A stretch of 64,000 nt of DNA from Ruminococcus sp. (GTDB lineage Bacteria > Bacillota > Clostridia > Oscillospirales > Ruminococcaceae): contig JAIDTI010000089.1 in the NCBI GenBank assembly GCA_029060755.1, positions 1,744 through 65,743 on the forward strand, given 5' to 3'. The translations under genes and the position numbers were made by a program. Of this stretch, positions 1 through 64,000 are shown in pieces (the stretch's first letter is position 1; each line of letters opens with the position of its first letter). The notes beneath the pieces were generated by a model that worked only from the letters and a program-made list of their open reading frames with translations, searched no databases and had not been told where the DNA came from.

Positions 1-1
1 A

Positions 2-1222
2 ACTATAGTATTTGTTTTTCTGTTTATTGTGGATTTGATAAGAAACGAAAAAGCGCTATTGAAGAATTTCAGGCTTGAATCACTGAAAAGGGGTACAAGT
101 CTTATATGGCTTTCGGGAGTTGCCCTGATTCCCGAAACTGCTATAGTAGTATTGTACTTTATAAATACAGATGCAGACATTTTTCCAAAAATACTTTCAA
201 TTGTGATACCGTTGATTTGTCTGATTGTCACTTTCCTGTCGGGATTTATAAAAACGGCTGTAAGTTCAAAGCAGATTAAGCTTAAAGACTACATTCTGCT
301 TTTTCTTTTATGGTGGTTTCCGGTTGTGAATCTTGTGCTGATTCATAAATTCTACAAAACGGCAAAAAAAGAGTATATTTTTGAAGCGGATAAACTGGAA
401 CTTGAAAATGCAAGAGCTGAAAATGAAATCTGCAAAACAAAATATCCTGTTGTTATGGTACATGGTATTTTTTTCCGTGACTGGCAGTTGATGAACTATT
501 GGGGACGTGTTCCTGCAAGTCTTATTCGAAACGGTGCAGAAGTTTATTACGGTAATCAGCAGTCAGCAAGGTCAATCCCCGACAGTGCAGAGGAACTTAA
601 ACAGGCAGTTATGAAAGTAATTGCTGAAACAGGAGCTGAAAAGGTGAACATAATCGCACATTCAAAAGGCGGTCTTGATTCACGATACGCAATAAGCACT
701 CTCGGACTTGATGAATATGTTGCAACGCTTACAACAATAAATACTCCGCATGGCGGTAGTGATATGGTTGATTATCTGCTTGCAAAGTTTTCTCCGAAAA
801 CGCTTGAATGGATTGCAAGAAGATATAACAGTATTTTCAGAAAACTTGGCGACAATGACCCCGATTTTGTTGCTGGTGTAAAAGACTTATCGCCTGAAAG
901 ACTGAATGAGCTTTCAAAATATATGATTGATTCCCCGAATGTTTCGTACAGAAGTTGTATGTCATGTATGAAAAATGTTTTTTCAGCAGGATTTCCGCTT
1001 AATCTCGGCTATATGATAATCAAAAGGCTGAACGGAGACAATGACGGGCTTGTGTGGATTGAATCAGCAAAGCACGGTGATTTCAGACTGGTGACCGCAT
1101 CAAAGACAAGAGGAATAAGTCACGGCGATACAATCGACCTTTTCAGAGAAAACATTGAGGGATATGACATAAGGGAATTTTATATAAATCTTGTTGCAGA
1201 ACTCAAAAAACAGGGATATTAA
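2..1222 (+). CDS. Membrane-anchored alpha/beta-hydrolase (triacylglycerol lipase-like), probably 5'-truncated by the window
   Basis: VVMVHG oxyanion strand, AHSKGG nucleophile elbow, NDGLV Asp motif and SHGD His; N-terminal hydrophobic helices. The frame is open from base 2, so the GTG at 29 may not be the true start. Confidence 0.85.
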   Translation, partial: TIVFVFLFIVDLIRNEKALLKNFRLESLKRGTSLIWLSGVALIPETAIVVLYFINTDADIFPKILSIVIPLICLIVTFLSGFIKTAVSSKQIKLKDYILLFLLWWFPVVNLVLIHKFYKTAKKEYIFEADKLELENARAENEICKTKYPVVMVHGIFFRDWQLMNYWGRVPASLIRNGAEVYYGNQQSARSIPDSAEELKQAVMKVIAETGAEKVNIIAHSKGGLDSRYAISTLGLDEYVATLTTINTPHGGSDMVDYLLAKFSPKTLEWIARRYNSIFRKLGDNDPDFVAGVKDLSPERLNELSKYMIDSPNVSYRSCMSCMKNVFSAGFPLNLGYMIIKRLNGDNDGLVWIESAKHGDFRLVTASKTRGISHGDTIDLFRENIEGYDIREFYINLVAELKKQGY

Positions 1223-1596
1223 TTAAACTTTTTTCTTATCTGCCTGCATACAAAAAATGCAGGAATACACAAAATTCCCCATAGCATAGAGAAAAAAGGA
1301 CAAATCTGCCCGAAGATATTGAACGGAATATCTGAATAGTCCCATACGTTCCAGCCCATAATTATATTGTCGAAAATTCCTACTATAAACTCAATGCAGG
1401 TAATAATAACAGCCCCGATAATACAGCTTTTTATCAGCGTCATTGTCTTACTGCTGTTGATGATATAGAGTATTGTAAGAGCAAGTCCGCCCGTAAGACA
1501 CATTGTCCAGTGAGTAAATCCTCTGCTTGCAACTTCAATAAATCCATATAAAAAATAACCCATAAGAAAAGTAAAAAGATATTGAGCGTATTTCAT
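1219..1596 (-). CDS. Small integral membrane protein, putative ABC-transporter permease CmpB-like family
   Basis: Family-typical GY.LYG.IE...RG.THWTM, ITCIEF.VG and WDYS..PFN..GQIC motifs; 4 hydrophobic segments; GAGG RBS. Confidence 0.75.
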   Translation of the reverse strand: MKYAQYLFTFLMGYFLYGFIEVASRGFTHWTMCLTGGLALTILYIINSSKTMTLIKSCIIGAVIITCIEFIVGIFDNIIMGWNVWDYSDIPFNIFGQICPFFSMLWGILCIPAFFVCRQIRKKFN

Positions 1597-1622
1597 AAAT
1601 TAAGTACCTCGCTTTTTTCATG

Positions 1623-1651
1623 TATTATGCGGAATAATTGTAAAAATATAC
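1623..1651 (-). promoter_or_regulatory. Candidate sigma-G (forespore) promoter of the small membrane-protein gene
   Basis: Minus strand GTATA-N17-CATAATA matches the Bacillus sigma-G consensus GHATR-N17/18-CATWHTA, 26 nt upstream of the ATG. Confidence 0.5.
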
Positions 1652-1675
1652 ATAAAATAAAGGAGCTTTAAAAAA

Positions 1676-3148
1676 ATGCGTAAAAGCTGTATAATTTTTC
1701 ATATTTCAAGTTTGCCGTCGGAATACGGCATAGGAAAAATGGGAAGGCACGCTTTTAAATTTGTCGATTTCCTTAAAGATGCAGGAGTAAAATGTTGGCA
1801 GATTTTACCGTTGTCACCCACAAGTTATGGTGATTCACCTTATCAGTCATTTTCTGTAAATGCAGGAAATCCATATTTTATTGATTTTGAGATTCTTGAG
1901 GGCGACGGACTTCTTGAACATCATGAATATGCGTCAATAGACTGGGACAGCAACCCGCAGAAAGTAGACTATAGTCTTATATATGAACATTGCTTTGATG
2001 TTTTAAGGGTAGCACATTCAAGATTCAAGGCATCAAAATTTCCCGATTATAAAAAATTCTGTAAAGAAAATGAGGAATGGCTTGACGAATACGCTCTTTT
2101 CATGGCACTTAAATTCAAGTACAACGGAAAAGCGTGGTATGAATGGGAGGAGGAAATCTCAACTCACAAGATAAAAGCTGTTGCAGATGCAAGAAAACAG
2201 CTTAAAAGTGACATAGATTTTTATAAGTTTATACAATTTGAGTTCAGCAGACAGTGGAAAGCACTCAAATTATATGCAAATCAGAATGATATAGAAATAG
2301 TTGGGGATATTCCGATTTACTGCGCACTGGACAGCGTTGAAGCTTGGTCTAATCACAAGCTTTTCTGGTTCGACAGAAAATGCCGTCCCGTAAGAGTTGC
2401 AGGCTGTCCGCCCGACGACTTCTCACCAACAGGACAACTCTGGGGAAATCCACTCTATGACTGGGATTATCACAAGAAAACAGGTTATAAATGGTGGATT
2501 GACCGCATAGACTCCGCAACAAAACTTTATGACATTGTAAGAATAGACCATTTCAGAGGCTTTGAAAGTTACTATACTATTCCTTTTGGCAGTGAGGATG
2601 CAACAGTAGGCGATTGGAAAAAAGGTCCTGACTATGAGCTTTTCAGAATGGCAGAGGAAAAACTGGGCAAGCTTAATATTATAGCTGAAGATTTGGGATT
2701 CATTACTCCTGAAGTCCGTGCAATGCTTGATAACTGCGGTTATCCGGGAATGAAGGTTTTGCAGTTTGGATTCAGCGACGGCGAAAATGAACATCTTCCG
2801 CACAATTTTACAACAACAAACTGTTTTGCGTATACTGGAACTCACGACAATGAAACACTTAATGGCTGGGTTGAAACACTTGACAAGAAGTCACTGAAAT
2901 TTACAAGAAAATATCTGAATGTAAAGAAAAAGTCCGATATACCTATGGCGGTAGTACGTGCAACATGGGCAAGTGTTGCAGAAGTTGCAGTTGCACAGAT
3001 GCAGGATTTTCTTGATAGTCCGAAAGATGCACGAATGAACACACCGTCAACACTTGGCTGTAACTGGCAGTTCAGAGCAAAAGAAGAACAATTTACACCT
3101 GAACTTGCAAAAAAAATCCGCAAACTCAATAAAATGTACAACAGATAA
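1676..3148 (+). CDS. malQ: 4-alpha-glucanotransferase (GH77 amylomaltase)
   Basis: WQILPL, SPY, GDIPIY, GQLWGNP, RIDHFRG, AEDLG and YTGTHDN motifs. Confidence 0.97.
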   Translation: MRKSCIIFHISSLPSEYGIGKMGRHAFKFVDFLKDAGVKCWQILPLSPTSYGDSPYQSFSVNAGNPYFIDFEILEGDGLLEHHEYASIDWDSNPQKVDYSLIYEHCFDVLRVAHSRFKASKFPDYKKFCKENEEWLDEYALFMALKFKYNGKAWYEWEEEISTHKIKAVADARKQLKSDIDFYKFIQFEFSRQWKALKLYANQNDIEIVGDIPIYCALDSVEAWSNHKLFWFDRKCRPVRVAGCPPDDFSPTGQLWGNPLYDWDYHKKTGYKWWIDRIDSATKLYDIVRIDHFRGFESYYTIPFGSEDATVGDWKKGPDYELFRMAEEKLGKLNIIAEDLGFITPEVRAMLDNCGYPGMKVLQFGFSDGENEHLPHNFTTTNCFAYTGTHDNETLNGWVETLDKKSLKFTRKYLNVKKKSDIPMAVVRATWASVAEVAVAQMQDFLDSPKDARMNTPSTLGCNWQFRAKEEQFTPELAKKIRKLNKMYNR

Positions 3149-3183
3149 ATCTGTAAAATAAATTAATTTTCTGGAGGAAACCA

Positions 3184-5529
3184 ATGGATAAGAATATTTT
3201 TATTGAAAAATTCACGGGAAAACTTCCCAAAGACATCAGAACAGCAACTCCGCAGCAACTCCATAATGCGCTCGGCGATACAGTTATGGAGTTGTACGCT
3301 GATAAGTGGAACGCAAGCAGACAGGAACATCTTGGAAAAAGACGTGCTGCATATCTTTCTATGGAATTTCTTGTCGGACGTGCAGTTTATAATAATCTTC
3401 TCTGTCTCGGAATTTATGATGAAGTAAATTCTGCATTTAATGAACTTGGTCTTAACCTTGCTGATTTGGAAGTAATTGAAGATGCGGCACTCGGCAATGG
3501 TGGACTTGGCAGACTTGCAGCCTGTTTCCTTGACAGTGCGGCTACACTTTCACTTCCTCTTGACGGCTACGGAATCCGCTATAAATACGGTCTTTTCAAG
3601 CAGTCAATCGTTGACGGATTTCAGAAAGAAGATATTGACGACTGGACAAAATACGGTGACTGCTGGTCAAAAAGATGCGACGAAGATACAGTTCTGATTA
3701 ATTTCAACGGACAGACTGTTAAAGCTGTTCCCTATGATATGCCGATTTTCGGCTGTAAGACTGAAAACGTCGGCACGCTCCGTTTGTGGCAGTCTGAACC
3801 AGTGAAAGAGTTTGATTTTGATACATTCAACAGACAGAACTATCTTGAAGCATCAAAAGAACAGATTTTTGCAGAGGATATTTCAAGAGTACTTTATCCT
3901 AATGATGATACGAATGAGGGTAAAAAGCTCCGTCTTAAACAGCAGTATTTCTTTAGTTGTGCATCTCTTACTGATATAATCAGAAAACATAAAGCAAGAT
4001 ATGGCACACTTGATAATCTTGCTGACTATATTTCCGTACAGCTTAACGATACACACCCTGTTATTTCAATCCCTGAACTTATCCGCCAGCTTGTTGACAA
4101 TGAGGGCTATACTTTTGCAAATGCTCTTGAAATTGCAAAGAAAGTTTTCAACTACACAAATCATACTGTTATGCAGGAGGCACTTGAAAAATGGTGGATT
4201 GGTATAGTTCAGGAACTTCTGCCACGAATCTATGAAATCATTATTCAGATTAATGAGGAACTTATTGCAGATATGTACAATAAGGGCATAGATAAGGAAA
4301 AAATCAACAGAATCAAGATTATCAAGGGTGAACTTATTCATATGGCTGATATGGCTTGTTATGCATCAAGTCATATTAATGGAGTTGCTGAAATTCATAC
4401 GCAGATACTCAAAGACACAGTGCTTGCCGACTGGTACAGCATCTACCCCGAACGTTTCCGCAATGAGACAAACGGTATAACTCAAAGACGCTGGCTTGCA
4501 CTCTGCAACATGGAACTTTCTGCACTTATTACGGAACTTCTTGGCAGTGACAGCTGGCTTACAGACCTTGACAAGCTGAAAGAACTTGCAAAATATGCAG
4601 AAGATGAAGAAGTAATGAAACGCTTTATTGAAATCAAGAAAAACAAGAAGATACAGCTTGCGAACTTTATTGCAGAGCGTGACGGAGTGGAAATCAATCC
4701 CGACTCTGTTTTTGATATTCAAATTAAGCGACTTCACGAATACAAGAGACAGCTCCTTAATGCGTTTTCGATTCTCTGGATTTACTATGGAATCAAGGAC
4801 GGCTCTATCAAGAATTTTGCTCCTACAACATTTATTTTCGGTGCAAAGTCTGCTCCCGGATATAAACGTGCAAAGGCTATAATCAAGTATATTAACGAAA
4901 TCGGCAGAATAGTTTCATCTGACCCCGAAACAAGAGACCTCCTCAAAGTTGTATTTGTACAGAACTACAATGTATCATACGCTGAAAAACTTGTTGCCGG
5001 TGCAGATATTTCAGAGCAGATTTCCACAGCAGGTACAGAAGCAAGCGGTACAGGTAATATGAAACTTATGCTTAATGGTGCGGTTACTCTTGGAACATAT
5101 GACGGTGCTAATATTGAAATCGTGCAGGAGGCAGGAGAAGAAAACAACTATATCTTTGGTGCAAGAGTTGAGGATTTGGAAAAAATCGTTCCTGAATATG
5201 AAAGCCGTAAGATATTTGCACAGAATCCGAAAATCAAAGCAGTTGTATCTTCACTTATTGATGGCACAGTTTCAGACGGTGGTTCAGGTGATTTCCGTGA
5301 ACTTTATATGTCACTTCTTGACGGTGCAAGCTGGCATAAGCCCGACCATTATTATCTGCTTGGTGACCTTGAAAGCTATGTTGAAACAAAACTCAAGTCC
5401 AATGCGGATTATGGTACAGACCGCATGGCATTTGCAAAGAAACAGTGGCTTAATATGTGCAATGCAGGCAAATTCAGTTCCGACAGAACAATTGCTGATT
5501 ATGCCGAAAATATCTGGAATATAAAATAA
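3184..5529 (+). CDS. glgP: Glycogen/maltodextrin phosphorylase (GT35)
   Basis: ALGNGGLGRLAACFLDS, LRLKQQYFF, QLNDTHP, IKRLHEYKRQLL, EASGTGNMK (PLP lysine) and FSSDRTI motifs. Confidence 0.97.
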   Translation: MDKNIFIEKFTGKLPKDIRTATPQQLHNALGDTVMELYADKWNASRQEHLGKRRAAYLSMEFLVGRAVYNNLLCLGIYDEVNSAFNELGLNLADLEVIEDAALGNGGLGRLAACFLDSAATLSLPLDGYGIRYKYGLFKQSIVDGFQKEDIDDWTKYGDCWSKRCDEDTVLINFNGQTVKAVPYDMPIFGCKTENVGTLRLWQSEPVKEFDFDTFNRQNYLEASKEQIFAEDISRVLYPNDDTNEGKKLRLKQQYFFSCASLTDIIRKHKARYGTLDNLADYISVQLNDTHPVISIPELIRQLVDNEGYTFANALEIAKKVFNYTNHTVMQEALEKWWIGIVQELLPRIYEIIIQINEELIADMYNKGIDKEKINRIKIIKGELIHMADMACYASSHINGVAEIHTQILKDTVLADWYSIYPERFRNETNGITQRRWLALCNMELSALITELLGSDSWLTDLDKLKELAKYAEDEEVMKRFIEIKKNKKIQLANFIAERDGVEINPDSVFDIQIKRLHEYKRQLLNAFSILWIYYGIKDGSIKNFAPTTFIFGAKSAPGYKRAKAIIKYINEIGRIVSSDPETRDLLKVVFVQNYNVSYAEKLVAGADISEQISTAGTEASGTGNMKLMLNGAVTLGTYDGANIEIVQEAGEENNYIFGARVEDLEKIVPEYESRKIFAQNPKIKAVVSSLIDGTVSDGGSGDFRELYMSLLDGASWHKPDHYYLLGDLESYVETKLKSNADYGTDRMAFAKKQWLNMCNAGKFSSDRTIADYAENIWNIK

Positions 5530-5530
5530 T

Positions 5531-5872
5531 ATGAAATCTATAGATTTCTATTATAAGGGAATTGAGGAATTTAACAAGAAAAATTATTTATCAGCAATAG
5601 AATATTTCAAAATTTCTGGCAGTTTAGAAAATCACTATAAAACATATGAAATGTTATTCCAATGCTGGAAAGCAGTTTCCAACATGAATGAAGCTTATGA
5701 TTGTATAAAAAAAGCTTATGTTTTAAATTCTGCAAATGATAAGGTAGCATATGAATATGCTGAAACATCTGTTCAATTCGGTGATAAAGAATCATCCCAA
5801 AAAGTTTTAACAGAAATCTTGAAAAGAAATCCAACATATAAAAAAGCCAGACAACTTTTAGATTTAATATAA
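5531..5872 (+). CDS. Small TPR-repeat protein
   Basis: YYKG...NYLSAIEYF and EAYDCIKKAY..N helical TPR pattern; abuts the glgP stop. Confidence 0.65.
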   Translation: MKSIDFYYKGIEEFNKKNYLSAIEYFKISGSLENHYKTYEMLFQCWKAVSNMNEAYDCIKKAYVLNSANDKVAYEYAETSVQFGDKESSQKVLTEILKRNPTYKKARQLLDLI

Positions 5873-5879
5873 AAAAATA

Positions 5880-5919
5880 AACACCACAGCACATGAATAA
5901 ATTGAAATGCTGTGGTGTT
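5880..5919. terminator. Bidirectional intrinsic terminator between convergent genes
   Basis: 12-bp inverted repeat AACACCACAGCA / TGCTGTGGTGTT flanked by A and T tracts. Confidence 0.8.
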
Positions 5920-5925
5920 AAATTT

Positions 5926-7611
5926 TTACTTGTTTAAACCGCCGATTATACTGAAAGCATAGGGGATATTTTCAGTGATTGTTTTTGCATCACGTGGATT
6001 TATGGAAAACTCATATGTTCCGATTTGTGCAATATCATTTGTTTCAAGATTTGTTACATATATAGTTACGTTGAAATTATTTGTTTCAGCTGTAAGAGGT
6101 GTAACAATTGAGTTCATTTCAGGGGCAAAAATGGCATATGAAAGTTTTGTTATTTTTCCGTTACTGTCTGTAATTGCATAGTCAACACTGAATCTGCCTG
6201 ATACATCTTTTGGAATCGGTGTATAGAATGCAATATTTTTTGCGTCTGATTTGTCACCTAAAACATAGCTGAAATTAAATTCAGGTACGGGGACTTCTTC
6301 ATCAACAACTTTTACTTCAATTTCAGCATATACAGACGGGTCGCTTACGCTGTAAACAGTTACTTTACATTCTCCGACGGATATACCCTTTATCCAGCCA
6401 TATTTGTCTACAGTTGCGATTTTTTCGTCTGAACTTACCCATATTTCACCTTTATCAGAGGCATTTGCAGGATACATTGTTACCATTGGAATATTTTTTC
6501 CACCTACAGAAATTGTAAAGCTGTTTTGTGAAACGCTTATTTCTGTTACCTTTATATTTGTGGTTGCAGTTGTTTCAGTTCCGGTAGATGTGGTTGTAGT
6601 TTCTGATGTGGTTGTTGATGTAGTTTCTGTTGTTGTTTCCGACGATGTTGCAGTAGTTGTTTCTGATGTTGATGTTGTTGTAATTGGCTCACCGTCTGAT
6701 ACATTTACAATAATTACAGCAAAAACGTTCGGATTGTCGGCACTTTGGATAATAACTTTACATTGTCCCGCTTTTTTGCCGATTATCCAGCCAAGATTAT
6801 TTACAATTGCAATGCTGTCATCAGAGCTTGTCCATTTCATTTCCTGATTTACAGCATTGTTTGGTATTACCTTGATGTCAGTAATTCGCTCCGATTGTCC
6901 GACAGCTATATTTATCTCATTACGATTCAGAATTATTTCTGAAACTTTCTCTGTACTTGCAGTAGTTGTTGAAGAAGTGCTTGTTGTTGTGGAATTTGAT
7001 GTGGCTGTAGAAGTACTTGCAGTTGTATTTGATGTAGCAGTAGAAGTACTTGTGGTTGTATTTGATGTAGCAGTAGAAGTGCTTGCGGTTGTGCTTGATG
7101 TGGCTGTAGAAGTACTTGCAGTTGTACTTGATGTAACAGTAGAAGTGCTTGCAGTTGTACTTGATGTGGCTGTAGAAGTGCTTGTGGTTGTGCTTGATGT
7201 AGTTGTAGCTGTTGTGGTTGTGGACTGAACAGGAGTTTCAAGCATCAGTTCCATAAACTGCTCAATATCTAATTGTCCGCCAGTTGAAACATATGAATAA
7301 TATGCAAGTATTATAGTAGCATCAGAAGCATTAATCTCTCCGCTTTTATCTACATCAGCAGCTTTTTTCTGATTATCATTTAAACTTGATTCTTTTCCGG
7401 TTGAAAGAAGTGAATACTCCTCCAGAACAATAGAAGAATCTGTTGCATCAACAGCATCATCATTATTGACATCGCCCAGCTTGTTGACTGCATCAGCAAA
7501 AGTAACAGGTGTATCAGCGTATGTAGTGATTTCAGGTATACCGACAGGAATAACAGTTGAGATGCCGATTGCTGTTGATATTATGGTTGCTGTAAGTTTT
7601 TTCTTTTTCAT
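5926..7611 (-). CDS. Secreted dockerin protein: signal peptide - dockerin - Thr/Ser linker - Big_2 Ig - Thr linker - Big_2 Ig - C-terminal PknB-like domain
   Basis: MKKKK+hydrophobic signal; duplicated Ca-binding loops GDVNNDDAVDATD and ADVDKSGEINASD (7276..7476); two Big_2-type repeats (WTSSDDSIAIV, WVSSDEKIATV). Confidence 0.85.
   Translation of the reverse strand: MKKKKLTATIISTAIGISTVIPVGIPEITTYADTPVTFADAVNKLGDVNNDDAVDATDSSIVLEEYSLLSTGKESSLNDNQKKAADVDKSGEINASDATIILAYYSYVSTGGQLDIEQFMELMLETPVQSTTTTATTTSSTTTSTSTATSSTTASTSTVTSSTTASTSTATSSTTASTSTATSNTTTSTSTATSNTTASTSTATSNSTTTSTSSTTTASTEKVSEIILNRNEINIAVGQSERITDIKVIPNNAVNQEMKWTSSDDSIAIVNNLGWIIGKKAGQCKVIIQSADNPNVFAVIIVNVSDGEPITTTSTSETTTATSSETTTETTSTTTSETTTTSTGTETTATTNIKVTEISVSQNSFTISVGGKNIPMVTMYPANASDKGEIWVSSDEKIATVDKYGWIKGISVGECKVTVYSVSDPSVYAEIEVKVVDEEVPVPEFNFSYVLGDKSDAKNIAFYTPIPKDVSGRFSVDYAITDSNGKITKLSYAIFAPEMNSIVTPLTAETNNFNVTIYVTNLETNDIAQIGTYEFSINPRDAKTITENIPYAFSIIGGLNK
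6986..7219. repeat. 33-bp tandem repeat (about 7 degenerate copies) encoding the TTASTSTATS[S/N] linker
   Basis: Units such as GTTGTATTTGATGTAGCAGTAGAAGTACTTGTG start at 7022, 7055, 7088, 7121, 7154 and 7187, plus a 36-bp unit at 6986. Confidence 0.9.
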
Positions 7612-7742
7612 GTTTACTCCTCTTATCTATATTTTTTGTGTGGATTTGCACACATTTCATTATACATCTTTTTTTATCAAAAATCAAGACAATAGCAATA
7701 TTGTTAAAAATGTGACTGAAATTTTTGGAATAAATCACAAAA

Positions 7743-7767
7743 AAAGACTGCCAATAATGACAGTCTT
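7743..7767 (-). terminator. Intrinsic terminator of cdaA-cdaR
   Basis: Minus strand AAGACTGTC-attatt-GGCAGTCTT followed by a T tract. Confidence 0.7.
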
Positions 7768-7790
7768 CTATAATATGATATACCTGAAAC

Positions 7791-9089
7791 TTATTCTTGT
7801 TCAGGATTGATTTTTGTACGCTGAATTATTACCTTTGAATTTGTTGTAACCCACACATCATCATAGTTAGGACAGGAGAATGTTACATTTGCATTGAACT
7901 GTTCTGTAGATACCGGAATATTCAGCAGATTTACATCAGCAATAATATCATCTGAATTTATTGCCTGTATTGATTCCTCTGAACCTATAACAGTTATATT
8001 CATTCTTTGCGTAAGGACTTTGTAGTCATAACTGCTGTCAGGAATATTACTTATAGATATTTTACTTTGGTCAACAATTAAATCAGTCTGCGAAAGATTC
8101 TCACTGTCAAGCGTTACTGTAACTGTTTCAAGATTTGAAATATTTATAAACTCACTATTTTCAAGGCTGGTACTAAGGGAAAATGTCTTTGAATAATTTG
8201 GTTTAAGTTCATTAAGAGAAATCACACCTATTGTAAGCGTATCAGGGATTTCCGTCTGACTGTTGTTGCAGGCAAGTAATACAGAATCAGTTGAAAGATT
8301 GAAATTTATCTTGTCTTTGTTAAAATCATTTGGCGCATTGCTTATTGCAACAGTAAGCTTCACTTCTTTCTGTGTGCGTACCGGAATAGTTATGCTGAAA
8401 TTTGTAGTATTGAATTTAAGTGTAGATTTGTCTATCAGTGCATTATCTTCCGTATACAGCTGAATTTCATCACTTGAAAGAACGTATGTCCTATCAAGAC
8501 TTAGTTCTTTTTTTGAAACAGCATAGCACTTTGATATTTTTTCAAGTTGTGCGGACGGACCTGTTATGCGTATAACGTCTGGCTCACATGAAAGCTCCTC
8601 ACGATTTATATCTTTTCCATTTACTACTGAAACGTTCGGTATCTGCGGAGTTATCGAAATTTCTTTTGTATCGATTTTATCAAATTCAATTGTTGCAGAG
8701 GGCGGATTAACTGATTTTACATCATATTTTATACCGTTTTTGCTTTTCAGTTTTATAGATATTTTTTTTGTTCCTGCATTTGAAACATTTTCAGCATCAA
8801 TATATGCCTCAATATTTTCACTGTTAATATTTCCTACTTGTGTACGGCTTGCAATAAGTTCAACAGTAACATCTTTTACATCACATGAAACAACACTTAA
8901 GCCATTCAGTTCTGCTGAAGTTCCCGAAATATCAAAAGATACTGGTATATGCTCAATTGTTTTTAAAACTGTCGGATATTGTGTAAGCGATATATAAAGC
9001 CATATTATAACAGCAATTATAACAGAAAAAACAGCAAGAGAAAAATTACTGTTAAAAAGATTTTCTTTCAGTCTGTTTATATGTTTCAT
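7791..9089 (-). CDS. cdaR: CdaR/YbbR-domain regulator of diadenylate cyclase
   Basis: N-terminal TM (LAVFSVIIAVIIWLYI) followed by YbbR-like beta repeats (P..V.I.GP, I.A..D); overlaps the cdaA stop. Confidence 0.88.
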   Translation of the reverse strand: MKHINRLKENLFNSNFSLAVFSVIIAVIIWLYISLTQYPTVLKTIEHIPVSFDISGTSAELNGLSVVSCDVKDVTVELIASRTQVGNINSENIEAYIDAENVSNAGTKKISIKLKSKNGIKYDVKSVNPPSATIEFDKIDTKEISITPQIPNVSVVNGKDINREELSCEPDVIRITGPSAQLEKISKCYAVSKKELSLDRTYVLSSDEIQLYTEDNALIDKSTLKFNTTNFSITIPVRTQKEVKLTVAISNAPNDFNKDKINFNLSTDSVLLACNNSQTEIPDTLTIGVISLNELKPNYSKTFSLSTSLENSEFINISNLETVTVTLDSENLSQTDLIVDQSKISISNIPDSSYDYKVLTQRMNITVIGSEESIQAINSDDIIADVNLLNIPVSTEQFNANVTFSCPNYDDVWVTTNSKVIIQRTKINPEQE

Positions 9090-9964
9090 TTTTTCTTCCT
9101 TCTTCCTAAAATAGAGGAAAGTACATTCTTTGAATTTTCTTCATCAGACGGACTTTCATAGAATATCTCTTTTTCAAGAGTGGATTTAAGCATTTCATGT
9201 GTGTAATCTCTTGTAAGAACACCTTTCATGGCAACAGAAATTTGTCCTGTTTCCTCTGATACAACAATGACAAGAGCATCTGAATTTTCACTCATGCCGA
9301 TAGCGGCACGGTGACGAGAGCCGAGACTTTTATCAATAAGCCGGTCATTCTGTGCTTTCGGCAGAAAACAAGCTGCGGCGAGTATCATTCCGTTTCGCAT
9401 TATTACAGCACCATCATGCAGAGGTGTTTTAGGATAAAATATATTGCCGAAAATCTGCTGACTTGGCAGAGCGTTCATTATAGTACCAGATTCAATCTGT
9501 TCACCGAGTTTTGTCTGTCGTTCAATTACAATCAGTGCACCCGTACAGCTTGCCGACAGTTCAACACACGAATCACATATTACATCAATAGCCTTGTTCC
9601 ATTGCTGTTTTACGTCATTTGACGGTGTGCCTATGCCTATTTTTATTCCAAGTGCTGTTTGTCCGAACTGCTCCAAAGCTCGACGGAGTTCGGGCTGAAA
9701 CAATACAATCATGGCAACAAGACCAATATCAAGAGCATGGCTGAGCATATATCTTATTACAGTCAGCTCAAACAGACTGCTTAGTATATATGCAATAACA
9801 AGCAGGAATATTCCTTTCAGAAGCTGACCCGCCCTTGTTTCACGTATAAGTTTAAGAAGAAGATAGATTATGTAGGCAAGTACAGCAAGGTCAATAATAT
9901 CTTTTGGTCCAATTGTACTCATAAGACTGAAGAAAGCATATTTTATTTCCTGAAATGCTGGCAT
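9086..9964 (-). CDS. cdaA: Membrane diadenylate cyclase (c-di-AMP synthase)
   Basis: 3 TM helices, LFQPELRRALE, TPLHDGAV (DGA) and LGSRHRAAIGMSE (RHR) motifs. Confidence 0.97.
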   Translation of the reverse strand: MPAFQEIKYAFFSLMSTIGPKDIIDLAVLAYIIYLLLKLIRETRAGQLLKGIFLLVIAYILSSLFELTVIRYMLSHALDIGLVAMIVLFQPELRRALEQFGQTALGIKIGIGTPSNDVKQQWNKAIDVICDSCVELSASCTGALIVIERQTKLGEQIESGTIMNALPSQQIFGNIFYPKTPLHDGAVIMRNGMILAAACFLPKAQNDRLIDKSLGSRHRAAIGMSENSDALVIVVSEETGQISVAMKGVLTRDYTHEMLKSTLEKEIFYESPSDEENSKNVLSSILGRRKKK

Positions 9965-9995
9965 TTTCTCACGTCCTTTTTTGAAAATCGGAAAT

Positions 9996-10023
9996 CAGGA
10001 GGCGGAAAGCTTACCGCCTCTTG
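9996..10023 (-). other. GC-rich hairpin in the cdaA 5' leader
   Basis: RNA CAAGAGGCGG-UAAGCUUU-CCGCCUCCUG, 9 of 10 bp paired, between the promoter and the RBS. Confidence 0.7.
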
Positions 10024-10039
10024 AATCACCCTACTATAT

Positions 10040-10067
10040 ATTGTACCACAAATTAAAAGAATTTCAA
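10040..10067 (-). promoter_or_regulatory. Sigma-A promoter of cdaA-cdaR
   Basis: TTGAAA-N16-TACAAT with TG extended -10. Confidence 0.6.
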
Positions 10068-10095
10068 TAGTTTTTTTCTTATTTTTGCAAAATTA

Positions 10096-11229
10096 TCACA
10101 ATTTATTTTTATCTATGCGGTTAATTTCATTTGCAAGACGTATTGCATCAGCTTCACAACTGAAAATGGACGGCGAAAAACGTACAGTTCCGCTACTTGT
10201 GCCAAGCTGTGAATGTGCAAGAGCCGAACAGTGAAATCCTGCACGGAGACAGTAGCCTTTTTTTGCAAGAATCTGTGCGACGGTTTCTGACTTTATGCCG
10301 TCTACATTGAAAGATACAATCGGAACATATTCAGCAGAAGGGCTTCTGTAAATTGTCACATCTTTATTTTTTTTCAGTTCAGATATAAACTTCTGGCATA
10401 TTTTTTCCTCATGCCGGAAAATTCTGTTAATTCCCATACTTCTTACAAATTCTATGCCTGCCTTGACAGAAATTATGCCAATAACTCCGACCGTTCCGCT
10501 TTCGAGACTTTCAGGCAGTAAATCAGGCTGTGTGAGACTTTGAGAGAGATTTCCTGTTCCGCCCTGAATTATAGGATTTATCTTGTATTTTTCGTCAGAA
10601 ATAAGCAGTCCTGTTCCTGTTATGCCATATAGTCCTTTGTGACCTGCCGTGCATAGAATGTTTATGCCGTCACTCATTTTTATATCAAGAGTTCCGCAAG
10701 CCTGTGCGCCGTCTGCAATAAAGCAGATGTTATTTTTTCTGCATAGTTCAGCGATTTCATGATATGGCAGAATCTGTCCTGTAACATTGCTTGCAATCGT
10801 GCATACAATTGCTTTTGTATCGCTTCTTATAAGATTTCTGAAACTTTCAATAGTTCTTGCATCTTCGGGATATACCTGCGCAATGGAAAGTGAGATTTTT
10901 TTGTCACTTGCAAGCTTTGTGGCAGGTCGTGCAGATGAATTATGCTCCATTCCGCTTATTATCATATGACCGCCGTTTTTCATTATACCTTGTATTGCAA
11001 AATTAAGAGCATGAGTGCAGTTTAATGTGAAAACGACGTTTTCGGGTTTGGCATCGAAAAAATCGGCTACAGTTTCACGTGCAGAGAAAACAGCTTTTGA
11101 TGTTTCAGAGGCTATATAATGACCTCCTCTGCCAGAACTTCCGTATTTTTCCATAGCTGATATAACAGCCTTTTTAACAGATAAAGGCTTTGGAAAAGTA
11201 GTAGCGGAATTGTCAAAATTTATAATCAT
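10096..11229 (-). CDS. Class V PLP aminotransferase, cysteine desulfurase/selenocysteine lyase family
   Basis: FDNSATTFPK, MEHNS, DGAQACG, CTAGHKGLYG (PLP Lys) and LRAGFHC motifs. Confidence 0.92.
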   Translation of the reverse strand: MIINFDNSATTFPKPLSVKKAVISAMEKYGSSGRGGHYIASETSKAVFSARETVADFFDAKPENVVFTLNCTHALNFAIQGIMKNGGHMIISGMEHNSSARPATKLASDKKISLSIAQVYPEDARTIESFRNLIRSDTKAIVCTIASNVTGQILPYHEIAELCRKNNICFIADGAQACGTLDIKMSDGINILCTAGHKGLYGITGTGLLISDEKYKINPIIQGGTGNLSQSLTQPDLLPESLESGTVGVIGIISVKAGIEFVRSMGINRIFRHEEKICQKFISELKKNKDVTIYRSPSAEYVPIVSFNVDGIKSETVAQILAKKGYCLRAGFHCSALAHSQLGTSSGTVRFSPSIFSCEADAIRLANEINRIDKNKL

Positions 11230-11432
11230 CAGCTTTCCTCCATTTCCTTTAATTTGAACGGAATACCGTTTTTTCTCAATATTTCAAATGAAGTTTTATT
11301 GTAGAGACAAATGTTATATCCACAGCCCTCCTCACGTCTTTTTATTTCACAGCGAATCCCTCTTGCTTTGAGAAGTTTTTCGGCTTTCATAGCATAAGTG
11401 TATGAGGGCATTTCAGCAGTATATTCAGTCAT
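11229..11432 (-). CDS. DUF3343-like small protein (putative S/Se carrier)
   Basis: SYTYAMKAEKLL...GCGY pattern; ATG at 11432 has a GGAGG RBS; coupled to the desulfurase gene. Confidence 0.7.
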   Translation of the reverse strand: MTEYTAEMPSYTYAMKAEKLLKARGIRCEIKRREEGCGYNICLYNKTSFEILRKNGIPFKLKEMEES

Positions 11433-11552
11433 AGTTATATCCCTCCTTTTTATCGGGGATTTTGTGTTTATGCTTTTCGGCATATATTATAATATGCAGA
11501 TTGTCTGCCACTTGCTATTATTTTTTATATCAAAAAGCATTTTCAATTTCTC

Positions 11553-11581
11553 TTGACTTTATGAGCAGAATATTATATAAT
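11553..11581 (+). promoter_or_regulatory. Sigma-A promoter of tepA-ftsK
   Basis: TTGACT-N17-TATAAT. Confidence 0.75.
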
Positions 11582-11639
11582 TATAAATGTATATTCACTT
11601 CTGAAAAGGGAATAATAAACTGAAAATAAATTCAGGAGT

Positions 11640-12332
11640 GTGTATATTGTGGATAATAAAGAAAATAATCAGGAAGAAATAAATGTTGCAGAGAGTGAAG
11701 CACAGGTTGATGTGCATAATACAAAGCATCTGATACACTGCCTTACTATTATCGGGCAGATTGAGGGGCATTATGTGCTTAATGAGCAGAACAAGACTAC
11801 AAAATATGAGCATATTATCCCCGCACTTGTTGCAATTGAACAGGACAGAAGTGTTGAGGGACTTATAATTATCCTCAATACAGTCGGTGGAGATGTTGAA
11901 GCAGGACTTGCAATAGCTGAACTTATATCAGGCATGAAAACACCGACAGTATCGCTTGTTGTCGGCGGTGGTCATTCTATCGGCGTACCGCTTGCGGTCA
12001 GTGCGAAAATGTCGTTTATAGTGCCGTCTGCATCAATGACAATTCACCCCGTCCGCATGAATGGAACAGTATTAGGAGTACCGCAGACACTTTCATATTT
12101 TGATAAAATGCAGGACAGAATTATAAGTTTTGTTACAGCAAACAGCAACGTAAAAGAAGATGAGTTCCGCACTCTTATGATGAATACAAATGAGCTTGTG
12201 CTTGATGTCGGTTCTGTTGTTGATGGTGAAAAAGCGGTCAATATCGGACTTATTGACAGGCTCGGAAGTCTCGGAGATGCTATGGACTGCCTTTATGAGA
12301 TGATTGAAAATACAGAAAAAAGATACAGATAG
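11640..12332 (+). CDS. tepA: ClpP-like translocation-enhancing protein TepA
   Basis: [32 protein letters not shown] and IHPVRMNG motifs; lies just upstream of ftsK/spoIIIE as in Bacillus. The true start may be the GTG at 11649. Confidence 0.85.
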
Positions 12333-12344
12333 GAAGGTGATAAA

Positions 12345-14894
12345 ATGGCAAGAAAAAAGAAAGATGAAGATATAGCAGAAGAATTTGACGAAGATAAGGG
12401 CTATACTCGCAAGAGTAAGCCCGACTATGATTCAGATGATGATGAACTTGTTGAAGTTGACTACATAGAAGAAATGAAGCGTGTGGTATCAGTGACAATG
12501 TTTGCTGTCGGAATACTGATAACACTTATAATATTGATAAAAGGTTCGGCAGGCTGGAGCTATATGCACAATGTTTTGTGGGGAGTATTCGGCTGGTCGG
12601 TGTTCAGTGTACCTGTTATACTTATGTATATATCTGTCCTTATGGGACTGGATAAGAAAAAAGATGAAATAATCGGCAAAACTTTATGGGGAAGTGTCTG
12701 GGCTGTTCTTATAAGTTCAGCCATTCAGATTTTTGCTGTCGGAACTATTCCGGGAAGTGATTTTTTAAGCTATATTATCAGTCTTTATACAGACGGTGCA
12801 AAATTCAGGGGGGGTGGTGTAGTATCTCTGCCGATTGCAGGACTGCTTTTTGTGATTTTCGGGAAAATGGGTGCAAGAATAGTTATTATACTTATCGGGC
12901 TTGTGCTTGCACTGCTTTTTTCGGGTAAAGGAATTGTTGATGTATTTGATGCTGTTATTTCTCCGTTTGAGCCGTTGAAAAAACTTTTTTACAATGAAGA
13001 TTATGAAGATGAGGAAGAAGATGACGAGGACGACGACACCGAAGAATCTGAATCAGACGATACAGAAGAAACAGTTGAAGAAGTTGCAGAGCCAATACAG
13101 AATTTTTATACTCCACTGCCTGAAATTCATATGGCAGAGGAAAAACGTGTGCTTACAGAGGAAGAAGAATTTAGTCTGCTGTTTGATATTCCTTTGCCTG
13201 ACGAAAATCGTCCCGAAACTGAAAAAACGTTTTTTGCTGATTATACTGCACCAAAAAATGAAAGTATAGTTACACAGCAGGAGCGGAATGTAAGTCATGA
13301 TGCTTTTGATGACCTTGAAATGCTGATAAACAATGCCACAAAGAAGAAAGAAAAGCCAAAGATTTTCGTTGAGAAACAAAGTGAGCCTGTTAAAGAGTAT
13401 GTTCAGCAGACTTTATATGTACTCCCATCAATAGAACTTCTTACACCGTCTGACAATAAATTCAACAGTGAGGAAGCAAAAGCGGAAATGCTTGAAAAGG
13501 CTGATACTATAGTAAAAACATTTGACAGCTTTTCTGTCAAGGTAGAAATTGTTGATATTTTCAGAGGTCCTTCAATTACACGATATGAAGTTAAACCGGG
13601 TTCGGGAATAAAAGTATCAAAAATCAGGGGACTTGGAGACGATATAGCTTTAAGTCTTGCGGCGCAGGGCGTACGAATTGAAGCACCTGTTCCAGGAAAA
13701 GCAGCTGTCGGAATTGAAGTTCCGAATATAAATAAAGATACTGTCATGTTAAGGGAAATACTTGAATCGGAGGAGTTCAGAACTGCAAAGAGCAAGCTTG
13801 CATTTGCTGTAGGAAAAGATATTGCAGGAAATGCAATTGTCGGGGATATTACAAAAATGCCACACATTATAATTGCAGGTACAACCGGTTCAGGTAAATC
13901 AGTCTGCACACGTTCAATAATCATGAGTATTCTTTATAATGCAAAGCCTGATGAAGTAAAGATAATTCTTATTGATCCGAAAGTTGTTGAATTTAAGGTA
14001 TTTGAGGGCATACCACATCTGCTTATCCCGATAGTTACGGAAGCAAAAAAGGCGGCAGGTGCATTGAACTGGGCAGTTAATGAGATGATGCGGAGATATA
14101 ACAAGTTTGCTGAAATTGGTGCAAACGATTTGAAATCATATAATGAGCTTATAGAATATGATGAAAATCTGGACTTTATGCCGCAGATTGTTATATTTAT
14201 TGACGAACTTGCAGATATGATGCTTGTTGCAGGCAAGGAAGTTGAGGATTCAATATGCCGTCTTGCACAAATGGGACGTGCGGCAGGTATGCACCTTGTT
14301 GTTGCAACTCAGAGACCGACTACAGACGTAATTACGGGACTTATCAAGGCGAATATTCCGAGCCGTATCGCACTTTCTGTAATGTCGCAGGTCGATTCAC
14401 GTACTATTATTGATATGGCTGGAGCTGATAAACTTCTTGGCAACGGCGATATGCTGTATATGCCAATCGGAATGAGTAAGCCCGTAAGAATACAGGGTTG
14501 TTTTGCATCATCAAAGGATATTGCCAATACTCTTGACTTTATAAGAGGTCAGGCAGAGAGCAATTACAATCCGCAGATTATTGAAGCTGTTGAAAGTTTT
14601 GTACCGCAGACAAAAGGCAGTAAGGGCGGAGATGTATCGGCAAGCGGATTTGAGTCGGGAAGTGACGAAGATTTTATTATCAGAGGTGCAGAAGTTGCGG
14701 TCAATGCAGGACAACTTTCAACTACAATGCTACAGAAAAAGCTGAAATTAGGTTATGCAAGAGCATCAAGAATAGTAGATGAACTGGAAGAACGTGGAAT
14801 AGTAGGACCAAGCGAGGGTGCGAAACCCAGAAAAGTACTCATGTCAAAAATGCAGTTTGATGAGTGGAAAATGAGACAACTGGAGGGTAAATAA
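12345..14894 (+). CDS. ftsK: DNA translocase FtsK/SpoIIIE
   Basis: 4-TM N-terminus, acidic linker, RIEAPVPGK, Walker A GTTGSGKS, IDELAD, ATQRP and gamma domain (LQKKLKLGYARASR). Confidence 0.96.
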   Translation: MARKKKDEDIAEEFDEDKGYTRKSKPDYDSDDDELVEVDYIEEMKRVVSVTMFAVGILITLIILIKGSAGWSYMHNVLWGVFGWSVFSVPVILMYISVLMGLDKKKDEIIGKTLWGSVWAVLISSAIQIFAVGTIPGSDFLSYIISLYTDGAKFRGGGVVSLPIAGLLFVIFGKMGARIVIILIGLVLALLFSGKGIVDVFDAVISPFEPLKKLFYNEDYEDEEEDDEDDDTEESESDDTEETVEEVAEPIQNFYTPLPEIHMAEEKRVLTEEEEFSLLFDIPLPDENRPETEKTFFADYTAPKNESIVTQQERNVSHDAFDDLEMLINNATKKKEKPKIFVEKQSEPVKEYVQQTLYVLPSIELLTPSDNKFNSEEAKAEMLEKADTIVKTFDSFSVKVEIVDIFRGPSITRYEVKPGSGIKVSKIRGLGDDIALSLAAQGVRIEAPVPGKAAVGIEVPNINKDTVMLREILESEEFRTAKSKLAFAVGKDIAGNAIVGDITKMPHIIIAGTTGSGKSVCTRSIIMSILYNAKPDEVKIILIDPKVVEFKVFEGIPHLLIPIVTEAKKAAGALNWAVNEMMRRYNKFAEIGANDLKSYNELIEYDENLDFMPQIVIFIDELADMMLVAGKEVEDSICRLAQMGRAAGMHLVVATQRPTTDVITGLIKANIPSRIALSVMSQVDSRTIIDMAGADKLLGNGDMLYMPIGMSKPVRIQGCFASSKDIANTLDFIRGQAESNYNPQIIEAVESFVPQTKGSKGGDVSASGFESGSDEDFIIRGAEVAVNAGQLSTTMLQKKLKLGYARASRIVDELEERGIVGPSEGAKPRKVLMSKMQFDEWKMRQLEGK

Positions 14895-14899
14895 TTAAT

Positions 14900-15622
14900 A
14901 TGCCTGAAAAACACTATATAAATGCCGTTATTCTTTCCGTCAAAGAAACGTACGGCAAAGATATACCATCGGGAGCAAGTAAAATGGGCGGATTTCCCGA
15001 TTTACCGCCTGAAATTGAATATCCTGTTATGACTGAATTTACTGAAAAATGGTGTAACAAGAAAACAGACCATTATGAAAAATCGGCAATGCAGTTGGTT
15101 GCACAGATAAATCTGTATGAACTTGCTGAATCGGGTGCGGACGTTGAAAATCTTTTACCCAAAACAGGTATGCTTTACATATTCTGGAGTGGTGAAATTA
15201 TGGAACTTGAAAGCGATGAATACTGGAAAATAGAAGTTGTTGAACCCGATAAGACTGCAACTTATAAAGTAATCTGGTGGGACGGCGATATATCATCATT
15301 GAGACGTACAGAACCGCCATGCCCTTATCACAGCAAATATTTTTTTGATGAACCTGATGAATGTTTTACTGAATTTGCCGTTAAATTTGATTCACATAGA
15401 GAGTATAAAAACTATAAAAAGAACAGTGGTTCTAACAAATTTTTTGGTTGTCCGCAAGGTGAAATCTGTCCGCAGATTGACGAAACAGAAGTAAATCTGT
15501 TTCAGTTTGATTGCTATGATAATTTTGAGGGTTGTATATGGAAAGCCTACTGGATTATAAAAAAATCCGACCTGAAAAATCTTGATTTTTCAAGAGTTTT
15601 AATTGATTTTGATATGGATTAG
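14900..15622 (+). CDS. DUF1963/YwqG-family protein, copy 1
   Basis: SKMGGFPDLP, LVAQINL and LLPKTGMLYIFW motifs typical of DUF1963. Confidence 0.75.
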   Translation: MPEKHYINAVILSVKETYGKDIPSGASKMGGFPDLPPEIEYPVMTEFTEKWCNKKTDHYEKSAMQLVAQINLYELAESGADVENLLPKTGMLYIFWSGEIMELESDEYWKIEVVEPDKTATYKVIWWDGDISSLRRTEPPCPYHSKYFFDEPDECFTEFAVKFDSHREYKNYKKNSGSNKFFGCPQGEICPQIDETEVNLFQFDCYDNFEGCIWKAYWIIKKSDLKNLDFSRVLIDFDMD

Positions 15623-15645
15623 CAAATTAAAGGAGGATAAATAAT

Positions 15646-16329
15646 ATGTCTAAAGAATTAACTTTATTTGAACAACTTGAAAGAGATGGTTATACCGAAG
15701 AAGCAGAGACTTTAAAAAAATACTATAAAAATGCGGTTATACTGAAATACTGCTTGGCAGAGGGCGAAATCCCGATAGGAGCGAGCAAGACAGGTTGTCC
15801 TGATTTGCCGCCTGAAATAGAATTACCTGATATGTCGTTGGTGATTCAGCTTAATATGTGTGAAATCGCCGAATCGGGTGCAGACATTGAAAATCTTCTG
15901 CCTAAAACGGGTATGCTTTATATTTTCTGGAATCCGGAACCGCTTGAAGATTTTGAAGACCCCGATTATGATATTATCTACTGGGACGGCGATATGTCAA
16001 CTTTGAGACGTTGTGGAAATTCTGATGAGAGAGAATGCACAATCGGATTTGAGGCACATGAGGAGTATGACGAATACGGCGTTGCTTATGAGGATTTGAG
16101 AGACCTTGTTTCTGATTATGGTTATGACCCTGGTAAACTTGCTTATACGAGAGATAAACTTTTTGGCTATGTCTCAGGAGGAAACGTTCCAGAAGTCAAG
16201 GAAGATGATATACTTCTTTTGCAGTATGGTTTTGATGAGGGTTGTATATGGAATGTTTACTGGATAACGGACAAAGAGAGTATCAAAAACCACAGTTTTG
16301 GTTCAGGGTTTTATTATGATATGGATTAG
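15646..16329 (+). CDS. DUF1963/YwqG-family protein, copy 2 (tandem paralog)
   Basis: SKTGCPDLPPEI, LLPKTGMLYIFW, WDGD and EGCIW..YWI motifs shared with copy 1; both end in D[F/Y]DMD-like tails. Confidence 0.75.
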   Translation: MSKELTLFEQLERDGYTEEAETLKKYYKNAVILKYCLAEGEIPIGASKTGCPDLPPEIELPDMSLVIQLNMCEIAESGADIENLLPKTGMLYIFWNPEPLEDFEDPDYDIIYWDGDMSTLRRCGNSDERECTIGFEAHEEYDEYGVAYEDLRDLVSDYGYDPGKLAYTRDKLFGYVSGGNVPEVKEDDILLLQYGFDEGCIWNVYWITDKESIKNHSFGSGFYYDMD

Positions 16330-16340
16330 GAGGTACAGAA

Positions 16341-18224
16341 TTGTACAATAAATTTATTCCTTTGACAAAAAAAGAAATGGACGAACAGGGGATAACACAG
16401 TTTGATTTCATTTACATAACAGGTGATGCCTATGTTGACCACCCAAGTTTTGGGGCGGCAATAGTTACACGTCTGATAGAGTCTATAGGCTATACAATAG
16501 GCATAATCTCACAGCCTGACTGGAGAACTGACAGGGATTTCAGAAAATTCGGTGTGCCTAAATATGCTTTTCTTGTGACATCAGGAAATATTGATTCAAT
16601 GGTTGCACATTATACAGCGGCAAAACGCAAGCGTTCAGATGATGCGTATACGGCAGGCGGAAAAGCAGGAAAACGACCTGACAGAGCCGTTATTGTGTAT
16701 TGTCAGAAACTCCGTGAGTATTTCGGCGATATTCCGATAGCAATAGGCGGACTTGAAGCATCTCTGAGACGTTTCGCACATTATGATTATTGGGACGATG
16801 CCGTCCGTCCATCGATACTTGTGGACAGCGGTGCTGATTTGCTGATGTACGGTATGGGAGAACATCAGATACAGGAACTCTGCACACGTCTTGTAAACGG
16901 TGAAAATATCAGGGATATTCACGATATACGTGGAACTTGCTATCTGACAGAGCCTATAAATACGCCTATAGGTTCGGCACAATGTCCGTCATTTGAGCAG
17001 GTGCGAGACAATAAAACAGAGTATGCAAAGGCTACAAAAATACAATACGATTGGCAAGATGAAGTGTATGGCAAGACAATTATACAGCGTCATGGAAAGA
17101 TGATGCTTGTGCAGACTCCACCAGCAAAAAGTCTTACAACAGAAGAACTTGACTACATATACAGTTTGCCATATACAAGACGTTATCACCCGATATATGA
17201 GGCAGAGGGCGGTGTTCCCGGAATTGAGGAGGTGCGTTTCTCAATAACGCATAACAGAGGTTGTTTCGGCTACTGCAATTTCTGTTCAATTGCACTGCAT
17301 CAGGGCAGACGTGTAACTGTCAGGAGTGAAGAATCTGTTTTATCAGAAGCAGAACGCATAACACAAATGCCCGATTTCAAGGGATATATACATGATGTCG
17401 GAGGACCTACAGCTAATTTCCGTCATACGTCATGTGAGAAACAGCTTGAAAAAGGCTTGTGTATGGGCAAAAAGTGCCTTGCTCCTACTCCGTGTCCTGC
17501 ACTTAAAGCAGACCATAGGGAATATCTTGAAATGCTCCGAAAAATCCGCAGGATAAAGGGCGTTAAACGTGTGTTCATACGTTCGGGAATACGTTATGAC
17601 TATCTTATGGCGGATAAAGATGATGAGTTTATGCGTGAGCTGATAAAGTACCATGTAAGCGGACAGCTTAAAGTTGCTCCCGAACACTGTTCAGCGGTTG
17701 TACTTGATAAAATGGGAAAGCCACATATAGAAGCATATAAGGCATTTCAGAAGCGTTTCTATGAAATCACAAAAAGTATAGACAAAGAGCAGTATCTTGT
17801 GCCTTATCTGATGTCATCGCACCCCGGAAGTACGTTAAATGAAGCGATAGACCTTGCCTTGTTTCTGCGTGATAATAAAATTCGCCCTGAACAAGTGCAG
17901 GACTTTTATCCCACACCTGGAACTATTTCAACTTGTATGTTCTATACGGAGCTTGACCCATACACAATGGAAAAGGTATACGTTCCGAAAACGTCAGAGG
18001 AAAAGGCTATGCAGAGGGCTTTATTACAGTATTTCAAACCGCAGAACAGGGATATTGTACTGTCGGCACTGAAAAAAGCTAAAAGATTTGATTTAATCGG
18101 CAGTTCTCCGAAATGTCTGGTTGAGGATAATGTTAAAAAGATTAATAAAGGAGGTGAAAAACAATGGCAGAAAAGAAAGCCACATCAAAAGCAAGTCCAG
18201 AAAAACCGCAGAAAAAAGGGTTGA
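16341..18224 (+). CDS. YgiQ (UPF0313) family radical SAM protein
   Basis: TGDAYVDHPSFG, RGCFGYCNFC (CxxxCxxC), GIRYD, LKVAPEH and QVQDFYPTP motifs; TTG start with AGGAGG. Confidence 0.93.
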   Translation: MYNKFIPLTKKEMDEQGITQFDFIYITGDAYVDHPSFGAAIVTRLIESIGYTIGIISQPDWRTDRDFRKFGVPKYAFLVTSGNIDSMVAHYTAAKRKRSDDAYTAGGKAGKRPDRAVIVYCQKLREYFGDIPIAIGGLEASLRRFAHYDYWDDAVRPSILVDSGADLLMYGMGEHQIQELCTRLVNGENIRDIHDIRGTCYLTEPINTPIGSAQCPSFEQVRDNKTEYAKATKIQYDWQDEVYGKTIIQRHGKMMLVQTPPAKSLTTEELDYIYSLPYTRRYHPIYEAEGGVPGIEEVRFSITHNRGCFGYCNFCSIALHQGRRVTVRSEESVLSEAERITQMPDFKGYIHDVGGPTANFRHTSCEKQLEKGLCMGKKCLAPTPCPALKADHREYLEMLRKIRRIKGVKRVFIRSGIRYDYLMADKDDEFMRELIKYHVSGQLKVAPEHCSAVVLDKMGKPHIEAYKAFQKRFYEITKSIDKEQYLVPYLMSSHPGSTLNEAIDLALFLRDNKIRPEQVQDFYPTPGTISTCMFYTELDPYTMEKVYVPKTSEEKAMQRALLQYFKPQNRDIVLSALKKAKRFDLIGSSPKCLVEDNVKKINKGGEKQWQKRKPHQKQVQKNRRKKG

Positions 18225-19090
18225 TATGGATTATTGGCTTTATTATTGCTGTAATAGCAGGTGTTTTATTTGGAATACCTGATAAAAGCGACGAAGTTTC
18301 AACAGGTGTAGCAGATTCAAATTTACAGGTGCATTACATAGATGTAGGACAGGGCGACTGTATTTTGCTTGAAAATGGTGATGATACACTTCTTATCGAC
18401 TGCGGAGAAATCGGCGAGGACGATACAGTAAAAGCGTATCTTGAAAAGCAAGGTATAAATCAGCTTGATTATGTTGTAGGCACGCACCCGCACTCCGACC
18501 ATATGGGCTGTATGGACAAAATCGTTGTATCTTATGATATAGGCGAAATTATACTTCCTCATATTGATGACAGCGATATACCTACAACAAAATATTTTGA
18601 GCGTTTCATGACATCTGTTGAAAGCAAGGGCTATTCAATTACAGAGGCTGAAACAGGCAGAAAATTCAGTGTAGGTGATGCAGAATGTGAGATAATCGCA
18701 CCATGCAGTGACGATTACAGCAATGCCAACAACTATTCTGTCGGCATTATAGTACATCACGGTGAAAACAGCTTTATTTTTACAGGTGATGCAGAAAAAC
18801 TTGCTGAAAAAGAACTGATTGAATCAGGCAGACTTGAAGATATTGATGTATACAAAGTGGGACATCATGGCAGTGATACATCAAGTTCAGAGGAATTTCT
18901 TGAAATCATAAAGCCTGATATTGCTGTTATTTCGTGTGGTACAGGCAATAAATACGGTCATCCGTGCGATATTACACTTGAAAAGCTTGTCAAATATACA
19001 GACAGGATTTACAGAACAGATATAAGCGGTACAGTTGTTATAACGTCCGACGGAAAAAGTCTTGCGGTAACGGAGGAAAAGAGCCAATGA
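18164..19090 (+). CDS. Membrane-anchored ComEC/Rec2-like metallo-beta-lactamase-fold hydrolase
   Basis: IDVGQGD, THPHSDH, FTGD and KVGHHGS motifs; single N-terminal TM. Confidence 0.9.
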   Translation: MAEKKATSKASPEKPQKKGLIWIIGFIIAVIAGVLFGIPDKSDEVSTGVADSNLQVHYIDVGQGDCILLENGDDTLLIDCGEIGEDDTVKAYLEKQGINQLDYVVGTHPHSDHMGCMDKIVVSYDIGEIILPHIDDSDIPTTKYFERFMTSVESKGYSITEAETGRKFSVGDAECEIIAPCSDDYSNANNYSVGIIVHHGENSFIFTGDAEKLAEKELIESGRLEDIDVYKVGHHGSDTSSSEEFLEIIKPDIAVISCGTGNKYGHPCDITLEKLVKYTDRIYRTDISGTVVITSDGKSLAVTEEKSQ

Positions 19091-19302
19091 TGATAATTGA
19101 CAGATTTGAGGGCGATTTTGCAGTAGTTGAAACAGACAGCGGAATGACAGATATTTCAAAAGAACTTCTGCCCGAAAATGCAGAAGAAGGCGATATTATT
19201 TTACTTACTGACAGCGGATATATCATAGATGAACAGGCAACAGCTGAAAGACGTAAATCCATTGCGGAGAGATTCAGCAGACTGAAAGGCGGTGCAAAGT
19301 GA
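19087..19302 (+). CDS. DUF3006-family small protein
   Basis: IIDRFEGDFAVVE...LP....EGD motif; commonly paired with the preceding MBL hydrolase. Confidence 0.85.
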   Translation: MMIIDRFEGDFAVVETDSGMTDISKELLPENAEEGDIILLTDSGYIIDEQATAERRKSIAERFSRLKGGAK

Positions 19303-20516
19303 CTGATACTATAATAGTTGGAGCAGGTGCATCAGGCTGTATGGCAGGAGTTTTTTCGGCAAGGTACGGCAAAAGCGTACTGATATTTGAGCCTAACGAA
19401 AAAATCGGCAGGAAATTAAGGATTACAGGCAAGGGAAGATGCAACGTAACCAATAATTCGCCTGTTGAGGAACACATGAAAAATATTCCTGTAAACAGCA
19501 GATTTATGTACAGTTCATTTTCAAACTTCGGTGCATCTGATACCATGACTTTTTTTGAGGAAATTGGTGTACCGCTTAAAACGGAGCGTGGAAACAGAGT
19601 TTTTCCCGTAAGTGATAAGGCAGAAGATATAGTTAACGCATTTGACAAGGAACTGAAAAAGCTGAATGTAAAAATAATACATAAGCGAGTTGAGTCGCTG
19701 ATTATAGAAAATGGTATATGTTGTGGAGTTATCGCACAGGGCAAGGAATACAGAAGCAACAGTGTGCTTATAGCTTGTGGTGGAAAGTCATATTCTGCAA
19801 CAGGTTCAACAGGTGACGGCTATACGCTTGCGGAGAGTGCAGGGCATACAGTAACAGAACTTAAGCCGAGCCTTGTCCCGATTGTTTCGGACGATAAATT
19901 CTGTAGTGAGTTAATGGGACTTTCTCTGCGTAATGTTACACTTAAGCTATATGACGGCGAAAAAGTAATATACAGTGAATTTGGCGAGATGCTTTTTACT
20001 CATTTCGGATTAAGCGGACCGCTTGTATTGAGTGCAAGCAGTCATATAAGACAAATGCAGAAAAACCGCTATAAATTCATGATTGACTTGAAACCTGCAC
20101 TTTCACCAGAACAGCTTGATACAAGAATACAGCGTGATTTTGCAGAAAATCTCAACAGAGACTTTGTAAATGGCATAAGAAAATTACTTCCGTCAAAGCT
20201 AATACCTGTTATTGTGAAAATATCAGGCATTTCACCTGAACGCAAGATAAACAGCATAACAAAAGAGGAACGCCGTAAATTCGGTGAACTTATAAAGGCG
20301 TTTCCTGTAAAAATATCGGGATTCAGACCGATTGATGAGGCAATTATAACAAGTGGAGGAATTTCTGTAAAGGAAATCAATCCAAAAACTATGGAATCAA
20401 AGCTTGTAAGCGGATTGTTTTTTGCAGGAGAAGTTATAGACGTTGACGCATATACAGGCGGATTTAATTTGCAGATTGCCTTTTCGACCGCATATTCAGC
20501 ATCATTATATCTATGA
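19299..20516 (+). CDS. HI0933/YhiN-family flavoprotein
   Basis: GAGASG, GRKLRITGKGRCNVTN, GEMLFTH.G.SGP and GGFNLQ.A motifs. Confidence 0.93.
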   Translation: MTDTIIVGAGASGCMAGVFSARYGKSVLIFEPNEKIGRKLRITGKGRCNVTNNSPVEEHMKNIPVNSRFMYSSFSNFGASDTMTFFEEIGVPLKTERGNRVFPVSDKAEDIVNAFDKELKKLNVKIIHKRVESLIIENGICCGVIAQGKEYRSNSVLIACGGKSYSATGSTGDGYTLAESAGHTVTELKPSLVPIVSDDKFCSELMGLSLRNVTLKLYDGEKVIYSEFGEMLFTHFGLSGPLVLSASSHIRQMQKNRYKFMIDLKPALSPEQLDTRIQRDFAENLNRDFVNGIRKLLPSKLIPVIVKISGISPERKINSITKEERRKFGELIKAFPVKISGFRPIDEAIITSGGISVKEINPKTMESKLVSGLFFAGEVIDVDAYTGGFNLQIAFSTAYSASLYL

Positions 20517-21037
20517 AAAAAGATTTTTCAAGAAAGTTATTCCGATATGTGTTTGAGTTTATAGTTGCAGGATTTATCGGCTGGATTTATGAAGTTGCAA
20601 CTATATGGATTATGTGGCATTATTTCGACAATAGGGGAATGTTGCATCTGCCGATAATTCCTATATATGCAGTAGGAGCATTTATTCTGCTTGCCATATT
20701 CAGAGAGAAAAAGCATAATCCGATTTTTGTGTTTCTGTTTTCATCTGTAATCACAACTATATTTGAGCTTGCTTCATCTTATCTTCTGGAGTTCATATTT
20801 CACAAGCAGTTCTGGACTTACAGAACGTGGTGGGGGTCGATTCTTGACCGTTCAAGTGTTATATCAAGTGCAATCTTCGGACTTTTTGCACTGATATATT
20901 TTTTCATACTGCACCCGATTTCCGGCAGATTAAGTGAAAAACTGCCGAAATGGGCTTGCACAGGATTCAGTATTATTGCTGTTGCAACAGTTCTGACAGA
21001 TTTAGTAATATCTGTTAATCAATTATTAGGAGGCTAA
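20513..21037 (+). CDS. Integral membrane protein, CmpB-like putative ABC permease family
   Basis: GFIGWIYE, RG.LHLP..PIY and FW.Y motifs; multiple TM segments. Confidence 0.75.
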   Translation: MKKDFSRKLFRYVFEFIVAGFIGWIYEVATIWIMWHYFDNRGMLHLPIIPIYAVGAFILLAIFREKKHNPIFVFLFSSVITTIFELASSYLLEFIFHKQFWTYRTWWGSILDRSSVISSAIFGLFALIYFFILHPISGRLSEKLPKWACTGFSIIAVATVLTDLVISVNQLLGG

Positions 21038-21041
21038 AAAA

Positions 21042-21701
21042 ATGAGTACAATTAATATTGCCATAGACGGACCGGCAGGAGCAGGAAAAAGCACTATTGC
21101 AAAAAAAGTTTCTGCTGAAATGGGATATATTTACGTTGATACAGGTGCATTATACCGTACAATTGCACTTTATATCACGGAAAACAATATATCTGATGAG
21201 GATATAGAGAAATCGCTTGAAAATGCAGAAGTATCACTTAAATTTATCGATGGTGTACAGCGAGTTTATTTAGGTGACAGAGATGTTTCGGATTTAATAC
21301 GAACACCTGAAATTTCCATGTCAGCATCAAGAACATCTGCAATTCCAGCTGTCAGAAAGCATCTTTTTGGCTTACAGCAGAAAATTGCACATGAAAATAA
21401 TGTAATAATGGACGGACGAGACATAGGAACAGTTGTTTTGCCAAATGCAGATGTAAAAATCTTTCTCACGGCATCTGCTGAAGAACGTGCAAACCGCCGA
21501 TTCAGAGAACTTTCTGAAAAGCCTAATTGTCCGGGCTATCAGGAAATACTTGACGATATAATCAAGAGAGATTATCAGGATATGAACAGAGCAACAGCAC
21601 CTCTTAAACAGGCAGAAGATGCGGTTCTTGTTGATTCCACAAGTCTTACATTGGAGGAGGTAGTTGAAAAAATCATAGAAATAGTGAGGGAAAAAATCTG
21701 A
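21042..21701 (+). CDS. cmk: Cytidylate kinase
   Basis: IAIDGPAGAGKST, DTGALYR, MDGRDIGT and RD..D motifs. Confidence 0.97.
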   Translation: MSTINIAIDGPAGAGKSTIAKKVSAEMGYIYVDTGALYRTIALYITENNISDEDIEKSLENAEVSLKFIDGVQRVYLGDRDVSDLIRTPEISMSASRTSAIPAVRKHLFGLQQKIAHENNVIMDGRDIGTVVLPNADVKIFLTASAEERANRRFRELSEKPNCPGYQEILDDIIKRDYQDMNRATAPLKQAEDAVLVDSTSLTLEEVVEKIIEIVREKI

Positions 21702-22333
21702 TGTATCGTGTGTATTACTTCTTTATAAAGCTTATTGTAAATATTGCTTTTACAATATCATTCAGATTTAAAGTTGAGGGCATGGAAAATATACCGAAAA
21801 ATGAAACATTTATTTATGTATCAAATCACAGGACAAATGCAGACCCTCCGCTTGTTTTATGCAGATGCAGAGGACTATTTGCAATTATGGCTAAAGAAGA
21901 ATTATTCAGAAACAAGCTGTTTGCGAAACTTATCCGTTCTCTTGGTGCATATCCTGTTTCACGTGGAAAAGGTGATACAACTGTAATTGATACAGCTTTA
22001 GAGAAACTTGAAAAAGGGTCTAATTTTTTGATTTTTCCAGAGGGTACACGTTCAAAAGACGGCAAAGTGCATAGAGGTCATTCAGGTGCAGCTGTAATTT
22101 CAGCAAGGTCGGGCAAAAGAATTATTCCTGTAGGTGTTGTTTTTGGTGACAAACTGAAATTTCGTACTAAAGTTACGGTTAAATATGGAAAACCGATTGA
22201 CCCGTCTGAATACATAGACGATTTTACAAATCCGAATCCACGACAGCTTGTAAAGCTTAAAAATCGCTATATGGACGAAATAAAACTGCTTGTTGAGGGT
22301 GAATCTGAAAGTAAGGAGAGCAGAAATGAGTAA
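21701..22333 (+). CDS. plsC: 1-acyl-sn-glycerol-3-phosphate acyltransferase
   Basis: NHRTNAD (HX4D) and IFPEGTRS motifs. Confidence 0.92.
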   Translation: MYRVYYFFIKLIVNIAFTISFRFKVEGMENIPKNETFIYVSNHRTNADPPLVLCRCRGLFAIMAKEELFRNKLFAKLIRSLGAYPVSRGKGDTTVIDTALEKLEKGSNFLIFPEGTRSKDGKVHRGHSGAAVISARSGKRIIPVGVVFGDKLKFRTKVTVKYGKPIDPSEYIDDFTNPNPRQLVKLKNRYMDEIKLLVEGESESKESRNE

Positions 22334-24275
22334 AGTTACTGTAGCAAAATCAGCGGGTTTTTGTTTTGGGGTTGACAGAGCCGTAAAAATGGTGTATAAT
22401 GAATTAGAGAAGAATACAAAGGTAGCTACTTTTGGTGAAATCATTCATAATCAGGACGTTGTGAATGATATGAAGTCAAAGGGTGCAAGGGTTGTTGAAT
22501 CGGTTGACGAACTCTTGGACGGTGAAACAGTTGTAATCCGTTCTCATGGTGTAGGAAAAGAGATATACAGACAGATAGCTGAAAAGGGAAATGTTATGCT
22601 TGATGCAACTTGTCCATTTGTCTCAAAAATTCATAAAATTGTTGAGGAAAAAACAAAAGAGGGATATTTTATTCTTATTGCAGGCGATTTGAATCACCCA
22701 GAAGTACAAGGCATCATTGGACATTGTAAACAAAATTTTCTTGTTTTCAAGGATAATTTTGAACTAAAACACGTTTTTGAGGAAAATGAAAAAATTTTTC
22801 AAAAAAAGCTTGCATTTGTTGCCCAAACGACTTATAATATAATAGAATGGCACAGTTGTTTAAAGATGATTCCTGAAGATGCTTCTGATATAGTTATATT
22901 CGATACAATATGTAATGCAACCGATACAAGACAATCAGATGCGGCTGAACTTGCTAAGAGTTCTGATGTTATGCTTGTTGTGGGTGGAAAGCACAGTTCA
23001 AACACCGTGAAACTTTATGAGGTGTGCAGTCGCTATTGCAGAACATATCATATAGAAAATTCAGAAGAACTTTCATCTTTGAAGTTGCCTTATGCTGAAA
23101 GAATCGGCATAACAGCCGGAGCGTCAACACCGGCATATATAATCAAGGAGGTACAAACCACAATGACAGACAATGTAAATCTTAATGAAAATCAGGACGA
23201 AAATGTCAATTTTGCAGAGCTTGTTGACCAGTCGTTCAAAAAAATACATACGAGAGAGAGAGTTAAGGGAATTGTAATGAGCATTGACAATGCTGAAATT
23301 ACTGTTGACCTTGGAATCAAGCAGACAGGCTATGTTAAGCTTGAAGAACTTACTGACGATGCTACAAAGAAACCATCAGATATTGTAAGTGTAGGCGACG
23401 AAATTGAACTTATTGTTATAAAGGTAAATGACGGTGATGGCACAGTTGCTCTTTCAAAGAAAATGCTTGATGAGCAAGCTGGATATGACAAGATTGTCAA
23501 GGCTAAAGAAGAAGGTACAGTTCTTGAAGGTAAAATCAGCCGTATTGTGAATAAGGGCGTTACTCTTAACTATTTCGGCGTAAGAGTATTTATCCCTGCA
23601 TCTCTCACAGGTCTTTCAAAAGATGCAGACCTTGAACAGCTTAGCGGAAAGAAAGTTGAGTTCAAGATTATTGAAGTTGACGAGAACGGCAAAAAGAGAG
23701 CTGTTGGCTCAATCAAGGCTGCTGAATTTGCAAAGAAAGAAGCTGCTAAAGCTTTATTCTGGGAAAATGCAGAAGTTGGCAAGAGATACACTGGAAAAGT
23801 TAAGTCTCTCACAAGTTTCGGCGCATTTGTTGACCTTGGCGGAATTGATGGTATGGTTCATATTTCTGAACTTTCATGGAAAAGAATCAAGAATCCAAAT
23901 GAAGTTGTAAGTGTTGGCGATACAATCGAAGTTTACATCAAGGAACTTAATGCAGAGACAAACAGAATTTCTCTTGGTTACAAGAATCCTGACGAAAATC
24001 CATGGGAATTATTCAATACAAAGTATAATATAGGTGATGTTGTTGAGGCAACAATTGTTTCTATTACAAACTTTGGTGCATTTGCTCAGATTATCGACGG
24101 AATTGACGGTCTTATCCATATTTCACAGATTGCTGACAAAAAAGTTGATAATGTAAGAGACGTTCTTGCTATCGGTGATGTTGTTAATGCTAAGATTATT
24201 GACATTGATTCAGAGAAAAAGAGAATCAGCATTTCTATGCGTGCGCTTCTTGAGGAAGAAAACAACGCTGAATAA
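22326..24275 (+). CDS. ispH: Fused 4-hydroxy-3-methylbut-2-enyl diphosphate reductase / ribosomal protein S1
   Basis: GFCFGV, IRSHG, DATCP, TICNAT, SSNT and TAGASTP, followed by four S1 domains; ATG at 22326 with AAGGAG RBS. Confidence 0.95.
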   Translation: MSKVTVAKSAGFCFGVDRAVKMVYNELEKNTKVATFGEIIHNQDVVNDMKSKGARVVESVDELLDGETVVIRSHGVGKEIYRQIAEKGNVMLDATCPFVSKIHKIVEEKTKEGYFILIAGDLNHPEVQGIIGHCKQNFLVFKDNFELKHVFEENEKIFQKKLAFVAQTTYNIIEWHSCLKMIPEDASDIVIFDTICNATDTRQSDAAELAKSSDVMLVVGGKHSSNTVKLYEVCSRYCRTYHIENSEELSSLKLPYAERIGITAGASTPAYIIKEVQTTMTDNVNLNENQDENVNFAELVDQSFKKIHTRERVKGIVMSIDNAEITVDLGIKQTGYVKLEELTDDATKKPSDIVSVGDEIELIVIKVNDGDGTVALSKKMLDEQAGYDKIVKAKEEGTVLEGKISRIVNKGVTLNYFGVRVFIPASLTGLSKDADLEQLSGKKVEFKIIEVDENGKKRAVGSIKAAEFAKKEAAKALFWENAEVGKRYTGKVKSLTSFGAFVDLGGIDGMVHISELSWKRIKNPNEVVSVGDTIEVYIKELNAETNRISLGYKNPDENPWELFNTKYNIGDVVEATIVSITNFGAFAQIIDGIDGLIHISQIADKKVDNVRDVLAIGDVVNAKIIDIDSEKKRISISMRALLEEENNAE

Positions 24276-24288
24276 TTTGCCAGAAAAT

Positions 24289-24319
24289 AAAAGGCTGTAC
24301 CTTTTTGGTATAGCCTTTT
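24289..24319 (+). terminator. Intrinsic terminator after ispH-rpsA
   Basis: AAAAGGCTGTACC / GGTATAGCCTTTT stem followed by a T tract. Confidence 0.8.
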
Positions 24320-24339
24320 TGTTTAAGAGGTGACAGAAT

Positions 24340-25062
24340 GTGAATGAGGATAACTACAATAAATCGCCGTCAACAAGTACAATATGTCTCATAGCTTTTT
24401 CAACATTTATTATTACAATAATCATGTACTCTTTTATTTCAAGTGATGCAGTTGAGCCGAAAAAAGAAAGAATACCTGATAAAATTTCATTTTCCACAAC
24501 TGAATCTGCTAAAACAACATCAACTGAAACATATTACAATGGCTGGGACGATAATATATCAAAGCCAGTTAATAATGACAGCACATATTATCCGGAGAAC
24601 TATTATAATATCGGAAATGATATTCCTGAAGGATACTATATACTTATTTATAATGAAAATATTGATACCTATGGAGATGCAAACTTTACAATTTATGGAA
24701 CTCCCGACGGCAATGATTTTTCGGGAAGTTTTCAGAACTCTGCATTTATAAAGCTGGAGGGTCATGGCTATATTGCTATGTCATTTTGTGATGCTTACCC
24801 GCTTGAAACGTTCAGCGGTGAAAACAATCCATTTGAAAAAAGCGGAATGTTCAGAGTTGGCATTGATGTTGATGAGGGTACTTACAGAATAGTTCCGTTA
24901 TATGACAGTCTGCCGACTTTATGGACTGTTCACAAGGATATTGATAGTATTGATTATGATTCATGCTACACCGATTATCATGAAGATGATGATATGGAAG
25001 TTACTTTGCATGAGGGCGAAATTTTACAGACACAATTTTGTGTGATTGAAAAAACTTCTTGA
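24340..25062 (+). CDS. Membrane-anchored hypothetical protein with two G.D[I/V]..G.Y repeats
   Basis: One N-terminal TM and a Thr-rich linker, then YNIGNDIPEGYY and FRVGIDVDEGTY repeats. Confidence 0.7.
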   Translation: MNEDNYNKSPSTSTICLIAFSTFIITIIMYSFISSDAVEPKKERIPDKISFSTTESAKTTSTETYYNGWDDNISKPVNNDSTYYPENYYNIGNDIPEGYYILIYNENIDTYGDANFTIYGTPDGNDFSGSFQNSAFIKLEGHGYIAMSFCDAYPLETFSGENNPFEKSGMFRVGIDVDEGTYRIVPLYDSLPTLWTVHKDIDSIDYDSCYTDYHEDDDMEVTLHEGEILQTQFCVIEKTS

Positions 25063-25087
25063 CAAATTCAGTTAAATGATGTATATT
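25059..25087 (+). promoter_or_regulatory. Sigma-A promoter of the GH9-CBM3c gene
   Basis: TTGACA-N17-TATATT. Confidence 0.65.
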
Positions 25088-25136
25088 AGAATTATAAAGG
25101 TATATTTATATCGAAACAGAGAGGGGTAATTTAATT

Positions 25137-27491
25137 ATGAAGTTAAAAAAGTTTACAGCGGTATTGTCTGCAATTGCAATGTCCGCAAGTATGCTCAGTA
25201 CAGTTCCTTTTGCAAATGCAGCCGAAAGCGACTACAATTATGCAGAAGCACTTCAGAAGTCCATGTTTTTCTATGAAGTTCAGCAGGCAGGTATTTTACC
25301 TGAATGGAACTCTGTTCCATGGCGTGCTGATTCTATGGTGGACGAAAGTGGTAAAGAAACTGATGTAGTTCCTGGAGGCTGGTTTGATGCAGGTGACCAT
25401 TTTAAATTTGCACTCACAAATGCTTACAGTGCATCAATTATGGCATGGGGATATATCCAGTATAAAGATGCTGTTGACAAAACCGGTCTTGGCGAAAGTT
25501 ACAGAAATAACATACAGTGGGCTATGGACTTTGTTCTGGGTTGTGACCGTGATGATAAAATAATCGGTACTATCGGCGACTTTACAGGCGGTTCAACCGA
25601 CCACAATATCTGGTGCAGTGCTGAAGTTTATCTCAGAAAACATCATCTTAACAATGATGACTGGGAACGTCCGTATGATGAAATCGAAAATGCGTCAGTA
25701 GAAGCACTTGCAGCCGCATGCCTTGCTGAAGGTTACATTATCTTCAAGGACGAACAGCCTGAAAAAGCTGCTGAATATCTTGAACACGCAAAAAGTCTTT
25801 TTGAAACTGCTGACAAGACAAGAGATTGCAAAGATATTGGTGGTATGACAGGTATGTACAATACATCGTCATGGCTTGATGACTGTATGTATGCTGCTAA
25901 CTGGCTTTATATAGCTACTGGTGAACAGAAGTATCTTGATATTTGTGAAAGTGATTATATTCCAAATTTTCCAACCGAAAATCAGTCAACTGACCGCAAG
26001 TATACATGGGGACTTTGCTGGGACGATACTTCTCAGGCTGCCGCTTTGCTTTATGCTCAGAATACAGGTAAAAAAGAATGGGTTGACCATGTTTCACGCC
26101 ATTTGAAATACTGGATGGGTGAGGATTCAAAGCCATTTGAGGGAAAAATCACTCCCAAAGGTCTTTCATGGCTTATGCAATGGGGCTGCCTCCGTCATGC
26201 CACAAATACTGCTTGGATTGCAAAACTTGCAAGTGATACGATTTTCAAGGATGATGCAGCTCTTGCAGCTAAGTATGATAAATGGGCAGACAGTCAGATG
26301 AATTATTGTTTTGGTGATAATGAAGAAAATCTCAGCTATGTACTTGGAATGGGTGAAAAATCTCCCTCAGCCATTCACCACAGAACAGCTTCGGGTATTC
26401 ATGATGACCACTGGAATGAACTCGGTCAGGAAGAAGAAAGTACAGAGGGTTGGCAGACTGAATATGCACATACTCTTTATGGTGCGCTCATAGGCGGTCC
26501 TGATAGTGATGGAAGTTACGGAAATTATAAAGTTTCGGACTTTCAGTATACGGAAGTTGCTGTTGACTATAATGCAGGCTACACTGCTGCTCTTTGTGCT
26601 ATGATAGATGATTATGGTGGAAAGACTCTTGCTGATTTCCCACCAACAGAAACTCCGAAGTGGGCAGAATGGGAAATTGCCGCAGTTCTTAACGGTTCAG
26701 GCGATAGCTATACTGAAATCAAGGCATGGGCAATGAATCACACAGCATGGCCTACAAGAGTAGCAGAGAATATCAAATACAGATATTATTTTGATATTTC
26801 TGAACTCAAATCGGCTGGTCTTTCAGTGGATAATATTGAAATCAAGAGCAATTCACAGCAGTATCAGGAGGGAGAGCAGGGTTATGCAACTGTTGAAGGT
26901 CCATTCTTGTATGAGGGTGACTCATCAGGCAATACTTACTATGCTGAAATAAAATTTGCAGACGGCAGAGCAATTCAGCCGACTGGTCAGAGTGAACACC
27001 GTGACGAAGTACAGTTCAGAATCTCAATCCCTGATGCTATCGACGGACAGTCTACAAAAGGTGCGTGGGACCCATCAAATGACTGGTCATACAAAGGTGT
27101 TGAAGATGCAACAGACCTCAAGAAGCCTGATTCTCTCAATGAATACATTACAATGTATGTAGATGATGTTCTTGTATGGGGTACAGAACCTGACGGCACA
27201 ACTCCTAACCTCTCACAGCCTGCTACAAAGCCCACAACACCATTAACATCATCAACAACAGGCGGTGACAGCAAAACTCTCTATGGTGATGCAAACTGCG
27301 ATAATGAAGTAAATATTGCTGATGCTACAGCTATTATTCAGGCTCTCGGAAACAAGGATAAATATGGTCTTTCTGAACAAGGTGCAATTAATGCTGATAT
27401 TGACGGCGAAGAGGGTGTAACAGGCGCAGATGCATTAGTGCTTATGCAGCTTGAAGCAGGCATGATTACTGAAATTCCGATTAAAAAATAA
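25137..27491 (+). CDS. Cellulosomal endoglucanase: GH9 - CBM3c - Thr linker - dockerin
   Basis: Signal peptide, NYAEALQKS..FYE, GGWFDAGDH, HHRTA, TEVAVDYNAG; CBM3-like KYRYYFDISE and EVQFRI; dockerin GDANCD from 27285. Confidence 0.93.
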   Translation: MKLKKFTAVLSAIAMSASMLSTVPFANAAESDYNYAEALQKSMFFYEVQQAGILPEWNSVPWRADSMVDESGKETDVVPGGWFDAGDHFKFALTNAYSASIMAWGYIQYKDAVDKTGLGESYRNNIQWAMDFVLGCDRDDKIIGTIGDFTGGSTDHNIWCSAEVYLRKHHLNNDDWERPYDEIENASVEALAAACLAEGYIIFKDEQPEKAAEYLEHAKSLFETADKTRDCKDIGGMTGMYNTSSWLDDCMYAANWLYIATGEQKYLDICESDYIPNFPTENQSTDRKYTWGLCWDDTSQAAALLYAQNTGKKEWVDHVSRHLKYWMGEDSKPFEGKITPKGLSWLMQWGCLRHATNTAWIAKLASDTIFKDDAALAAKYDKWADSQMNYCFGDNEENLSYVLGMGEKSPSAIHHRTASGIHDDHWNELGQEEESTEGWQTEYAHTLYGALIGGPDSDGSYGNYKVSDFQYTEVAVDYNAGYTAALCAMIDDYGGKTLADFPPTETPKWAEWEIAAVLNGSGDSYTEIKAWAMNHTAWPTRVAENIKYRYYFDISELKSAGLSVDNIEIKSNSQQYQEGEQGYATVEGPFLYEGDSSGNTYYAEIKFADGRAIQPTGQSEHRDEVQFRISIPDAIDGQSTKGAWDPSNDWSYKGVEDATDLKKPDSLNEYITMYVDDVLVWGTEPDGTTPNLSQPATKPTTPLTSSTTGGDSKTLYGDANCDNEVNIADATAIIQALGNKDKYGLSEQGAINADIDGEEGVTGADALVLMQLEAGMITEIPIKK

Positions 27492-27510
27492 TTTATTCAT
27501 AATTTATTAA

Positions 27511-27534
27511 TAAAAGGAGCTTTCGCTTCCTTTA
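27511..27534 (+). terminator. Probable terminator of the GH9-CBM3c gene
   Basis: AAAGGAGC-TTTC-GCTTCCTTT imperfect stem, then a T-rich tract. Confidence 0.55.
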
Positions 27535-27612
27535 TTTATTTTGACAGACTTGTAAAAATACACAAAAAAATCGTGCAAATATTAGACAAATACACGAATT
27601 TTGGAAAAGCTA

Positions 27613-27641
27613 TTTACTTTTTTTTTATAATATAATATAAT
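27613..27641 (+). promoter_or_regulatory. Sigma-A promoter of the CBM4-GH9 gene
   Basis: TTTACT-N17-TATAAT, implying a leader of about 125 nt. Confidence 0.55.
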
Positions 27642-27773
27642 ATTGATAACGGGTGAAACAGGTGCAGTTCAAAAATGAACAAAACTCGTTATAAAAAACG
27701 TATATATTGTAATGTATGCACTGACATTGCATTATAAAAATCTTATATTTATATTTTTTGGGAGGGTATAAAA

Positions 27774-30700
27774 ATGCACAAGAAATTTTTCAAGGCTTTT
27801 GCCGGAAGTCTTATGTCTGCTGCTATGCTCGCTACTGCTGTAACAGGTGTTGTTGCTCCTATGAGCGCATCAGCTGGTCAGGTGCTTGGTGAAACAAGCT
27901 TTGAGTATAAGGCACTTCCTTGGCATACCTGCGAATCAAGTCCTGCAAAGCAGAACTTCGCAATTGAAGGTGAAGCAGTTCATATTTCAATCGTAAAGGC
28001 AGAAGGTGCTGATAAGGAAAAGTGGGACCTTCAGTTCAGACACAGAAACCTTAACTTTAAATCTGGTCACAAATATACAGTAAGCTTCACAGCAAAGGCA
28101 AGCAGAGCTGGTCTGGAACTTTGCTCAAAGATTGGTAATATCAAGGGTGATGAAGAATACTGCGTTGTTAACGGTAATGAGGGAACTATGCAGATGGGTC
28201 CACACATGGGCGGTCAGTGGGGTAATGCTGCTAAGCTGACTACTGAATATCAGACATATAAAGGTACATTTACTCCTACTCAAGACCTTGAGGGTGCTGA
28301 ATGGGCTTTCCATTATGCAAAGGGTACTAAGTTTGAAGGTAACGCTCAGGACGGCGACGAAATCTGGTTTGACGAGATGTCTATCGTTTGTGAAACTTGC
28401 GATGAATGTAATGCAGACCCACAGGCTTCATATGGTGCTGTAAACCGTGACTATAGTACAACTGCTGACAGCAGACTCGGTACTATCGGCGCAACTAAGA
28501 ATTTTATTTCTGTAAACCAGATTGGTTATTATACAAATCTTAAAAAGATTGCAACTCTCGGTGACAACGCTGGTGATATTCTTCACGGTGCTACAAAAAT
28601 AAGTCTCAGCGGTTCTTATGACTTCGAGCTTATTGATGTAAGTTCTGGAACTGCTGTATACACAGGCAAGACTTCAGAAGTTAAGGCTGATAAGGATTCT
28701 GCTGATAATATTTGTACACTTGACTTTTCCGAATACAATAAACCCGGCAGATACTATCTCCAGATAAAAGGACAGGACTGGAGGTCATTCGAGTTTTATA
28801 TCGGTGACAATATTTACTACGATGAGTCGCACAACCTCCTTACAAATGCAATGAACTACTTCTATCAGAACCGTTCAGGTGTTGATATTGAAGATAAATA
28901 CTGTACATCAGGCGGTTCAGACGGCAAGGGTACAGGAATGGGACATAAAGGCGGTCACGCAACTGATACAGCTACAATTCAGAAAATCTGGAAGAATGAA
29001 TATGCTTCTAAGGAAGAGGCTACTTCAACATACAAGTCAGGTACTCTTACTGCAAGCGGCGGCTGGTACGATGCCGGTGACCACGGTAAATACGTTGTAA
29101 ACGGCGGTATCTCTGTTTGGACACTCCAGAATATGTATGAAAGAGCAATTCTCCAGGACGGCTATGACAAGAAGTTTGACGATAATTCAGGCGTTGTTGT
29201 AATTCCAGAAGCTGGAAACAAAGTTCCTGATGTTCTTGATGAAGCTGCTGTAGAACTTGACTGGATTGCACAGATGAAAGTTGTTTCAAGCGACACTGCA
29301 TGGGGCAAATATGATGGTCTTTACTATCACAAACTTCACGACCACAAATGGACAGGTCTTGCTACAAGACCTTGGGACTACGAGTCAGAATGGGAAACAG
29401 TTCGTATCGTAAAGCCTCCAACGCTCGCTGCTACACTTAACTATGCTGCTTGTGCTGCACAGGCTGCAAGACTTTGGGAGCCTTATGACTCTGCAAAGGC
29501 AAAGACATATCTTGAAAGTGCTAAGGAAGCATTTGCTGCATATGAAAAGCACTGGTATGCTTATGACGACACTGATACTACTCACCCAGAGCTTAATTGC
29601 CCTTGTAAAAAGGAAGAACTTAACGAAAATTCACTCTATGCTCCAATGTGGCACGCAAAGGGCGGCGGACCTTACGGTGATGACAACGTTCTTGACGATG
29701 CTTACTGGGCAGCTTGTGAAATCTTCGTATCTGCTTCACAGATGGGCGATTCTGATGCTGCAACATATAAGAGCAAGATTGACGACCCTAAATACTCTGA
29801 ATATGCTTACAAGGTAGGCACAAGAATGATTGGTGGCGAAAACAAGGGCAGTGGTTCATTTACATCATTCAACTGGGGCAATACTGCTTCTGCTGGTTCA
29901 CTTACACTTGCTCTTCATAGCGACCTTCTCTCTGAAAGCGAAAACAGCGAAATATTAAAAAGCGTTAAGGCTGCTGCTGATGCATATATTGAGTGCGAAG
30001 GTGAACAGGGCTACGGTATTCCATACAAGTATGACGGTCCTGACTACAATGACCCGAACAACCTTGACCCGAAGATTATGATTAACGGCTATGAGTGGGG
30101 TTCAAACTCAATGGTTATCAATAACTGTATCGTTATGGCTTATGCTTATGATTTGACAAAGGATATTAACTACATGAACGGTGTTGCTACAGGTCTTGAC
30201 TACCTCTTCGGACGTAACCCGCTTTCATACTCATTTGTTACAGGTTACGGCACATATAAGGAACACAATCCACACCACAGATATTGGTCTTATGAACTTG
30301 ACAAGACATTGCCTATGGCTCCTGACGGTATTCTTTCAGGTGGTCCTAACGCAGGTCTTCAGGACCCATATGTACGTGCTTTAGGATTTGTTCCTGGCAA
30401 AACAACAAACCCATCACAGAGATGCTTTGTTGACTCAATCGAAGCATGGTCTACAAACGAAGTTACAATCAACTGGAATGCTCCTCTTGCTTGGATTGCT
30501 TCATTCATGCAGGACGAAGCTGCAAAAGCTGATCCGAACGGTCAAGGACAGCAGGGAACAACAAAGCCAACTACTGGTACTACATCTGGCTCAGACAAGA
30601 CTCTCTGGGGCGATGCTAACTGCGACGGTGAAGTAAATATCGCTGATGCTACAGCTATTGTTCAGGCTCTCGGCAATAAGGATAAGTATGCACTTGAAGA

Positions 30701-30848
30701 ACAGGGTGCTATCAATGCTGACATTGTTGACAACGGCGGCGGTGTAACAGGTATCGATGCTCTTGCACTTAGCCTTATGGAAGCAGGCAGAGTAACACAG
30801 CCAGAGTTCCCACTTACTCTTGAAAAGTTCAACTCAATCAGTGGCTGA
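27774..30848 (+). CDS. Cellulosomal cellulase: CBM4 - Ig - GH9 - Thr linker - dockerin (CbhA/CelK-type architecture)
   Basis: Signal peptide, CBM4-like WDLQFRH and WFDEMS, Ig VNQIGY, GGWYDAGDHGKY, HNPHHR, NEVTINWNAPL; dockerin GDANCDG from 30609. Confidence 0.93.
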   Translation: MHKKFFKAFAGSLMSAAMLATAVTGVVAPMSASAGQVLGETSFEYKALPWHTCESSPAKQNFAIEGEAVHISIVKAEGADKEKWDLQFRHRNLNFKSGHKYTVSFTAKASRAGLELCSKIGNIKGDEEYCVVNGNEGTMQMGPHMGGQWGNAAKLTTEYQTYKGTFTPTQDLEGAEWAFHYAKGTKFEGNAQDGDEIWFDEMSIVCETCDECNADPQASYGAVNRDYSTTADSRLGTIGATKNFISVNQIGYYTNLKKIATLGDNAGDILHGATKISLSGSYDFELIDVSSGTAVYTGKTSEVKADKDSADNICTLDFSEYNKPGRYYLQIKGQDWRSFEFYIGDNIYYDESHNLLTNAMNYFYQNRSGVDIEDKYCTSGGSDGKGTGMGHKGGHATDTATIQKIWKNEYASKEEATSTYKSGTLTASGGWYDAGDHGKYVVNGGISVWTLQNMYERAILQDGYDKKFDDNSGVVVIPEAGNKVPDVLDEAAVELDWIAQMKVVSSDTAWGKYDGLYYHKLHDHKWTGLATRPWDYESEWETVRIVKPPTLAATLNYAACAAQAARLWEPYDSAKAKTYLESAKEAFAAYEKHWYAYDDTDTTHPELNCPCKKEELNENSLYAPMWHAKGGGPYGDDNVLDDAYWAACEIFVSASQMGDSDAATYKSKIDDPKYSEYAYKVGTRMIGGENKGSGSFTSFNWGNTASAGSLTLALHSDLLSESENSEILKSVKAAADAYIECEGEQGYGIPYKYDGPDYNDPNNLDPKIMINGYEWGSNSMVINNCIVMAYAYDLTKDINYMNGVATGLDYLFGRNPLSYSFVTGYGTYKEHNPHHRYWSYELDKTLPMAPDGILSGGPNAGLQDPYVRALGFVPGKTTNPSQRCFVDSIEAWSTNEVTINWNAPLAWIASFMQDEAAKADPNGQGQQGTTKPTTGTTSGSDKTLWGDANCDGEVNIADATAIVQALGNKDKYALEEQGAINADIVDNGGGVTGIDALALSLMEAGRVTQPEFPLTLEKFNSISG

Positions 30849-30881
30849 TTAATTAACTAAATTTTGCTCATACGATTTTTT

Positions 30882-30907
30882 AAAGGGGACACTTCTGTGT
30901 CCTCTTT
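30882..30907 (+). terminator. Intrinsic terminator after the CBM4-GH9 gene
   Basis: AAAGGGGACAC-TTCT-GTGTCCTCTTT then TATTTT. Confidence 0.85.
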
Positions 30908-30924
30908 TATTTTCCAAAAAAGGC

Positions 30925-30953
30925 TTGCATTTTGTTTGAAATCGTGATATAAT
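30925..30953 (+). promoter_or_regulatory. Sigma-A promoter of the yloC...thiN cluster
   Basis: TTGCAT-N17-TATAAT with TG extended -10. Confidence 0.7.
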
Positions 30954-30997
30954 ATAATAGTGTAGTTACGCAAAAAATAATGAAAGAGGGCGGTTAA

Positions 30998-31876
30998 GTG
31001 CTGAAAAGCATGACGGGCTATGGTCGTACACAAAAAATTCTTAACGGACGTGATATTCTGGTTGAAATCCGTTCTGTAAATCATAGATATTATGAGTATT
31101 CGTCAAGAATCCCACGAACTTATAATTATATTGATGAAAAACTGAAAGTTCTTTTAAAACAGAAGATTTCACGTGGAAAAGTTGATGTCAATGTGAGCAT
31201 CAATAATATTGAGGGCAGAGATACCGCAATCGCTATTAATAAAGGTGTTGCGGAGGGATATGTAAACGCATTGAGAAGTGTTTCAGCGGAACTTAATCTT
31301 AAAGACGATATTACACTTTCAAAGCTGATTAAACTTCCCGATATTTTCAATGTTCAGAAAGCACCTGATGATGAAGAACAGGTCTGGAATGATGTTGCAG
31401 AAGTTGCAACAGAAGCAATTGAAAAATTCGTGGAAATGCGTGAAAAAGAGGGTGTAAAGCTTTATAATGATGTTCTTGAAAAAACATCTCTTATTCTTGA
31501 AATGGTTGGTAAAGTGGAGGAGCTTTCACCGATAACTACTGAAAATTACAGAAACCGACTTTATCAAAAACTGAATGAAATTCTCAATGGCAAAGATTTT
31601 GACCAGCAGAGAATCATTACAGAAGCAGCTGTTTTTGCTGAAAAAATTGCTGTTGATGAAGAAACTGTCCGTCTCAGAAGTCATATTTCTCAGCTTGTTG
31701 ATTTGCTTGAATCGGGTGACACTATAGGCAGAAAGCTTGATTTTATAGTGCAGGAGATGAACAGGGAAGTAAATACAATCGGCTCAAAGGCTCAGGATTT
31801 GAATATAACAAAGCTTGTTGTTGATATGAAAGCAGAACTTGAGAAAATCCGTGAGCAGATTCAGAATATAGAGTAA
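30998..31876 (+). CDS. yloC: YicC/YloC-family endoribonuclease
   Basis: [35 protein letters not shown] and EQIQNIE motifs. Confidence 0.95.
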
Positions 31877-31883
31877 AAAAGCT

Positions 31884-32138
31884 ATGAGAATGATTAACAT
31901 AGGATACGGAAATATGATTTCCGCATCAAGAATTATCACTATTGTAAGTCCCGATTCCGCCCCGATAAAACGACTTATTCAGGAGGCAAAGGACGGCGGA
32001 AAGGCTATAGATGCTACCTATGGAAGAAAAACAAGAGCTGTGATAATCATGGACAGCGGTCATATTATACTTTCGTCGATTGTTACAGAAACTCTTGCAT
32101 CAAGAATAAATGGAACAGGAAGTGAAGAAGATGAATAA
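31884..32138 (+). CDS. remA: RemA (DUF370) regulator
   Basis: [16 protein letters not shown] and [11 protein letters not shown] motifs. Confidence 0.93.
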
Positions 32139-32697
32139 AGGCAGACTGATTGTTTTTTCTGCTCCATCAGGTTGCGGAAAAGGTACAATGCTTTCTGAAA
32201 TTCTCAAAGATGAACGCTTCTGCTGTTCAGTTTCAGCTACAACACGCAAACCACGTGATGGCGAAATTGACGGTGTGAATTATTATTTCCTTGAAAAAGA
32301 GGACTTTGAACAGAGAATAACAGACAGCAAGTTTCTTGAATATGCCTGTTACTGCGATAATTATTACGGCACGCTTATTTCTGAAGTTGATGACAGAATA
32401 AATGCGGGAAAAAATGTAATACTTGAAATTGAGGTTCAGGGAGCTATGAAAATCCGTGAAATCAGACCTGATGCACTGTTTATTTTCATTGCACCGCCGT
32501 CTGTTCAGGAACTCCGCAGACGTTTGCATAAGCGTGGCACTGAATCAGATGAAGTCATTGAAAAGCGTGTGGCAGAGGCAGAAAAAGAGCTTTCTTTTTC
32601 GTCAAAATATGATTATGTTATTGTTAATGATGCCCTTGAAGATGCGATAAGTGATTTTTTTGCTGTAATCCGTGCAGAAGAACTTAAAGTATCATAA
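32131..32697 (+). CDS. gmk: Guanylate kinase
   Basis: [24 protein letters not shown] and EIEVQGA motifs. Confidence 0.96.
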
Positions 32698-32727
32698 AAG
32701 GTAAATTTATATATGAGGTGATTGCAA

Positions 32728-32931
32728 ATGCTTAGACCAGCAGTAAATCAGATTATTTCAAAGAATGAGAGTTGTTATTCTCTTGTAATTGCTGTTGCAA
32801 AACGTGCAAGAGAGATTTCAGACGAACTTTATGAGAAAAAAGAAACTTTAGAGGAAAAGCCCGTTAAAACGGCTGTTGAAGAACTTGCAAGCGGTAAGTG
32901 CAAAATGGTAAGCACTTTGGGCGAGGATTAA
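32728..32931 (+). CDS. rpoZ: RNA polymerase omega subunit
   Basis: YSLVIAVAKRAREI and KPVKTAVEE motifs; follows gmk; GAGGTG RBS. Confidence 0.9.
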   Translation: MLRPAVNQIISKNESCYSLVIAVAKRAREISDELYEKKETLEEKPVKTAVEELASGKCKMVSTLGED

Positions 32932-32932
32932 T

Positions 32933-35377
32933 ATGCCTTTGATTGCAGAAGTTGCTGTAAGCGGAACGGCATATTCATTTGATATGCTGTTCAGCTATAA
33001 AATTCCTGAAAAATTCAGTCTGAAAGAGGGCTGTAGGGTGCTTGTACCATTTGGCAGGGGTAATAAACGCAAAACAGGTATTGTCATGAGACTGACTGAA
33101 AACGAGTCGGCATCTTTAAAATCAATAGTTGCACAGATTGACAATGAGCCTGTTATTTCAGCGGAACTTCTTGCTTTAGCGGAATATCTGCACGAATATA
33201 CATTCTGTACATATTTTGATGCTGTAAAAGTTATGTTGCCCCCTGCAATGAGTATTCATGCAAAGGAACATTTTTTCATTTCAAAGTCATTTCAGAATTT
33301 TTCGGAATTGTCAGCAGAGTCAGCAGAACTTCTGGAAAATCTGCAATCATTTGAAACTGATAGCTTGCTGACAGAATTTATTGATAATTATATTTCTGCA
33401 AAGGGCAGACGTTTTGTTGATGAACTTCTTGACGCTGATGCACTGAAATCAACTAATGATTTCAGGCAGGTTGTCGGTGATGCCTCTATGAAAATGGTTT
33501 GTCTTAGCAATGACTATATTAATGATTCAGATAAGTTTTCACTTACTCCAAAACAGAAACAGGCAGTAGATTTTCTGAAAGAATATGGCTCATCTCCGAT
33601 TCGTGAAGTTGCCTATATGTGCGGATTTACAGAATCAGTTATAAAGCGACTTGTTGCAGTCGGAGCAGTTGAAGAATATGAAAAAGAAATCTTACGCTCT
33701 GTAGGAAGTATGCCGGAAAAAATTGTTGATATAAATGAAACTGTACTTACAGATGAACAGCAGTCGGCACATGACAAAATTTTTGCGAATGTTGTCAATA
33801 ATAAGCCCTCTGTATTTCTTCTGCATGGAGTTACAGGAAGTGGCAAAACATCAGTTTTTGAAAAGCTGATTTATAATACAATAAATCTTGGCAGAAAAGT
33901 TATAATGCTTGTACCTGAAATAAGCCTTACTCCGCAGATGCTGAACAGATTCAGGTCACTTTTCGGGGAAAAAGTAGCTGTAATTCACAGCGGACTTTCT
34001 CTTGGACAGCGACTTGACGAGTATAAAAGAATCAAACGTGGAGAAGCTGATATTGTAATAGGAACAAGGAGTGCGATTTTTGCACCGCTTGAAAATATCG
34101 GGCTTATTATTCTTGACGAGGAGGGCGAACGCACCTATAAATCGGAAATTTCGCCACGCTATCTTGCTCATGATGTTGCAAAGAGAAGATGTGCATATAA
34201 TAAAAGTGTACTTCTGCTTGCATCTGCCACTCCGTCAATTGAAAGCTATTATCTTGCTGAAAAAAAGTTGTATAATCTTGTTGAGATAAAAAAACGCTAT
34301 GGCTTAGGTGAATTGCCCGAAGTTTCCGTTGTTGATATGAATGATGAGAGAGATTCAGGAAATCTTTCGCAGTTCAGCAGAAAATTAGTAAATGAAATTA
34401 ACTGTAATCTGCAACAGGGTGAACAGAGTATTCTGTTCCTTAACAGACGTGGCTTTCACACAATAGTCAGTTGTTGTAGTTGTAGAAAAGCTGTATATTG
34501 TCCGAACTGTTCAGTACCGCTGACATTTCACAAGAAAAATCAGAAAGTGATGTGTCACTATTGCGGATTTGCAACAGACTTTCCGAAAAAATGTCCGAAC
34601 TGCAATTCTGATAAGATAAAAAGTATGGGATTCGGTACGCAGAAACTGGAAGAAGAACTTCAGCAACATTTCCCGACTGCAAAAATTCTCCGCATGGATT
34701 CTGATAATATTTTTTCACGTGATTCATACGAGAAAAATTTTACAGCATTTAAAAACGGTGAATACGATATAATGATTGGTACTCAAATGATTGGCAAAGG
34801 ACTTGACTTTCCCAATGTTACTCTTGTCGGAGTGCTTTCCATAGATGCGTCACTTTATGCAGGAGATTTCCGAAGCTATGAACGTACTTTTTCACTTATT
34901 ACGCAGGTAGTCGGAAGAAGTGGCAGAGGTGAACTAAAGGGCAGGGCAGTTTTGCAGACATTTATCCCTGACCATTATGTAATGGTACTTGCATCTGAAC
35001 AGAATTACAAAGGTTTCTACAATGAAGAAATTGCAATAAGGAGAGCATTAATTTACCCTCCTGTCTGTGATATGTGTGTATTCTGTATTGCAGGTGAGGA
35101 CGAGGAAAAAACAAGAAACGGTGCAAATCTGGTTATAAATCTTATGAATCACCGTTTAAGAGAAATTCAGCCGAAAAGCCCTGTACGTGTTCTTGGACCT
35201 GTAAGAGCATCATACAGTAAACTTAACGGAAAATATCGCTGGAGAATAATTCTCAAATGCAAAAATAATGCAGAAATGAGAGGATTTATAAGTGATATTA
35301 TAAAAGAAAGTTCAAAATTGAAAGATATGAAAAAAATCGCCCTTTATGCTGATATAAACGGCGATATTGGCATATAA
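32933..35377 (+). CDS. priA: Primosomal protein N'
   Basis: GVTGSGKT, LVPEISLT, ILDEE, two CxxC pairs and GTQMIGKGLDFP motifs. Confidence 0.96.
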   Translation: MPLIAEVAVSGTAYSFDMLFSYKIPEKFSLKEGCRVLVPFGRGNKRKTGIVMRLTENESASLKSIVAQIDNEPVISAELLALAEYLHEYTFCTYFDAVKVMLPPAMSIHAKEHFFISKSFQNFSELSAESAELLENLQSFETDSLLTEFIDNYISAKGRRFVDELLDADALKSTNDFRQVVGDASMKMVCLSNDYINDSDKFSLTPKQKQAVDFLKEYGSSPIREVAYMCGFTESVIKRLVAVGAVEEYEKEILRSVGSMPEKIVDINETVLTDEQQSAHDKIFANVVNNKPSVFLLHGVTGSGKTSVFEKLIYNTINLGRKVIMLVPEISLTPQMLNRFRSLFGEKVAVIHSGLSLGQRLDEYKRIKRGEADIVIGTRSAIFAPLENIGLIILDEEGERTYKSEISPRYLAHDVAKRRCAYNKSVLLLASATPSIESYYLAEKKLYNLVEIKKRYGLGELPEVSVVDMNDERDSGNLSQFSRKLVNEINCNLQQGEQSILFLNRRGFHTIVSCCSCRKAVYCPNCSVPLTFHKKNQKVMCHYCGFATDFPKKCPNCNSDKIKSMGFGTQKLEEELQQHFPTAKILRMDSDNIFSRDSYEKNFTAFKNGEYDIMIGTQMIGKGLDFPNVTLVGVLSIDASLYAGDFRSYERTFSLITQVVGRSGRGELKGRAVLQTFIPDHYVMVLASEQNYKGFYNEEIAIRRALIYPPVCDMCVFCIAGEDEEKTRNGANLVINLMNHRLREIQPKSPVRVLGPVRASYSKLNGKYRWRIILKCKNNAEMRGFISDIIKESSKLKDMKKIALYADINGDIGI

Positions 35378-35403
35378 CTTAATAGTAAAAGGATAAATTA
35401 ATT

Positions 35404-35865
35404 ATGGCACTTAGAAAAATTTTAAATGATAAAGACGAAATGCTTCATAAGGTTTGCAAGCCTGTTGAAAAATTTGACAAAAAACTTGCTGTACTTTTAG
35501 ATGATATGCACGAAACTCTTGACAAGGCGCAGGGTGTAGGACTTGCCGCACCACAGATTGGAATTTGCAGAAGAATTTTTATAATGCACCTTGATGAAGG
35601 AAATATTGAGGCTGTAAATCCTGAAATCATACTGAAAGAGGGGAAACAGCGTGTGCAGGAAGGCTGTCTCTCATGCCCTAATGTATGGGGATATGTTACA
35701 AGACCTATGAAAGTCCGTTTGAAAGCGCAAGACAGAAACGGCAACTGGTTTGAAAAGGATTTTACAGAACTTGCCGCACAATGCACAAGTCACGAAAATG
35801 ACCACCTTGACGGTCATGTCTTTACTGAATTTGTTGAGGAATTTTTTGTACCTGAGGAGGAATGA
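35404..35865 (+). CDS. def: Peptide deformylase
   Basis: GVGLAAPQIG, EGCLS and HENDH motifs. Confidence 0.96.
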   Translation: MALRKILNDKDEMLHKVCKPVEKFDKKLAVLLDDMHETLDKAQGVGLAAPQIGICRRIFIMHLDEGNIEAVNPEIILKEGKQRVQEGCLSCPNVWGYVTRPMKVRLKAQDRNGNWFEKDFTELAAQCTSHENDHLDGHVFTEFVEEFFVPEEE

Positions 35866-36791
35866 TTTTGAAAATAGTTTTTATGGGAACTCCTGATTTT
35901 GCCGTGCCGTGTCTGAAAAAGCTTGCAGAAAGTGTTCACGACGTTTCAGCAGTATTCACTCAACCCGACAAGCCAAAAGGTAGAGGGTATAAGATGATTC
36001 CGACACCTGTCAAATCAACGGCACTTGAATATAATATTCCTGTATATCAGCCGTTGTCACTTAGAAAAGGTGAGGACGCTGAAAATTCAATGAAAATTCT
36101 GCAAGATATTGCTCCCGACCTTATTGTCGTTACAGCGTATGGACAGATTCTGCCAAAAGAAGTTCTTGATTTACCAAAATATGGATGTATCAATATTCAC
36201 GCATCACTTTTGCCGAAGTACAGAGGAGCTGCTCCGATAAACTGGGTTTTGCTGAATGGCGAAAAGGAAACAGGCGTGACTTCCATGCAGATGAGTGAGG
36301 GACTTGATACAGGCGATATGCTTATAAAGAAAGCTGTACAGATTGGTGAAAATGAGACGTATTCTGAATTATACAGCAGACTTTCTGAAATCGGCGGAGA
36401 TGTTCTCATGGAAACTATTGTAGGAATTGAGAATAATTCGCTTAATCCCGAAAAACAGGACGATTCACAAAGCTGTTATTCGCCTATGATTAGAAAAGAA
36501 ATGAGCAGGCTTGATTTTACAAAGTCAGCGGAGGAAGTTCATAATATAATCAGAGGTGTAACAGGATTTACAACAATGGGTGGAAAAAGACTTAAAGTAT
36601 TTTCCTCTGAAATTGCGGACAATATCACTCTCACTGAATCAGGCACTATAGCTGATACTGAAAAATTTGGAGTAAGTTGTAATGATAAAGTTATTATTTT
36701 TAATGAAATTCAGTTAGAGGGCGGTAAACATATGAAAACTGTTGATTTTCTCCGTGGACGAAAATTGACAAAAGGCGAAAAACTTGATTAA
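35862..36791 (+). CDS. fmt: Methionyl-tRNA formyltransferase
   Basis: VFMGTPDFA, AYGQILP and NIHASLLPKYRGAAPI motifs. Confidence 0.96.
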   Translation: MILKIVFMGTPDFAVPCLKKLAESVHDVSAVFTQPDKPKGRGYKMIPTPVKSTALEYNIPVYQPLSLRKGEDAENSMKILQDIAPDLIVVTAYGQILPKEVLDLPKYGCINIHASLLPKYRGAAPINWVLLNGEKETGVTSMQMSEGLDTGDMLIKKAVQIGENETYSELYSRLSEIGGDVLMETIVGIENNSLNPEKQDDSQSCYSPMIRKEMSRLDFTKSAEEVHNIIRGVTGFTTMGGKRLKVFSSEIADNITLTESGTIADTEKFGVSCNDKVIIFNEIQLEGGKHMKTVDFLRGRKLTKGEKLD

Positions 36792-36805
36792 AGGAGAAAT
36801 TTTTT

Positions 36806-37474
36806 ATGGAGTTGATTTTTGTTTTAATTATGATTGGACTTCCAATCATTGCACAATTAAACGTTTCAGGCACTTTCAAGAAATACAGTTCTGTAAATAA
36901 TGCACGTGGACTTACTGCGGAAAGTGTAGCAAGACAGATTCTTGACAGCAACGGCTTACAGCACATAAGAATTGAGCGTATTTCAGGCAATCTTACAGAC
37001 CATTTTTCACCAAAGGAAAATGTTATCCGTCTTTCTGATTCAGTTTACGGAAAAACATCTGTTGCTGCAATTGGTGTAGCAGCTCATGAATGTGGTCACG
37101 CTTGTCAGCATGCTGAACACTATAAGCCGATTGAGATACGTTCAGCAATAGTTCCTGCTGTAAATGTATGCTCAAAATTGTGGTATATTGTTTTTGTTAT
37201 AGGTATGATTCTCTTTGAATTGTTTCCTACTCTTATTTATATAGGTATTGCAATGTTCGGTGCTGTAGTTGTGTTTCAGCTTGTTACACTCCCGACAGAG
37301 TTCAACGCAAGTGATAGAGCATTGAAAACACTTGAAAATAACGGAATACTTGAAGTAAATGAGATTTCGCAGGCTAAAAAAGTTCTTACAGCCGCAGCAA
37401 TGACCTATGTAACAGCACTTGTTACATCTATTATGCAGCTTCTCCGACTTCTTGCAAGGGCAAACAGAAGATGA
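36806..37474 (+). CDS. YugP-like membrane zinc metallopeptidase
   Basis: LTDHFSP, AAHECGHA.QH (HExxH), LPTEFNAS and AAAMTYV motifs. Confidence 0.9.
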   Translation: MELIFVLIMIGLPIIAQLNVSGTFKKYSSVNNARGLTAESVARQILDSNGLQHIRIERISGNLTDHFSPKENVIRLSDSVYGKTSVAAIGVAAHECGHACQHAEHYKPIEIRSAIVPAVNVCSKLWYIVFVIGMILFELFPTLIYIGIAMFGAVVVFQLVTLPTEFNASDRALKTLENNGILEVNEISQAKKVLTAAAMTYVTALVTSIMQLLRLLARANRR

Positions 37475-38775
37475 CAAATCCACGTTATCTTGCGGCAAAA
37501 CTCCTTGACAAAACTTTCAGGGACGGCAGTTATTCAAATATTCAGCTTAACAGCGGACTTGAAAAATCCGACCTTGATTCACAAGGAAAAAAACTTTGTA
37601 CGGCAATTTATTATGGAGTTATTCAGCGGAAAATTACTCTTGACTATATTTTGACAAAATACTGTTCACGACCATTGGAAAAAATGGACAGTATAGTTGT
37701 AACTATATTACGATGCGGAATTTATCAGCTTTTGTTTATGGACGGTATACCCGATAATGCGGCAGTCAATGAAAGTGTGGTACTTGCAAAGCAGTTCAGA
37801 AAGACAAGTGCAAGCGGAATGGTAAATGCTGTATTGAGAAATTTCATAAGAGACGGCAAGAAATTTGAGTGCAACAGCGGAGGTATTGAGGAAATTTCAG
37901 TAAGATACTCTGCTCCTGTTCCTCTTGTTGAAAGCCTTGTCAACGATTATGATATGGATACAGCAGTGCTTTTTCTTGATTTTTCCATGCAAGATGAAGA
38001 TACTATTGATATACGCCGTAATTCGCTGAAATGTACAGATGAACAGTTAAGAAAATCGCTTGAAAAATTTGAAATAATTTCATCTGATAATTTATGCTAT
38101 GGAGTGAAGTCGGGCGATATAATAAATACAGATGCTTTTAAATCGGGATTTTTTCATGTTCAGGGCATTGCATCACAAGTATGCTGTATGGCACTGAATC
38201 CGACTGAAAATGATATTGTGCTTGATATATGTTCCGCACCTGGAGGAAAAGCTTTCACAATGGCAGAGATGATGAACGGCAAGGGTGAAATACACGCTTT
38301 TGATTTACACGAAAAGCGTGTCAGGCTTATACGTGACGGTGCGGAAAGACTTGGACTTACCAATATTACGGCAAAAACAGGTGATGCCACAAAGTTCAAT
38401 CCCGATTTGCCGGAATACACAAAAATCCTTTGTGATGTTCCATGTTCGGGACTTGGTGTAATCCGAAATAAGCCTGAAATCAAGTATAAGAATCTGTCTG
38501 ATTTTGACAGTCTGCCTGATATTCAGTACAATATTGCTGAAAACGCTTTGAAATACCTTGCTGTCGGCGGTGAGATGGTATATTCCACTTGCACAGTAAG
38601 AAAAGTGGAAAATGATGATGTTGTGCAGAGACTTCTGAAAAATCACCCTGAAATTGAACTTGCAGAAATGCCGGTAATCTGTGATATTATACACGAAAAT
38701 CCTGTTACGCTTTTTCCATTCAGATTAAAGGGAAGTGATGGATTTTTCATTGCAAAATTCAGAAAAAAATATTAA
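37471..38775 (+). CDS. rsmB: 16S rRNA m5C967 methyltransferase
   Basis: NusB-like N-terminus; LD.CSAPGGK, DVPCSG.G and YSTCT motifs. Confidence 0.95.
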   Translation: MTNPRYLAAKLLDKTFRDGSYSNIQLNSGLEKSDLDSQGKKLCTAIYYGVIQRKITLDYILTKYCSRPLEKMDSIVVTILRCGIYQLLFMDGIPDNAAVNESVVLAKQFRKTSASGMVNAVLRNFIRDGKKFECNSGGIEEISVRYSAPVPLVESLVNDYDMDTAVLFLDFSMQDEDTIDIRRNSLKCTDEQLRKSLEKFEIISSDNLCYGVKSGDIINTDAFKSGFFHVQGIASQVCCMALNPTENDIVLDICSAPGGKAFTMAEMMNGKGEIHAFDLHEKRVRLIRDGAERLGLTNITAKTGDATKFNPDLPEYTKILCDVPCSGLGVIRNKPEIKYKNLSDFDSLPDIQYNIAENALKYLAVGGEMVYSTCTVRKVENDDVVQRLLKNHPEIELAEMPVICDIIHENPVTLFPFRLKGSDGFFIAKFRKKY

Positions 38776-38793
38776 TTGAAAGAGGTGAAATCA

Positions 38794-39849
38794 TTGGAAA
38801 AAACTGATATATTAAGTCTTGATTTGCATGAATTGCAGTTAGCTCTTGAGGAAATGGGTGAGAAAAAATTCAGGGCAAAACAAATATTCCAATGGCTTCA
38901 CGTAAAAAGAGTACTTGATTTTGACAAAATGACTGATATTTCTATCCAATTAAGGGAGCGTCTGAAAGAAAATTTTTGTATAAATGGACTATTTATGCAG
39001 AAAAGACTTGCATCTTGTATAGATAATACGGTAAAATATCTTTATAAGCTTAATGACGGTAATTTTGTTGAGACTGTTTTAATGCAATATCACTATGGAA
39101 ACAGTCTCTGCATATCAACACAAGTTGGCTGTAAAATGGGCTGTAAATTTTGTGCATCAGCAATTGCGGGATTTGTGCGAAATCTTGAACCGTCTGAAAT
39201 GCTTATGCAGATTTATGAGACGGAGAAAAATTCGGGTGTAAAAATTTCCAACCTTGTGCTTATGGGTATAGGTGAACCGCTTGATAATTTTGATAATGTC
39301 ATGAAATTTCTGAATATTCTTTCTCATAAGGACGGAAATAATTTCAGTCTGCGTCATGTTTCGCTTTCAACCTGCGGATTAGTTCCAAAGATTTATGAAC
39401 TTGCTGAACTGAAGCTTGGTCTTACGCTTTGCATTTCTCTCCATAGTGCAGATAATTCAGCACGGAGTGAAATAATGCCTGTCAATTGTGCATATAATAT
39501 AGATGAGCTTATAAAAGCCTGCAAATATTATATTACTGAAACAGGACGACGTATAACGTTTGAATATGCGGTAATTGATAATGTAAATTCGTCTGATAAA
39601 GATGCAGACAAGCTTGCTGATTTACTTCGTGGAATTAACTGCCATGTCAATCTTATTCCAGTTAACAAGGTAAAGGAAAGAAATTATAAAACTGCAAAAA
39701 ATGCTGTAGCTGAATTTGCAGAACGACTTGAAAGACGTGGGATAAATGCAACAGTGAGACGAACTCTTGGAAGTGATATAGAAGCAGCCTGCGGTCAGTT
39801 GAGGCGAGATGCGGTAAATAAAAATGTGAGTGGAGGTGTGAATAAATGA
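38794..39849 (+). CDS. rlmN: 23S rRNA m2A2503 / tRNA radical SAM methyltransferase
   Basis: CISTQVGCKMGCKFC, MGIGEP and DIEAACGQL motifs; TTG at 38794 follows GAGGTG. Confidence 0.96.
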   Translation: MEKTDILSLDLHELQLALEEMGEKKFRAKQIFQWLHVKRVLDFDKMTDISIQLRERLKENFCINGLFMQKRLASCIDNTVKYLYKLNDGNFVETVLMQYHYGNSLCISTQVGCKMGCKFCASAIAGFVRNLEPSEMLMQIYETEKNSGVKISNLVLMGIGEPLDNFDNVMKFLNILSHKDGNNFSLRHVSLSTCGLVPKIYELAELKLGLTLCISLHSADNSARSEIMPVNCAYNIDELIKACKYYITETGRRITFEYAVIDNVNSSDKDADKLADLLRGINCHVNLIPVNKVKERNYKTAKNAVAEFAERLERRGINATVRRTLGSDIEAACGQLRRDAVNKNVSGGVNK

Positions 39850-40577
39850 AGTTCAGATTTGATACAAATATAGGATTGAAACGTGAAGAAAATCAGGATA
39901 CAGTCAGGTGTGAATATTTCGGCAGAAATGTTCTTGCTGTTGTATGTGACGGAATGGGCGGTGAACGAGCGGGAAAAGATGCAAGTGAGATTGCTATAAG
40001 AGAATTTTTCCAACGATTCAAAGACGGTTATAATGATGAACTTGACAACGACGGAATACGAAAACTGCTGATTTCGTCGGTTTCAGCAGCTAATTCAGTG
40101 ATTTACACAAAAGCTAAAATGGATTTTACAAATTTTGGCATGGGTACAACGTGTGTGGCGGCTTTTATAAATTCAGATGCGGCATTTATTGCAAATGTAG
40201 GCGACAGCCGTGCATATGTTGTTGTTAAGGAATCGGGAATATATCAGGTTACATCAGACCATAACGTTGCAACTATGCTTTATGAGCAGGGAGAAATTAC
40301 AGAGGAAGAAATGCAGAATCACCCGAAAAGACATATGCTTACAAGAGCAGTCGGAGTTGATAAAACGGTGCTTACTGATACATTTATTCTCACCTATGAT
40401 GACAAAATAAATCTTCTTCTCTGTTCGGACGGTTTGTCAGGCTATTGCAGTGATGATGAAATATTTAGTGTTATTTGTGAAAATAGTTTTGATAATACTG
40501 TAGACGCTCTTATCGGTCTTGCGCTTGATAAAGGCGGTAGGGATAATGTTACAATTGCATATATCTCTAATGAATAA
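39846..40577 (+). CDS. stp: PP2C-family Ser/Thr phosphatase (Stp1/PrpC)
   Basis: ENQD, VCDGMGG, ANVGDSRAY, LLCSDGLS and GRDNVT motifs. Confidence 0.95.
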   Translation: MKFRFDTNIGLKREENQDTVRCEYFGRNVLAVVCDGMGGERAGKDASEIAIREFFQRFKDGYNDELDNDGIRKLLISSVSAANSVIYTKAKMDFTNFGMGTTCVAAFINSDAAFIANVGDSRAYVVVKESGIYQVTSDHNVATMLYEQGEITEEEMQNHPKRHMLTRAVGVDKTVLTDTFILTYDDKINLLLCSDGLSGYCSDDEIFSVICENSFDNTVDALIGLALDKGGRDNVTIAYISNE

Positions 40578-40624
40578 TATTTTTTGCTGTTAATTAAAAT
40601 AAACTTAAAAGGAAGGGAAAAGCA

Positions 40625-43054
40625 ATGGACAAGTACATTGGAAAAAAACTTGATGGCAGATATGAGATAACTGAACTCATAGGCGTTGGCGGAATGGCTG
40701 AAGTTTATAAGGGTGCAGATGTTATTGATAACAAGCCTGTTGCTATCAAAATTCTCAAAAAGGAGTATGCAGAGAATGAAGAATTTCTGCGCCGTTTCAG
40801 AAATGAATCAAAGGCAATTGCAGTTCTCTCTCACCCGAATATTGTAAAGATTTATGATGTCGGATTTTCTGACCAGCTACAATATATTGTAATGGAATAT
40901 ATTGAGGGAATTACTCTTAAAGAGTATATTGAGGAAGAACAGGTGCTTACATGGAAAGATACTGTACATTTTGTGATACAGATTCTCCGTGCATTACAGC
41001 ACGCTCATGATAAAGGTATTGTACACAGGGATATAAAACCGCAGAATATAATGATGTTCAGCGACGGCACTATAAAGGTCATGGATTTTGGTATCGCAAA
41101 ATTTGCCCGTGAAGAAGGCAAGACTGCTACAGACCAGGCTATTGGAAGTGTACATTATATCAGTCCGGAACAGGCGGGCGGTGATGTTACAGACCAGAAA
41201 AGCGACATCTATTCAGTTGGCGCAATGATGTATGAGATGCTTACAGGGCAGAAACCTTTTGACAGTGATAATCCCGTAGCCATTGCAGTGATGCATATGC
41301 ACGATATTCCGGAACGTCCAAGAGCTATTAATCCTGATATTCCTGACGGACTGGAAGAAATCGTACTTAGAGCTATGGAAAAAGCTCCTGCTGACAGATA
41401 CCAGAATACAGATGAAATGATTTCTGATATTACAGATTTCAAGGATAATCCGAATATCGTTTTTGGCTATTATCAGGAGGAAGGCACAGACGATGATGCA
41501 GATACTGTATATGTAGGTCAGGCAGGAAATGAGTATGCAGAGCCAGTACAGGAAAGACAGAATGTATATGCACCTGACAGAAACGGCGGTTATTACGGCA
41601 ATTCCAATCAGCCTTATGCTGATGCCTATGCAAATGATGATTATTATAATGATGATGATGATTATGATGAAGATGATGACGATGAGGAAGAGGGAGAGGA
41701 ACGCTCATCACTTGCTGTTCCTGTTCTTACAGCTGTTGTTGTTGTAGTTATTATTGTCGGAGTTATTGTCATTTCAATGCTTCTTTCGGATATGATTTCA
41801 AATACAACGCAGACAAATGACTGGAGAATGCCTGATGTTGTTGGTATGGATTTCCAGGACGCTCAAAGTGCATATGGAAATAACATCAGATTCCAGGAGG
41901 ACGGACAGGAATTTGATGAGGCAGAAGCTGGTGTCATTATTTATCAGGATTTAGAGCCTGGTACAGAGTTCAAGAAAGGTGATACGCTTAAGGTCAAGAT
42001 AAGTAAGGGCATGGAAACTATAGAAGTTCCTGATGTAACGGAGAAAAATTCACAGCTTGCACAGGATATTCTTGAACAATTCCACCTTAAAGCTGAAATC
42101 AAGAACACGCCAAGTACAGAAGTAGAAAAAGGTAAAGTTATCAAGACAGAGCCTGAAGCAGGACAGAAAGCGCACATTGATTCAACTGTTATTGTTTATG
42201 TAAGTATGGGTCAGGAAGCAGGACAGATTAAAATTGACAATTGGGTTGGCATGACAATTGATGATGCATCAATGCTTGCAGGATATAAAGGTCTTAAGGT
42301 TGCCAATGAACCGATAGCATCTTATGAAGATGAAGGCAAGGTTGTAAAGCAGTCCATTGATGAAAATGAAAAAGTTGAAGTTGGTACAACAATTACTTTC
42401 TATGTAAGTAACGGCAAAAAGCCTGACGGTGAAGTACCTTTCCAGATTGACTTCCCGATTGAAGCTAACGGACGTTTCGTTATTGCCTTTATGTTCAAGA
42501 ATGAGGATGGTACTATGAACATTCAGGAAACATCATATATATACTGTCCTGAAATGGCATCATATACTATGAATGTTGTCGGTTCTGGTGAGGACGTGAG
42601 CGTTACAGTCCAGCTTACAAATCTTAATAACTCAAAGAGAGCAACAGTCGGCACGTATACCTTTAACTTCGCAGATTCTACAGCGGTATGTACAGCAGGC
42701 GGTGACATTCGTTCAGCGTTTGAGCAGGTTGAAGGATTCCCTGAACAGCAGACAACAGAACCGGAAGAGCCGACAACTCAAGAACCAACAGAGCCACAAG
42801 GTGATTATGTTGACGGAACTTATATCTATTATAATGAGGGTGTAAACGGCGACTATGTAAACGGTGTATGGCGTTGGTACGGCGACTATCACAACGGCGT
42901 ATGGGAATGGTATAACAACGGCGGTAACGGCGCATGGATTGACGGCGGTTCAACATGGCAGTGGTATGAGCCATTTGTAAACGGCGAATGGGGTACAGAC
43001 GGTTTCTGGTACTGGTATGGAAACAATAACGGTGGCGGAAACGGAACATGGTAA
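40625..43054 (+). CDS. pknB: PASTA-domain Ser/Thr kinase (PknB/PrkC) with extra C-terminal domain and Trp-rich tail
   Basis: GVGGMAEVY, VAIK, HRDIKPQN, DFG and SPEQ motifs; acidic juxtamembrane linker, TM helix, three PASTA repeats (MPDVVG, VPDVTE, IDNWVG). Confidence 0.96.
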   Translation: MDKYIGKKLDGRYEITELIGVGGMAEVYKGADVIDNKPVAIKILKKEYAENEEFLRRFRNESKAIAVLSHPNIVKIYDVGFSDQLQYIVMEYIEGITLKEYIEEEQVLTWKDTVHFVIQILRALQHAHDKGIVHRDIKPQNIMMFSDGTIKVMDFGIAKFAREEGKTATDQAIGSVHYISPEQAGGDVTDQKSDIYSVGAMMYEMLTGQKPFDSDNPVAIAVMHMHDIPERPRAINPDIPDGLEEIVLRAMEKAPADRYQNTDEMISDITDFKDNPNIVFGYYQEEGTDDDADTVYVGQAGNEYAEPVQERQNVYAPDRNGGYYGNSNQPYADAYANDDYYNDDDDYDEDDDDEEEGEERSSLAVPVLTAVVVVVIIVGVIVISMLLSDMISNTTQTNDWRMPDVVGMDFQDAQSAYGNNIRFQEDGQEFDEAEAGVIIYQDLEPGTEFKKGDTLKVKISKGMETIEVPDVTEKNSQLAQDILEQFHLKAEIKNTPSTEVEKGKVIKTEPEAGQKAHIDSTVIVYVSMGQEAGQIKIDNWVGMTIDDASMLAGYKGLKVANEPIASYEDEGKVVKQSIDENEKVEVGTTITFYVSNGKKPDGEVPFQIDFPIEANGRFVIAFMFKNEDGTMNIQETSYIYCPEMASYTMNVVGSGEDVSVTVQLTNLNNSKRATVGTYTFNFADSTAVCTAGGDIRSAFEQVEGFPEQQTTEPEEPTTQEPTEPQGDYVDGTYIYYNEGVNGDYVNGVWRWYGDYHNGVWEWYNNGGNGAWIDGGSTWQWYEPFVNGEWGTDGFWYWYGNNNGGGNGTW

Positions 43055-43929
43055 ACGCTGGTAAAACAAGCGGAATTATACTGAAATGCTTAGGGGGACT
43101 CTATACAGTGGAGTCCCCTGATGACATTTTTGAATGTAAGGCAAGAGGAATTTTCCGCAAAAAAGGAATAAGCCCATCTGTTGGAGATAATGTGATTGTA
43201 GAAAATGGCGTTATCTCTGAAATAGGCGAAAGGAAAAATTTTCTTATAAGACCGCCTCTTGCAAATCTTAACCAGATTATTTTTATTGTATCAACTGTAA
43301 GTCCCGTGCCTAATTTTCTTATCCTTGACAAGTTTATTGCCATTGCGGAGTATAAAAATATTGAGCCTGTTATAATCATCACAAAGATTGATTTAGGTGA
43401 CAGCAAGCCCATAAAAGATGTATACAGTTCAATAGGAATAAAGGTTTTTGAAGCAGATTATAACAGTGAATCATCAATACAGGCAGTGCGTGAACTTCTC
43501 AAAGGAAAAATAAGTGCATTTACGGGAAATTCTGGAGCAGGAAAGTCAACACTTCTTAATGCTGTTGACCCCGATTTGAATATTCCTACAGGTGAGATAA
43601 GCAAAAAGCTTGGCAGAGGAAGGCACATTACACGTCATGCAGAACTTTACAGGCTGAAAGACGGCGGATATATTGCTGATACTCCCGGTTTCTCTACATT
43701 TGAAACTAACCGTTATGACATAATACGAAAAGAAGAACTTGCAGGCTGTTTCCGTGAATTTGCTGATTATACTGAAAATTGTCTTTTCCGTGACTGCTCT
43801 CACACCTGCGAAAAAGGCTGTGCAGTTGTTGAAGCGGTTGCAAATGGTATAATACCAAAAATAAGGCATGAAAGCTATTGTGCTATGTATGATGAGGCAA
43901 AACAGCTTAAGGAGTGGGAACTTAAATGA
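43048..43929 (+). CDS. rsgA: Ribosome small subunit-dependent GTPase A
   Basis: TKID, GNSGAGKST, GRHIT, DTPGF and C.F.DC.H..E.GC motifs. Confidence 0.96.
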   Translation: MVNAGKTSGIILKCLGGLYTVESPDDIFECKARGIFRKKGISPSVGDNVIVENGVISEIGERKNFLIRPPLANLNQIIFIVSTVSPVPNFLILDKFIAIAEYKNIEPVIIITKIDLGDSKPIKDVYSSIGIKVFEADYNSESSIQAVRELLKGKISAFTGNSGAGKSTLLNAVDPDLNIPTGEISKKLGRGRHITRHAELYRLKDGGYIADTPGFSTFETNRYDIIRKEELAGCFREFADYTENCLFRDCSHTCEKGCAVVEAVANGIIPKIRHESYCAMYDEAKQLKEWELK

Positions 43930-44555
43930 GATGTGCAATTTTTGCAGGTGGTGAGATAAAGGACTTATCTTTTATAGATGTGTCTGAAATTAGAAAAAGC
44001 TGTAATCTTGTGATATGTGCAGACAGCGGATATAACTATGCCCGAAAACTTGACATAGTTCCCGATATTATTGTAGGCGATTTTGATTCGTATACAGAAA
44101 ATCTGCCCGAAAATGTAATGATTTACAGAAGTCTGCCTGAAAAAGATGATACAGACACAATGCTTGCTGTCAGGACGGCAATAGAAAACGGCTGTACAGA
44201 TATATGCTTATACGGCGCATTAGGAAAAAGATTTGACCATGCTTTTGCAAATATACAGGTACTTGTATACGCCTATGAAAAGGGCTGTACTATGAAAATT
44301 ATTGATTCTGATAATGAAATTACGGTGCAGGGGACAGGCTGTAAGGAGTACAAAAAGCTTGACGGCTGGTATTTTTCGATTTTTTCATTGACAGAAAAGG
44401 CTTTGATTAAAAAATATTACGGTGTGAAATATCCTCTGTATGATTTTGAACTTGAAAAAAGTTTTCCTATAGGTGTAAGCAACGAAATCACGGAAAACAA
44501 GGCTGTTTTGCAGATAGATTCAGGACTTGTGCTTATTGTGCGTTCAAAGATGTAA
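43926..44555 (+). CDS. thiN: Thiamine pyrophosphokinase
   Basis: CADSG, GDFDS, EKDDTD, GKRFDH..AN and GVSNE motifs. Confidence 0.94.
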   Translation: MRCAIFAGGEIKDLSFIDVSEIRKSCNLVICADSGYNYARKLDIVPDIIVGDFDSYTENLPENVMIYRSLPEKDDTDTMLAVRTAIENGCTDICLYGALGKRFDHAFANIQVLVYAYEKGCTMKIIDSDNEITVQGTGCKEYKKLDGWYFSIFSLTEKALIKKYYGVKYPLYDFELEKSFPIGVSNEITENKAVLQIDSGLVLIVRSKM

Positions 44556-44614
44556 CCAAATCCGATTCAGTGAATATAATATAATAATACATCGCTGAAA
44601 AGGGGGTACATAAA

Positions 44615-44698
44615 ATGAAAATAGTAGTAATAAAGAGTCCAAAGTTTTTATCAGGGATATTGCGTGCGATTTTTAAGATAAAAAAAGAGGAAGAGTAA
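44615..44698 (+). CDS. spoVM: Stage V sporulation protein M (27 aa, below the ORF-track cut-off)
   Basis: MKIVVIKSPKFLSGILRAIFKIKKEEE resembles B. subtilis SpoVM (MKFYTIKLPKFLGGIVRAML...), including Pro9; GGGGG RBS; follows thiN as in Bacillus. Confidence 0.88.
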   Translation: MKIVVIKSPKFLSGILRAIFKIKKEEE

Positions 44699-44709
44699 GA
44701 AATCAGGCT

Positions 44710-44739
44710 AAAAAAGGACGCTTATTTGCGTCCCTTTTT
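44710..44739. terminator. Bidirectional terminator between spoVM and the ttcA-like gene
   Basis: AAAAAAGGACGC-TTATTT-GCGTCCCTTTTT. Confidence 0.8.
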
Positions 44740-45573
44740 GTTATATGTATCAAGAAAATTATGTGTGCCGTTTTCATCTTTGTAAGCTATGAGTGTATTG
44801 AGATTGACATTTTCAACGCTCCTGAAAATATTTTTTTCAACCTGCGGATTGATTTTTTTCAGTTCTGCTATAAGATGTTTTGTTTCAATGCGTTTTGATG
44901 TTGATTGTCCGTTCTCATCAATATTGGAGCAGGTTTCCGTAAATCGACAAGCACACTGTATAAACTGTAGGTCGTTATAACAGCACCAATGCTTTATGTC
45001 GTTTTCTCTTATGAGGTACATTGGACGGATAAGCTCCATACCCTCAAAATTTGTGCTGTGCAGTTTAGGCATCATCGTCTGAATCTGTCCGCCATAAAGC
45101 ATACCCATTAATATTGTCTCAATAACATCATCAAAATGATGTCCAAGAGCTATTTTATTACAACCAAGTTCCTTTGCTTTGCTGTAGAGATAACCACGTC
45201 TCATTCTTGCACAGATATAGCACGGATTTTTTTCTATATGCACAACCGAACCGAAAATATCTGATTCAAAAATTTCAATCGGTATTGACAGAATTTCTGC
45301 GTTATACTTAATCTGTTGCAGATTTTTTTCGTTATATCCCGGATTCATTACAAGAAAAACAAGTTCAAACGGAAATTTATCATGTCTTTTGAGTTCCTGA
45401 AAAAGTTTTGCCATGAGCATGGAATCCTTACCGCCTGAAATGCAGACAGCTATTTTGTCATTCGGCTGAATCAGTTCATATTCATTTATAGCTTTTGTGA
45501 ATTTACACCATATACTTTTCTTGAATTTTTTGCGCAGACTTAATTCTGCCTGTGCTGTAATATCATTAATCAT
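44722..45573 (-). CDS. ttcA: TtcA-family tRNA 2-thiocytidine biosynthesis protein (PP-loop)
   Basis: SGGKDS PP-loop, PCYICARMRRG, ALGHHFDD, IRPM and Cys-rich QCAC motifs. Confidence 0.8.
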   Translation of the reverse strand: MINDITAQAELSLRKKFKKSIWCKFTKAINEYELIQPNDKIAVCISGGKDSMLMAKLFQELKRHDKFPFELVFLVMNPGYNEKNLQQIKYNAEILSIPIEIFESDIFGSVVHIEKNPCYICARMRRGYLYSKAKELGCNKIALGHHFDDVIETILMGMLYGGQIQTMMPKLHSTNFEGMELIRPMYLIRENDIKHWCCYNDLQFIQCACRFTETCSNIDENGQSTSKRIETKHLIAELKKINPQVEKNIFRSVENVNLNTLIAYKDENGTHNFLDTYNKKGRK

Positions 45574-45590
45574 AAAATCACCTTGTATGT

Positions 45591-45616
45591 AAATTCCCCT
45601 GTATAAAGGGGAATTT
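45591..45616 (-). terminator. Terminator of the M23/SpoIIQ-like gene
   Basis: AAATTCCCCT-GTATAA-AGGGGAATTT perfect 10-bp stem just past the stop. Confidence 0.7.
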
Positions 45617-45621
45617 TTGTA

Positions 45622-46422
45622 TTATTTAAGTGCTGAAAGCGGGTCGATATAGTTTCCGTTGTGTGTCAGTTCCATATGAAGATGCGGAGATAATGCGCTT
45701 TCAATATCAGCAGTATTTCCGACAGTGCCAATCAGGTCACCGCTTATAACCATATCACCGCACTGAACATCAAGACCATTTGATAAACCGCAGTATTTAG
45801 TCATAAAACCGTTGTGGTGGTCGATAAGGACAGTAACACCCCATACAGGGTCATTTTTTATTTCTGCAACTTCGCCATTTGATACTGCATATACTTCTGC
45901 GCCTACTTCTGCCAGAATATCAACGCCGTTATGGGTCTGCCATGAGCCTGTTGTAATACTTTTTACCAGTTCACCACCGCTGAATACTCCGACAATCTCA
46001 TTTATATCAGCCAAAGGGTACTTGACATTTTCAAGCTTTACTGCTCCGGCTGGTTCAGCTTCTTCCTCTGTTTCATTGTAAACGGGCTGTTCCTCATAGT
46101 CATAGATTTCAGCTGACGGAATTGTAACAACAGGTGGAGCTGTCTCTACAGGCGGAGCTGTAGCAACTGAAACTCTTGTTGTAGTCTGTGCTGTTGTTGT
46201 CTGTCTGTAGACAAATTCAGTTGTTATTTTCGGTACATTTTCAACTGTTTTGTCAACAGGCTTGTTTGATTCTGAAACACTGTTCTTTGCACTAAATTCA
46301 TTTGTAAGCTTTTCGCCTTGTTCATATGCAAAATAACAGGCAGAGCCAATCATAACCGCACTTATTCCTAATGCTGTATAAAATCCTTTTGAGCCTTTTT
46401 TGTTATCTGAAAATTTTTTCAC
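45622..46422 (-). CDS. Membrane-anchored M23 peptidase, SpoIIQ-like
   Basis: KKGSKGFYTALG TM anchor, Thr/Pro stalk, intact HNGVD and HLH Zn motifs; GTG at 46422 with GGAGGTG RBS. Confidence 0.8.
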   Translation of the reverse strand: MKKFSDNKKGSKGFYTALGISAVMIGSACYFAYEQGEKLTNEFSAKNSVSESNKPVDKTVENVPKITTEFVYRQTTTAQTTTRVSVATAPPVETAPPVVTIPSAEIYDYEEQPVYNETEEEAEPAGAVKLENVKYPLADINEIVGVFSGGELVKSITTGSWQTHNGVDILAEVGAEVYAVSNGEVAEIKNDPVWGVTVLIDHHNGFMTKYCGLSNGLDVQCGDMVISGDLIGTVGNTADIESALSPHLHMELTHNGNYIDPLSALK

Positions 46423-46493
46423 GTATAACACCTCCGTCATTATTGTTGACAAACTAAAGGAAATTATACGCATTTATTGAAATTTACTGCAAA

Positions 46494-47732
46494 TCAGTTT
46501 GTAGGATTGAGCAGTTCAAGAGACAATGTTCTTGAATCTACATCAAAATAATTTTCAAGTTCTGCAACATAGTATCTGAAACATACTTTACCATTAAATT
46601 TGAGAACATCACCCGATTCAGAAATTCCGAAACCTGCTAATTGTTCATCTGTAAGACTTTTAAAAGGAACAGAATAATTTTTCTGGATTTCAAAAAGTCT
46701 TCTGTCATATTCATCAAGATGTGAGTTATTGAAAATTTTGAGTTGTTTTTTATTAAGTTCGGTAAAATATATTCTGTCTGCTGATGTCTTTTTTGTTTTT
46801 TCAAGAAGTTCATCTGTAGGATTAAGAACATAATATCTGCCTGATTTTTCTCTGCCTATATCAAAAAGAGCAAGCTGTTCATCACTTAAATCATCAAGCT
46901 TTATCGGTCGAACATCAGAAGCAGTAAAACCAGCTTCAAGCAGAATATACACATTTACATTTCCTACTTCAAGTGTATTTTCCATAGTGTAACCCAAAGC
47001 TTCAAGTTCTTCTTGTGAAAGGCTGACTTCTATATTATCAGAAATTTCATTAAGCTGTTCTGATATATTAGCACGGTTTTCATTTGTCCATTCAATGTTT
47101 ATCTCCTCACACATAGGGCGAACCTGATAAACAGCACGTTTAATATTTTTCAGTTTAAATGTTATAAAAGGATAAGTCATGTCTGCATAGTTCGGCTCTA
47201 TGTATACAGCCGTACTGCCGTTTGATGTATCCTCTGTATTTATTATGGAATAGCGGTATTTTCCCGACGGAGATTCTCCGCTTTCAATTACTTCTGTTTT
47301 TGCAACAGTTACAAAAAATGACGTAAACAAAAAGTAGCCTAAAGCACTGAAAACATACATAAGAAGTATAACTGTTCCGATAACAGTTTTTGTTCCTTCT
47401 CCTGCACCTGAAAAAAGCAATATCAGAATACCCGTTATTATAATAGGAATGATAAGACTTTTTTCACTGAAATTCAACAAGACAACAGGAACCATAAAAA
47501 TCAGTATAAGAAAACTTGATAATCTTGTAAGAATCTGTTTTCTTGTATAAAGCATGAAAATCAATGCTATAACTGATACTGACGAGACAACAAGACAGAG
47601 AGAAAGTCTGTCATCGATATGGAAAGAATAGAAAATTGAGAAGTAGGCAAGAAAACACACTCCGACTGTATAAAGAGATGCTATAATTGCTACAAATCGT
47701 TTCGTCCATACGTTTGAAAAGAAAGATTTCAT
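46494..47732 (-). CDS. Hypothetical membrane protein (about 5 N-terminal TMs plus a repeat-bearing soluble domain)
   Basis: Long ORF with GGAGG RBS; hydrophobic N-terminal third; SPSGKYRY motif; degenerate L[S/T]DEQL..F.I repeats. Confidence 0.8.
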   Translation of the reverse strand: MKSFFSNVWTKRFVAIIASLYTVGVCFLAYFSIFYSFHIDDRLSLCLVVSSVSVIALIFMLYTRKQILTRLSSFLILIFMVPVVLLNFSEKSLIIPIIITGILILLFSGAGEGTKTVIGTVILLMYVFSALGYFLFTSFFVTVAKTEVIESGESPSGKYRYSIINTEDTSNGSTAVYIEPNYADMTYPFITFKLKNIKRAVYQVRPMCEEINIEWTNENRANISEQLNEISDNIEVSLSQEELEALGYTMENTLEVGNVNVYILLEAGFTASDVRPIKLDDLSDEQLALFDIGREKSGRYYVLNPTDELLEKTKKTSADRIYFTELNKKQLKIFNNSHLDEYDRRLFEIQKNYSVPFKSLTDEQLAGFGISESGDVLKFNGKVCFRYYVAELENYFDVDSRTLSLELLNPTN

Positions 47733-47786
47733 TTTAACCTCCGAAATTATATAATGTCATGTATGAAAAATTTTGCATACAAATAT

Positions 47787-47815
47787 ATTATACCACCTTT
47801 AAAAAAAAGTTACAA
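47787..47815 (-). promoter_or_regulatory. Sigma-A promoter of the membrane-protein gene
   Basis: TTGTAA-N17-TATAAT with TG extended -10. Confidence 0.65.
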
Positions 47816-47863
47816 GTGATTTTCAGAATAAATAGTTACTAAATGGTTACAAATTCCAGACTA

Positions 47864-47892
47864 TTTACAAATTATGAATTATGATGTATAAT
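47864..47892 (+). promoter_or_regulatory. Sigma-A promoter of the vanZ-like gene
   Basis: TTTACA-N17-TATAAT. Confidence 0.6.
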
Positions 47893-47920
47893 ATAATATG
47901 AAATGAGGTGTTTTTTACAT

Positions 47921-48406
47921 ATGAAAAAGATAAATATATTACGTATTTTTTCTGCCCTGCTCACTTTTATCATTATAATTATAATATTTTTGTTTTCCAG
48001 TGAAAATGCAGACAACTCATCTGATACAAGCGGTTATTTGGTTAAAATTATAATCAGTTTTTTCCATGAAAATTTTGAAAGTATGGCAAAATATCAGCAG
48101 AAGGAAATTTTTGATGAAATAAGTCATATAATCAGAAAGACTGCACATTTTTCAATATATACCGCACTAGGATTCTGCTTGTCGCTTGCTGTCGGAAAAA
48201 GAAAAATTATAAGCCTGAAAAGTTTTTTGGTTATAGTTTTCTGTTTCCTGTATGCCTGCTCTGATGAAATTCATCAGTATTTTGTTGCAGGACGTTCCTG
48301 TATGTTTACAGATGTTATAATTGATACCTGCGGAAGTATAACAGGACTTGCAATTTCTGCAATAATTTTAACAATAATAAGCAAAAAAAGCAAAGGACGC
48401 ACTTGA
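47921..48406 (+). CDS. VanZ-family membrane protein
   Basis: IRKTAHFSIY..LG and YACSDEIHQYFV.GR.....DV.ID motifs. Confidence 0.9.
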   Translation: MKKINILRIFSALLTFIIIIIIFLFSSENADNSSDTSGYLVKIIISFFHENFESMAKYQQKEIFDEISHIIRKTAHFSIYTALGFCLSLAVGKRKIISLKSFLVIVFCFLYACSDEIHQYFVAGRSCMFTDVIIDTCGSITGLAISAIILTIISKKSKGRT

Positions 48407-48424
48407 AAGCGTCCTCTTTTTGCT
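48392..48424. terminator. Bidirectional terminator between vanZ and pbp2
   Basis: AAAGGACGC-ACTTGAAA-GCGTCCTCTTTTT. Confidence 0.75.
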
Positions 48425-50619
48425 TATTGCGGTTCAGGTGTATTGACAGTTGTTATTGTTGTTGTCGTTGTTGTTTTGACCGTTGATGATGTTTTATTGC
48501 TTTCATTGCTTTTGCCTGTTGAAGTTCCCGTGCCTGTTGTTGATGTTGTGGTTGAGGTTGATGTGGTTGTAGTTGTTTCAGCTGTTGTGCCGTTTCTCCA
48601 TTCAGGAGGAAGCTGTTTATTATCCTCAACTGTCGGCTTTGAGCCGTTTATGCCGAAACATTCTGCATATGCATCAATAATTCCACGCACCATATATTTT
48701 GAATACTCACCGCCTTCAATTACGCCTGCAAATGCAATTTCGGGCTTATCAGCAGGAGCAAATCCGATAAATACAGAGTTCTGTTTGTTCTTGTTGTCCT
48801 GACTTGTCTGCGGAGTACCTGTTTTTATGGCTACATTGAATCCAAGATTTGAAAGAGAATAGGGGTATGGAACGTTTCTTGCTGCGTCCATCATACCGCC
48901 GATTATATAATCATAGACATAATCGTAATTAAGCTCAATTTTTTCTGCGATTTCAGGTTTTGTTGTTTTTACGTGCTTATTTGAGCCATAAGTATAAAGG
49001 CTGTCCACAAGATAAGGCTTATAGCGTGTACCTTTGTTTGCGATTGTATTTGCAACTGTTGCAAGCTGTAAGGGAGTTATGCCGTAGTCCTGGTTGCCGA
49101 TACCTGCCTGAATAACATAACCGATATACCATTCCTGCCCACGTTCTGCAAATGTTTCAGGATTACATAAAAATCCCTTTGCATCACCTGTTTCAAGTCC
49201 TAAACTTGAACCAAGTCCATAAAGCTGTGAATATTTTGTGATGTTGTCGATACCAAGTTTCTGTGAAACTTCATAGAAATAGATATTGCATGATACCTCT
49301 AAGGCGTGCCTTACAGATATAGATGAGTGATAGCCTGTACACTGGAAATTACCGCCGTAAAATTCGTAATATCTTCCGCAAAAGAAAGACGAACCGCCGT
49401 TTACAATGCCTTCATTAAGACCTGCTGTAGCTGTGATTGTCTTGAAAGTAGAGCCGGGCAGATATAGTCCTTGAGTACAGCGATTGAACATAGGTGCGCC
49501 TTCAGCTTCAAGAAGTTCGTCATAATTTTCAGCAAAATCCTTTAAATTGTAAGTCGGAGCATTTACCATTCCAAGCACACCACCTGTTTTGGCATTAAGT
49601 ACAACAATAGCACCCTTTTCAACCTTTTCACCGCCATAGTATCCGAAGTTGCTAAGAAAATTATCAAGAACATTCTGTAGCTTAATCTGAAATGTGCCGT
49701 CAACTGTCAGTTTTACAGTCTGTCCGGGAACAGTTTTCTTTGTAGTTTTTATGTCAACGATAGAATCATTAAGGATAGTTACTTCTTCCAATCCGCTTTC
49801 GCCACGAAGTTCCTTTTCCATAGCGTATTCAATACCGCTTTTGCCTACTGTGTCATTCATTGCATAACCCAGCTCTTTAAGTTCGTCATATTCCTCTGCA
49901 TATATAGGACCAACAGTGCCGATTTCATGTGGAAGTATATCACCACGCAGAATAACTCTTTCAGCAGAGTCAACAGCTTCAATGCCACGACAGAAGTTAC
50001 TAAGTTCTTTCATATATACAACCATATCTTTATCAACGTCTTTTGCAAGCAGTAAGTCGTTGCTGTATGAGAAGTCTTTTTCAAGCATGGCATAACGCAA
50101 ACCTGCAATCATTCTTTTTTCACGTGGTGAATATTCGTCTGAAATCTCATAGTCTGATATTATTTTGTCAATACAGTTTTCAGCGGTTGCATATGGATTC
50201 AGTTTAAGCAGTTCAGTAGTTCTTAAAACGTCCTCTTTTGTATATTCATAAGGCTCCTGAAATGTAACCGGCAGAACTTCTTCAAACAAATATTTATTAT
50301 CAAGAAGTGCATTATATATTTCAAGCAGAATTTTATTTCCCTGCTGTAAATCATCAGGGAAAAACGCTTTCTGAAGTACAATATCGCATCTGGAATCATT
50401 TCCGATAATCTTATTTCCTCTGTAATCGACTATCTCACCTCTTGTTGACGGCACATCACGTTCAAATGTGAAAGCGTTTGAATCGTATCGGGGAGAAGAT
50501 GCAATGTTTTCATCGCCGACAATCTGTATTTTCATAAGTTTTGACGCTGAAAGTATGCCTGAAATTATAACTAAAAAAACCATTACAAAAGATTTTATTG
50601 TGTCTGAAACTTTATTCAA
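48424..50619 (-). CDS. mrdA: Class B penicillin-binding protein (PBP2/MrdA) with Thr-rich C-terminal tail
   Basis: RGEIVD, GKSGIE, PGSTFK (SxxK), SCN (SxN) and KTGT motifs; follows mreBCD. Confidence 0.92.
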   Translation of the reverse strand: MNKVSDTIKSFVMVFLVIISGILSASKLMKIQIVGDENIASSPRYDSNAFTFERDVPSTRGEIVDYRGNKIIGNDSRCDIVLQKAFFPDDLQQGNKILLEIYNALLDNKYLFEEVLPVTFQEPYEYTKEDVLRTTELLKLNPYATAENCIDKIISDYEISDEYSPREKRMIAGLRYAMLEKDFSYSNDLLLAKDVDKDMVVYMKELSNFCRGIEAVDSAERVILRGDILPHEIGTVGPIYAEEYDELKELGYAMNDTVGKSGIEYAMEKELRGESGLEEVTILNDSIVDIKTTKKTVPGQTVKLTVDGTFQIKLQNVLDNFLSNFGYYGGEKVEKGAIVVLNAKTGGVLGMVNAPTYNLKDFAENYDELLEAEGAPMFNRCTQGLYLPGSTFKTITATAGLNEGIVNGGSSFFCGRYYEFYGGNFQCTGYHSSISVRHALEVSCNIYFYEVSQKLGIDNITKYSQLYGLGSSLGLETGDAKGFLCNPETFAERGQEWYIGYVIQAGIGNQDYGITPLQLATVANTIANKGTRYKPYLVDSLYTYGSNKHVKTTKPEIAEKIELNYDYVYDYIIGGMMDAARNVPYPYSLSNLGFNVAIKTGTPQTSQDNKNKQNSVFIGFAPADKPEIAFAGVIEGGEYSKYMVRGIIDAYAECFGINGSKPTVEDNKQLPPEWRNGTTAETTTTTSTSTTTSTTGTGTSTGKSNESNKTSSTVKTTTTTTITTVNTPEPQ

Positions 50620-50631
50620 GCGGAATCCTCC

Positions 50632-51192
50632 TTAACTGGATTTTATGACTTCTTCAATTGTAAGATGTTCTTTTGGCATAAGGAATTTATTTATTATACT
50701 GAAAATCAGATAAATAACAACAGAGGAAATCATTGTATAAATCCATATTTTAAACGAATATTCAGTGAATATGAGTTCTACATCTGCATAATCCCACATT
50801 TCATAGTAGAATTTATAATCAAGCCAGCATTGTATAAAGGAAACAATTGCTGTTATCCATAAGTAGTTGAAAAATTTTTTACGCAGATACAGTTCATATA
50901 TAAGAGATACAGCAGTACAAAAAATTGTAAGGAGTACAGCATTATATCCGAAAAGCCGTCCGCACGCTATATCAGTGAGAAATCCGCACAATGCACCTGT
51001 ATATGCTGAAAGCATTGTATCATTGTTTATTGCAATGCACAATGCAACAGGTACAAGAAGCATTGGCTTTTTCCATGTTCCTATAGTCATAGCTGTAAAT
51101 GAAATGAAGATTATAGAAATATATAAAATCCAGCGGACAATTGTTTTTATATACAGAATCCTTTTTTCACGGGGAGTTTTTATCCTCATCAT
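50632..51192 (-). CDS. mreD: Rod shape-determining protein MreD
   Basis: Multi-TM protein with GFLTDI..G..FG pattern between mreC and pbp2; AAGGAG RBS. Confidence 0.85.
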   Translation of the reverse strand: MMRIKTPREKRILYIKTIVRWILYISIIFISFTAMTIGTWKKPMLLVPVALCIAINNDTMLSAYTGALCGFLTDIACGRLFGYNAVLLTIFCTAVSLIYELYLRKKFFNYLWITAIVSFIQCWLDYKFYYEMWDYADVELIFTEYSFKIWIYTMISSVVIYLIFSIINKFLMPKEHLTIEEVIKSS

Positions 51193-52042
51193 CAGTCTCC
51201 TTTTTTCCGACAAAATCAGTTATGACAAATACAGAATGTAAACGGGAAATATCGACACAAGGCTCTATTTCAGCATATGCTGTAAGCCCGTTTGATTCAA
51301 CTCCTAAACTTTTTACAGTGCCGATTGGATAATCTTTAGGAAAAAGACCACTGCTTCCAGATGTTATTATAAGATTACCTTTCTTTATTTTGTGATTTAT
51401 ATTCAGGTGAGTTAATTTTGTCATATTGTTTTCAGCAGTTATAACACTTCCCTCTGTTATACCAAAGTCTGCATTTGTTGCAGAGCATACGGAAGCAATT
51501 GACAAATCAGGGGAAAGAATTGTGCGGACTGTTGCAGTATATTGTGAAACTTCGATAACAATTCCGACAATGCCTTCAGCAGTAGTTACGGGGCAATATG
51601 GTTCTATTCCGTCCGCATATCCTTTGTCAATAGTAAACGATTTGAAAGGGTCGTTTGCGATATATCCAAGAATTTCCGCAGGCTGTGAAAAGGTGCTGTC
51701 AGGGTGTTTCTCTTTTATTACAGCAAGTTTTCTCAATTCCTCAACTTCTGCTTGTAAATCTTCATAATCAGCAAGTTTCTGATTGAGTTCGCCGATTTTT
51801 TTCTGTAGTTCCTTATTCTGAACATAGTAAAAATTGGCATTTTCATATCTGTCAATTATAGTTTCAACTTTTACAGAGATGCTGTTTGTAACAAATCGCA
51901 GTGGCTTTGTTATTGTATTTATAAAAGACGCTCCTGAAAGAGAATATCCGCCCTTTGTTACAGCATAAATCATAATACCAACAAGGAAAGCAATAAAAGC
52001 AAGCAGAACTTTGAATCTTGTGCTTTTTAAAAATTCACGCAA
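51167..52042 (-). CDS. mreC: Rod shape-determining protein MreC
   Basis: TM, coiled coil, IDKG..DG, GIVGIV and TSG..G.FP..YPIG motifs. Confidence 0.93.
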   Translation of the reverse strand: MREFLKSTRFKVLLAFIAFLVGIMIYAVTKGGYSLSGASFINTITKPLRFVTNSISVKVETIIDRYENANFYYVQNKELQKKIGELNQKLADYEDLQAEVEELRKLAVIKEKHPDSTFSQPAEILGYIANDPFKSFTIDKGYADGIEPYCPVTTAEGIVGIVIEVSQYTATVRTILSPDLSIASVCSATNADFGITEGSVITAENNMTKLTHLNINHKIKKGNLIITSGSSGLFPKDYPIGTVKSLGVESNGLTAYAEIEPCVDISRLHSVFVITDFVGKKETDDEDKNSP

Positions 52043-52055
52043 TTAAACACACCCC

Positions 52056-53072
52056 TTAATAGTATTTGATGTTTTCGGTTAATGCGTCCTGATATTTGCT
52101 TATATTTTCAAGGATTTTTCCAGTACCTTCTGCAACGCAGTCAAGAGGATATTCCGCAATATATACAGGCATACCTGTTTCACGGCTGATAAGTCTGTCA
52201 AGTCCACGCAGTAATGCGCCACCGCCTGAAAGTGTTATGCCGTTGTCAATAATATCCGCTGAAAGTTCGGGAGGTGTTTCCTCCAGAGTAGCTTTTATTG
52301 CATCAATGACTTTTGCAAGCGGTTCAACAAGTGCATCACGTATTTCAGATGATGTTACTGTAACATTTTCGGGCAGTCCGTTTACAAGGTTACGCCCCTT
52401 TATTTCCATTTTGTCCTCTTTTTCACCAGGAAAAGCAGAACCGATTTCTATTTTTATATTTTCTGCCGTTCTCTCACCGATAAGAAGATTATACTTTTTC
52501 TTGATGTAATTTATTATAGCAACATCAAACTGGTCGCCAGCACATCTTATAGAACGTGATGCAACGATTCCGCCAAGTGAGATGACAGCAACTTCACTTG
52601 TACCACCGCCAATATCAATAATCATACTGCCAGCAGGGTTGTTTGTGGGAAGTCCTGCACCTATTGCCGCCGCCATAGGTTCTTCAATTATAAGAACGTT
52701 CTTTGCGCCGGCTTTCTGACAGGCTTCACGTACAGCACGTCTTTCAACAGGTGTTACACCGGAGGGAATACATATTATAACATTGGCTTTTGTCAATATT
52801 GTACCCCTCAATGCTTTTTTTATGAACTCCTCAAGCATTGTTATAGTAATTTCAAAATTTGCTATAACACCGTCTTTAAGCGGTCGCACGGCAACGATAG
52901 AACCGGGAGTTCTTCCGATAACTTCTTTAGCCTCCATGCCGACATATCTTGTCTTGTCGGTTCTTGTGTTGACAGCAACAACAGACGGCTCACGTATAAT
53001 AATGCCTTTTCCACGCAGATATACAAGAGTATTTGCAGTGCCTAAGTCTATACCAATATCTTTTGTAAACAT
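52056..53072 (-). CDS. mreB: Actin-like protein MreB
   Basis: [37 protein letters not shown] and GGGALL motifs. Confidence 0.97.
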
Positions 53073-53109
53073 TTTGTCGCTCCTTAATATTTCTATAATC
53101 CATTAATTT

Positions 53110-53138
53110 ATTATAACACTAATTCCGCAAATAGACAA
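53110..53138 (-). promoter_or_regulatory. Sigma-A promoter of mreBCD-pbp2
   Basis: TTGTCT-N17-TATAAT with TG extended -10. Confidence 0.65.
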
Positions 53139-53187
53139 TATTTTTGACAGAAAAATTTTTCCTTGTATAAGCAAAAAAATATGTACA

Positions 53188-53454
53188 TTATTTAGCAAAA
53201 AGTTTTGAAGATGTTTTGTTGTATATAATAATAGCAGCTATCATAAAAATTATTTGTGCGACGTTTACAGTTATGCTTATACCGAATGTAAGTTGTATTA
53301 CATCAATGTCAACAAAAGTTCCTGGTTCAAATGCAAATGTTTTGGAATATCCAAGCCAGCTGAGACCGTCTGTTCCGATAACCATATTGCCAAGCATATT
53401 TCCAAGAACTATTGCACACATTATAAGGAAACACATATAACAAGTATATTTCAT
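53188..53454 (-). CDS. DUF4321-like small membrane protein
   Basis: Two hydrophobic hairpins around ..LTFG...VN pattern; GGAG RBS. Confidence 0.65.
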   Translation of the reverse strand: MKYTCYMCFLIMCAIVLGNMLGNMVIGTDGLSWLGYSKTFAFEPGTFVDIDVIQLTFGISITVNVAQIIFMIAAIIIYNKTSSKLFAK

Positions 53455-53471
53455 AGAAAAACTCCTTATTT

Positions 53472-53915
53472 TTATTTTAAGCCTGACGACCCGAATCCGC
53501 CTTTGCCACGTTCTGTTTCTGTAAGAGTCTCACTCACTTCAATTTCAGGAAACAGAACTTTTGTTGGAATAAGCTGTGCAATTCTCATTCCATGTTCAAC
53601 AACAAACGACTTTTTTCCGTGATTTATCAGCGGTATAAACCACTCACCACGATAATCGCTGTCAACAACACCAACGCAGTTTGCAAGGGAAATACCATAT
53701 TTTGTGGCAAGTCCGGAACGTGGATAAATCAGCATAGCAATATCATCACAATCAACCATAGCTGTAAGACCCGTCGGAATCATCTTTATTTCTCCTGATT
53801 CCAGTGTTACAGGCTCATCAAGACAAGCATATATGTCAAGTCCAGCACTTGCTTCTGTTGCTCTTGATGGAATTATTGCTTTTTCGTTAGTTTTTTTGAA
53901 AGTCAGCTTCATCAA
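53472..53915 (-). CDS. dut: dUTP diphosphatase
   Basis: SAGLDI, PRSGLA, GVVDSDYRGE, RIAQL and RGKGGFGSSG motifs. Confidence 0.96.
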   Translation of the reverse strand: MMKLTFKKTNEKAIIPSRATEASAGLDIYACLDEPVTLESGEIKMIPTGLTAMVDCDDIAMLIYPRSGLATKYGISLANCVGVVDSDYRGEWFIPLINHGKKSFVVEHGMRIAQLIPTKVLFPEIEVSETLTETERGKGGFGSSGLK

Positions 53916-55942
53916 TTAACACCTCTGTAATATAGTCCTCTTGTAATGTTTTTTGTTGGCTTTATACCTGATATTGCGGATTTTGTCTGTTCTGCATCTT
54001 CTTCATAAAGCATAACAACAGCAAAGCTTATTCCTGAAAGCTCACTGATTTTGTCTGTCATGCAGAGTATATCAGAATTAAGAATTTCTACATAGTCTCC
54101 GGAGCAGGCAACAGGCAGTTTTCTTGCTGTTCTGTCAGTTATATAGCCAGTACAGTTTTTACAGCCGATTTCATTTTTTATCGGACAGTTTCTTGTCAGC
54201 ATGAGCGGAAACCTGCCATAAATTACAGCACCCACAGGTATTTCAGTTTTCAATTGTCTGAATTGACTGACAGTAGCTTCTACAGAGAAAATGCAGTCTT
54301 CAAGACCAAGATTTTGCAGATATTCAGCACTGAATGAGTTGAATACATTTAACGTGAAATTTCCATGAAGTCTGAAACCAAGTTTCTTGCCGATTGCTAT
54401 GCTGTCAATCGTATGGCAGAGAATATGATTCAAGCCAAGTGATTTCAGTCTGCGGAGCTGTGCTGTAGTTTCATCTTCGTTTACAATAAATCGTGGCGGT
54501 GAGATGATTATTTTTTCAGCAGAAACTTTTTCAATCAGACTTTCAGTTATTATTTTCATAGGAATGACAACATATTCTGATTTTTTACAGGCAACGACAG
54601 CTTGTTCTGCTGTACGGCAGAATGTGCGAACAGGAGCTTTTCCTATTATTGTGATATAGTTACCGTTTTTCTGCGGAATATAGTCTGTTATCGTGTATTT
54701 CGGGGTGTTTTTATTAATTATATTTTCCGTCAGCTTTTCAATAATGTTTCGTCTTAATTCATTCAGCTTGCCAACAGAAATAAAAAGTCCGTCATCAATA
54801 TCTGCTGTAAGACTTCCAAAATAAAAAACAGTATCACCTAATTTTGAGAACTGTTTTTTCAGATAATCATAATCAACAGGAGATTTTTTTGCATTATCTG
54901 GAACTTCTCCTGTAATTTCCGCTGAAACATCACCGCAGACAGCTTTTATGGATATAGGATTTCCCGATTTTATTTCAGCATGAAAGTCTACTTTGTGAAC
55001 AGCACGTTCACTGCGGTAAAGTTCATGAATCTTCGGGAAAATCTGTTTTGCGGAAATAATATTCTCCTTTTCACGTATGCCGAACATATTACAGTGGTTA
55101 CCAGTAAAATAGCCGTCTGTAAATCCTCCACGTGAAAAAATATCTCTAAGAAGTTCAATATCAGGTGTTTCACCATCAAGAGCCTTTTTCAGTTCATTTG
55201 ATGCTGATGCTGTATATTCAGGACGTTTCATTCTGCCTTCTATTTTCAGCGAATCAACACCAATCTGCATAAGTTTTTCAGCGTGATTAAGCAATGATAA
55301 ATCTTTTAACGACAAAGCATTGCGGTCGCTTACTCCGACAGCAGAAAAAGGAAGTCGGCAGGCTTGTCCGCAACAGCCACGATTTGCCGAGCGTGAACCC
55401 ATTACAGCCGACATATAGCATTGCCCCGATACAGACATACACAATGCACCATGCACAAAAACTTCTGTTTCAATATCTTCTTTGCAGATTTTTTCAAGTG
55501 TATCTGATGAAAGCTCACGGGCAGGGACAACTCTTGCAAATCCGAGGTCTTTAAGCATATGTGTTCCGATAGCTGTATGCACTGACATTTGTGTGGAGGC
55601 ATGAAGTACAGCATCGGGAACTGCTTTTTTTATTATATAAACAGCTCCCAAATCCTGTACTATGTATCCGTCGATTCCCATTTCAGCGGTTGATTTTATG
55701 TATTTGCAGAAATCATACATTTCATCGTCGGCTATGATTGTATTTACAGCGAGATAAAGTTTAGCACCGTATTTATGGCATACAGTAAGTGCTTCTGATA
55801 TTTCATCAGCTGAAAAGTTCATAGCATTGTTTCTTGCAGAAAATTTTTTTCCTCCAATATAAACAGCGTCTGCGCCTGAACGGAGTGCAGAAATTAGTGA
55901 CTCCATATTTCCGGCAGGAGCAAGAATTTCAGAACGTTTCAT
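53912..55942 (-). CDS. U32-family protein with DUF3656 region (RlhA-like RNA hydroxylase)
   Basis: EILAPAG, GADAVY.G, HASTQ, EVFVHGALC...SGQC, NRGCCGQACR and LKIEGR motifs. Confidence 0.9.
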   Translation of the reverse strand: MKRSEILAPAGNMESLISALRSGADAVYIGGKKFSARNNAMNFSADEISEALTVCHKYGAKLYLAVNTIIADDEMYDFCKYIKSTAEMGIDGYIVQDLGAVYIIKKAVPDAVLHASTQMSVHTAIGTHMLKDLGFARVVPARELSSDTLEKICKEDIETEVFVHGALCMSVSGQCYMSAVMGSRSANRGCCGQACRLPFSAVGVSDRNALSLKDLSLLNHAEKLMQIGVDSLKIEGRMKRPEYTASASNELKKALDGETPDIELLRDIFSRGGFTDGYFTGNHCNMFGIREKENIISAKQIFPKIHELYRSERAVHKVDFHAEIKSGNPISIKAVCGDVSAEITGEVPDNAKKSPVDYDYLKKQFSKLGDTVFYFGSLTADIDDGLFISVGKLNELRRNIIEKLTENIINKNTPKYTITDYIPQKNGNYITIIGKAPVRTFCRTAEQAVVACKKSEYVVIPMKIITESLIEKVSAEKIIISPPRFIVNEDETTAQLRRLKSLGLNHILCHTIDSIAIGKKLGFRLHGNFTLNVFNSFSAEYLQNLGLEDCIFSVEATVSQFRQLKTEIPVGAVIYGRFPLMLTRNCPIKNEIGCKNCTGYITDRTARKLPVACSGDYVEILNSDILCMTDKISELSGISFAVVMLYEEDAEQTKSAISGIKPTKNITRGLYYRGVN

Positions 55943-56301
55943 CAGATACTATCCTTCAGCTTTTTAAGTTTTACCATGTTTTCAAGCTGTTCATTTTTTG
56001 CTTTAAGTGCTTCAATTTCTTTTAAAGCAGCTTCTTTCTCAATACGGTTTCTGCCTGCTTCGTCAACATACTCCTTTGTTTGTGTGCGTATGTTTTCAAC
56101 TCTCTGGCTTGATTTGTTAAGGTCGTCAAGAAGGCTTAATGCTACCATTATTGCGGCAGTATATGGTGAACTTCCCGAGTTCATGAGTTCAGTTATTTTG
56201 CCCTCAAGAGTACGTGCAAGTGAGAAAACATAGTTCGGGGATTCTGCTGTTCTGAGTTTGTATTCTTTTCCGCAGATTATAACTTTTACTTCATTAAGCA
56301 T
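55942..56301 (-). CDS. zapA: Cell division protein ZapA
   Basis: V.ICGKEYKL...E, AAIMVALS and a C-terminal coiled coil. Confidence 0.85.
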   Translation of the reverse strand: MLNEVKVIICGKEYKLRTAESPNYVFSLARTLEGKITELMNSGSSPYTAAIMVALSLLDDLNKSSQRVENIRTQTKEYVDEAGRNRIEKEAALKEIEALKAKNEQLENMVKLKKLKDSI

Positions 56302-56353
56302 TTTTTATATCTTCCTTTCTTTTGCTGTGGAATACTAACGAAATTTCAGAAAA

Positions 56354-56935
56354 TCAATAATAGCGTTTAAGACCTATAACTTTTCCGAGAATTTCACATT
56401 CATCAAGAATTATAGGACTCATGCTGTCATTTTCGGGCTGAAGTCTGTATTTTCCGTCTTCTTTATAGAAACGTTTTACAGTAGCATCTTCTCCATCAAT
56501 AAATGCAACAACAATATCTCCGTTTTCTGCATAGTTATCTTTCTTTACAACAACAATATCTCCGTCAAGTATGCCTGCATTAATCATGCTTTCACCCTTT
56601 ATTTTCAGTGCAAAGAGGTCATTCGGGTCATAATTCGGAGTTTCAAAATTGATGTAGCCTGTAATATCCTCAAAAGCAGTAATAGGCTGACCTGCTGTAA
56701 CAGTTCCCATGATTGGCACTGATACTGAACTGCTGTTCGGAAGTCGGAGTGAACGGTTAAGACTGTCGGTTTTTTCGATAAGTCCGTCCTCAACAAGTGC
56801 GTTGATATAGCGGTGTGCTGTTGATGTTGATTTGAACTCCATAGCATCCATAATTTCTCTTACAGATGGTGAAATACCACTGCTTAATTTAATCTTTATA
56901 AAGTTAAAGACTTTTATTTTCTTTTCTTTTGACAT
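56354..56935 (-). CDS. lexA: SOS repressor LexA
   Basis: PSVREI HTH, VTAG cleavage site, GESM catalytic Ser and TVKR catalytic Lys. Confidence 0.93.
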   Translation of the reverse strand: MSKEKKIKVFNFIKIKLSSGISPSVREIMDAMEFKSTSTAHRYINALVEDGLIEKTDSLNRSLRLPNSSSVSVPIMGTVTAGQPITAFEDITGYINFETPNYDPNDLFALKIKGESMINAGILDGDIVVVKKDNYAENGDIVVAFIDGEDATVKRFYKEDGKYRLQPENDSMSPIILDECEILGKVIGLKRYY

Positions 56936-56938
56936 TGT

Positions 56939-58378
56939 TTAGTCCTCCTGAGATAGTTTTTTTAATATCATTTTTGCAATTTTGTAAGCATCTCCGCAGC
57001 CGAGAGTTATAACAAGGTCACCCGCTTCTGCGTTTTCACATACATAATTGTATATCTGTTCAAAGTTAAAATATTTGCGTTCGTCTGTCCATTCCTCTGA
57101 TTCATTTTGCGGAAACCATATGCAGTCCGGAATTTTTTCCGCAAGATGACGTGTGAAAATTCCATAGGTATTCTTTTCACGGCTGCCCATAATATCAGTA
57201 AGCACCGCATAATCGGGAATTTGCAGAACTCTTGCAAAGTCGTCAAGGAGCAGACTTGTTCTGCTGAATGTGAATGGCTGAAAAACTGCCCACACTTTGC
57301 GGAAATTCATTTCCATAGCAGCTTTTAAAGTTGCCTCCAGTTCTGTCGGGTGATGTGCATAATCATCAACAACAGTTATTCCTTTTTCCTCACCGAGTTT
57401 CTCAAAACGACGTTTAGCACCTCTGAAATCTTCCAGACCTTTTGCGATAAATTCAAAATCAATACCGCAGTAACGAGCTGCTGCAACAGATGCAAGCGAA
57501 TTGAGAACATTGTGTATTCCTGCAACATGGAGTGTTATTCTGCCGAGATTTTCGCCCTTGTACATCACATCATATTTTGTAAGCATACCGTTTTCATGAT
57601 TGATATTTGCAGGGTAGTAGTCGCATGAACTGTCATTTCCGAAAGTAATAATCTCTTTTCCTGTTATTCTTTCGAGTGATTTCATGGAATTTTTGTCCGA
57701 GCCGTTGATTATAATACACTTTGATGTATTTTCATTGAACTTATGGAAAGATTTGATTATATTGTCAAGCGTTCCGAAATAGTCAAGGTGGTCTGCATCA
57801 ATATTGAGTACAACAGAAATATCAGGGAGAAATTTAAGAAAATGGTCCTGAAATTCGCATGATTCACAAACGAAAATATCACTTCTGCCAGCAATCCCAC
57901 TTCCATTGATACATGGGAGCTTACCGCCGATATATGCAGACAAGTCAACACCTGCTGTATACATAATCTGGGTAATCATAGAGGTTGTGGAAGTTTTTCC
58001 GTGAGTTCCTGAAACACATATTGCCTTATCATACCAGCCTGTTACAATTCCGAGCAGGTCGGCACGTTCAAGGACAGGCACTCCACTTTCTTTTGCGGCA
58101 ACAAGTTCAGGATTATCAGCCATGATTGCCGCCGTGTGTACTATCAAATCCGCACCCTCTATATTTTCTGCTCTTTGTCCGATAAAAACAGGTATTCCCA
58201 TATTTCTTACAGCATCAAGAGTTTCTGTTTCGTTGTTGTCCGAGCCGGTAAGATAATAGCCCTGTCCGTGTAAAATCTGTGCAAGCGGATACATTCCTGA
58301 ACCGCCTATGCCGATAAAATGAATATGCTTTTTGCCGTTTAAAATATTTCTGTCCAAATAATTCACTCTCCTAATCAT
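56939..58378 (-). CDS. murC: UDP-N-acetylmuramate--L-alanine ligase
   Basis: HFIGIGGSGM, GTHGKTSTT, DADHLDYF, DDYAHHPTE and FQPFTFSRT motifs. Confidence 0.96.
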   Translation of the reverse strand: MIRRVNYLDRNILNGKKHIHFIGIGGSGMYPLAQILHGQGYYLTGSDNNETETLDAVRNMGIPVFIGQRAENIEGADLIVHTAAIMADNPELVAAKESGVPVLERADLLGIVTGWYDKAICVSGTHGKTSTTSMITQIMYTAGVDLSAYIGGKLPCINGSGIAGRSDIFVCESCEFQDHFLKFLPDISVVLNIDADHLDYFGTLDNIIKSFHKFNENTSKCIIINGSDKNSMKSLERITGKEIITFGNDSSCDYYPANINHENGMLTKYDVMYKGENLGRITLHVAGIHNVLNSLASVAAARYCGIDFEFIAKGLEDFRGAKRRFEKLGEEKGITVVDDYAHHPTELEATLKAAMEMNFRKVWAVFQPFTFSRTSLLLDDFARVLQIPDYAVLTDIMGSREKNTYGIFTRHLAEKIPDCIWFPQNESEEWTDERKYFNFEQIYNYVCENAEAGDLVITLGCGDAYKIAKMILKKLSQED

Positions 58379-58510
58379 TTACAATATTATGTGCATAACT
58401 ATTCTATTATATTATTATACTATATTTTTACAATTATTTCAATAGGAATTTTCAATTTAATTCACATATTTCAATAACTTTTTAAAATCATAAATATTTT
58501 TCATTTCCTC

Positions 58511-58539
58511 TTGATTTTTTTGTTTTTTTGGAGTATAAT
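58511..58539 (+). promoter_or_regulatory. Sigma-A-like promoter upstream of spoVG
   Basis: TTGATT-N17-TATAAT. Confidence 0.55.
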
Positions 58540-58623
58540 ATAATTTAGACATATAATTTGTCTGTCAGGCAGACAATAAGGGTTTTGGAGTATAATATTA
58601 TATGTCATTAAGGAGGAAAAAGA

Positions 58624-58932
58624 ATGAATATTACAGATGTAAAAATCAGACGACTTATGTCGGGCGGAAGACTTCGTGCAGTTGTTTCAGTTACAATTGA
58701 TGATATGATTGCTGTCCACGACATAAAAGTAGTGCAGGGTGATTCAAGACTTTTTGTCGCAATGCCAAGTCACAAAGATGAAAACGGTGTATTCCGTGAC
58801 ATTGTACACCCGATTTCAACAGAATCAAGAAAAATCTTTGAAGAAAGTATTCTTGAAGCTTATGAACAGCATACAGCCGCACTTGCTGCTGAAGCTGAAA
58901 ATGCTGTAGCAGGTATTGATGAAGAAGAATAA
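58624..58932 (+). CDS. spoVG: Septation regulator SpoVG
   Basis: MNITDVKIR, HDIKVV.G...LFVAMPS and RDIVHPI motifs; AAGGAGG RBS. Confidence 0.96.
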   Translation: MNITDVKIRRLMSGGRLRAVVSVTIDDMIAVHDIKVVQGDSRLFVAMPSHKDENGVFRDIVHPISTESRKIFEESILEAYEQHTAALAAEAENAVAGIDEEE

Positions 58933-58955
58933 TCTGTACATAATGCCGTAACTGC

Positions 58956-58989
58956 AAAAAGTCCTGCTTTTTTATGAGCAGGGCTTTTT
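58956..58989. terminator. Bidirectional terminator between spoVG and the NUDIX gene
   Basis: AAAAAGTCCTGCT / AGCAGGGCTTTTT stem. Confidence 0.85.
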
Positions 58990-58995
58990 TTGTGG

Positions 58996-59532
58996 TTATA
59001 TATTAAGGATTCTTGCGGCTTTCAATATTGCAATCTGTGTTTTTCCGTCACGGATTTTTCCGTCCATTACAAGCTTTACAGCATCAGCAAGCGGAATTTT
59101 TTCAACATCAAGAAATTCATCAGGGTCAAGGTTTTGTTTATCAAAGTGCAGACCTCTTGCCATGTACATATATGTGATTTCTGAATTATATGCAGGTGTC
59201 GGGAGCATTTCTCCTAAATAGATATACTCATCACAAGTACAGCCTGTTTCCTCCAAAAGTTCACGTCTGCCACATTCTGCATGGTTTTCACCTTTTTCAA
59301 GCTTGCCTGCCGGTACTTCAATGGTTGTTGTGTGGAACGGATAGCGGAACTGTTTTACAAGAAAAATTTCATTTTCGTCAGTAACAGGAATTACACATAC
59401 TCCGCCGTTGTGCAGAAGTACATCACGGATTGCATTGTTTCCATTTTCAAGTTCAACTGTATCATGAGTTATAGTAAAAATTACTCCCTCATAGATAACA
59501 TCGCTTTTTATTGTTTTTTCGTCAAGGTGCAT
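58996..59532 (-). CDS. nudF: NUDIX hydrolase, ADP-ribose pyrophosphatase-like
   Basis: VKQFRYP, EVPAGK.EKGE....CGRRELLEETG Nudix box and DGKT motif. Confidence 0.85.
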   Translation of the reverse strand: MHLDEKTIKSDVIYEGVIFTITHDTVELENGNNAIRDVLLHNGGVCVIPVTDENEIFLVKQFRYPFHTTTIEVPAGKLEKGENHAECGRRELLEETGCTCDEYIYLGEMLPTPAYNSEITYMYMARGLHFDKQNLDPDEFLDVEKIPLADAVKLVMDGKIRDGKTQIAILKAARILNI

Positions 59533-59534
59533 AG

Positions 59535-62039
59535 TTATTCCTCCTTATTTTTATGACAGTTTCTTGAATAAAGTTCAGAAGCTGTTATTTTTTGGCATGA
59601 ATTATAATCATAATAATGTGAAAATCTGTTGATTTTCTCTTTATCTGTAAACTTATGGCATATTACGATATACACGGCAAGCATCAGAATACCAGCCAGT
59701 GATATATATATTCCCTCACGCAAGCCGGGAGTGCTGTAATGGAATGTGATTACGTTTCTGCCCTTATTTGCAGAAACAGCCATAAATCCGTACGAAACTT
59801 TTTCAACGTCAACAGCCTGACCGTTGACTTCTGCCGTCCAGCCGTCACTGTATGGAACACTGAAAAATACAAGCTGTGGCTTATCAAGTGTGATTTCAGA
59901 TTCAAAGCCTTTTGAATCCCACGTAAAAGAAGTTGAGCAGTTGCTTTGTTTTTCAAGACAGGCACTTTCATAATCTTCTTTTGTCATATTCCATATACTT
60001 CCGCTTGCCTTTGTGAGAATATCCGAATATTTCTCAATCTGTTCATCATCAAGAATCAAGGCTTTTATTAGTGCGTTTTCACGAAGATACTTTTTTCTCA
60101 TTTCGGCATCAGAAACAGAAACGTAAGTATCATAGCCGAAACCCATAGGAATATACAGCTTGTTTTCGTACACTTCAAAATAATCATCTTCTGAAACAAG
60201 CTCAAATCCTTGCAGATATTCAGTTACATCAACATGAGAAGCAATAATGCCGTCCTTGCCACTGATTTCGTCTTTTTCAAGTAATTTTTCAGACAGTTCA
60301 TTTATTGTATATCCCTCTGCTTTTTCACGGTAAAAATATTTTACTGAAAGAAGTCCACGCAAGGTATAATGCGAAATATCAGCACGGGACGCAACATCAC
60401 GCTGTATACCTATTTCATCATAGAAATCCATTATAGACGTAGCAACAACACTCTGAAATGCTCTCATATTTGGTAATTCCCATATCATAGGGTAGTTATC
60501 AGTGTTTTCGGATATATCCACACGGAAAAAATTATCCTCTGACACTTCCTCAACAATGTTCGCTTTCTCTTTTATAGCCATATTAACATATTTTTCCGCA
60601 TTTTTCGGAGATACAGCACCATAAATTATAGTTGTAAGTGTGCATATAAGACTTGCAATGGCTGTACTGTATACCATAAGTTTTCCGTAATTCAAGCCCT
60701 TGTTTTTTCGTCTGATTATATAAACAGCATATATAAGAAATCCTATGGCGATTCCTGTAGTAAGCCAGAAATAAGCGAAATCATGCGGAAGTGTAAACCA
60801 GCTTAATCCGTCATCTTTTTTTTCAGGGATAAATGAAACAGCCCCGAAAAATGCTATAACAACAGCAGTTATTTTTACTGCGGGTCTGAAATCTGCATCA
60901 TCATCATCAAGAGTTTGTGCGGTCATCATAGTAAAAATGAGAATCGGCATATAAAACCATCTTGCATAATAAGATGCGTTGAACATATAGAACATACTGT
61001 TAAGAATAGGTATGAATGAGCATATTATGCAGAATACTGATATTTTTACAGCCCAGTGTTTTTTGTGTGTTCTTATGAATGTTATGATACCAAGTGTTGA
61101 GAATAAAGGGAGATAACCGCCGAGAGATGCCCATTTTACGCCGTCACTCTTGAAAAGATTCGGACGTGCAGGAACGTCGGACGGCAGGAAAAAGCTTTGT
61201 ATTATACGCAGAACTCTTGATTTTTCGGTGTAGAAAATCCATCTGTCGCCATAAAGTCTCTCATTTACACGATAGTTCCCAAGAATTGCAAGTGCAGACG
61301 GAAGCAGGAAAAATCCTGCAATAGCTGTTCCGATTACAGCTTCAATAAGCAGACCCCAGAATTTTTTCCATGTAACATGAAAATCACTGCACGGAATACG
61401 GATAATGAAATATGCAATAAGAAAAATAACCTGTCCGGTGAAAAAATAGTAATTCATTATCGCCATTACTGCAACAATAACTGCAAACCAGCCACGACGG
61501 CGGTTATTTATATTCTCCTCCATTGCAATAAGCATAAGCGGAAAAAGTGCTGTAACATCTTGAAAGTGATTGAAAAAGATGTTGAAAACTTGAAATCCCG
61601 AAAAAGAATACAGCAAAGCACCAGTAAGAGATGCTTCTTTGCTTCTGACAAATCGCCTTATATAAATATACGCTGTAAGAGATGCTACACCGTGTTTCAG
61701 CGCAAGGATAATTGGTATAGAGAATGTAACAAATGCTCTTGGCAGAATTGTTGTAAGCCAGAAAAACGGACTGCCTATAAGATAGAAAGAATATGATGTA
61801 AGTAAGTCTGAGCCTAAATCCGTAAACCAGTTCCAGCCGAACTGTCCTGAGCGTATAGCATTATTCAGCAGATTACAGAATGGTATCTGCTGGGCATTGA
61901 AATCGCCGTAGTATATAAAATATCCCTTATCAGCAATCATTACAGGAATTACAGCAATAAGAAGTGTAAGAAATCCCAGCAGAAATGCAGACAGATATTT
62001 TTCTTTTGTACAATATGAGTATCTTAAATTATTTTTCAT
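59535..62039 (-). CDS. YfhO-family multi-pass membrane glycosyltransferase (GT-C-like)
   Basis: GDFNAQQIPF, WNW.TDLG, many TMs and C-terminal FFSVPYSDGWTA.VNG motif. Confidence 0.88.
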   Translation of the reverse strand: MKNNLRYSYCTKEKYLSAFLLGFLTLLIAVIPVMIADKGYFIYYGDFNAQQIPFCNLLNNAIRSGQFGWNWFTDLGSDLLTSYSFYLIGSPFFWLTTILPRAFVTFSIPIILALKHGVASLTAYIYIRRFVRSKEASLTGALLYSFSGFQVFNIFFNHFQDVTALFPLMLIAMEENINNRRRGWFAVIVAVMAIMNYYFFTGQVIFLIAYFIIRIPCSDFHVTWKKFWGLLIEAVIGTAIAGFFLLPSALAILGNYRVNERLYGDRWIFYTEKSRVLRIIQSFFLPSDVPARPNLFKSDGVKWASLGGYLPLFSTLGIITFIRTHKKHWAVKISVFCIICSFIPILNSMFYMFNASYYARWFYMPILIFTMMTAQTLDDDDADFRPAVKITAVVIAFFGAVSFIPEKKDDGLSWFTLPHDFAYFWLTTGIAIGFLIYAVYIIRRKNKGLNYGKLMVYSTAIASLICTLTTIIYGAVSPKNAEKYVNMAIKEKANIVEEVSEDNFFRVDISENTDNYPMIWELPNMRAFQSVVATSIMDFYDEIGIQRDVASRADISHYTLRGLLSVKYFYREKAEGYTINELSEKLLEKDEISGKDGIIASHVDVTEYLQGFELVSEDDYFEVYENKLYIPMGFGYDTYVSVSDAEMRKKYLRENALIKALILDDEQIEKYSDILTKASGSIWNMTKEDYESACLEKQSNCSTSFTWDSKGFESEITLDKPQLVFFSVPYSDGWTAEVNGQAVDVEKVSYGFMAVSANKGRNVITFHYSTPGLREGIYISLAGILMLAVYIVICHKFTDKEKINRFSHYYDYNSCQKITASELYSRNCHKNKEE

Positions 62040-62114
62040 CTTAAATCTCCTTAAAACATATAGAAATATTATATCACAGATTCTGGAAAAATAAAAGACT
62101 TTTCATTAAATTTT

Positions 62115-62143
62115 CACCATTTTATTTTAATCGGCATACTATA
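62115..62143 (+). promoter_or_regulatory. Candidate sigma-K (late mother-cell) promoter
   Basis: CACC-N16-CATACTATA matches the sigma-K consensus mACm-N16-CATAnnnTA; no clear sigma-A pair is evident. Confidence 0.5.
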
Positions 62144-62183
62144 TAAAAGCAGTGGATAAACTGCACAAAAAGGAGGATTTTTC

Positions 62184-63074
62184 ATGGCGACTTTTTATAA
62201 TCAGGCTACATTGTCCTATAATGGCAATGTAACAGGTTCAAATATAACAACAGGACAGATTATTGAGGTTGTTTCTGTAAATAAAAGTGCCGTTTCCGAC
62301 ACATACAGCAATAACAGTGATGTGAGCTATGTAATCAATATAATCAATAGCGGAAACATTGACTTATCAGGACTTACAGTTACCGACAATCTTGGCAAGT
62401 ACAACATTGCAAATGTCGGAAATGATTTAGTACCATTGAATTATGTTGACGGCACTATAAATTACTATGTCAACAACGTAAAACAGGCTGACCCTACGGT
62501 TTCGGCAACAAATCCGCTTACTATTGAGGGAATAAACGTTCCTGCAAAAGGTGACGCTACACTTGTGTATACAACAAAGGCAAATCAGTTTGCACCGCTT
62601 GGCGAAAATGAGCAGATTGAAAATACTGTTACAGTTTCAGGAAATGGAATTTTAAATCCTGTTACAGCATCAGCAACTGTAGATTATGAGGACGGAATAA
62701 ATCTTGCTATAGATAAGTCACTTGCTCCTGCTGTAGTATCAGAAAACGGCACATTGACTTATACTTTCAATATCAAAAACTTTGGCGGAACACCTGCCGA
62801 AGATACAGATAACGTTGTATTCAGCGACACTTTCAATCCGATTCTCAATATTACCTCTGTAACATTCAATGGTACACCTTGGGTACTTGGTACAGACTAC
62901 AGTTATGATACAGATACAGGCACATTCACTTCACTTGACGGAAAAATCACTGTACCGTCTGCAACTTATTCACAAGATGAGACTACAGGAGTATGGGCAA
63001 CTCAACCAGGCGAAAGTACACTTGTCATTACAGGTAATATTACAACTCCTGCTACAGATTCAACTGCAAAATGA
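62184..63074 (+). CDS. Two-repeat DUF11-like beta-sandwich protein without signal peptide
   Basis: VNKSA...SYVINIINSG..DLSGLTVTDNL and IDKSL...LTYTFNIKNFG....NVVFSDTF repeats; Asn/Thr-rich; AAGGAGG RBS. Confidence 0.75.
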   Translation: MATFYNQATLSYNGNVTGSNITTGQIIEVVSVNKSAVSDTYSNNSDVSYVINIINSGNIDLSGLTVTDNLGKYNIANVGNDLVPLNYVDGTINYYVNNVKQADPTVSATNPLTIEGINVPAKGDATLVYTTKANQFAPLGENEQIENTVTVSGNGILNPVTASATVDYEDGINLAIDKSLAPAVVSENGTLTYTFNIKNFGGTPAEDTDNVVFSDTFNPILNITSVTFNGTPWVLGTDYSYDTDTGTFTSLDGKITVPSATYSQDETTGVWATQPGESTLVITGNITTPATDSTAK

Positions 63075-63083
63075 AAAAATTAT

Positions 63084-63103
63084 ACCCCTGATTTTTCAGG
63101 GGT
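63084..63103. terminator. Bidirectional terminator between the DUF11-like gene and the ANTAR gene
   Basis: ACCCCTGA-TTTT-TCAGGGGT flanked by A and T tracts. Confidence 0.8.
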
Positions 63104-63112
63104 GATTTTTTT

Positions 63113-63664
63113 CTATTTTTCGTATGTATTTATGATTTTTTCAGCAGCTTCCAATCTTGTACAGCGATTGTTCATAGCCTGCTTTACTATGTACTTATGT
63201 GCCTGCGGTTCAGTAAATTTCAGATACTTCATAAGAAGCGACTTCGCACGGTTTATTGTGCGTATGTTTTCAATCTTGTTAAGTATATCATCTGATTCCT
63301 TTATCTCCGAAAAACGACTGCTGTTGATATTCTCAAGTAAAATTTCACGGGTTATTGGCTTTGAAAGCATGGTTATACCTGAATATGAAAGCATATCTGT
63401 AAGTTCGGCTGAAATATCTCCCGAACATATAAGGATAATATCTGCATTTGTTTCTTCAGCAGTCATTTCAGCAAGTTCATACCCGAACTCATCAGAAAGA
63501 GGAGTATTTATAATAATCAAGTCAGGATTATAGTTATTTTTGATTATTCGGCGTATTTCGTTTCCACCTGTTACAGAATATGTAACAAATCCCGAATTTT
63601 TTATTGTGAGTTCAATAAGTTCTGCTGTTTCACATGGTTGTGATACAATAATGGCTTTATTCAT
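63113..63664 (-). CDS. Pseudo-receiver + ANTAR RNA-binding antiterminator (NitR/AmiR-like)
   Basis: REC-like PDLIIINTPL and SKP; ANTAR INRAKSLLM...TEPQAHKYIVKQAMNNR motif. Confidence 0.9.
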   Translation of the reverse strand: MNKAIIVSQPCETAELIELTIKNSGFVTYSVTGGNEIRRIIKNNYNPDLIIINTPLSDEFGYELAEMTAEETNADIILICSGDISAELTDMLSYSGITMLSKPITREILLENINSSRFSEIKESDDILNKIENIRTINRAKSLLMKYLKFTEPQAHKYIVKQAMNNRCTRLEAAEKIINTYEK

Positions 63665-63673
63665 AGTATTTCC

Positions 63674-64000
63674 TTAAATCAGATTGAAATAGAATCTGCG
63701 TTCAAATTCTTCAGTTTCTTCAGAAGTTTTACATAAATTCCTTGCAGTGAACTGCTTGTCATAATAATCTTCAAAAATTTCTATAACTTCTTTCGGAAGA
63801 TTATTTTTCACAAAATCGCTGTTTATTGCATAGTCATTGGCTTCTGTGATAGTTTCGGGTAATTTTTCAAGCTGTTCATAGTCATTGCAGTTGATTATTT
63901 TGTCCATAATTGAACAGTCGCCCGATTTTATACCCTCAATTCCAGCAACAAGGATAAGTCTGAATACAATATATGGATTACAGGTTGCATCTGCTGAACG
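63674..64000 (-). CDS. glnA: Glutamine synthetase type I, C-terminal part (runs off the window)
   Basis: The frame is open from 64000: RSADATCNPYIVFRLILVAGIEGI...KLPETITEA, matching the GSI R.PDP.ANPY..A.L.AG.DGI / LP.SL.EA region. The 77-aa ORF in the track is only its tail. Confidence 0.8.
   Translation of the reverse strand, partial: RSADATCNPYIVFRLILVAGIEGIKSGDCSIMDKIINCNDYEQLEKLPETITEANDYAINSDFVKNNLPKEVIEIFEDYYDKQFTARNLCKTSEETEEFERRFYFNLI

Follow-up and report, generated by a model that had tools for sequence, protein, structure and literature searches.

Two genes with a common extracellular domain

The window, the whole 64-kb stretch of Ruminococcus DNA analysed here, carries on opposite strands the genes of a dockerin protein and of a PknB-type Ser/Thr kinase, whose products have in common a domain of ~105 aa that we name X (Table 1). 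The dockerin protein is identical in sequence to a 561-aa dockerin protein called on an ENA metagenome contig. From its putative signal peptide it is predicted to be secreted, and its Pfam content and translation describe a non-catalytic protein in which Thr/Ser linkers and two Big_2 domains lead to X at the far end. TRF places the repeat array of linker 1 at 6996-7208 and a 12-nt repeat in linker 2 at 6595-6671; in one run from a gut metagenome, linker 1 is shortened in frame by 99 nt, from 6995 to 7095. The gene is predicted to have its own promoter and terminators, and the promoter-like hexamers and their spacing recur identically upstream of the positional orthologue at a relative's locus, L003.

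PknB exceeds the NF033483 cut-off (566 bits vs 450) and combines a Pkinase domain with three PASTA repeats and one transmembrane helix; X begins 4 residues past PASTA3. The Trp/Gly/Asn-rich C-terminal tail that follows has no Pfam match and is kept in a subset of PknB relatives. In a PASTA kinase operon a PP2C phosphatase gene is expected to precede the kinase and rsgA/cpgA to follow it; the putative PP2C-type and RsgA-like ORFs that flank pknB here, named by eye from their translations, lie in this order.

Table 1. Features of the dockerin-protein and kinase loci (positions in the window)
Feature	Position	Strand	Basis or remark
Likely terminator: hairpin, 11-bp stem, 16-nt loop and T run, just past dockerin gene stop codon	5871..5918	-	read from sequence; loop too long for the hairpin scan
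Gene of dockerin-type X protein, 561 aa, dockerin-Big_2-X	5926..7611	-	ORF and Pfam domain content
Domain X, dockerin-type, aa 457-561	5929..6243	-	homology to PknB copy and AF2 model
Big_2 domain 2, aa 353-442	6286..6555	-	Pfam Big_2, best stretch 355-421
Thr/Ser/Glu-rich linker 2, aa 306-352	6556..6696	-	read off translation
Big_2 domain 1, aa 222-305	6697..6948	-	Pfam Big_2, two stretches; phmmer self-similarity
Thr/Ser-rich linker 1, aa 125-221	6949..7239	-	coded by 33-nt tandem repeat, ~6.5 copies
Dockerin, N-terminal, aa 41-110, ScaH-like / R. flavefaciens group-4-like	7282..7491	-	Pfam Dockerin_1 E 5e-10
Signal peptide, ~aa 1-32 (MKKKK, hydrophobic run, TYA/D)	7516..7611	-	read off translation
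Promoter-like site TTGATT-17-TATAAT, upstream of dockerin gene	7659..7687	-	sequence scan
Terminator-like hairpin after ybbR, 12-bp stem and T run, separating ybbR from dockerin gene	7742..7769	-	
RlmN-like ORF, precedes PP2C-type ORF	38776-39849		named by eye from translation
PP2C-type ORF, upstream of kinase	39846-40577		named by eye from translation
PknB/PrkC/Stk1-family PASTA Ser/Thr kinase gene, 809 aa	40625..43054	+	NCBIfam NF033483
Kinase domain, aa 11-275	40655..41449	+	Pfam Pkinase E 7e-57
Transmembrane helix, aa 363-387	41711..41785	+	hydrophobic run in translation
Three PASTA repeats, aa 399-597	41819..42415	+	Pfam PASTA, 3 stretches, E 8e-34
Domain X, PASTA-type, aa 601-707	42425..42745	+	homology to dockerin copy and AF2 model
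Trp/Gly/Asn-rich C-terminal tail, 4-5 G-x-NG-x-W-x-W-Y-like repeats, after Pro/Thr/Glu linker	42800..43051	+	
RsgA-like ORF, downstream of kinase	43048-43929		named by eye from translation

The two X copies are homologous

BLASTP of the whole proteins gives a sole significant segment, in which residues 452-537 of the dockerin protein align with residues 597-682 of PknB (27/88 identical, E 5e-8), and tblastn extends this match to 114 aa (E 4e-8) while finding no third X copy in the 64-kb window. The Smith-Waterman score of 113 compares with 29.7 +/- 5.4 in 2000 shuffles (z = 15.5), none of which reaches 113, and the profiles of dockerin-type and PASTA-type X align across 105 columns with an hhalign probability of 99.9% (E 5.5e-33). 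The two X segments are homologous. A sequence-only reading of this DNA had proposed this likeness from an alignment by hand: the likeness is real, its coordinates were correct to within a few residues, the register of the motifs GRF, PEMxS, VTxxxTNL, GTYxF and AF is that of the computed alignment, and the pairwise and profile alignments suggested there as a check are significant.

That reading also described the dockerin domain as a copy of the kinase's, which does not hold in any recent sense. Across X the two copies in the window are 26% identical, which indicates an old paralogy, and the dockerin copy is no closer to the X of its own genome's PknB than to that of kinases from other species. 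In a neighbour-joining tree of these short, divergent sequences the dockerin-type copies are monophyletic and have their own loop motifs, although P0025, one Big_2-linked copy, groups among the PASTA-type copies. Mean identity is 38% among dockerin-type copies, 31% among PASTA-type copies and 25% between the two. We therefore rejected a recent duplication or gene conversion from the resident pknB.

Domain X is rare and sits at the outer end of two kinds of protein

An exhaustive search of 1.84 billion (1.84e9) representatives returned 71 matches, with ~63 clusters of true X members; a handful of proteins with multiple Ig, Calx or PKD repeats also scored. X is not a generic Ig module, and it has no Pfam model. 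A word-indexed protein search recovered no protein with a single X domain or a two-sequence alignment as query, and only 5 short fragments with the 52-sequence X profile. Names and Pfam tags of the relatives come from cluster look-ups only. All of the named clusters (3/3) are 'Ruminococcus sp.', so that, as far as the named hits show (these three clusters and one doubtful MAG label), X is restricted to Ruminococcus. One family member bears the NCBI label 'Ig-like domain-containing protein'.

The architectures comprise 6 kinase-PASTA-X proteins, 12 PASTA-X fragments, 11 kinase-less PASTA-X proteins, 9 Doc-Big_2-X proteins, 4 Big_2-X fragments and a single protein in which X accompanies a C-terminal dockerin. 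Its main settings are behind PASTA repeats, whether or not the protein has a kinase domain, and the C-terminus of the dockerin proteins. Throughout the 9 full-length dockerin proteins (signal peptide-dockerin-Thr linker-Big_2-X), X is always distal, with the number of Big_2 domains ranging from 2 to 4. Some small lipoproteins or membrane proteins contain little beyond X (P0016, P0038, P0053 and P0068).

Conservation within X is of two kinds. Across the family, the conserved GRF, GTYxF and AF alternate as core positions. Eight closer dockerin-type copies have in addition an invariant ITDxNG, the P, R and A of SPRDAK, NF and TPxP, all of which the model places in turns or where strands end. The kinase type has a subfamily-specific loop motif of its own, GSGExV. 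The evolutionary rate of X equals that of the adjoining PASTA or Big_2 domains.

X is predicted to be a previously undescribed beta-sandwich

AF2 models the dockerin-type X as a seven-stranded beta-sandwich with a C-terminal helix (pLDDT 96.6, pTM 0.88) and gives the PknB copy the same order of elements (pLDDT 96.2, pTM 0.85); both copies thus have one predicted fold. Neither model has a close solved fold by Foldseek in the PDB (best E 0.03, TM ~0.5 or less), and the PDB together with viral predicted structures gives generic sandwich matches only (E 0.02 or worse). Sequence searches of PDB chains returned noise, whether the query was either single domain or the family profile (E up to 10). No Pfam or NCBIfam model describes X, and no match is consistent among the 52 members; weak matches to Ig families (GldM_3rd, Big_3_2 and PKD in Pfam) are scattered over some of them. 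Two degenerate forms were considered and rejected: X as Big_2, with an hhalign probability of 0.3% against Big_2 domains taken from the X proteins themselves, and X as a PASTA repeat, with 0.1%. On the models, X is a previously undescribed beta-sandwich module of ~105 aa.

The dockerin resembles those that bind a cell-anchored cohesin

The dockerin scores 39.9 bits against the PF00404 gathering cut-off of 22.9, has the Ca-binding loops DVNNDDAVDATD and DVDKSGEINASD, and its two repeats are alike at ~12/27 positions, counted by eye. Its best PDB sequence match is 8AJY_B, 'Dockerin from ScaH' (E 2.8e-12; 31/75 identities, 41%), and its local score is 144 against the ScaH dockerin but 45-57 against the two GH9 dockerins, in agreement with the sequence-only reading, which had set it apart from the latter and likened it to a cell-anchoring class. 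The ScaH dockerin belongs to group 4 and has been shown to dock onto the cohesin of cell-anchored ScaE (PMC5301203). Group 4 is characterised by dockerins of ScaB/CttA/ScaH type that bind the cohesins of wall-anchored ScaE and of ScaH/ScaG. By sequence and by the symmetry of its two repeats, the window dockerin is like those of R. flavefaciens group 4, a classification that rests on likeness to one solved dockerin at 41% identity; the Gly-Arg dyad of symmetrical group-4 dockerins is not obvious in it. No cohesin gene was identified within the 64-kb window.

The dockerin gene keeps its place beside cdaA-ybbR

The dockerin gene adjoins cdaA-ybbR in the window and in 5/5 informative loci of relatives from four genomes (L001, L003/L004, L005 and L006; GC 38% to 56%), with the arrangement inverted in L005. 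Identity to the window across these loci is 71-77% for cdaA, 82-93% for glgP and 56-75% for ybbR, and only 33-48% for the dockerin protein. A scan with the dockerin protein alone, over a set of species genomes to which the window's own does not belong, returned one locus. The dockerin gene is thus a fast-diverging single positional orthologue in diverse Ruminococcus. A shared operon with cdaA-ybbR was rejected in the window, given the terminator between them and the separate promoter; the conserved neighbourhood stands.

A probable surface role independent of the kinase

Plain domain shuffling, which the sequence-only reading had offered as its null explanation, is the reading with best support. 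We consider it probable that shuffling gave rise to a cell-anchored stalk protein with X as its binding tip and a surface role independent of the kinase. The main home of X would be the outer end of PASTA proteins, both the housekeeping PknB/PrkC kinase and kinase-less membrane proteins or lipoproteins, from which one old shuffling event would have moved a copy to the C-terminal end of a stalk protein of the cell surface. Diverse Ruminococcus species have retained that protein ever since, with one positional orthologue next to cdaA-ybbR. The signal peptide would direct it out of the cell, where it would plug its N-terminal group-4-like dockerin into a wall-anchored cohesin of ScaE/ScaH type, and its Thr-rich linkers, probably glycosylated, would form with the Big_2 domains an extended stalk bearing X at the cell-distal tip, much as, in the kinase, the PASTA rod would carry X at the end away from the membrane. 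X itself is most likely a small binding or contact module whose target is a glycan or protein of the outer envelope or the surroundings, and the two subfamilies would have diverged to different specificities. Since they would differ in this way, the dockerin protein is probably adhesin-like or envelope-organising, independently of kinase signalling.

Since most of the conservation common to both subfamilies lies in the core, it points to no obvious shared binding site, and X could have a purely structural role as a ligandless cap that ends or stabilises PASTA and Big_2 stalks. This possibility, to which we assign a minor share, also fits the finding that X evolves at the rate of its neighbours in the stalk and that in every repeat array it is the final globular domain. 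It accounts less well for the subfamily-specific invariant residues in turns and loops, for the strict retention of a distal X while Big_2 number varies in the full-length dockerin proteins, and for the existence of small proteins that are nearly X alone.

X may be a carbohydrate-binding module, the kinase copy binding peptidoglycan or a wall glycopolymer and the dockerin copy a plant or bacterial glycan, a tentative proposal that we regard as rather unlikely. The size of X and its modelled beta-sandwich are typical of CBMs, the tip of a non-catalytic protein anchored in the ScaE manner is where CttA presents its own binding modules (PMC5301203), and the Ig-like domain after the PASTAs in S. 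aureus PrkC was proposed to be adhesive or to bind peptidoglycan (PMC3601408). Against it, X matches no CBM family by sequence or fold: the one CBM49 match (E 0.06, in 1/52 members) is noise, and the top Foldseek matches of the two models include no CBM.

The sequence-only reading had suggested that the tip X could meet the X of PknB as homotypic partner, decoy or ligand, so that Ser/Thr phosphorylation would respond to the condition of the cellulosome or the cell surface. Distal domains in PASTA kinases can recruit partner proteins, as StkP PASTA4 does with LytB. In both proteins X lies farthest from the anchor, in the outer envelope; the dockerin class attaches directly to the cell surface (PMC5301203); and the gene stays beside cdaA-ybbR, an envelope-linked signalling module. 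One would expect the X of a decoy or homotypic partner to change in step with that of the kinase, however, and the low identity of the same-genome copies, no higher than to copies of other species, counts against it, as does the fact that each subfamily has its own conserved loops while the residues common to both are core; the cdaA-ybbR adjacency, for its part, is not operonic and is inverted in L005. A signalling link to PknB is unlikely on present evidence, and we would give such coupling only a slim chance; an equally long shot is that the dockerin-Big_2-X protein partners the PASTA kinase, and perhaps also the CdaA-CdaR c-di-AMP module, with X touching X on the outside of the wall and the status of the cellulosome or cell surface being reported in this way into Ser/Thr phospho-signalling.

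That the resemblance is due to chance or to generic Ig-like character, or that X was recently copied from pknB, is barely credible: the scattered Ig-family matches and the few Ig, Calx or PKD proteins that scored speak for a generic likeness, but the shuffling and profile statistics and the near-zero hhalign probabilities against Big_2 and PASTA contradict it, and low identity and a separate clade contradict a recent copy.

Significance and comparison with known systems

What is new is an unnamed domain family with neither a Pfam or NCBIfam model nor a close solved fold, which forms the outermost globular part of an essential-type PASTA kinase in cellulolytic Ruminococcus and has also been taken up by a surface protein that is conserved, evolves fast and is probably anchored through ScaE. 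For cellulosome biology, one group-4 dockerin protein of the 'unknown' kind is singled out as a core, positionally conserved component; for PASTA-kinase biology, X is a distal domain specific to the lineage, and knowing its ligand could show what is sensed by these kinases in Ruminococcus. An X-X interaction, if true, would physically link the fibre-degrading apparatus to envelope phospho-signalling, but the evidence favours ordinary domain shuffling.

Like the kinases PrkC/Stk1 of S. aureus (PDB 3PY9) and PrkC of B. subtilis, PknB has a small beta domain directly past the last PASTA, at the membrane-distal end. In contrast to 3PY9, X has no sequence match to any PDB chain, and the best 50 Foldseek matches of each model do not include 3PY9. 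Seven strands and a C-terminal helix are modelled for X, while the S. aureus domain has been described as an incomplete Ig fold in which the N-terminal strand is missing. With Big_2 (PF02368) and other bacterial Ig-like stalk domains X has in common a beta-sandwich, as modelled, and an extracellular, adhesin-like stalk setting, but it is set apart from Big_2 by the hhalign result and is matched consistently by no Pfam Ig family.

Among dockerins, the closest parallel is group 4 of R. flavefaciens FD-1, the ScaE cohesin binders, which comprises ScaH, ScaF, ScaI, a peptidase-dockerin and proteins of unknown function. The window protein is like these in its ScaH-like dockerin, the internal similarity of its two repeats and its carrier, which is not a glycoside hydrolase, and group-4 proteins have been suggested to structure the cell surface rather than to digest fibre (PMC2930009, PMC5301203). 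Unlike most FD-1 dockerins, of which only 19 of ~220 are N-terminal (PMC2930009), its dockerin is N-terminal, and its cargo of Big_2 repeats and X is absent from the FD-1 group-4 descriptions in PMC2930009 and PMC5301203. CttA of R. flavefaciens differs from the window protein in having a C-terminal X-module-dockerin dyad and two putative CBMs, without a Big_2 stalk or an X-type domain. The two are alike in being non-enzymatic dockerin proteins, the window protein being putatively cell-anchored and CttA anchored on ScaE with distal modules that bind substrate (PMC5301203).

A shared domain in the dockerin protein and PknB

The sequence-only reading had aligned, by eye, the C-terminus of a dockerin protein with the segment that follows the PASTA repeats of the PknB kinase. 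This similarity is real, as whole-protein BLASTP returns a sole significant segment (27/88 identities, E 5e-8), tblastn stretches the match to 114 residues, and the local alignment score of 113 compares with 29.7 +/- 5.4 for shuffled sequences (z = 15.5), none of 2000 shuffles reaching it. The coordinates that had been assigned to the shared segment are also correct, and tblastn finds two copies only of this ~105-aa domain, here called X, in the 64 kb window. Profiles of the dockerin-borne copies (D) and of the PASTA-type copies (K) match each other over 105 columns (probability 99.9%, E 5.5e-33).

At its N-terminus, the dockerin protein has a signal peptide and then the dockerin (Pfam E 5e-10). 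Past a Thr/Ser linker come two Big_2 domains, separated by a further linker, and finally X. Pfam detects no catalytic domain in the protein, and no Pfam or NCBIfam model covers X in either protein. Linker 1 varies in length between strains, given that the same gene is shortened in frame by 99 nt (6995 to 7095) in one gut-metagenome run (X1, a run handle unrelated to domain X). NF033483 places PknB among the PASTA kinases of the Stk1/PknB family (566 bits, cut-off 450); the protein has one transmembrane helix and three PASTA repeats. Its X begins four residues past PASTA3, and beyond X lie a Pro/Thr/Glu linker and a tail of Trp/Gly/Asn-rich repeats. The tail, for which Pfam gives no match, is kept in a subset of related kinases recovered by our X search (P0001, P0002, P0005, P0018, P0022 and P0041) and recalls aromatic cell-wall or glycan-binding repeats. 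The surrounding genes, of which the three flanking ORFs were named by eye from their translations, look like the canonical rlmN-PP2C-pknB-rsgA neighbourhood.

Positions of the features discussed, in the window unless a relative's locus (L) is named
Feature	Nucleotides	Residues	Details
Dockerin-Big_2-X protein gene	5926..7611		minus strand; 561-aa ORF
Linker 1 tandem repeat	6996-7208		33-nt (11-aa) unit, ~6.5 copies
X, dockerin protein copy		457-561	
cdaA-ybbR and dockerin-X gene region	5926-9964		
Small TPR-like ORF	5531-5872		between glgP and dockerin gene
GH9-CBM3-Doc	25137-27491		first of tandem GH9 pair
CBM4-Ig(CelD_N)-GH9-Doc	27774-30848		second of tandem GH9 pair
PknB, PASTA kinase	40625..43054		809 aa
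X, PknB copy		601-707	
PknB Trp/Gly/Asn/Tyr-rich C-terminal tail	42800-43051	726-809	4-5 G-x-NG-x-W-x-W-Y-like repeats
717-aa protein	L001 1760-3913		between ybbR and dockerin-X gene
DUF5620 protein	L005 10330-12468		between ybbR and dockerin-X gene

Distribution and architectures of X

An exhaustive HMMER search of 1.84 billion cluster representatives with a two-sequence X profile returned 71 proteins at E <= 1e-3, eight of which were set aside: these are long repeat proteins of Ig/PKD/Calx type that cross the threshold by the sum of many weak scores. The other 63 carry clear X motifs (G-x-V-x-F, P-x-x-A-x-GRF-x-ID, LTN, A-x-IGTY-x-F and EDI-x-x-AF-x-x-V-GG). With the window's own proteins excluded, there are six kinase-PASTA-X proteins, twelve PASTA-X fragments with truncated N-termini, eleven kinase-less PASTA-X proteins with a membrane or lipoprotein N-terminus, nine proteins of the order signal peptide-dockerin-linker-Big_2 (2-4 copies)-X, four Big_2-X fragments and 21 others, mostly short fragments, which include small lipoproteins or membrane proteins little larger than X and one protein in which X precedes a C-terminal dockerin. 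The existence of kinase-less PASTA-X proteins indicates that X accompanies PASTA repeats whether or not a kinase domain is present. Source names, found on three clusters, are 'Ruminococcus sp.' in all three, with annotation as Stk1-family kinase or 'Ig-like domain-containing protein'. From the membership, the architecture counts and these names, X is a rare, lineage-restricted and primarily post-PASTA domain, and not the generic Ig module whose wide occurrence would have spoken against the sequence-only reading.

Kinase-less members P0011, P0012, P0027, P0033, P0039, P0044-P0046 and P0063 are either lipoproteins or have an acidic cytoplasmic N-terminus followed by a transmembrane helix.

Paralogous subfamilies with one predicted fold

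The domain of the dockerin protein had been described as a copy of that in PknB. In a neighbour-joining tree of trimmed domains, however, D copies form one clade, save a single Big_2-linked fragment, and identity averages 38% within D, 31% within K and 25% between them. The window's D copy shares ~50% identity with its D relatives, up to 34% with kinases of other organisms and 26% with the X of its own kinase. Judged by this identity and the separate D clade, the two are old paralogues, and the description as a copy does not hold for any recent event. Profile-profile comparison rejected X as a diverged form of the Big_2 domains of the same proteins (probability 0.3%) or of PASTA (0.1%).

AlphaFold2 with the family alignment gave confident models of the dockerin X (pLDDT 96.6 / pTM 0.88) and the PknB X (pLDDT 96.2 / pTM 0.85), both predicted to have seven strands in the same order, with a short helix at the C-terminus. 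Foldseek found nothing in the PDB at E <= 1e-3, the best matches being FN3, Ig, C2, MD-1, Calx-beta and glycosidase sandwiches (E ~0.03, TM ~0.5 or less); a viral predicted-structure library held nothing better, and no PDB chain matches X by sequence, even with a profile. Family-wide conserved residues alternate within strands, like core positions, and the D-specific invariants (TPxP, ITDxNG, NF, and P, R and A of SPRDAK, in eight closer aligned D copies) occupy turns and the ends of strands. In the K copies, the conserved motifs are GSGExV and FNFA.

Conserved position and rapid divergence of the dockerin-X gene

The D-type gene adjoins cdaA (diadenylate cyclase)-ybbR (cdaR) in the window and in each of the five informative loci, which come from the genomes of four relatives (locus GC 38% to 56%). 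It follows cdaA-ybbR directly on the same strand in L003/L004 and L006, lies beyond another dockerin protein in L001, and is convergent, behind a DUF5620 protein, in L005. The opposite flank varies, with glgP in the window, L001 and L006 and clpX-clpP-tig in L003. In most Firmicutes, glmM follows cdaR. The window's gene has its own promoter-like site (TTGATT-17-TATAAT) and is flanked by a strong terminator-like hairpin downstream of ybbR and by a hairpin with a T run past its own stop codon. CdaA, GlgP and YbbR are 71-77%, 82-93% and 56-75% identical to their window counterparts, against 33-48% for the dockerin protein and 35-52% for X; together with the cdaA-ybbR adjacency, this identifies the dockerin-X protein as a conserved positional orthologue that is fast-evolving like surface proteins. 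X diverges as fast as the PASTA or Big_2 domains that adjoin it in the same protein.

In some relatives, ybbR and the dockerin-X gene are separated by further genes of cellulosome type, and the C-terminal dockerin of the 717-aa L001 protein resembles the window's GH9 dockerins by eye. L001 (CAYWPN010000001.1) is a MAG contig labelled 'uncultured Alistipes sp.'; its GlgP and MalQ match those of the window at 93% and 88% identity and it also encodes dockerin proteins, so that a wrong label or a contaminated bin is probable. In the related 'organism A' (sequencing runs X5 and X7), ~260-270 nt of unrelated sequence replace the TPR-like ORF, and divergence reaches ~9% of bases across the 3' half of the dockerin gene versus ~5% in glgP and ybbR.

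Dockerin class and proposed role of X

The best solved relative of the dockerin is that of R. flavefaciens ScaH (8AJY_B, E 2.8e-12, 31/75 identical); clostridial type I dockerins come next (E 1e-6 or worse). At the level of sequence, this supports the earlier assignment to a Ruminococcus class that binds cell-anchoring cohesins. The distinction drawn from the two GH9 dockerins likewise stands, as these are near-identical to each other and weakly similar to the dockerin of the X protein. ScaH carries a group-4 dockerin, a group that binds the cohesin of sortase-anchored ScaE and thereby attaches proteins directly to the cell surface (PMC5301203), with suggested roles that include cell-surface structuring (PMC2930009). 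R. flavefaciens FD-1 ORF01132/01133, which have the same layout as the window's GH9 pair, carry group-1a dockerins (PMC2930009, Table 1).

We propose that the dockerin-X protein would be secreted and dock through its N-terminal dockerin onto a cell-anchored cohesin of the ScaE/ScaH type, holding X at the end of a stalk that its linkers and Big_2 repeats build up; X would likewise form a membrane-distal globular domain in the kinase. X is then probably a small outer-envelope binding or contact module whose subfamilies diverged to different partners, the dockerin protein acting independently of the kinase in an adhesin-like or envelope-organising capacity, although we hold any specific ligand to be much less certain. 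That X is instead an inert structural cap seems unlikely, and we consider a glycan-binding module, a specific version of the binding idea, equally doubtful. Contact between X domains as a signalling link between the dockerin protein and PknB is very improbable, since the two copies fail to track each other within one genome and the conservation common to both lies in core positions.

The obvious comparator for X is the post-PASTA Ig-like domain of the S. aureus PrkC ectodomain (3PY9; PMC3601408), yet 3PY9 is outside the top 50 Foldseek matches of either X model. In the literature searched, no paper links PASTA kinases to dockerin proteins. Shuffling of a beta-sandwich accessory domain among surface proteins is of a familiar kind; the X family itself, its confinement, among named members, to Ruminococcus and its recruitment to a conserved protein with a ScaH-like dockerin are the new details.
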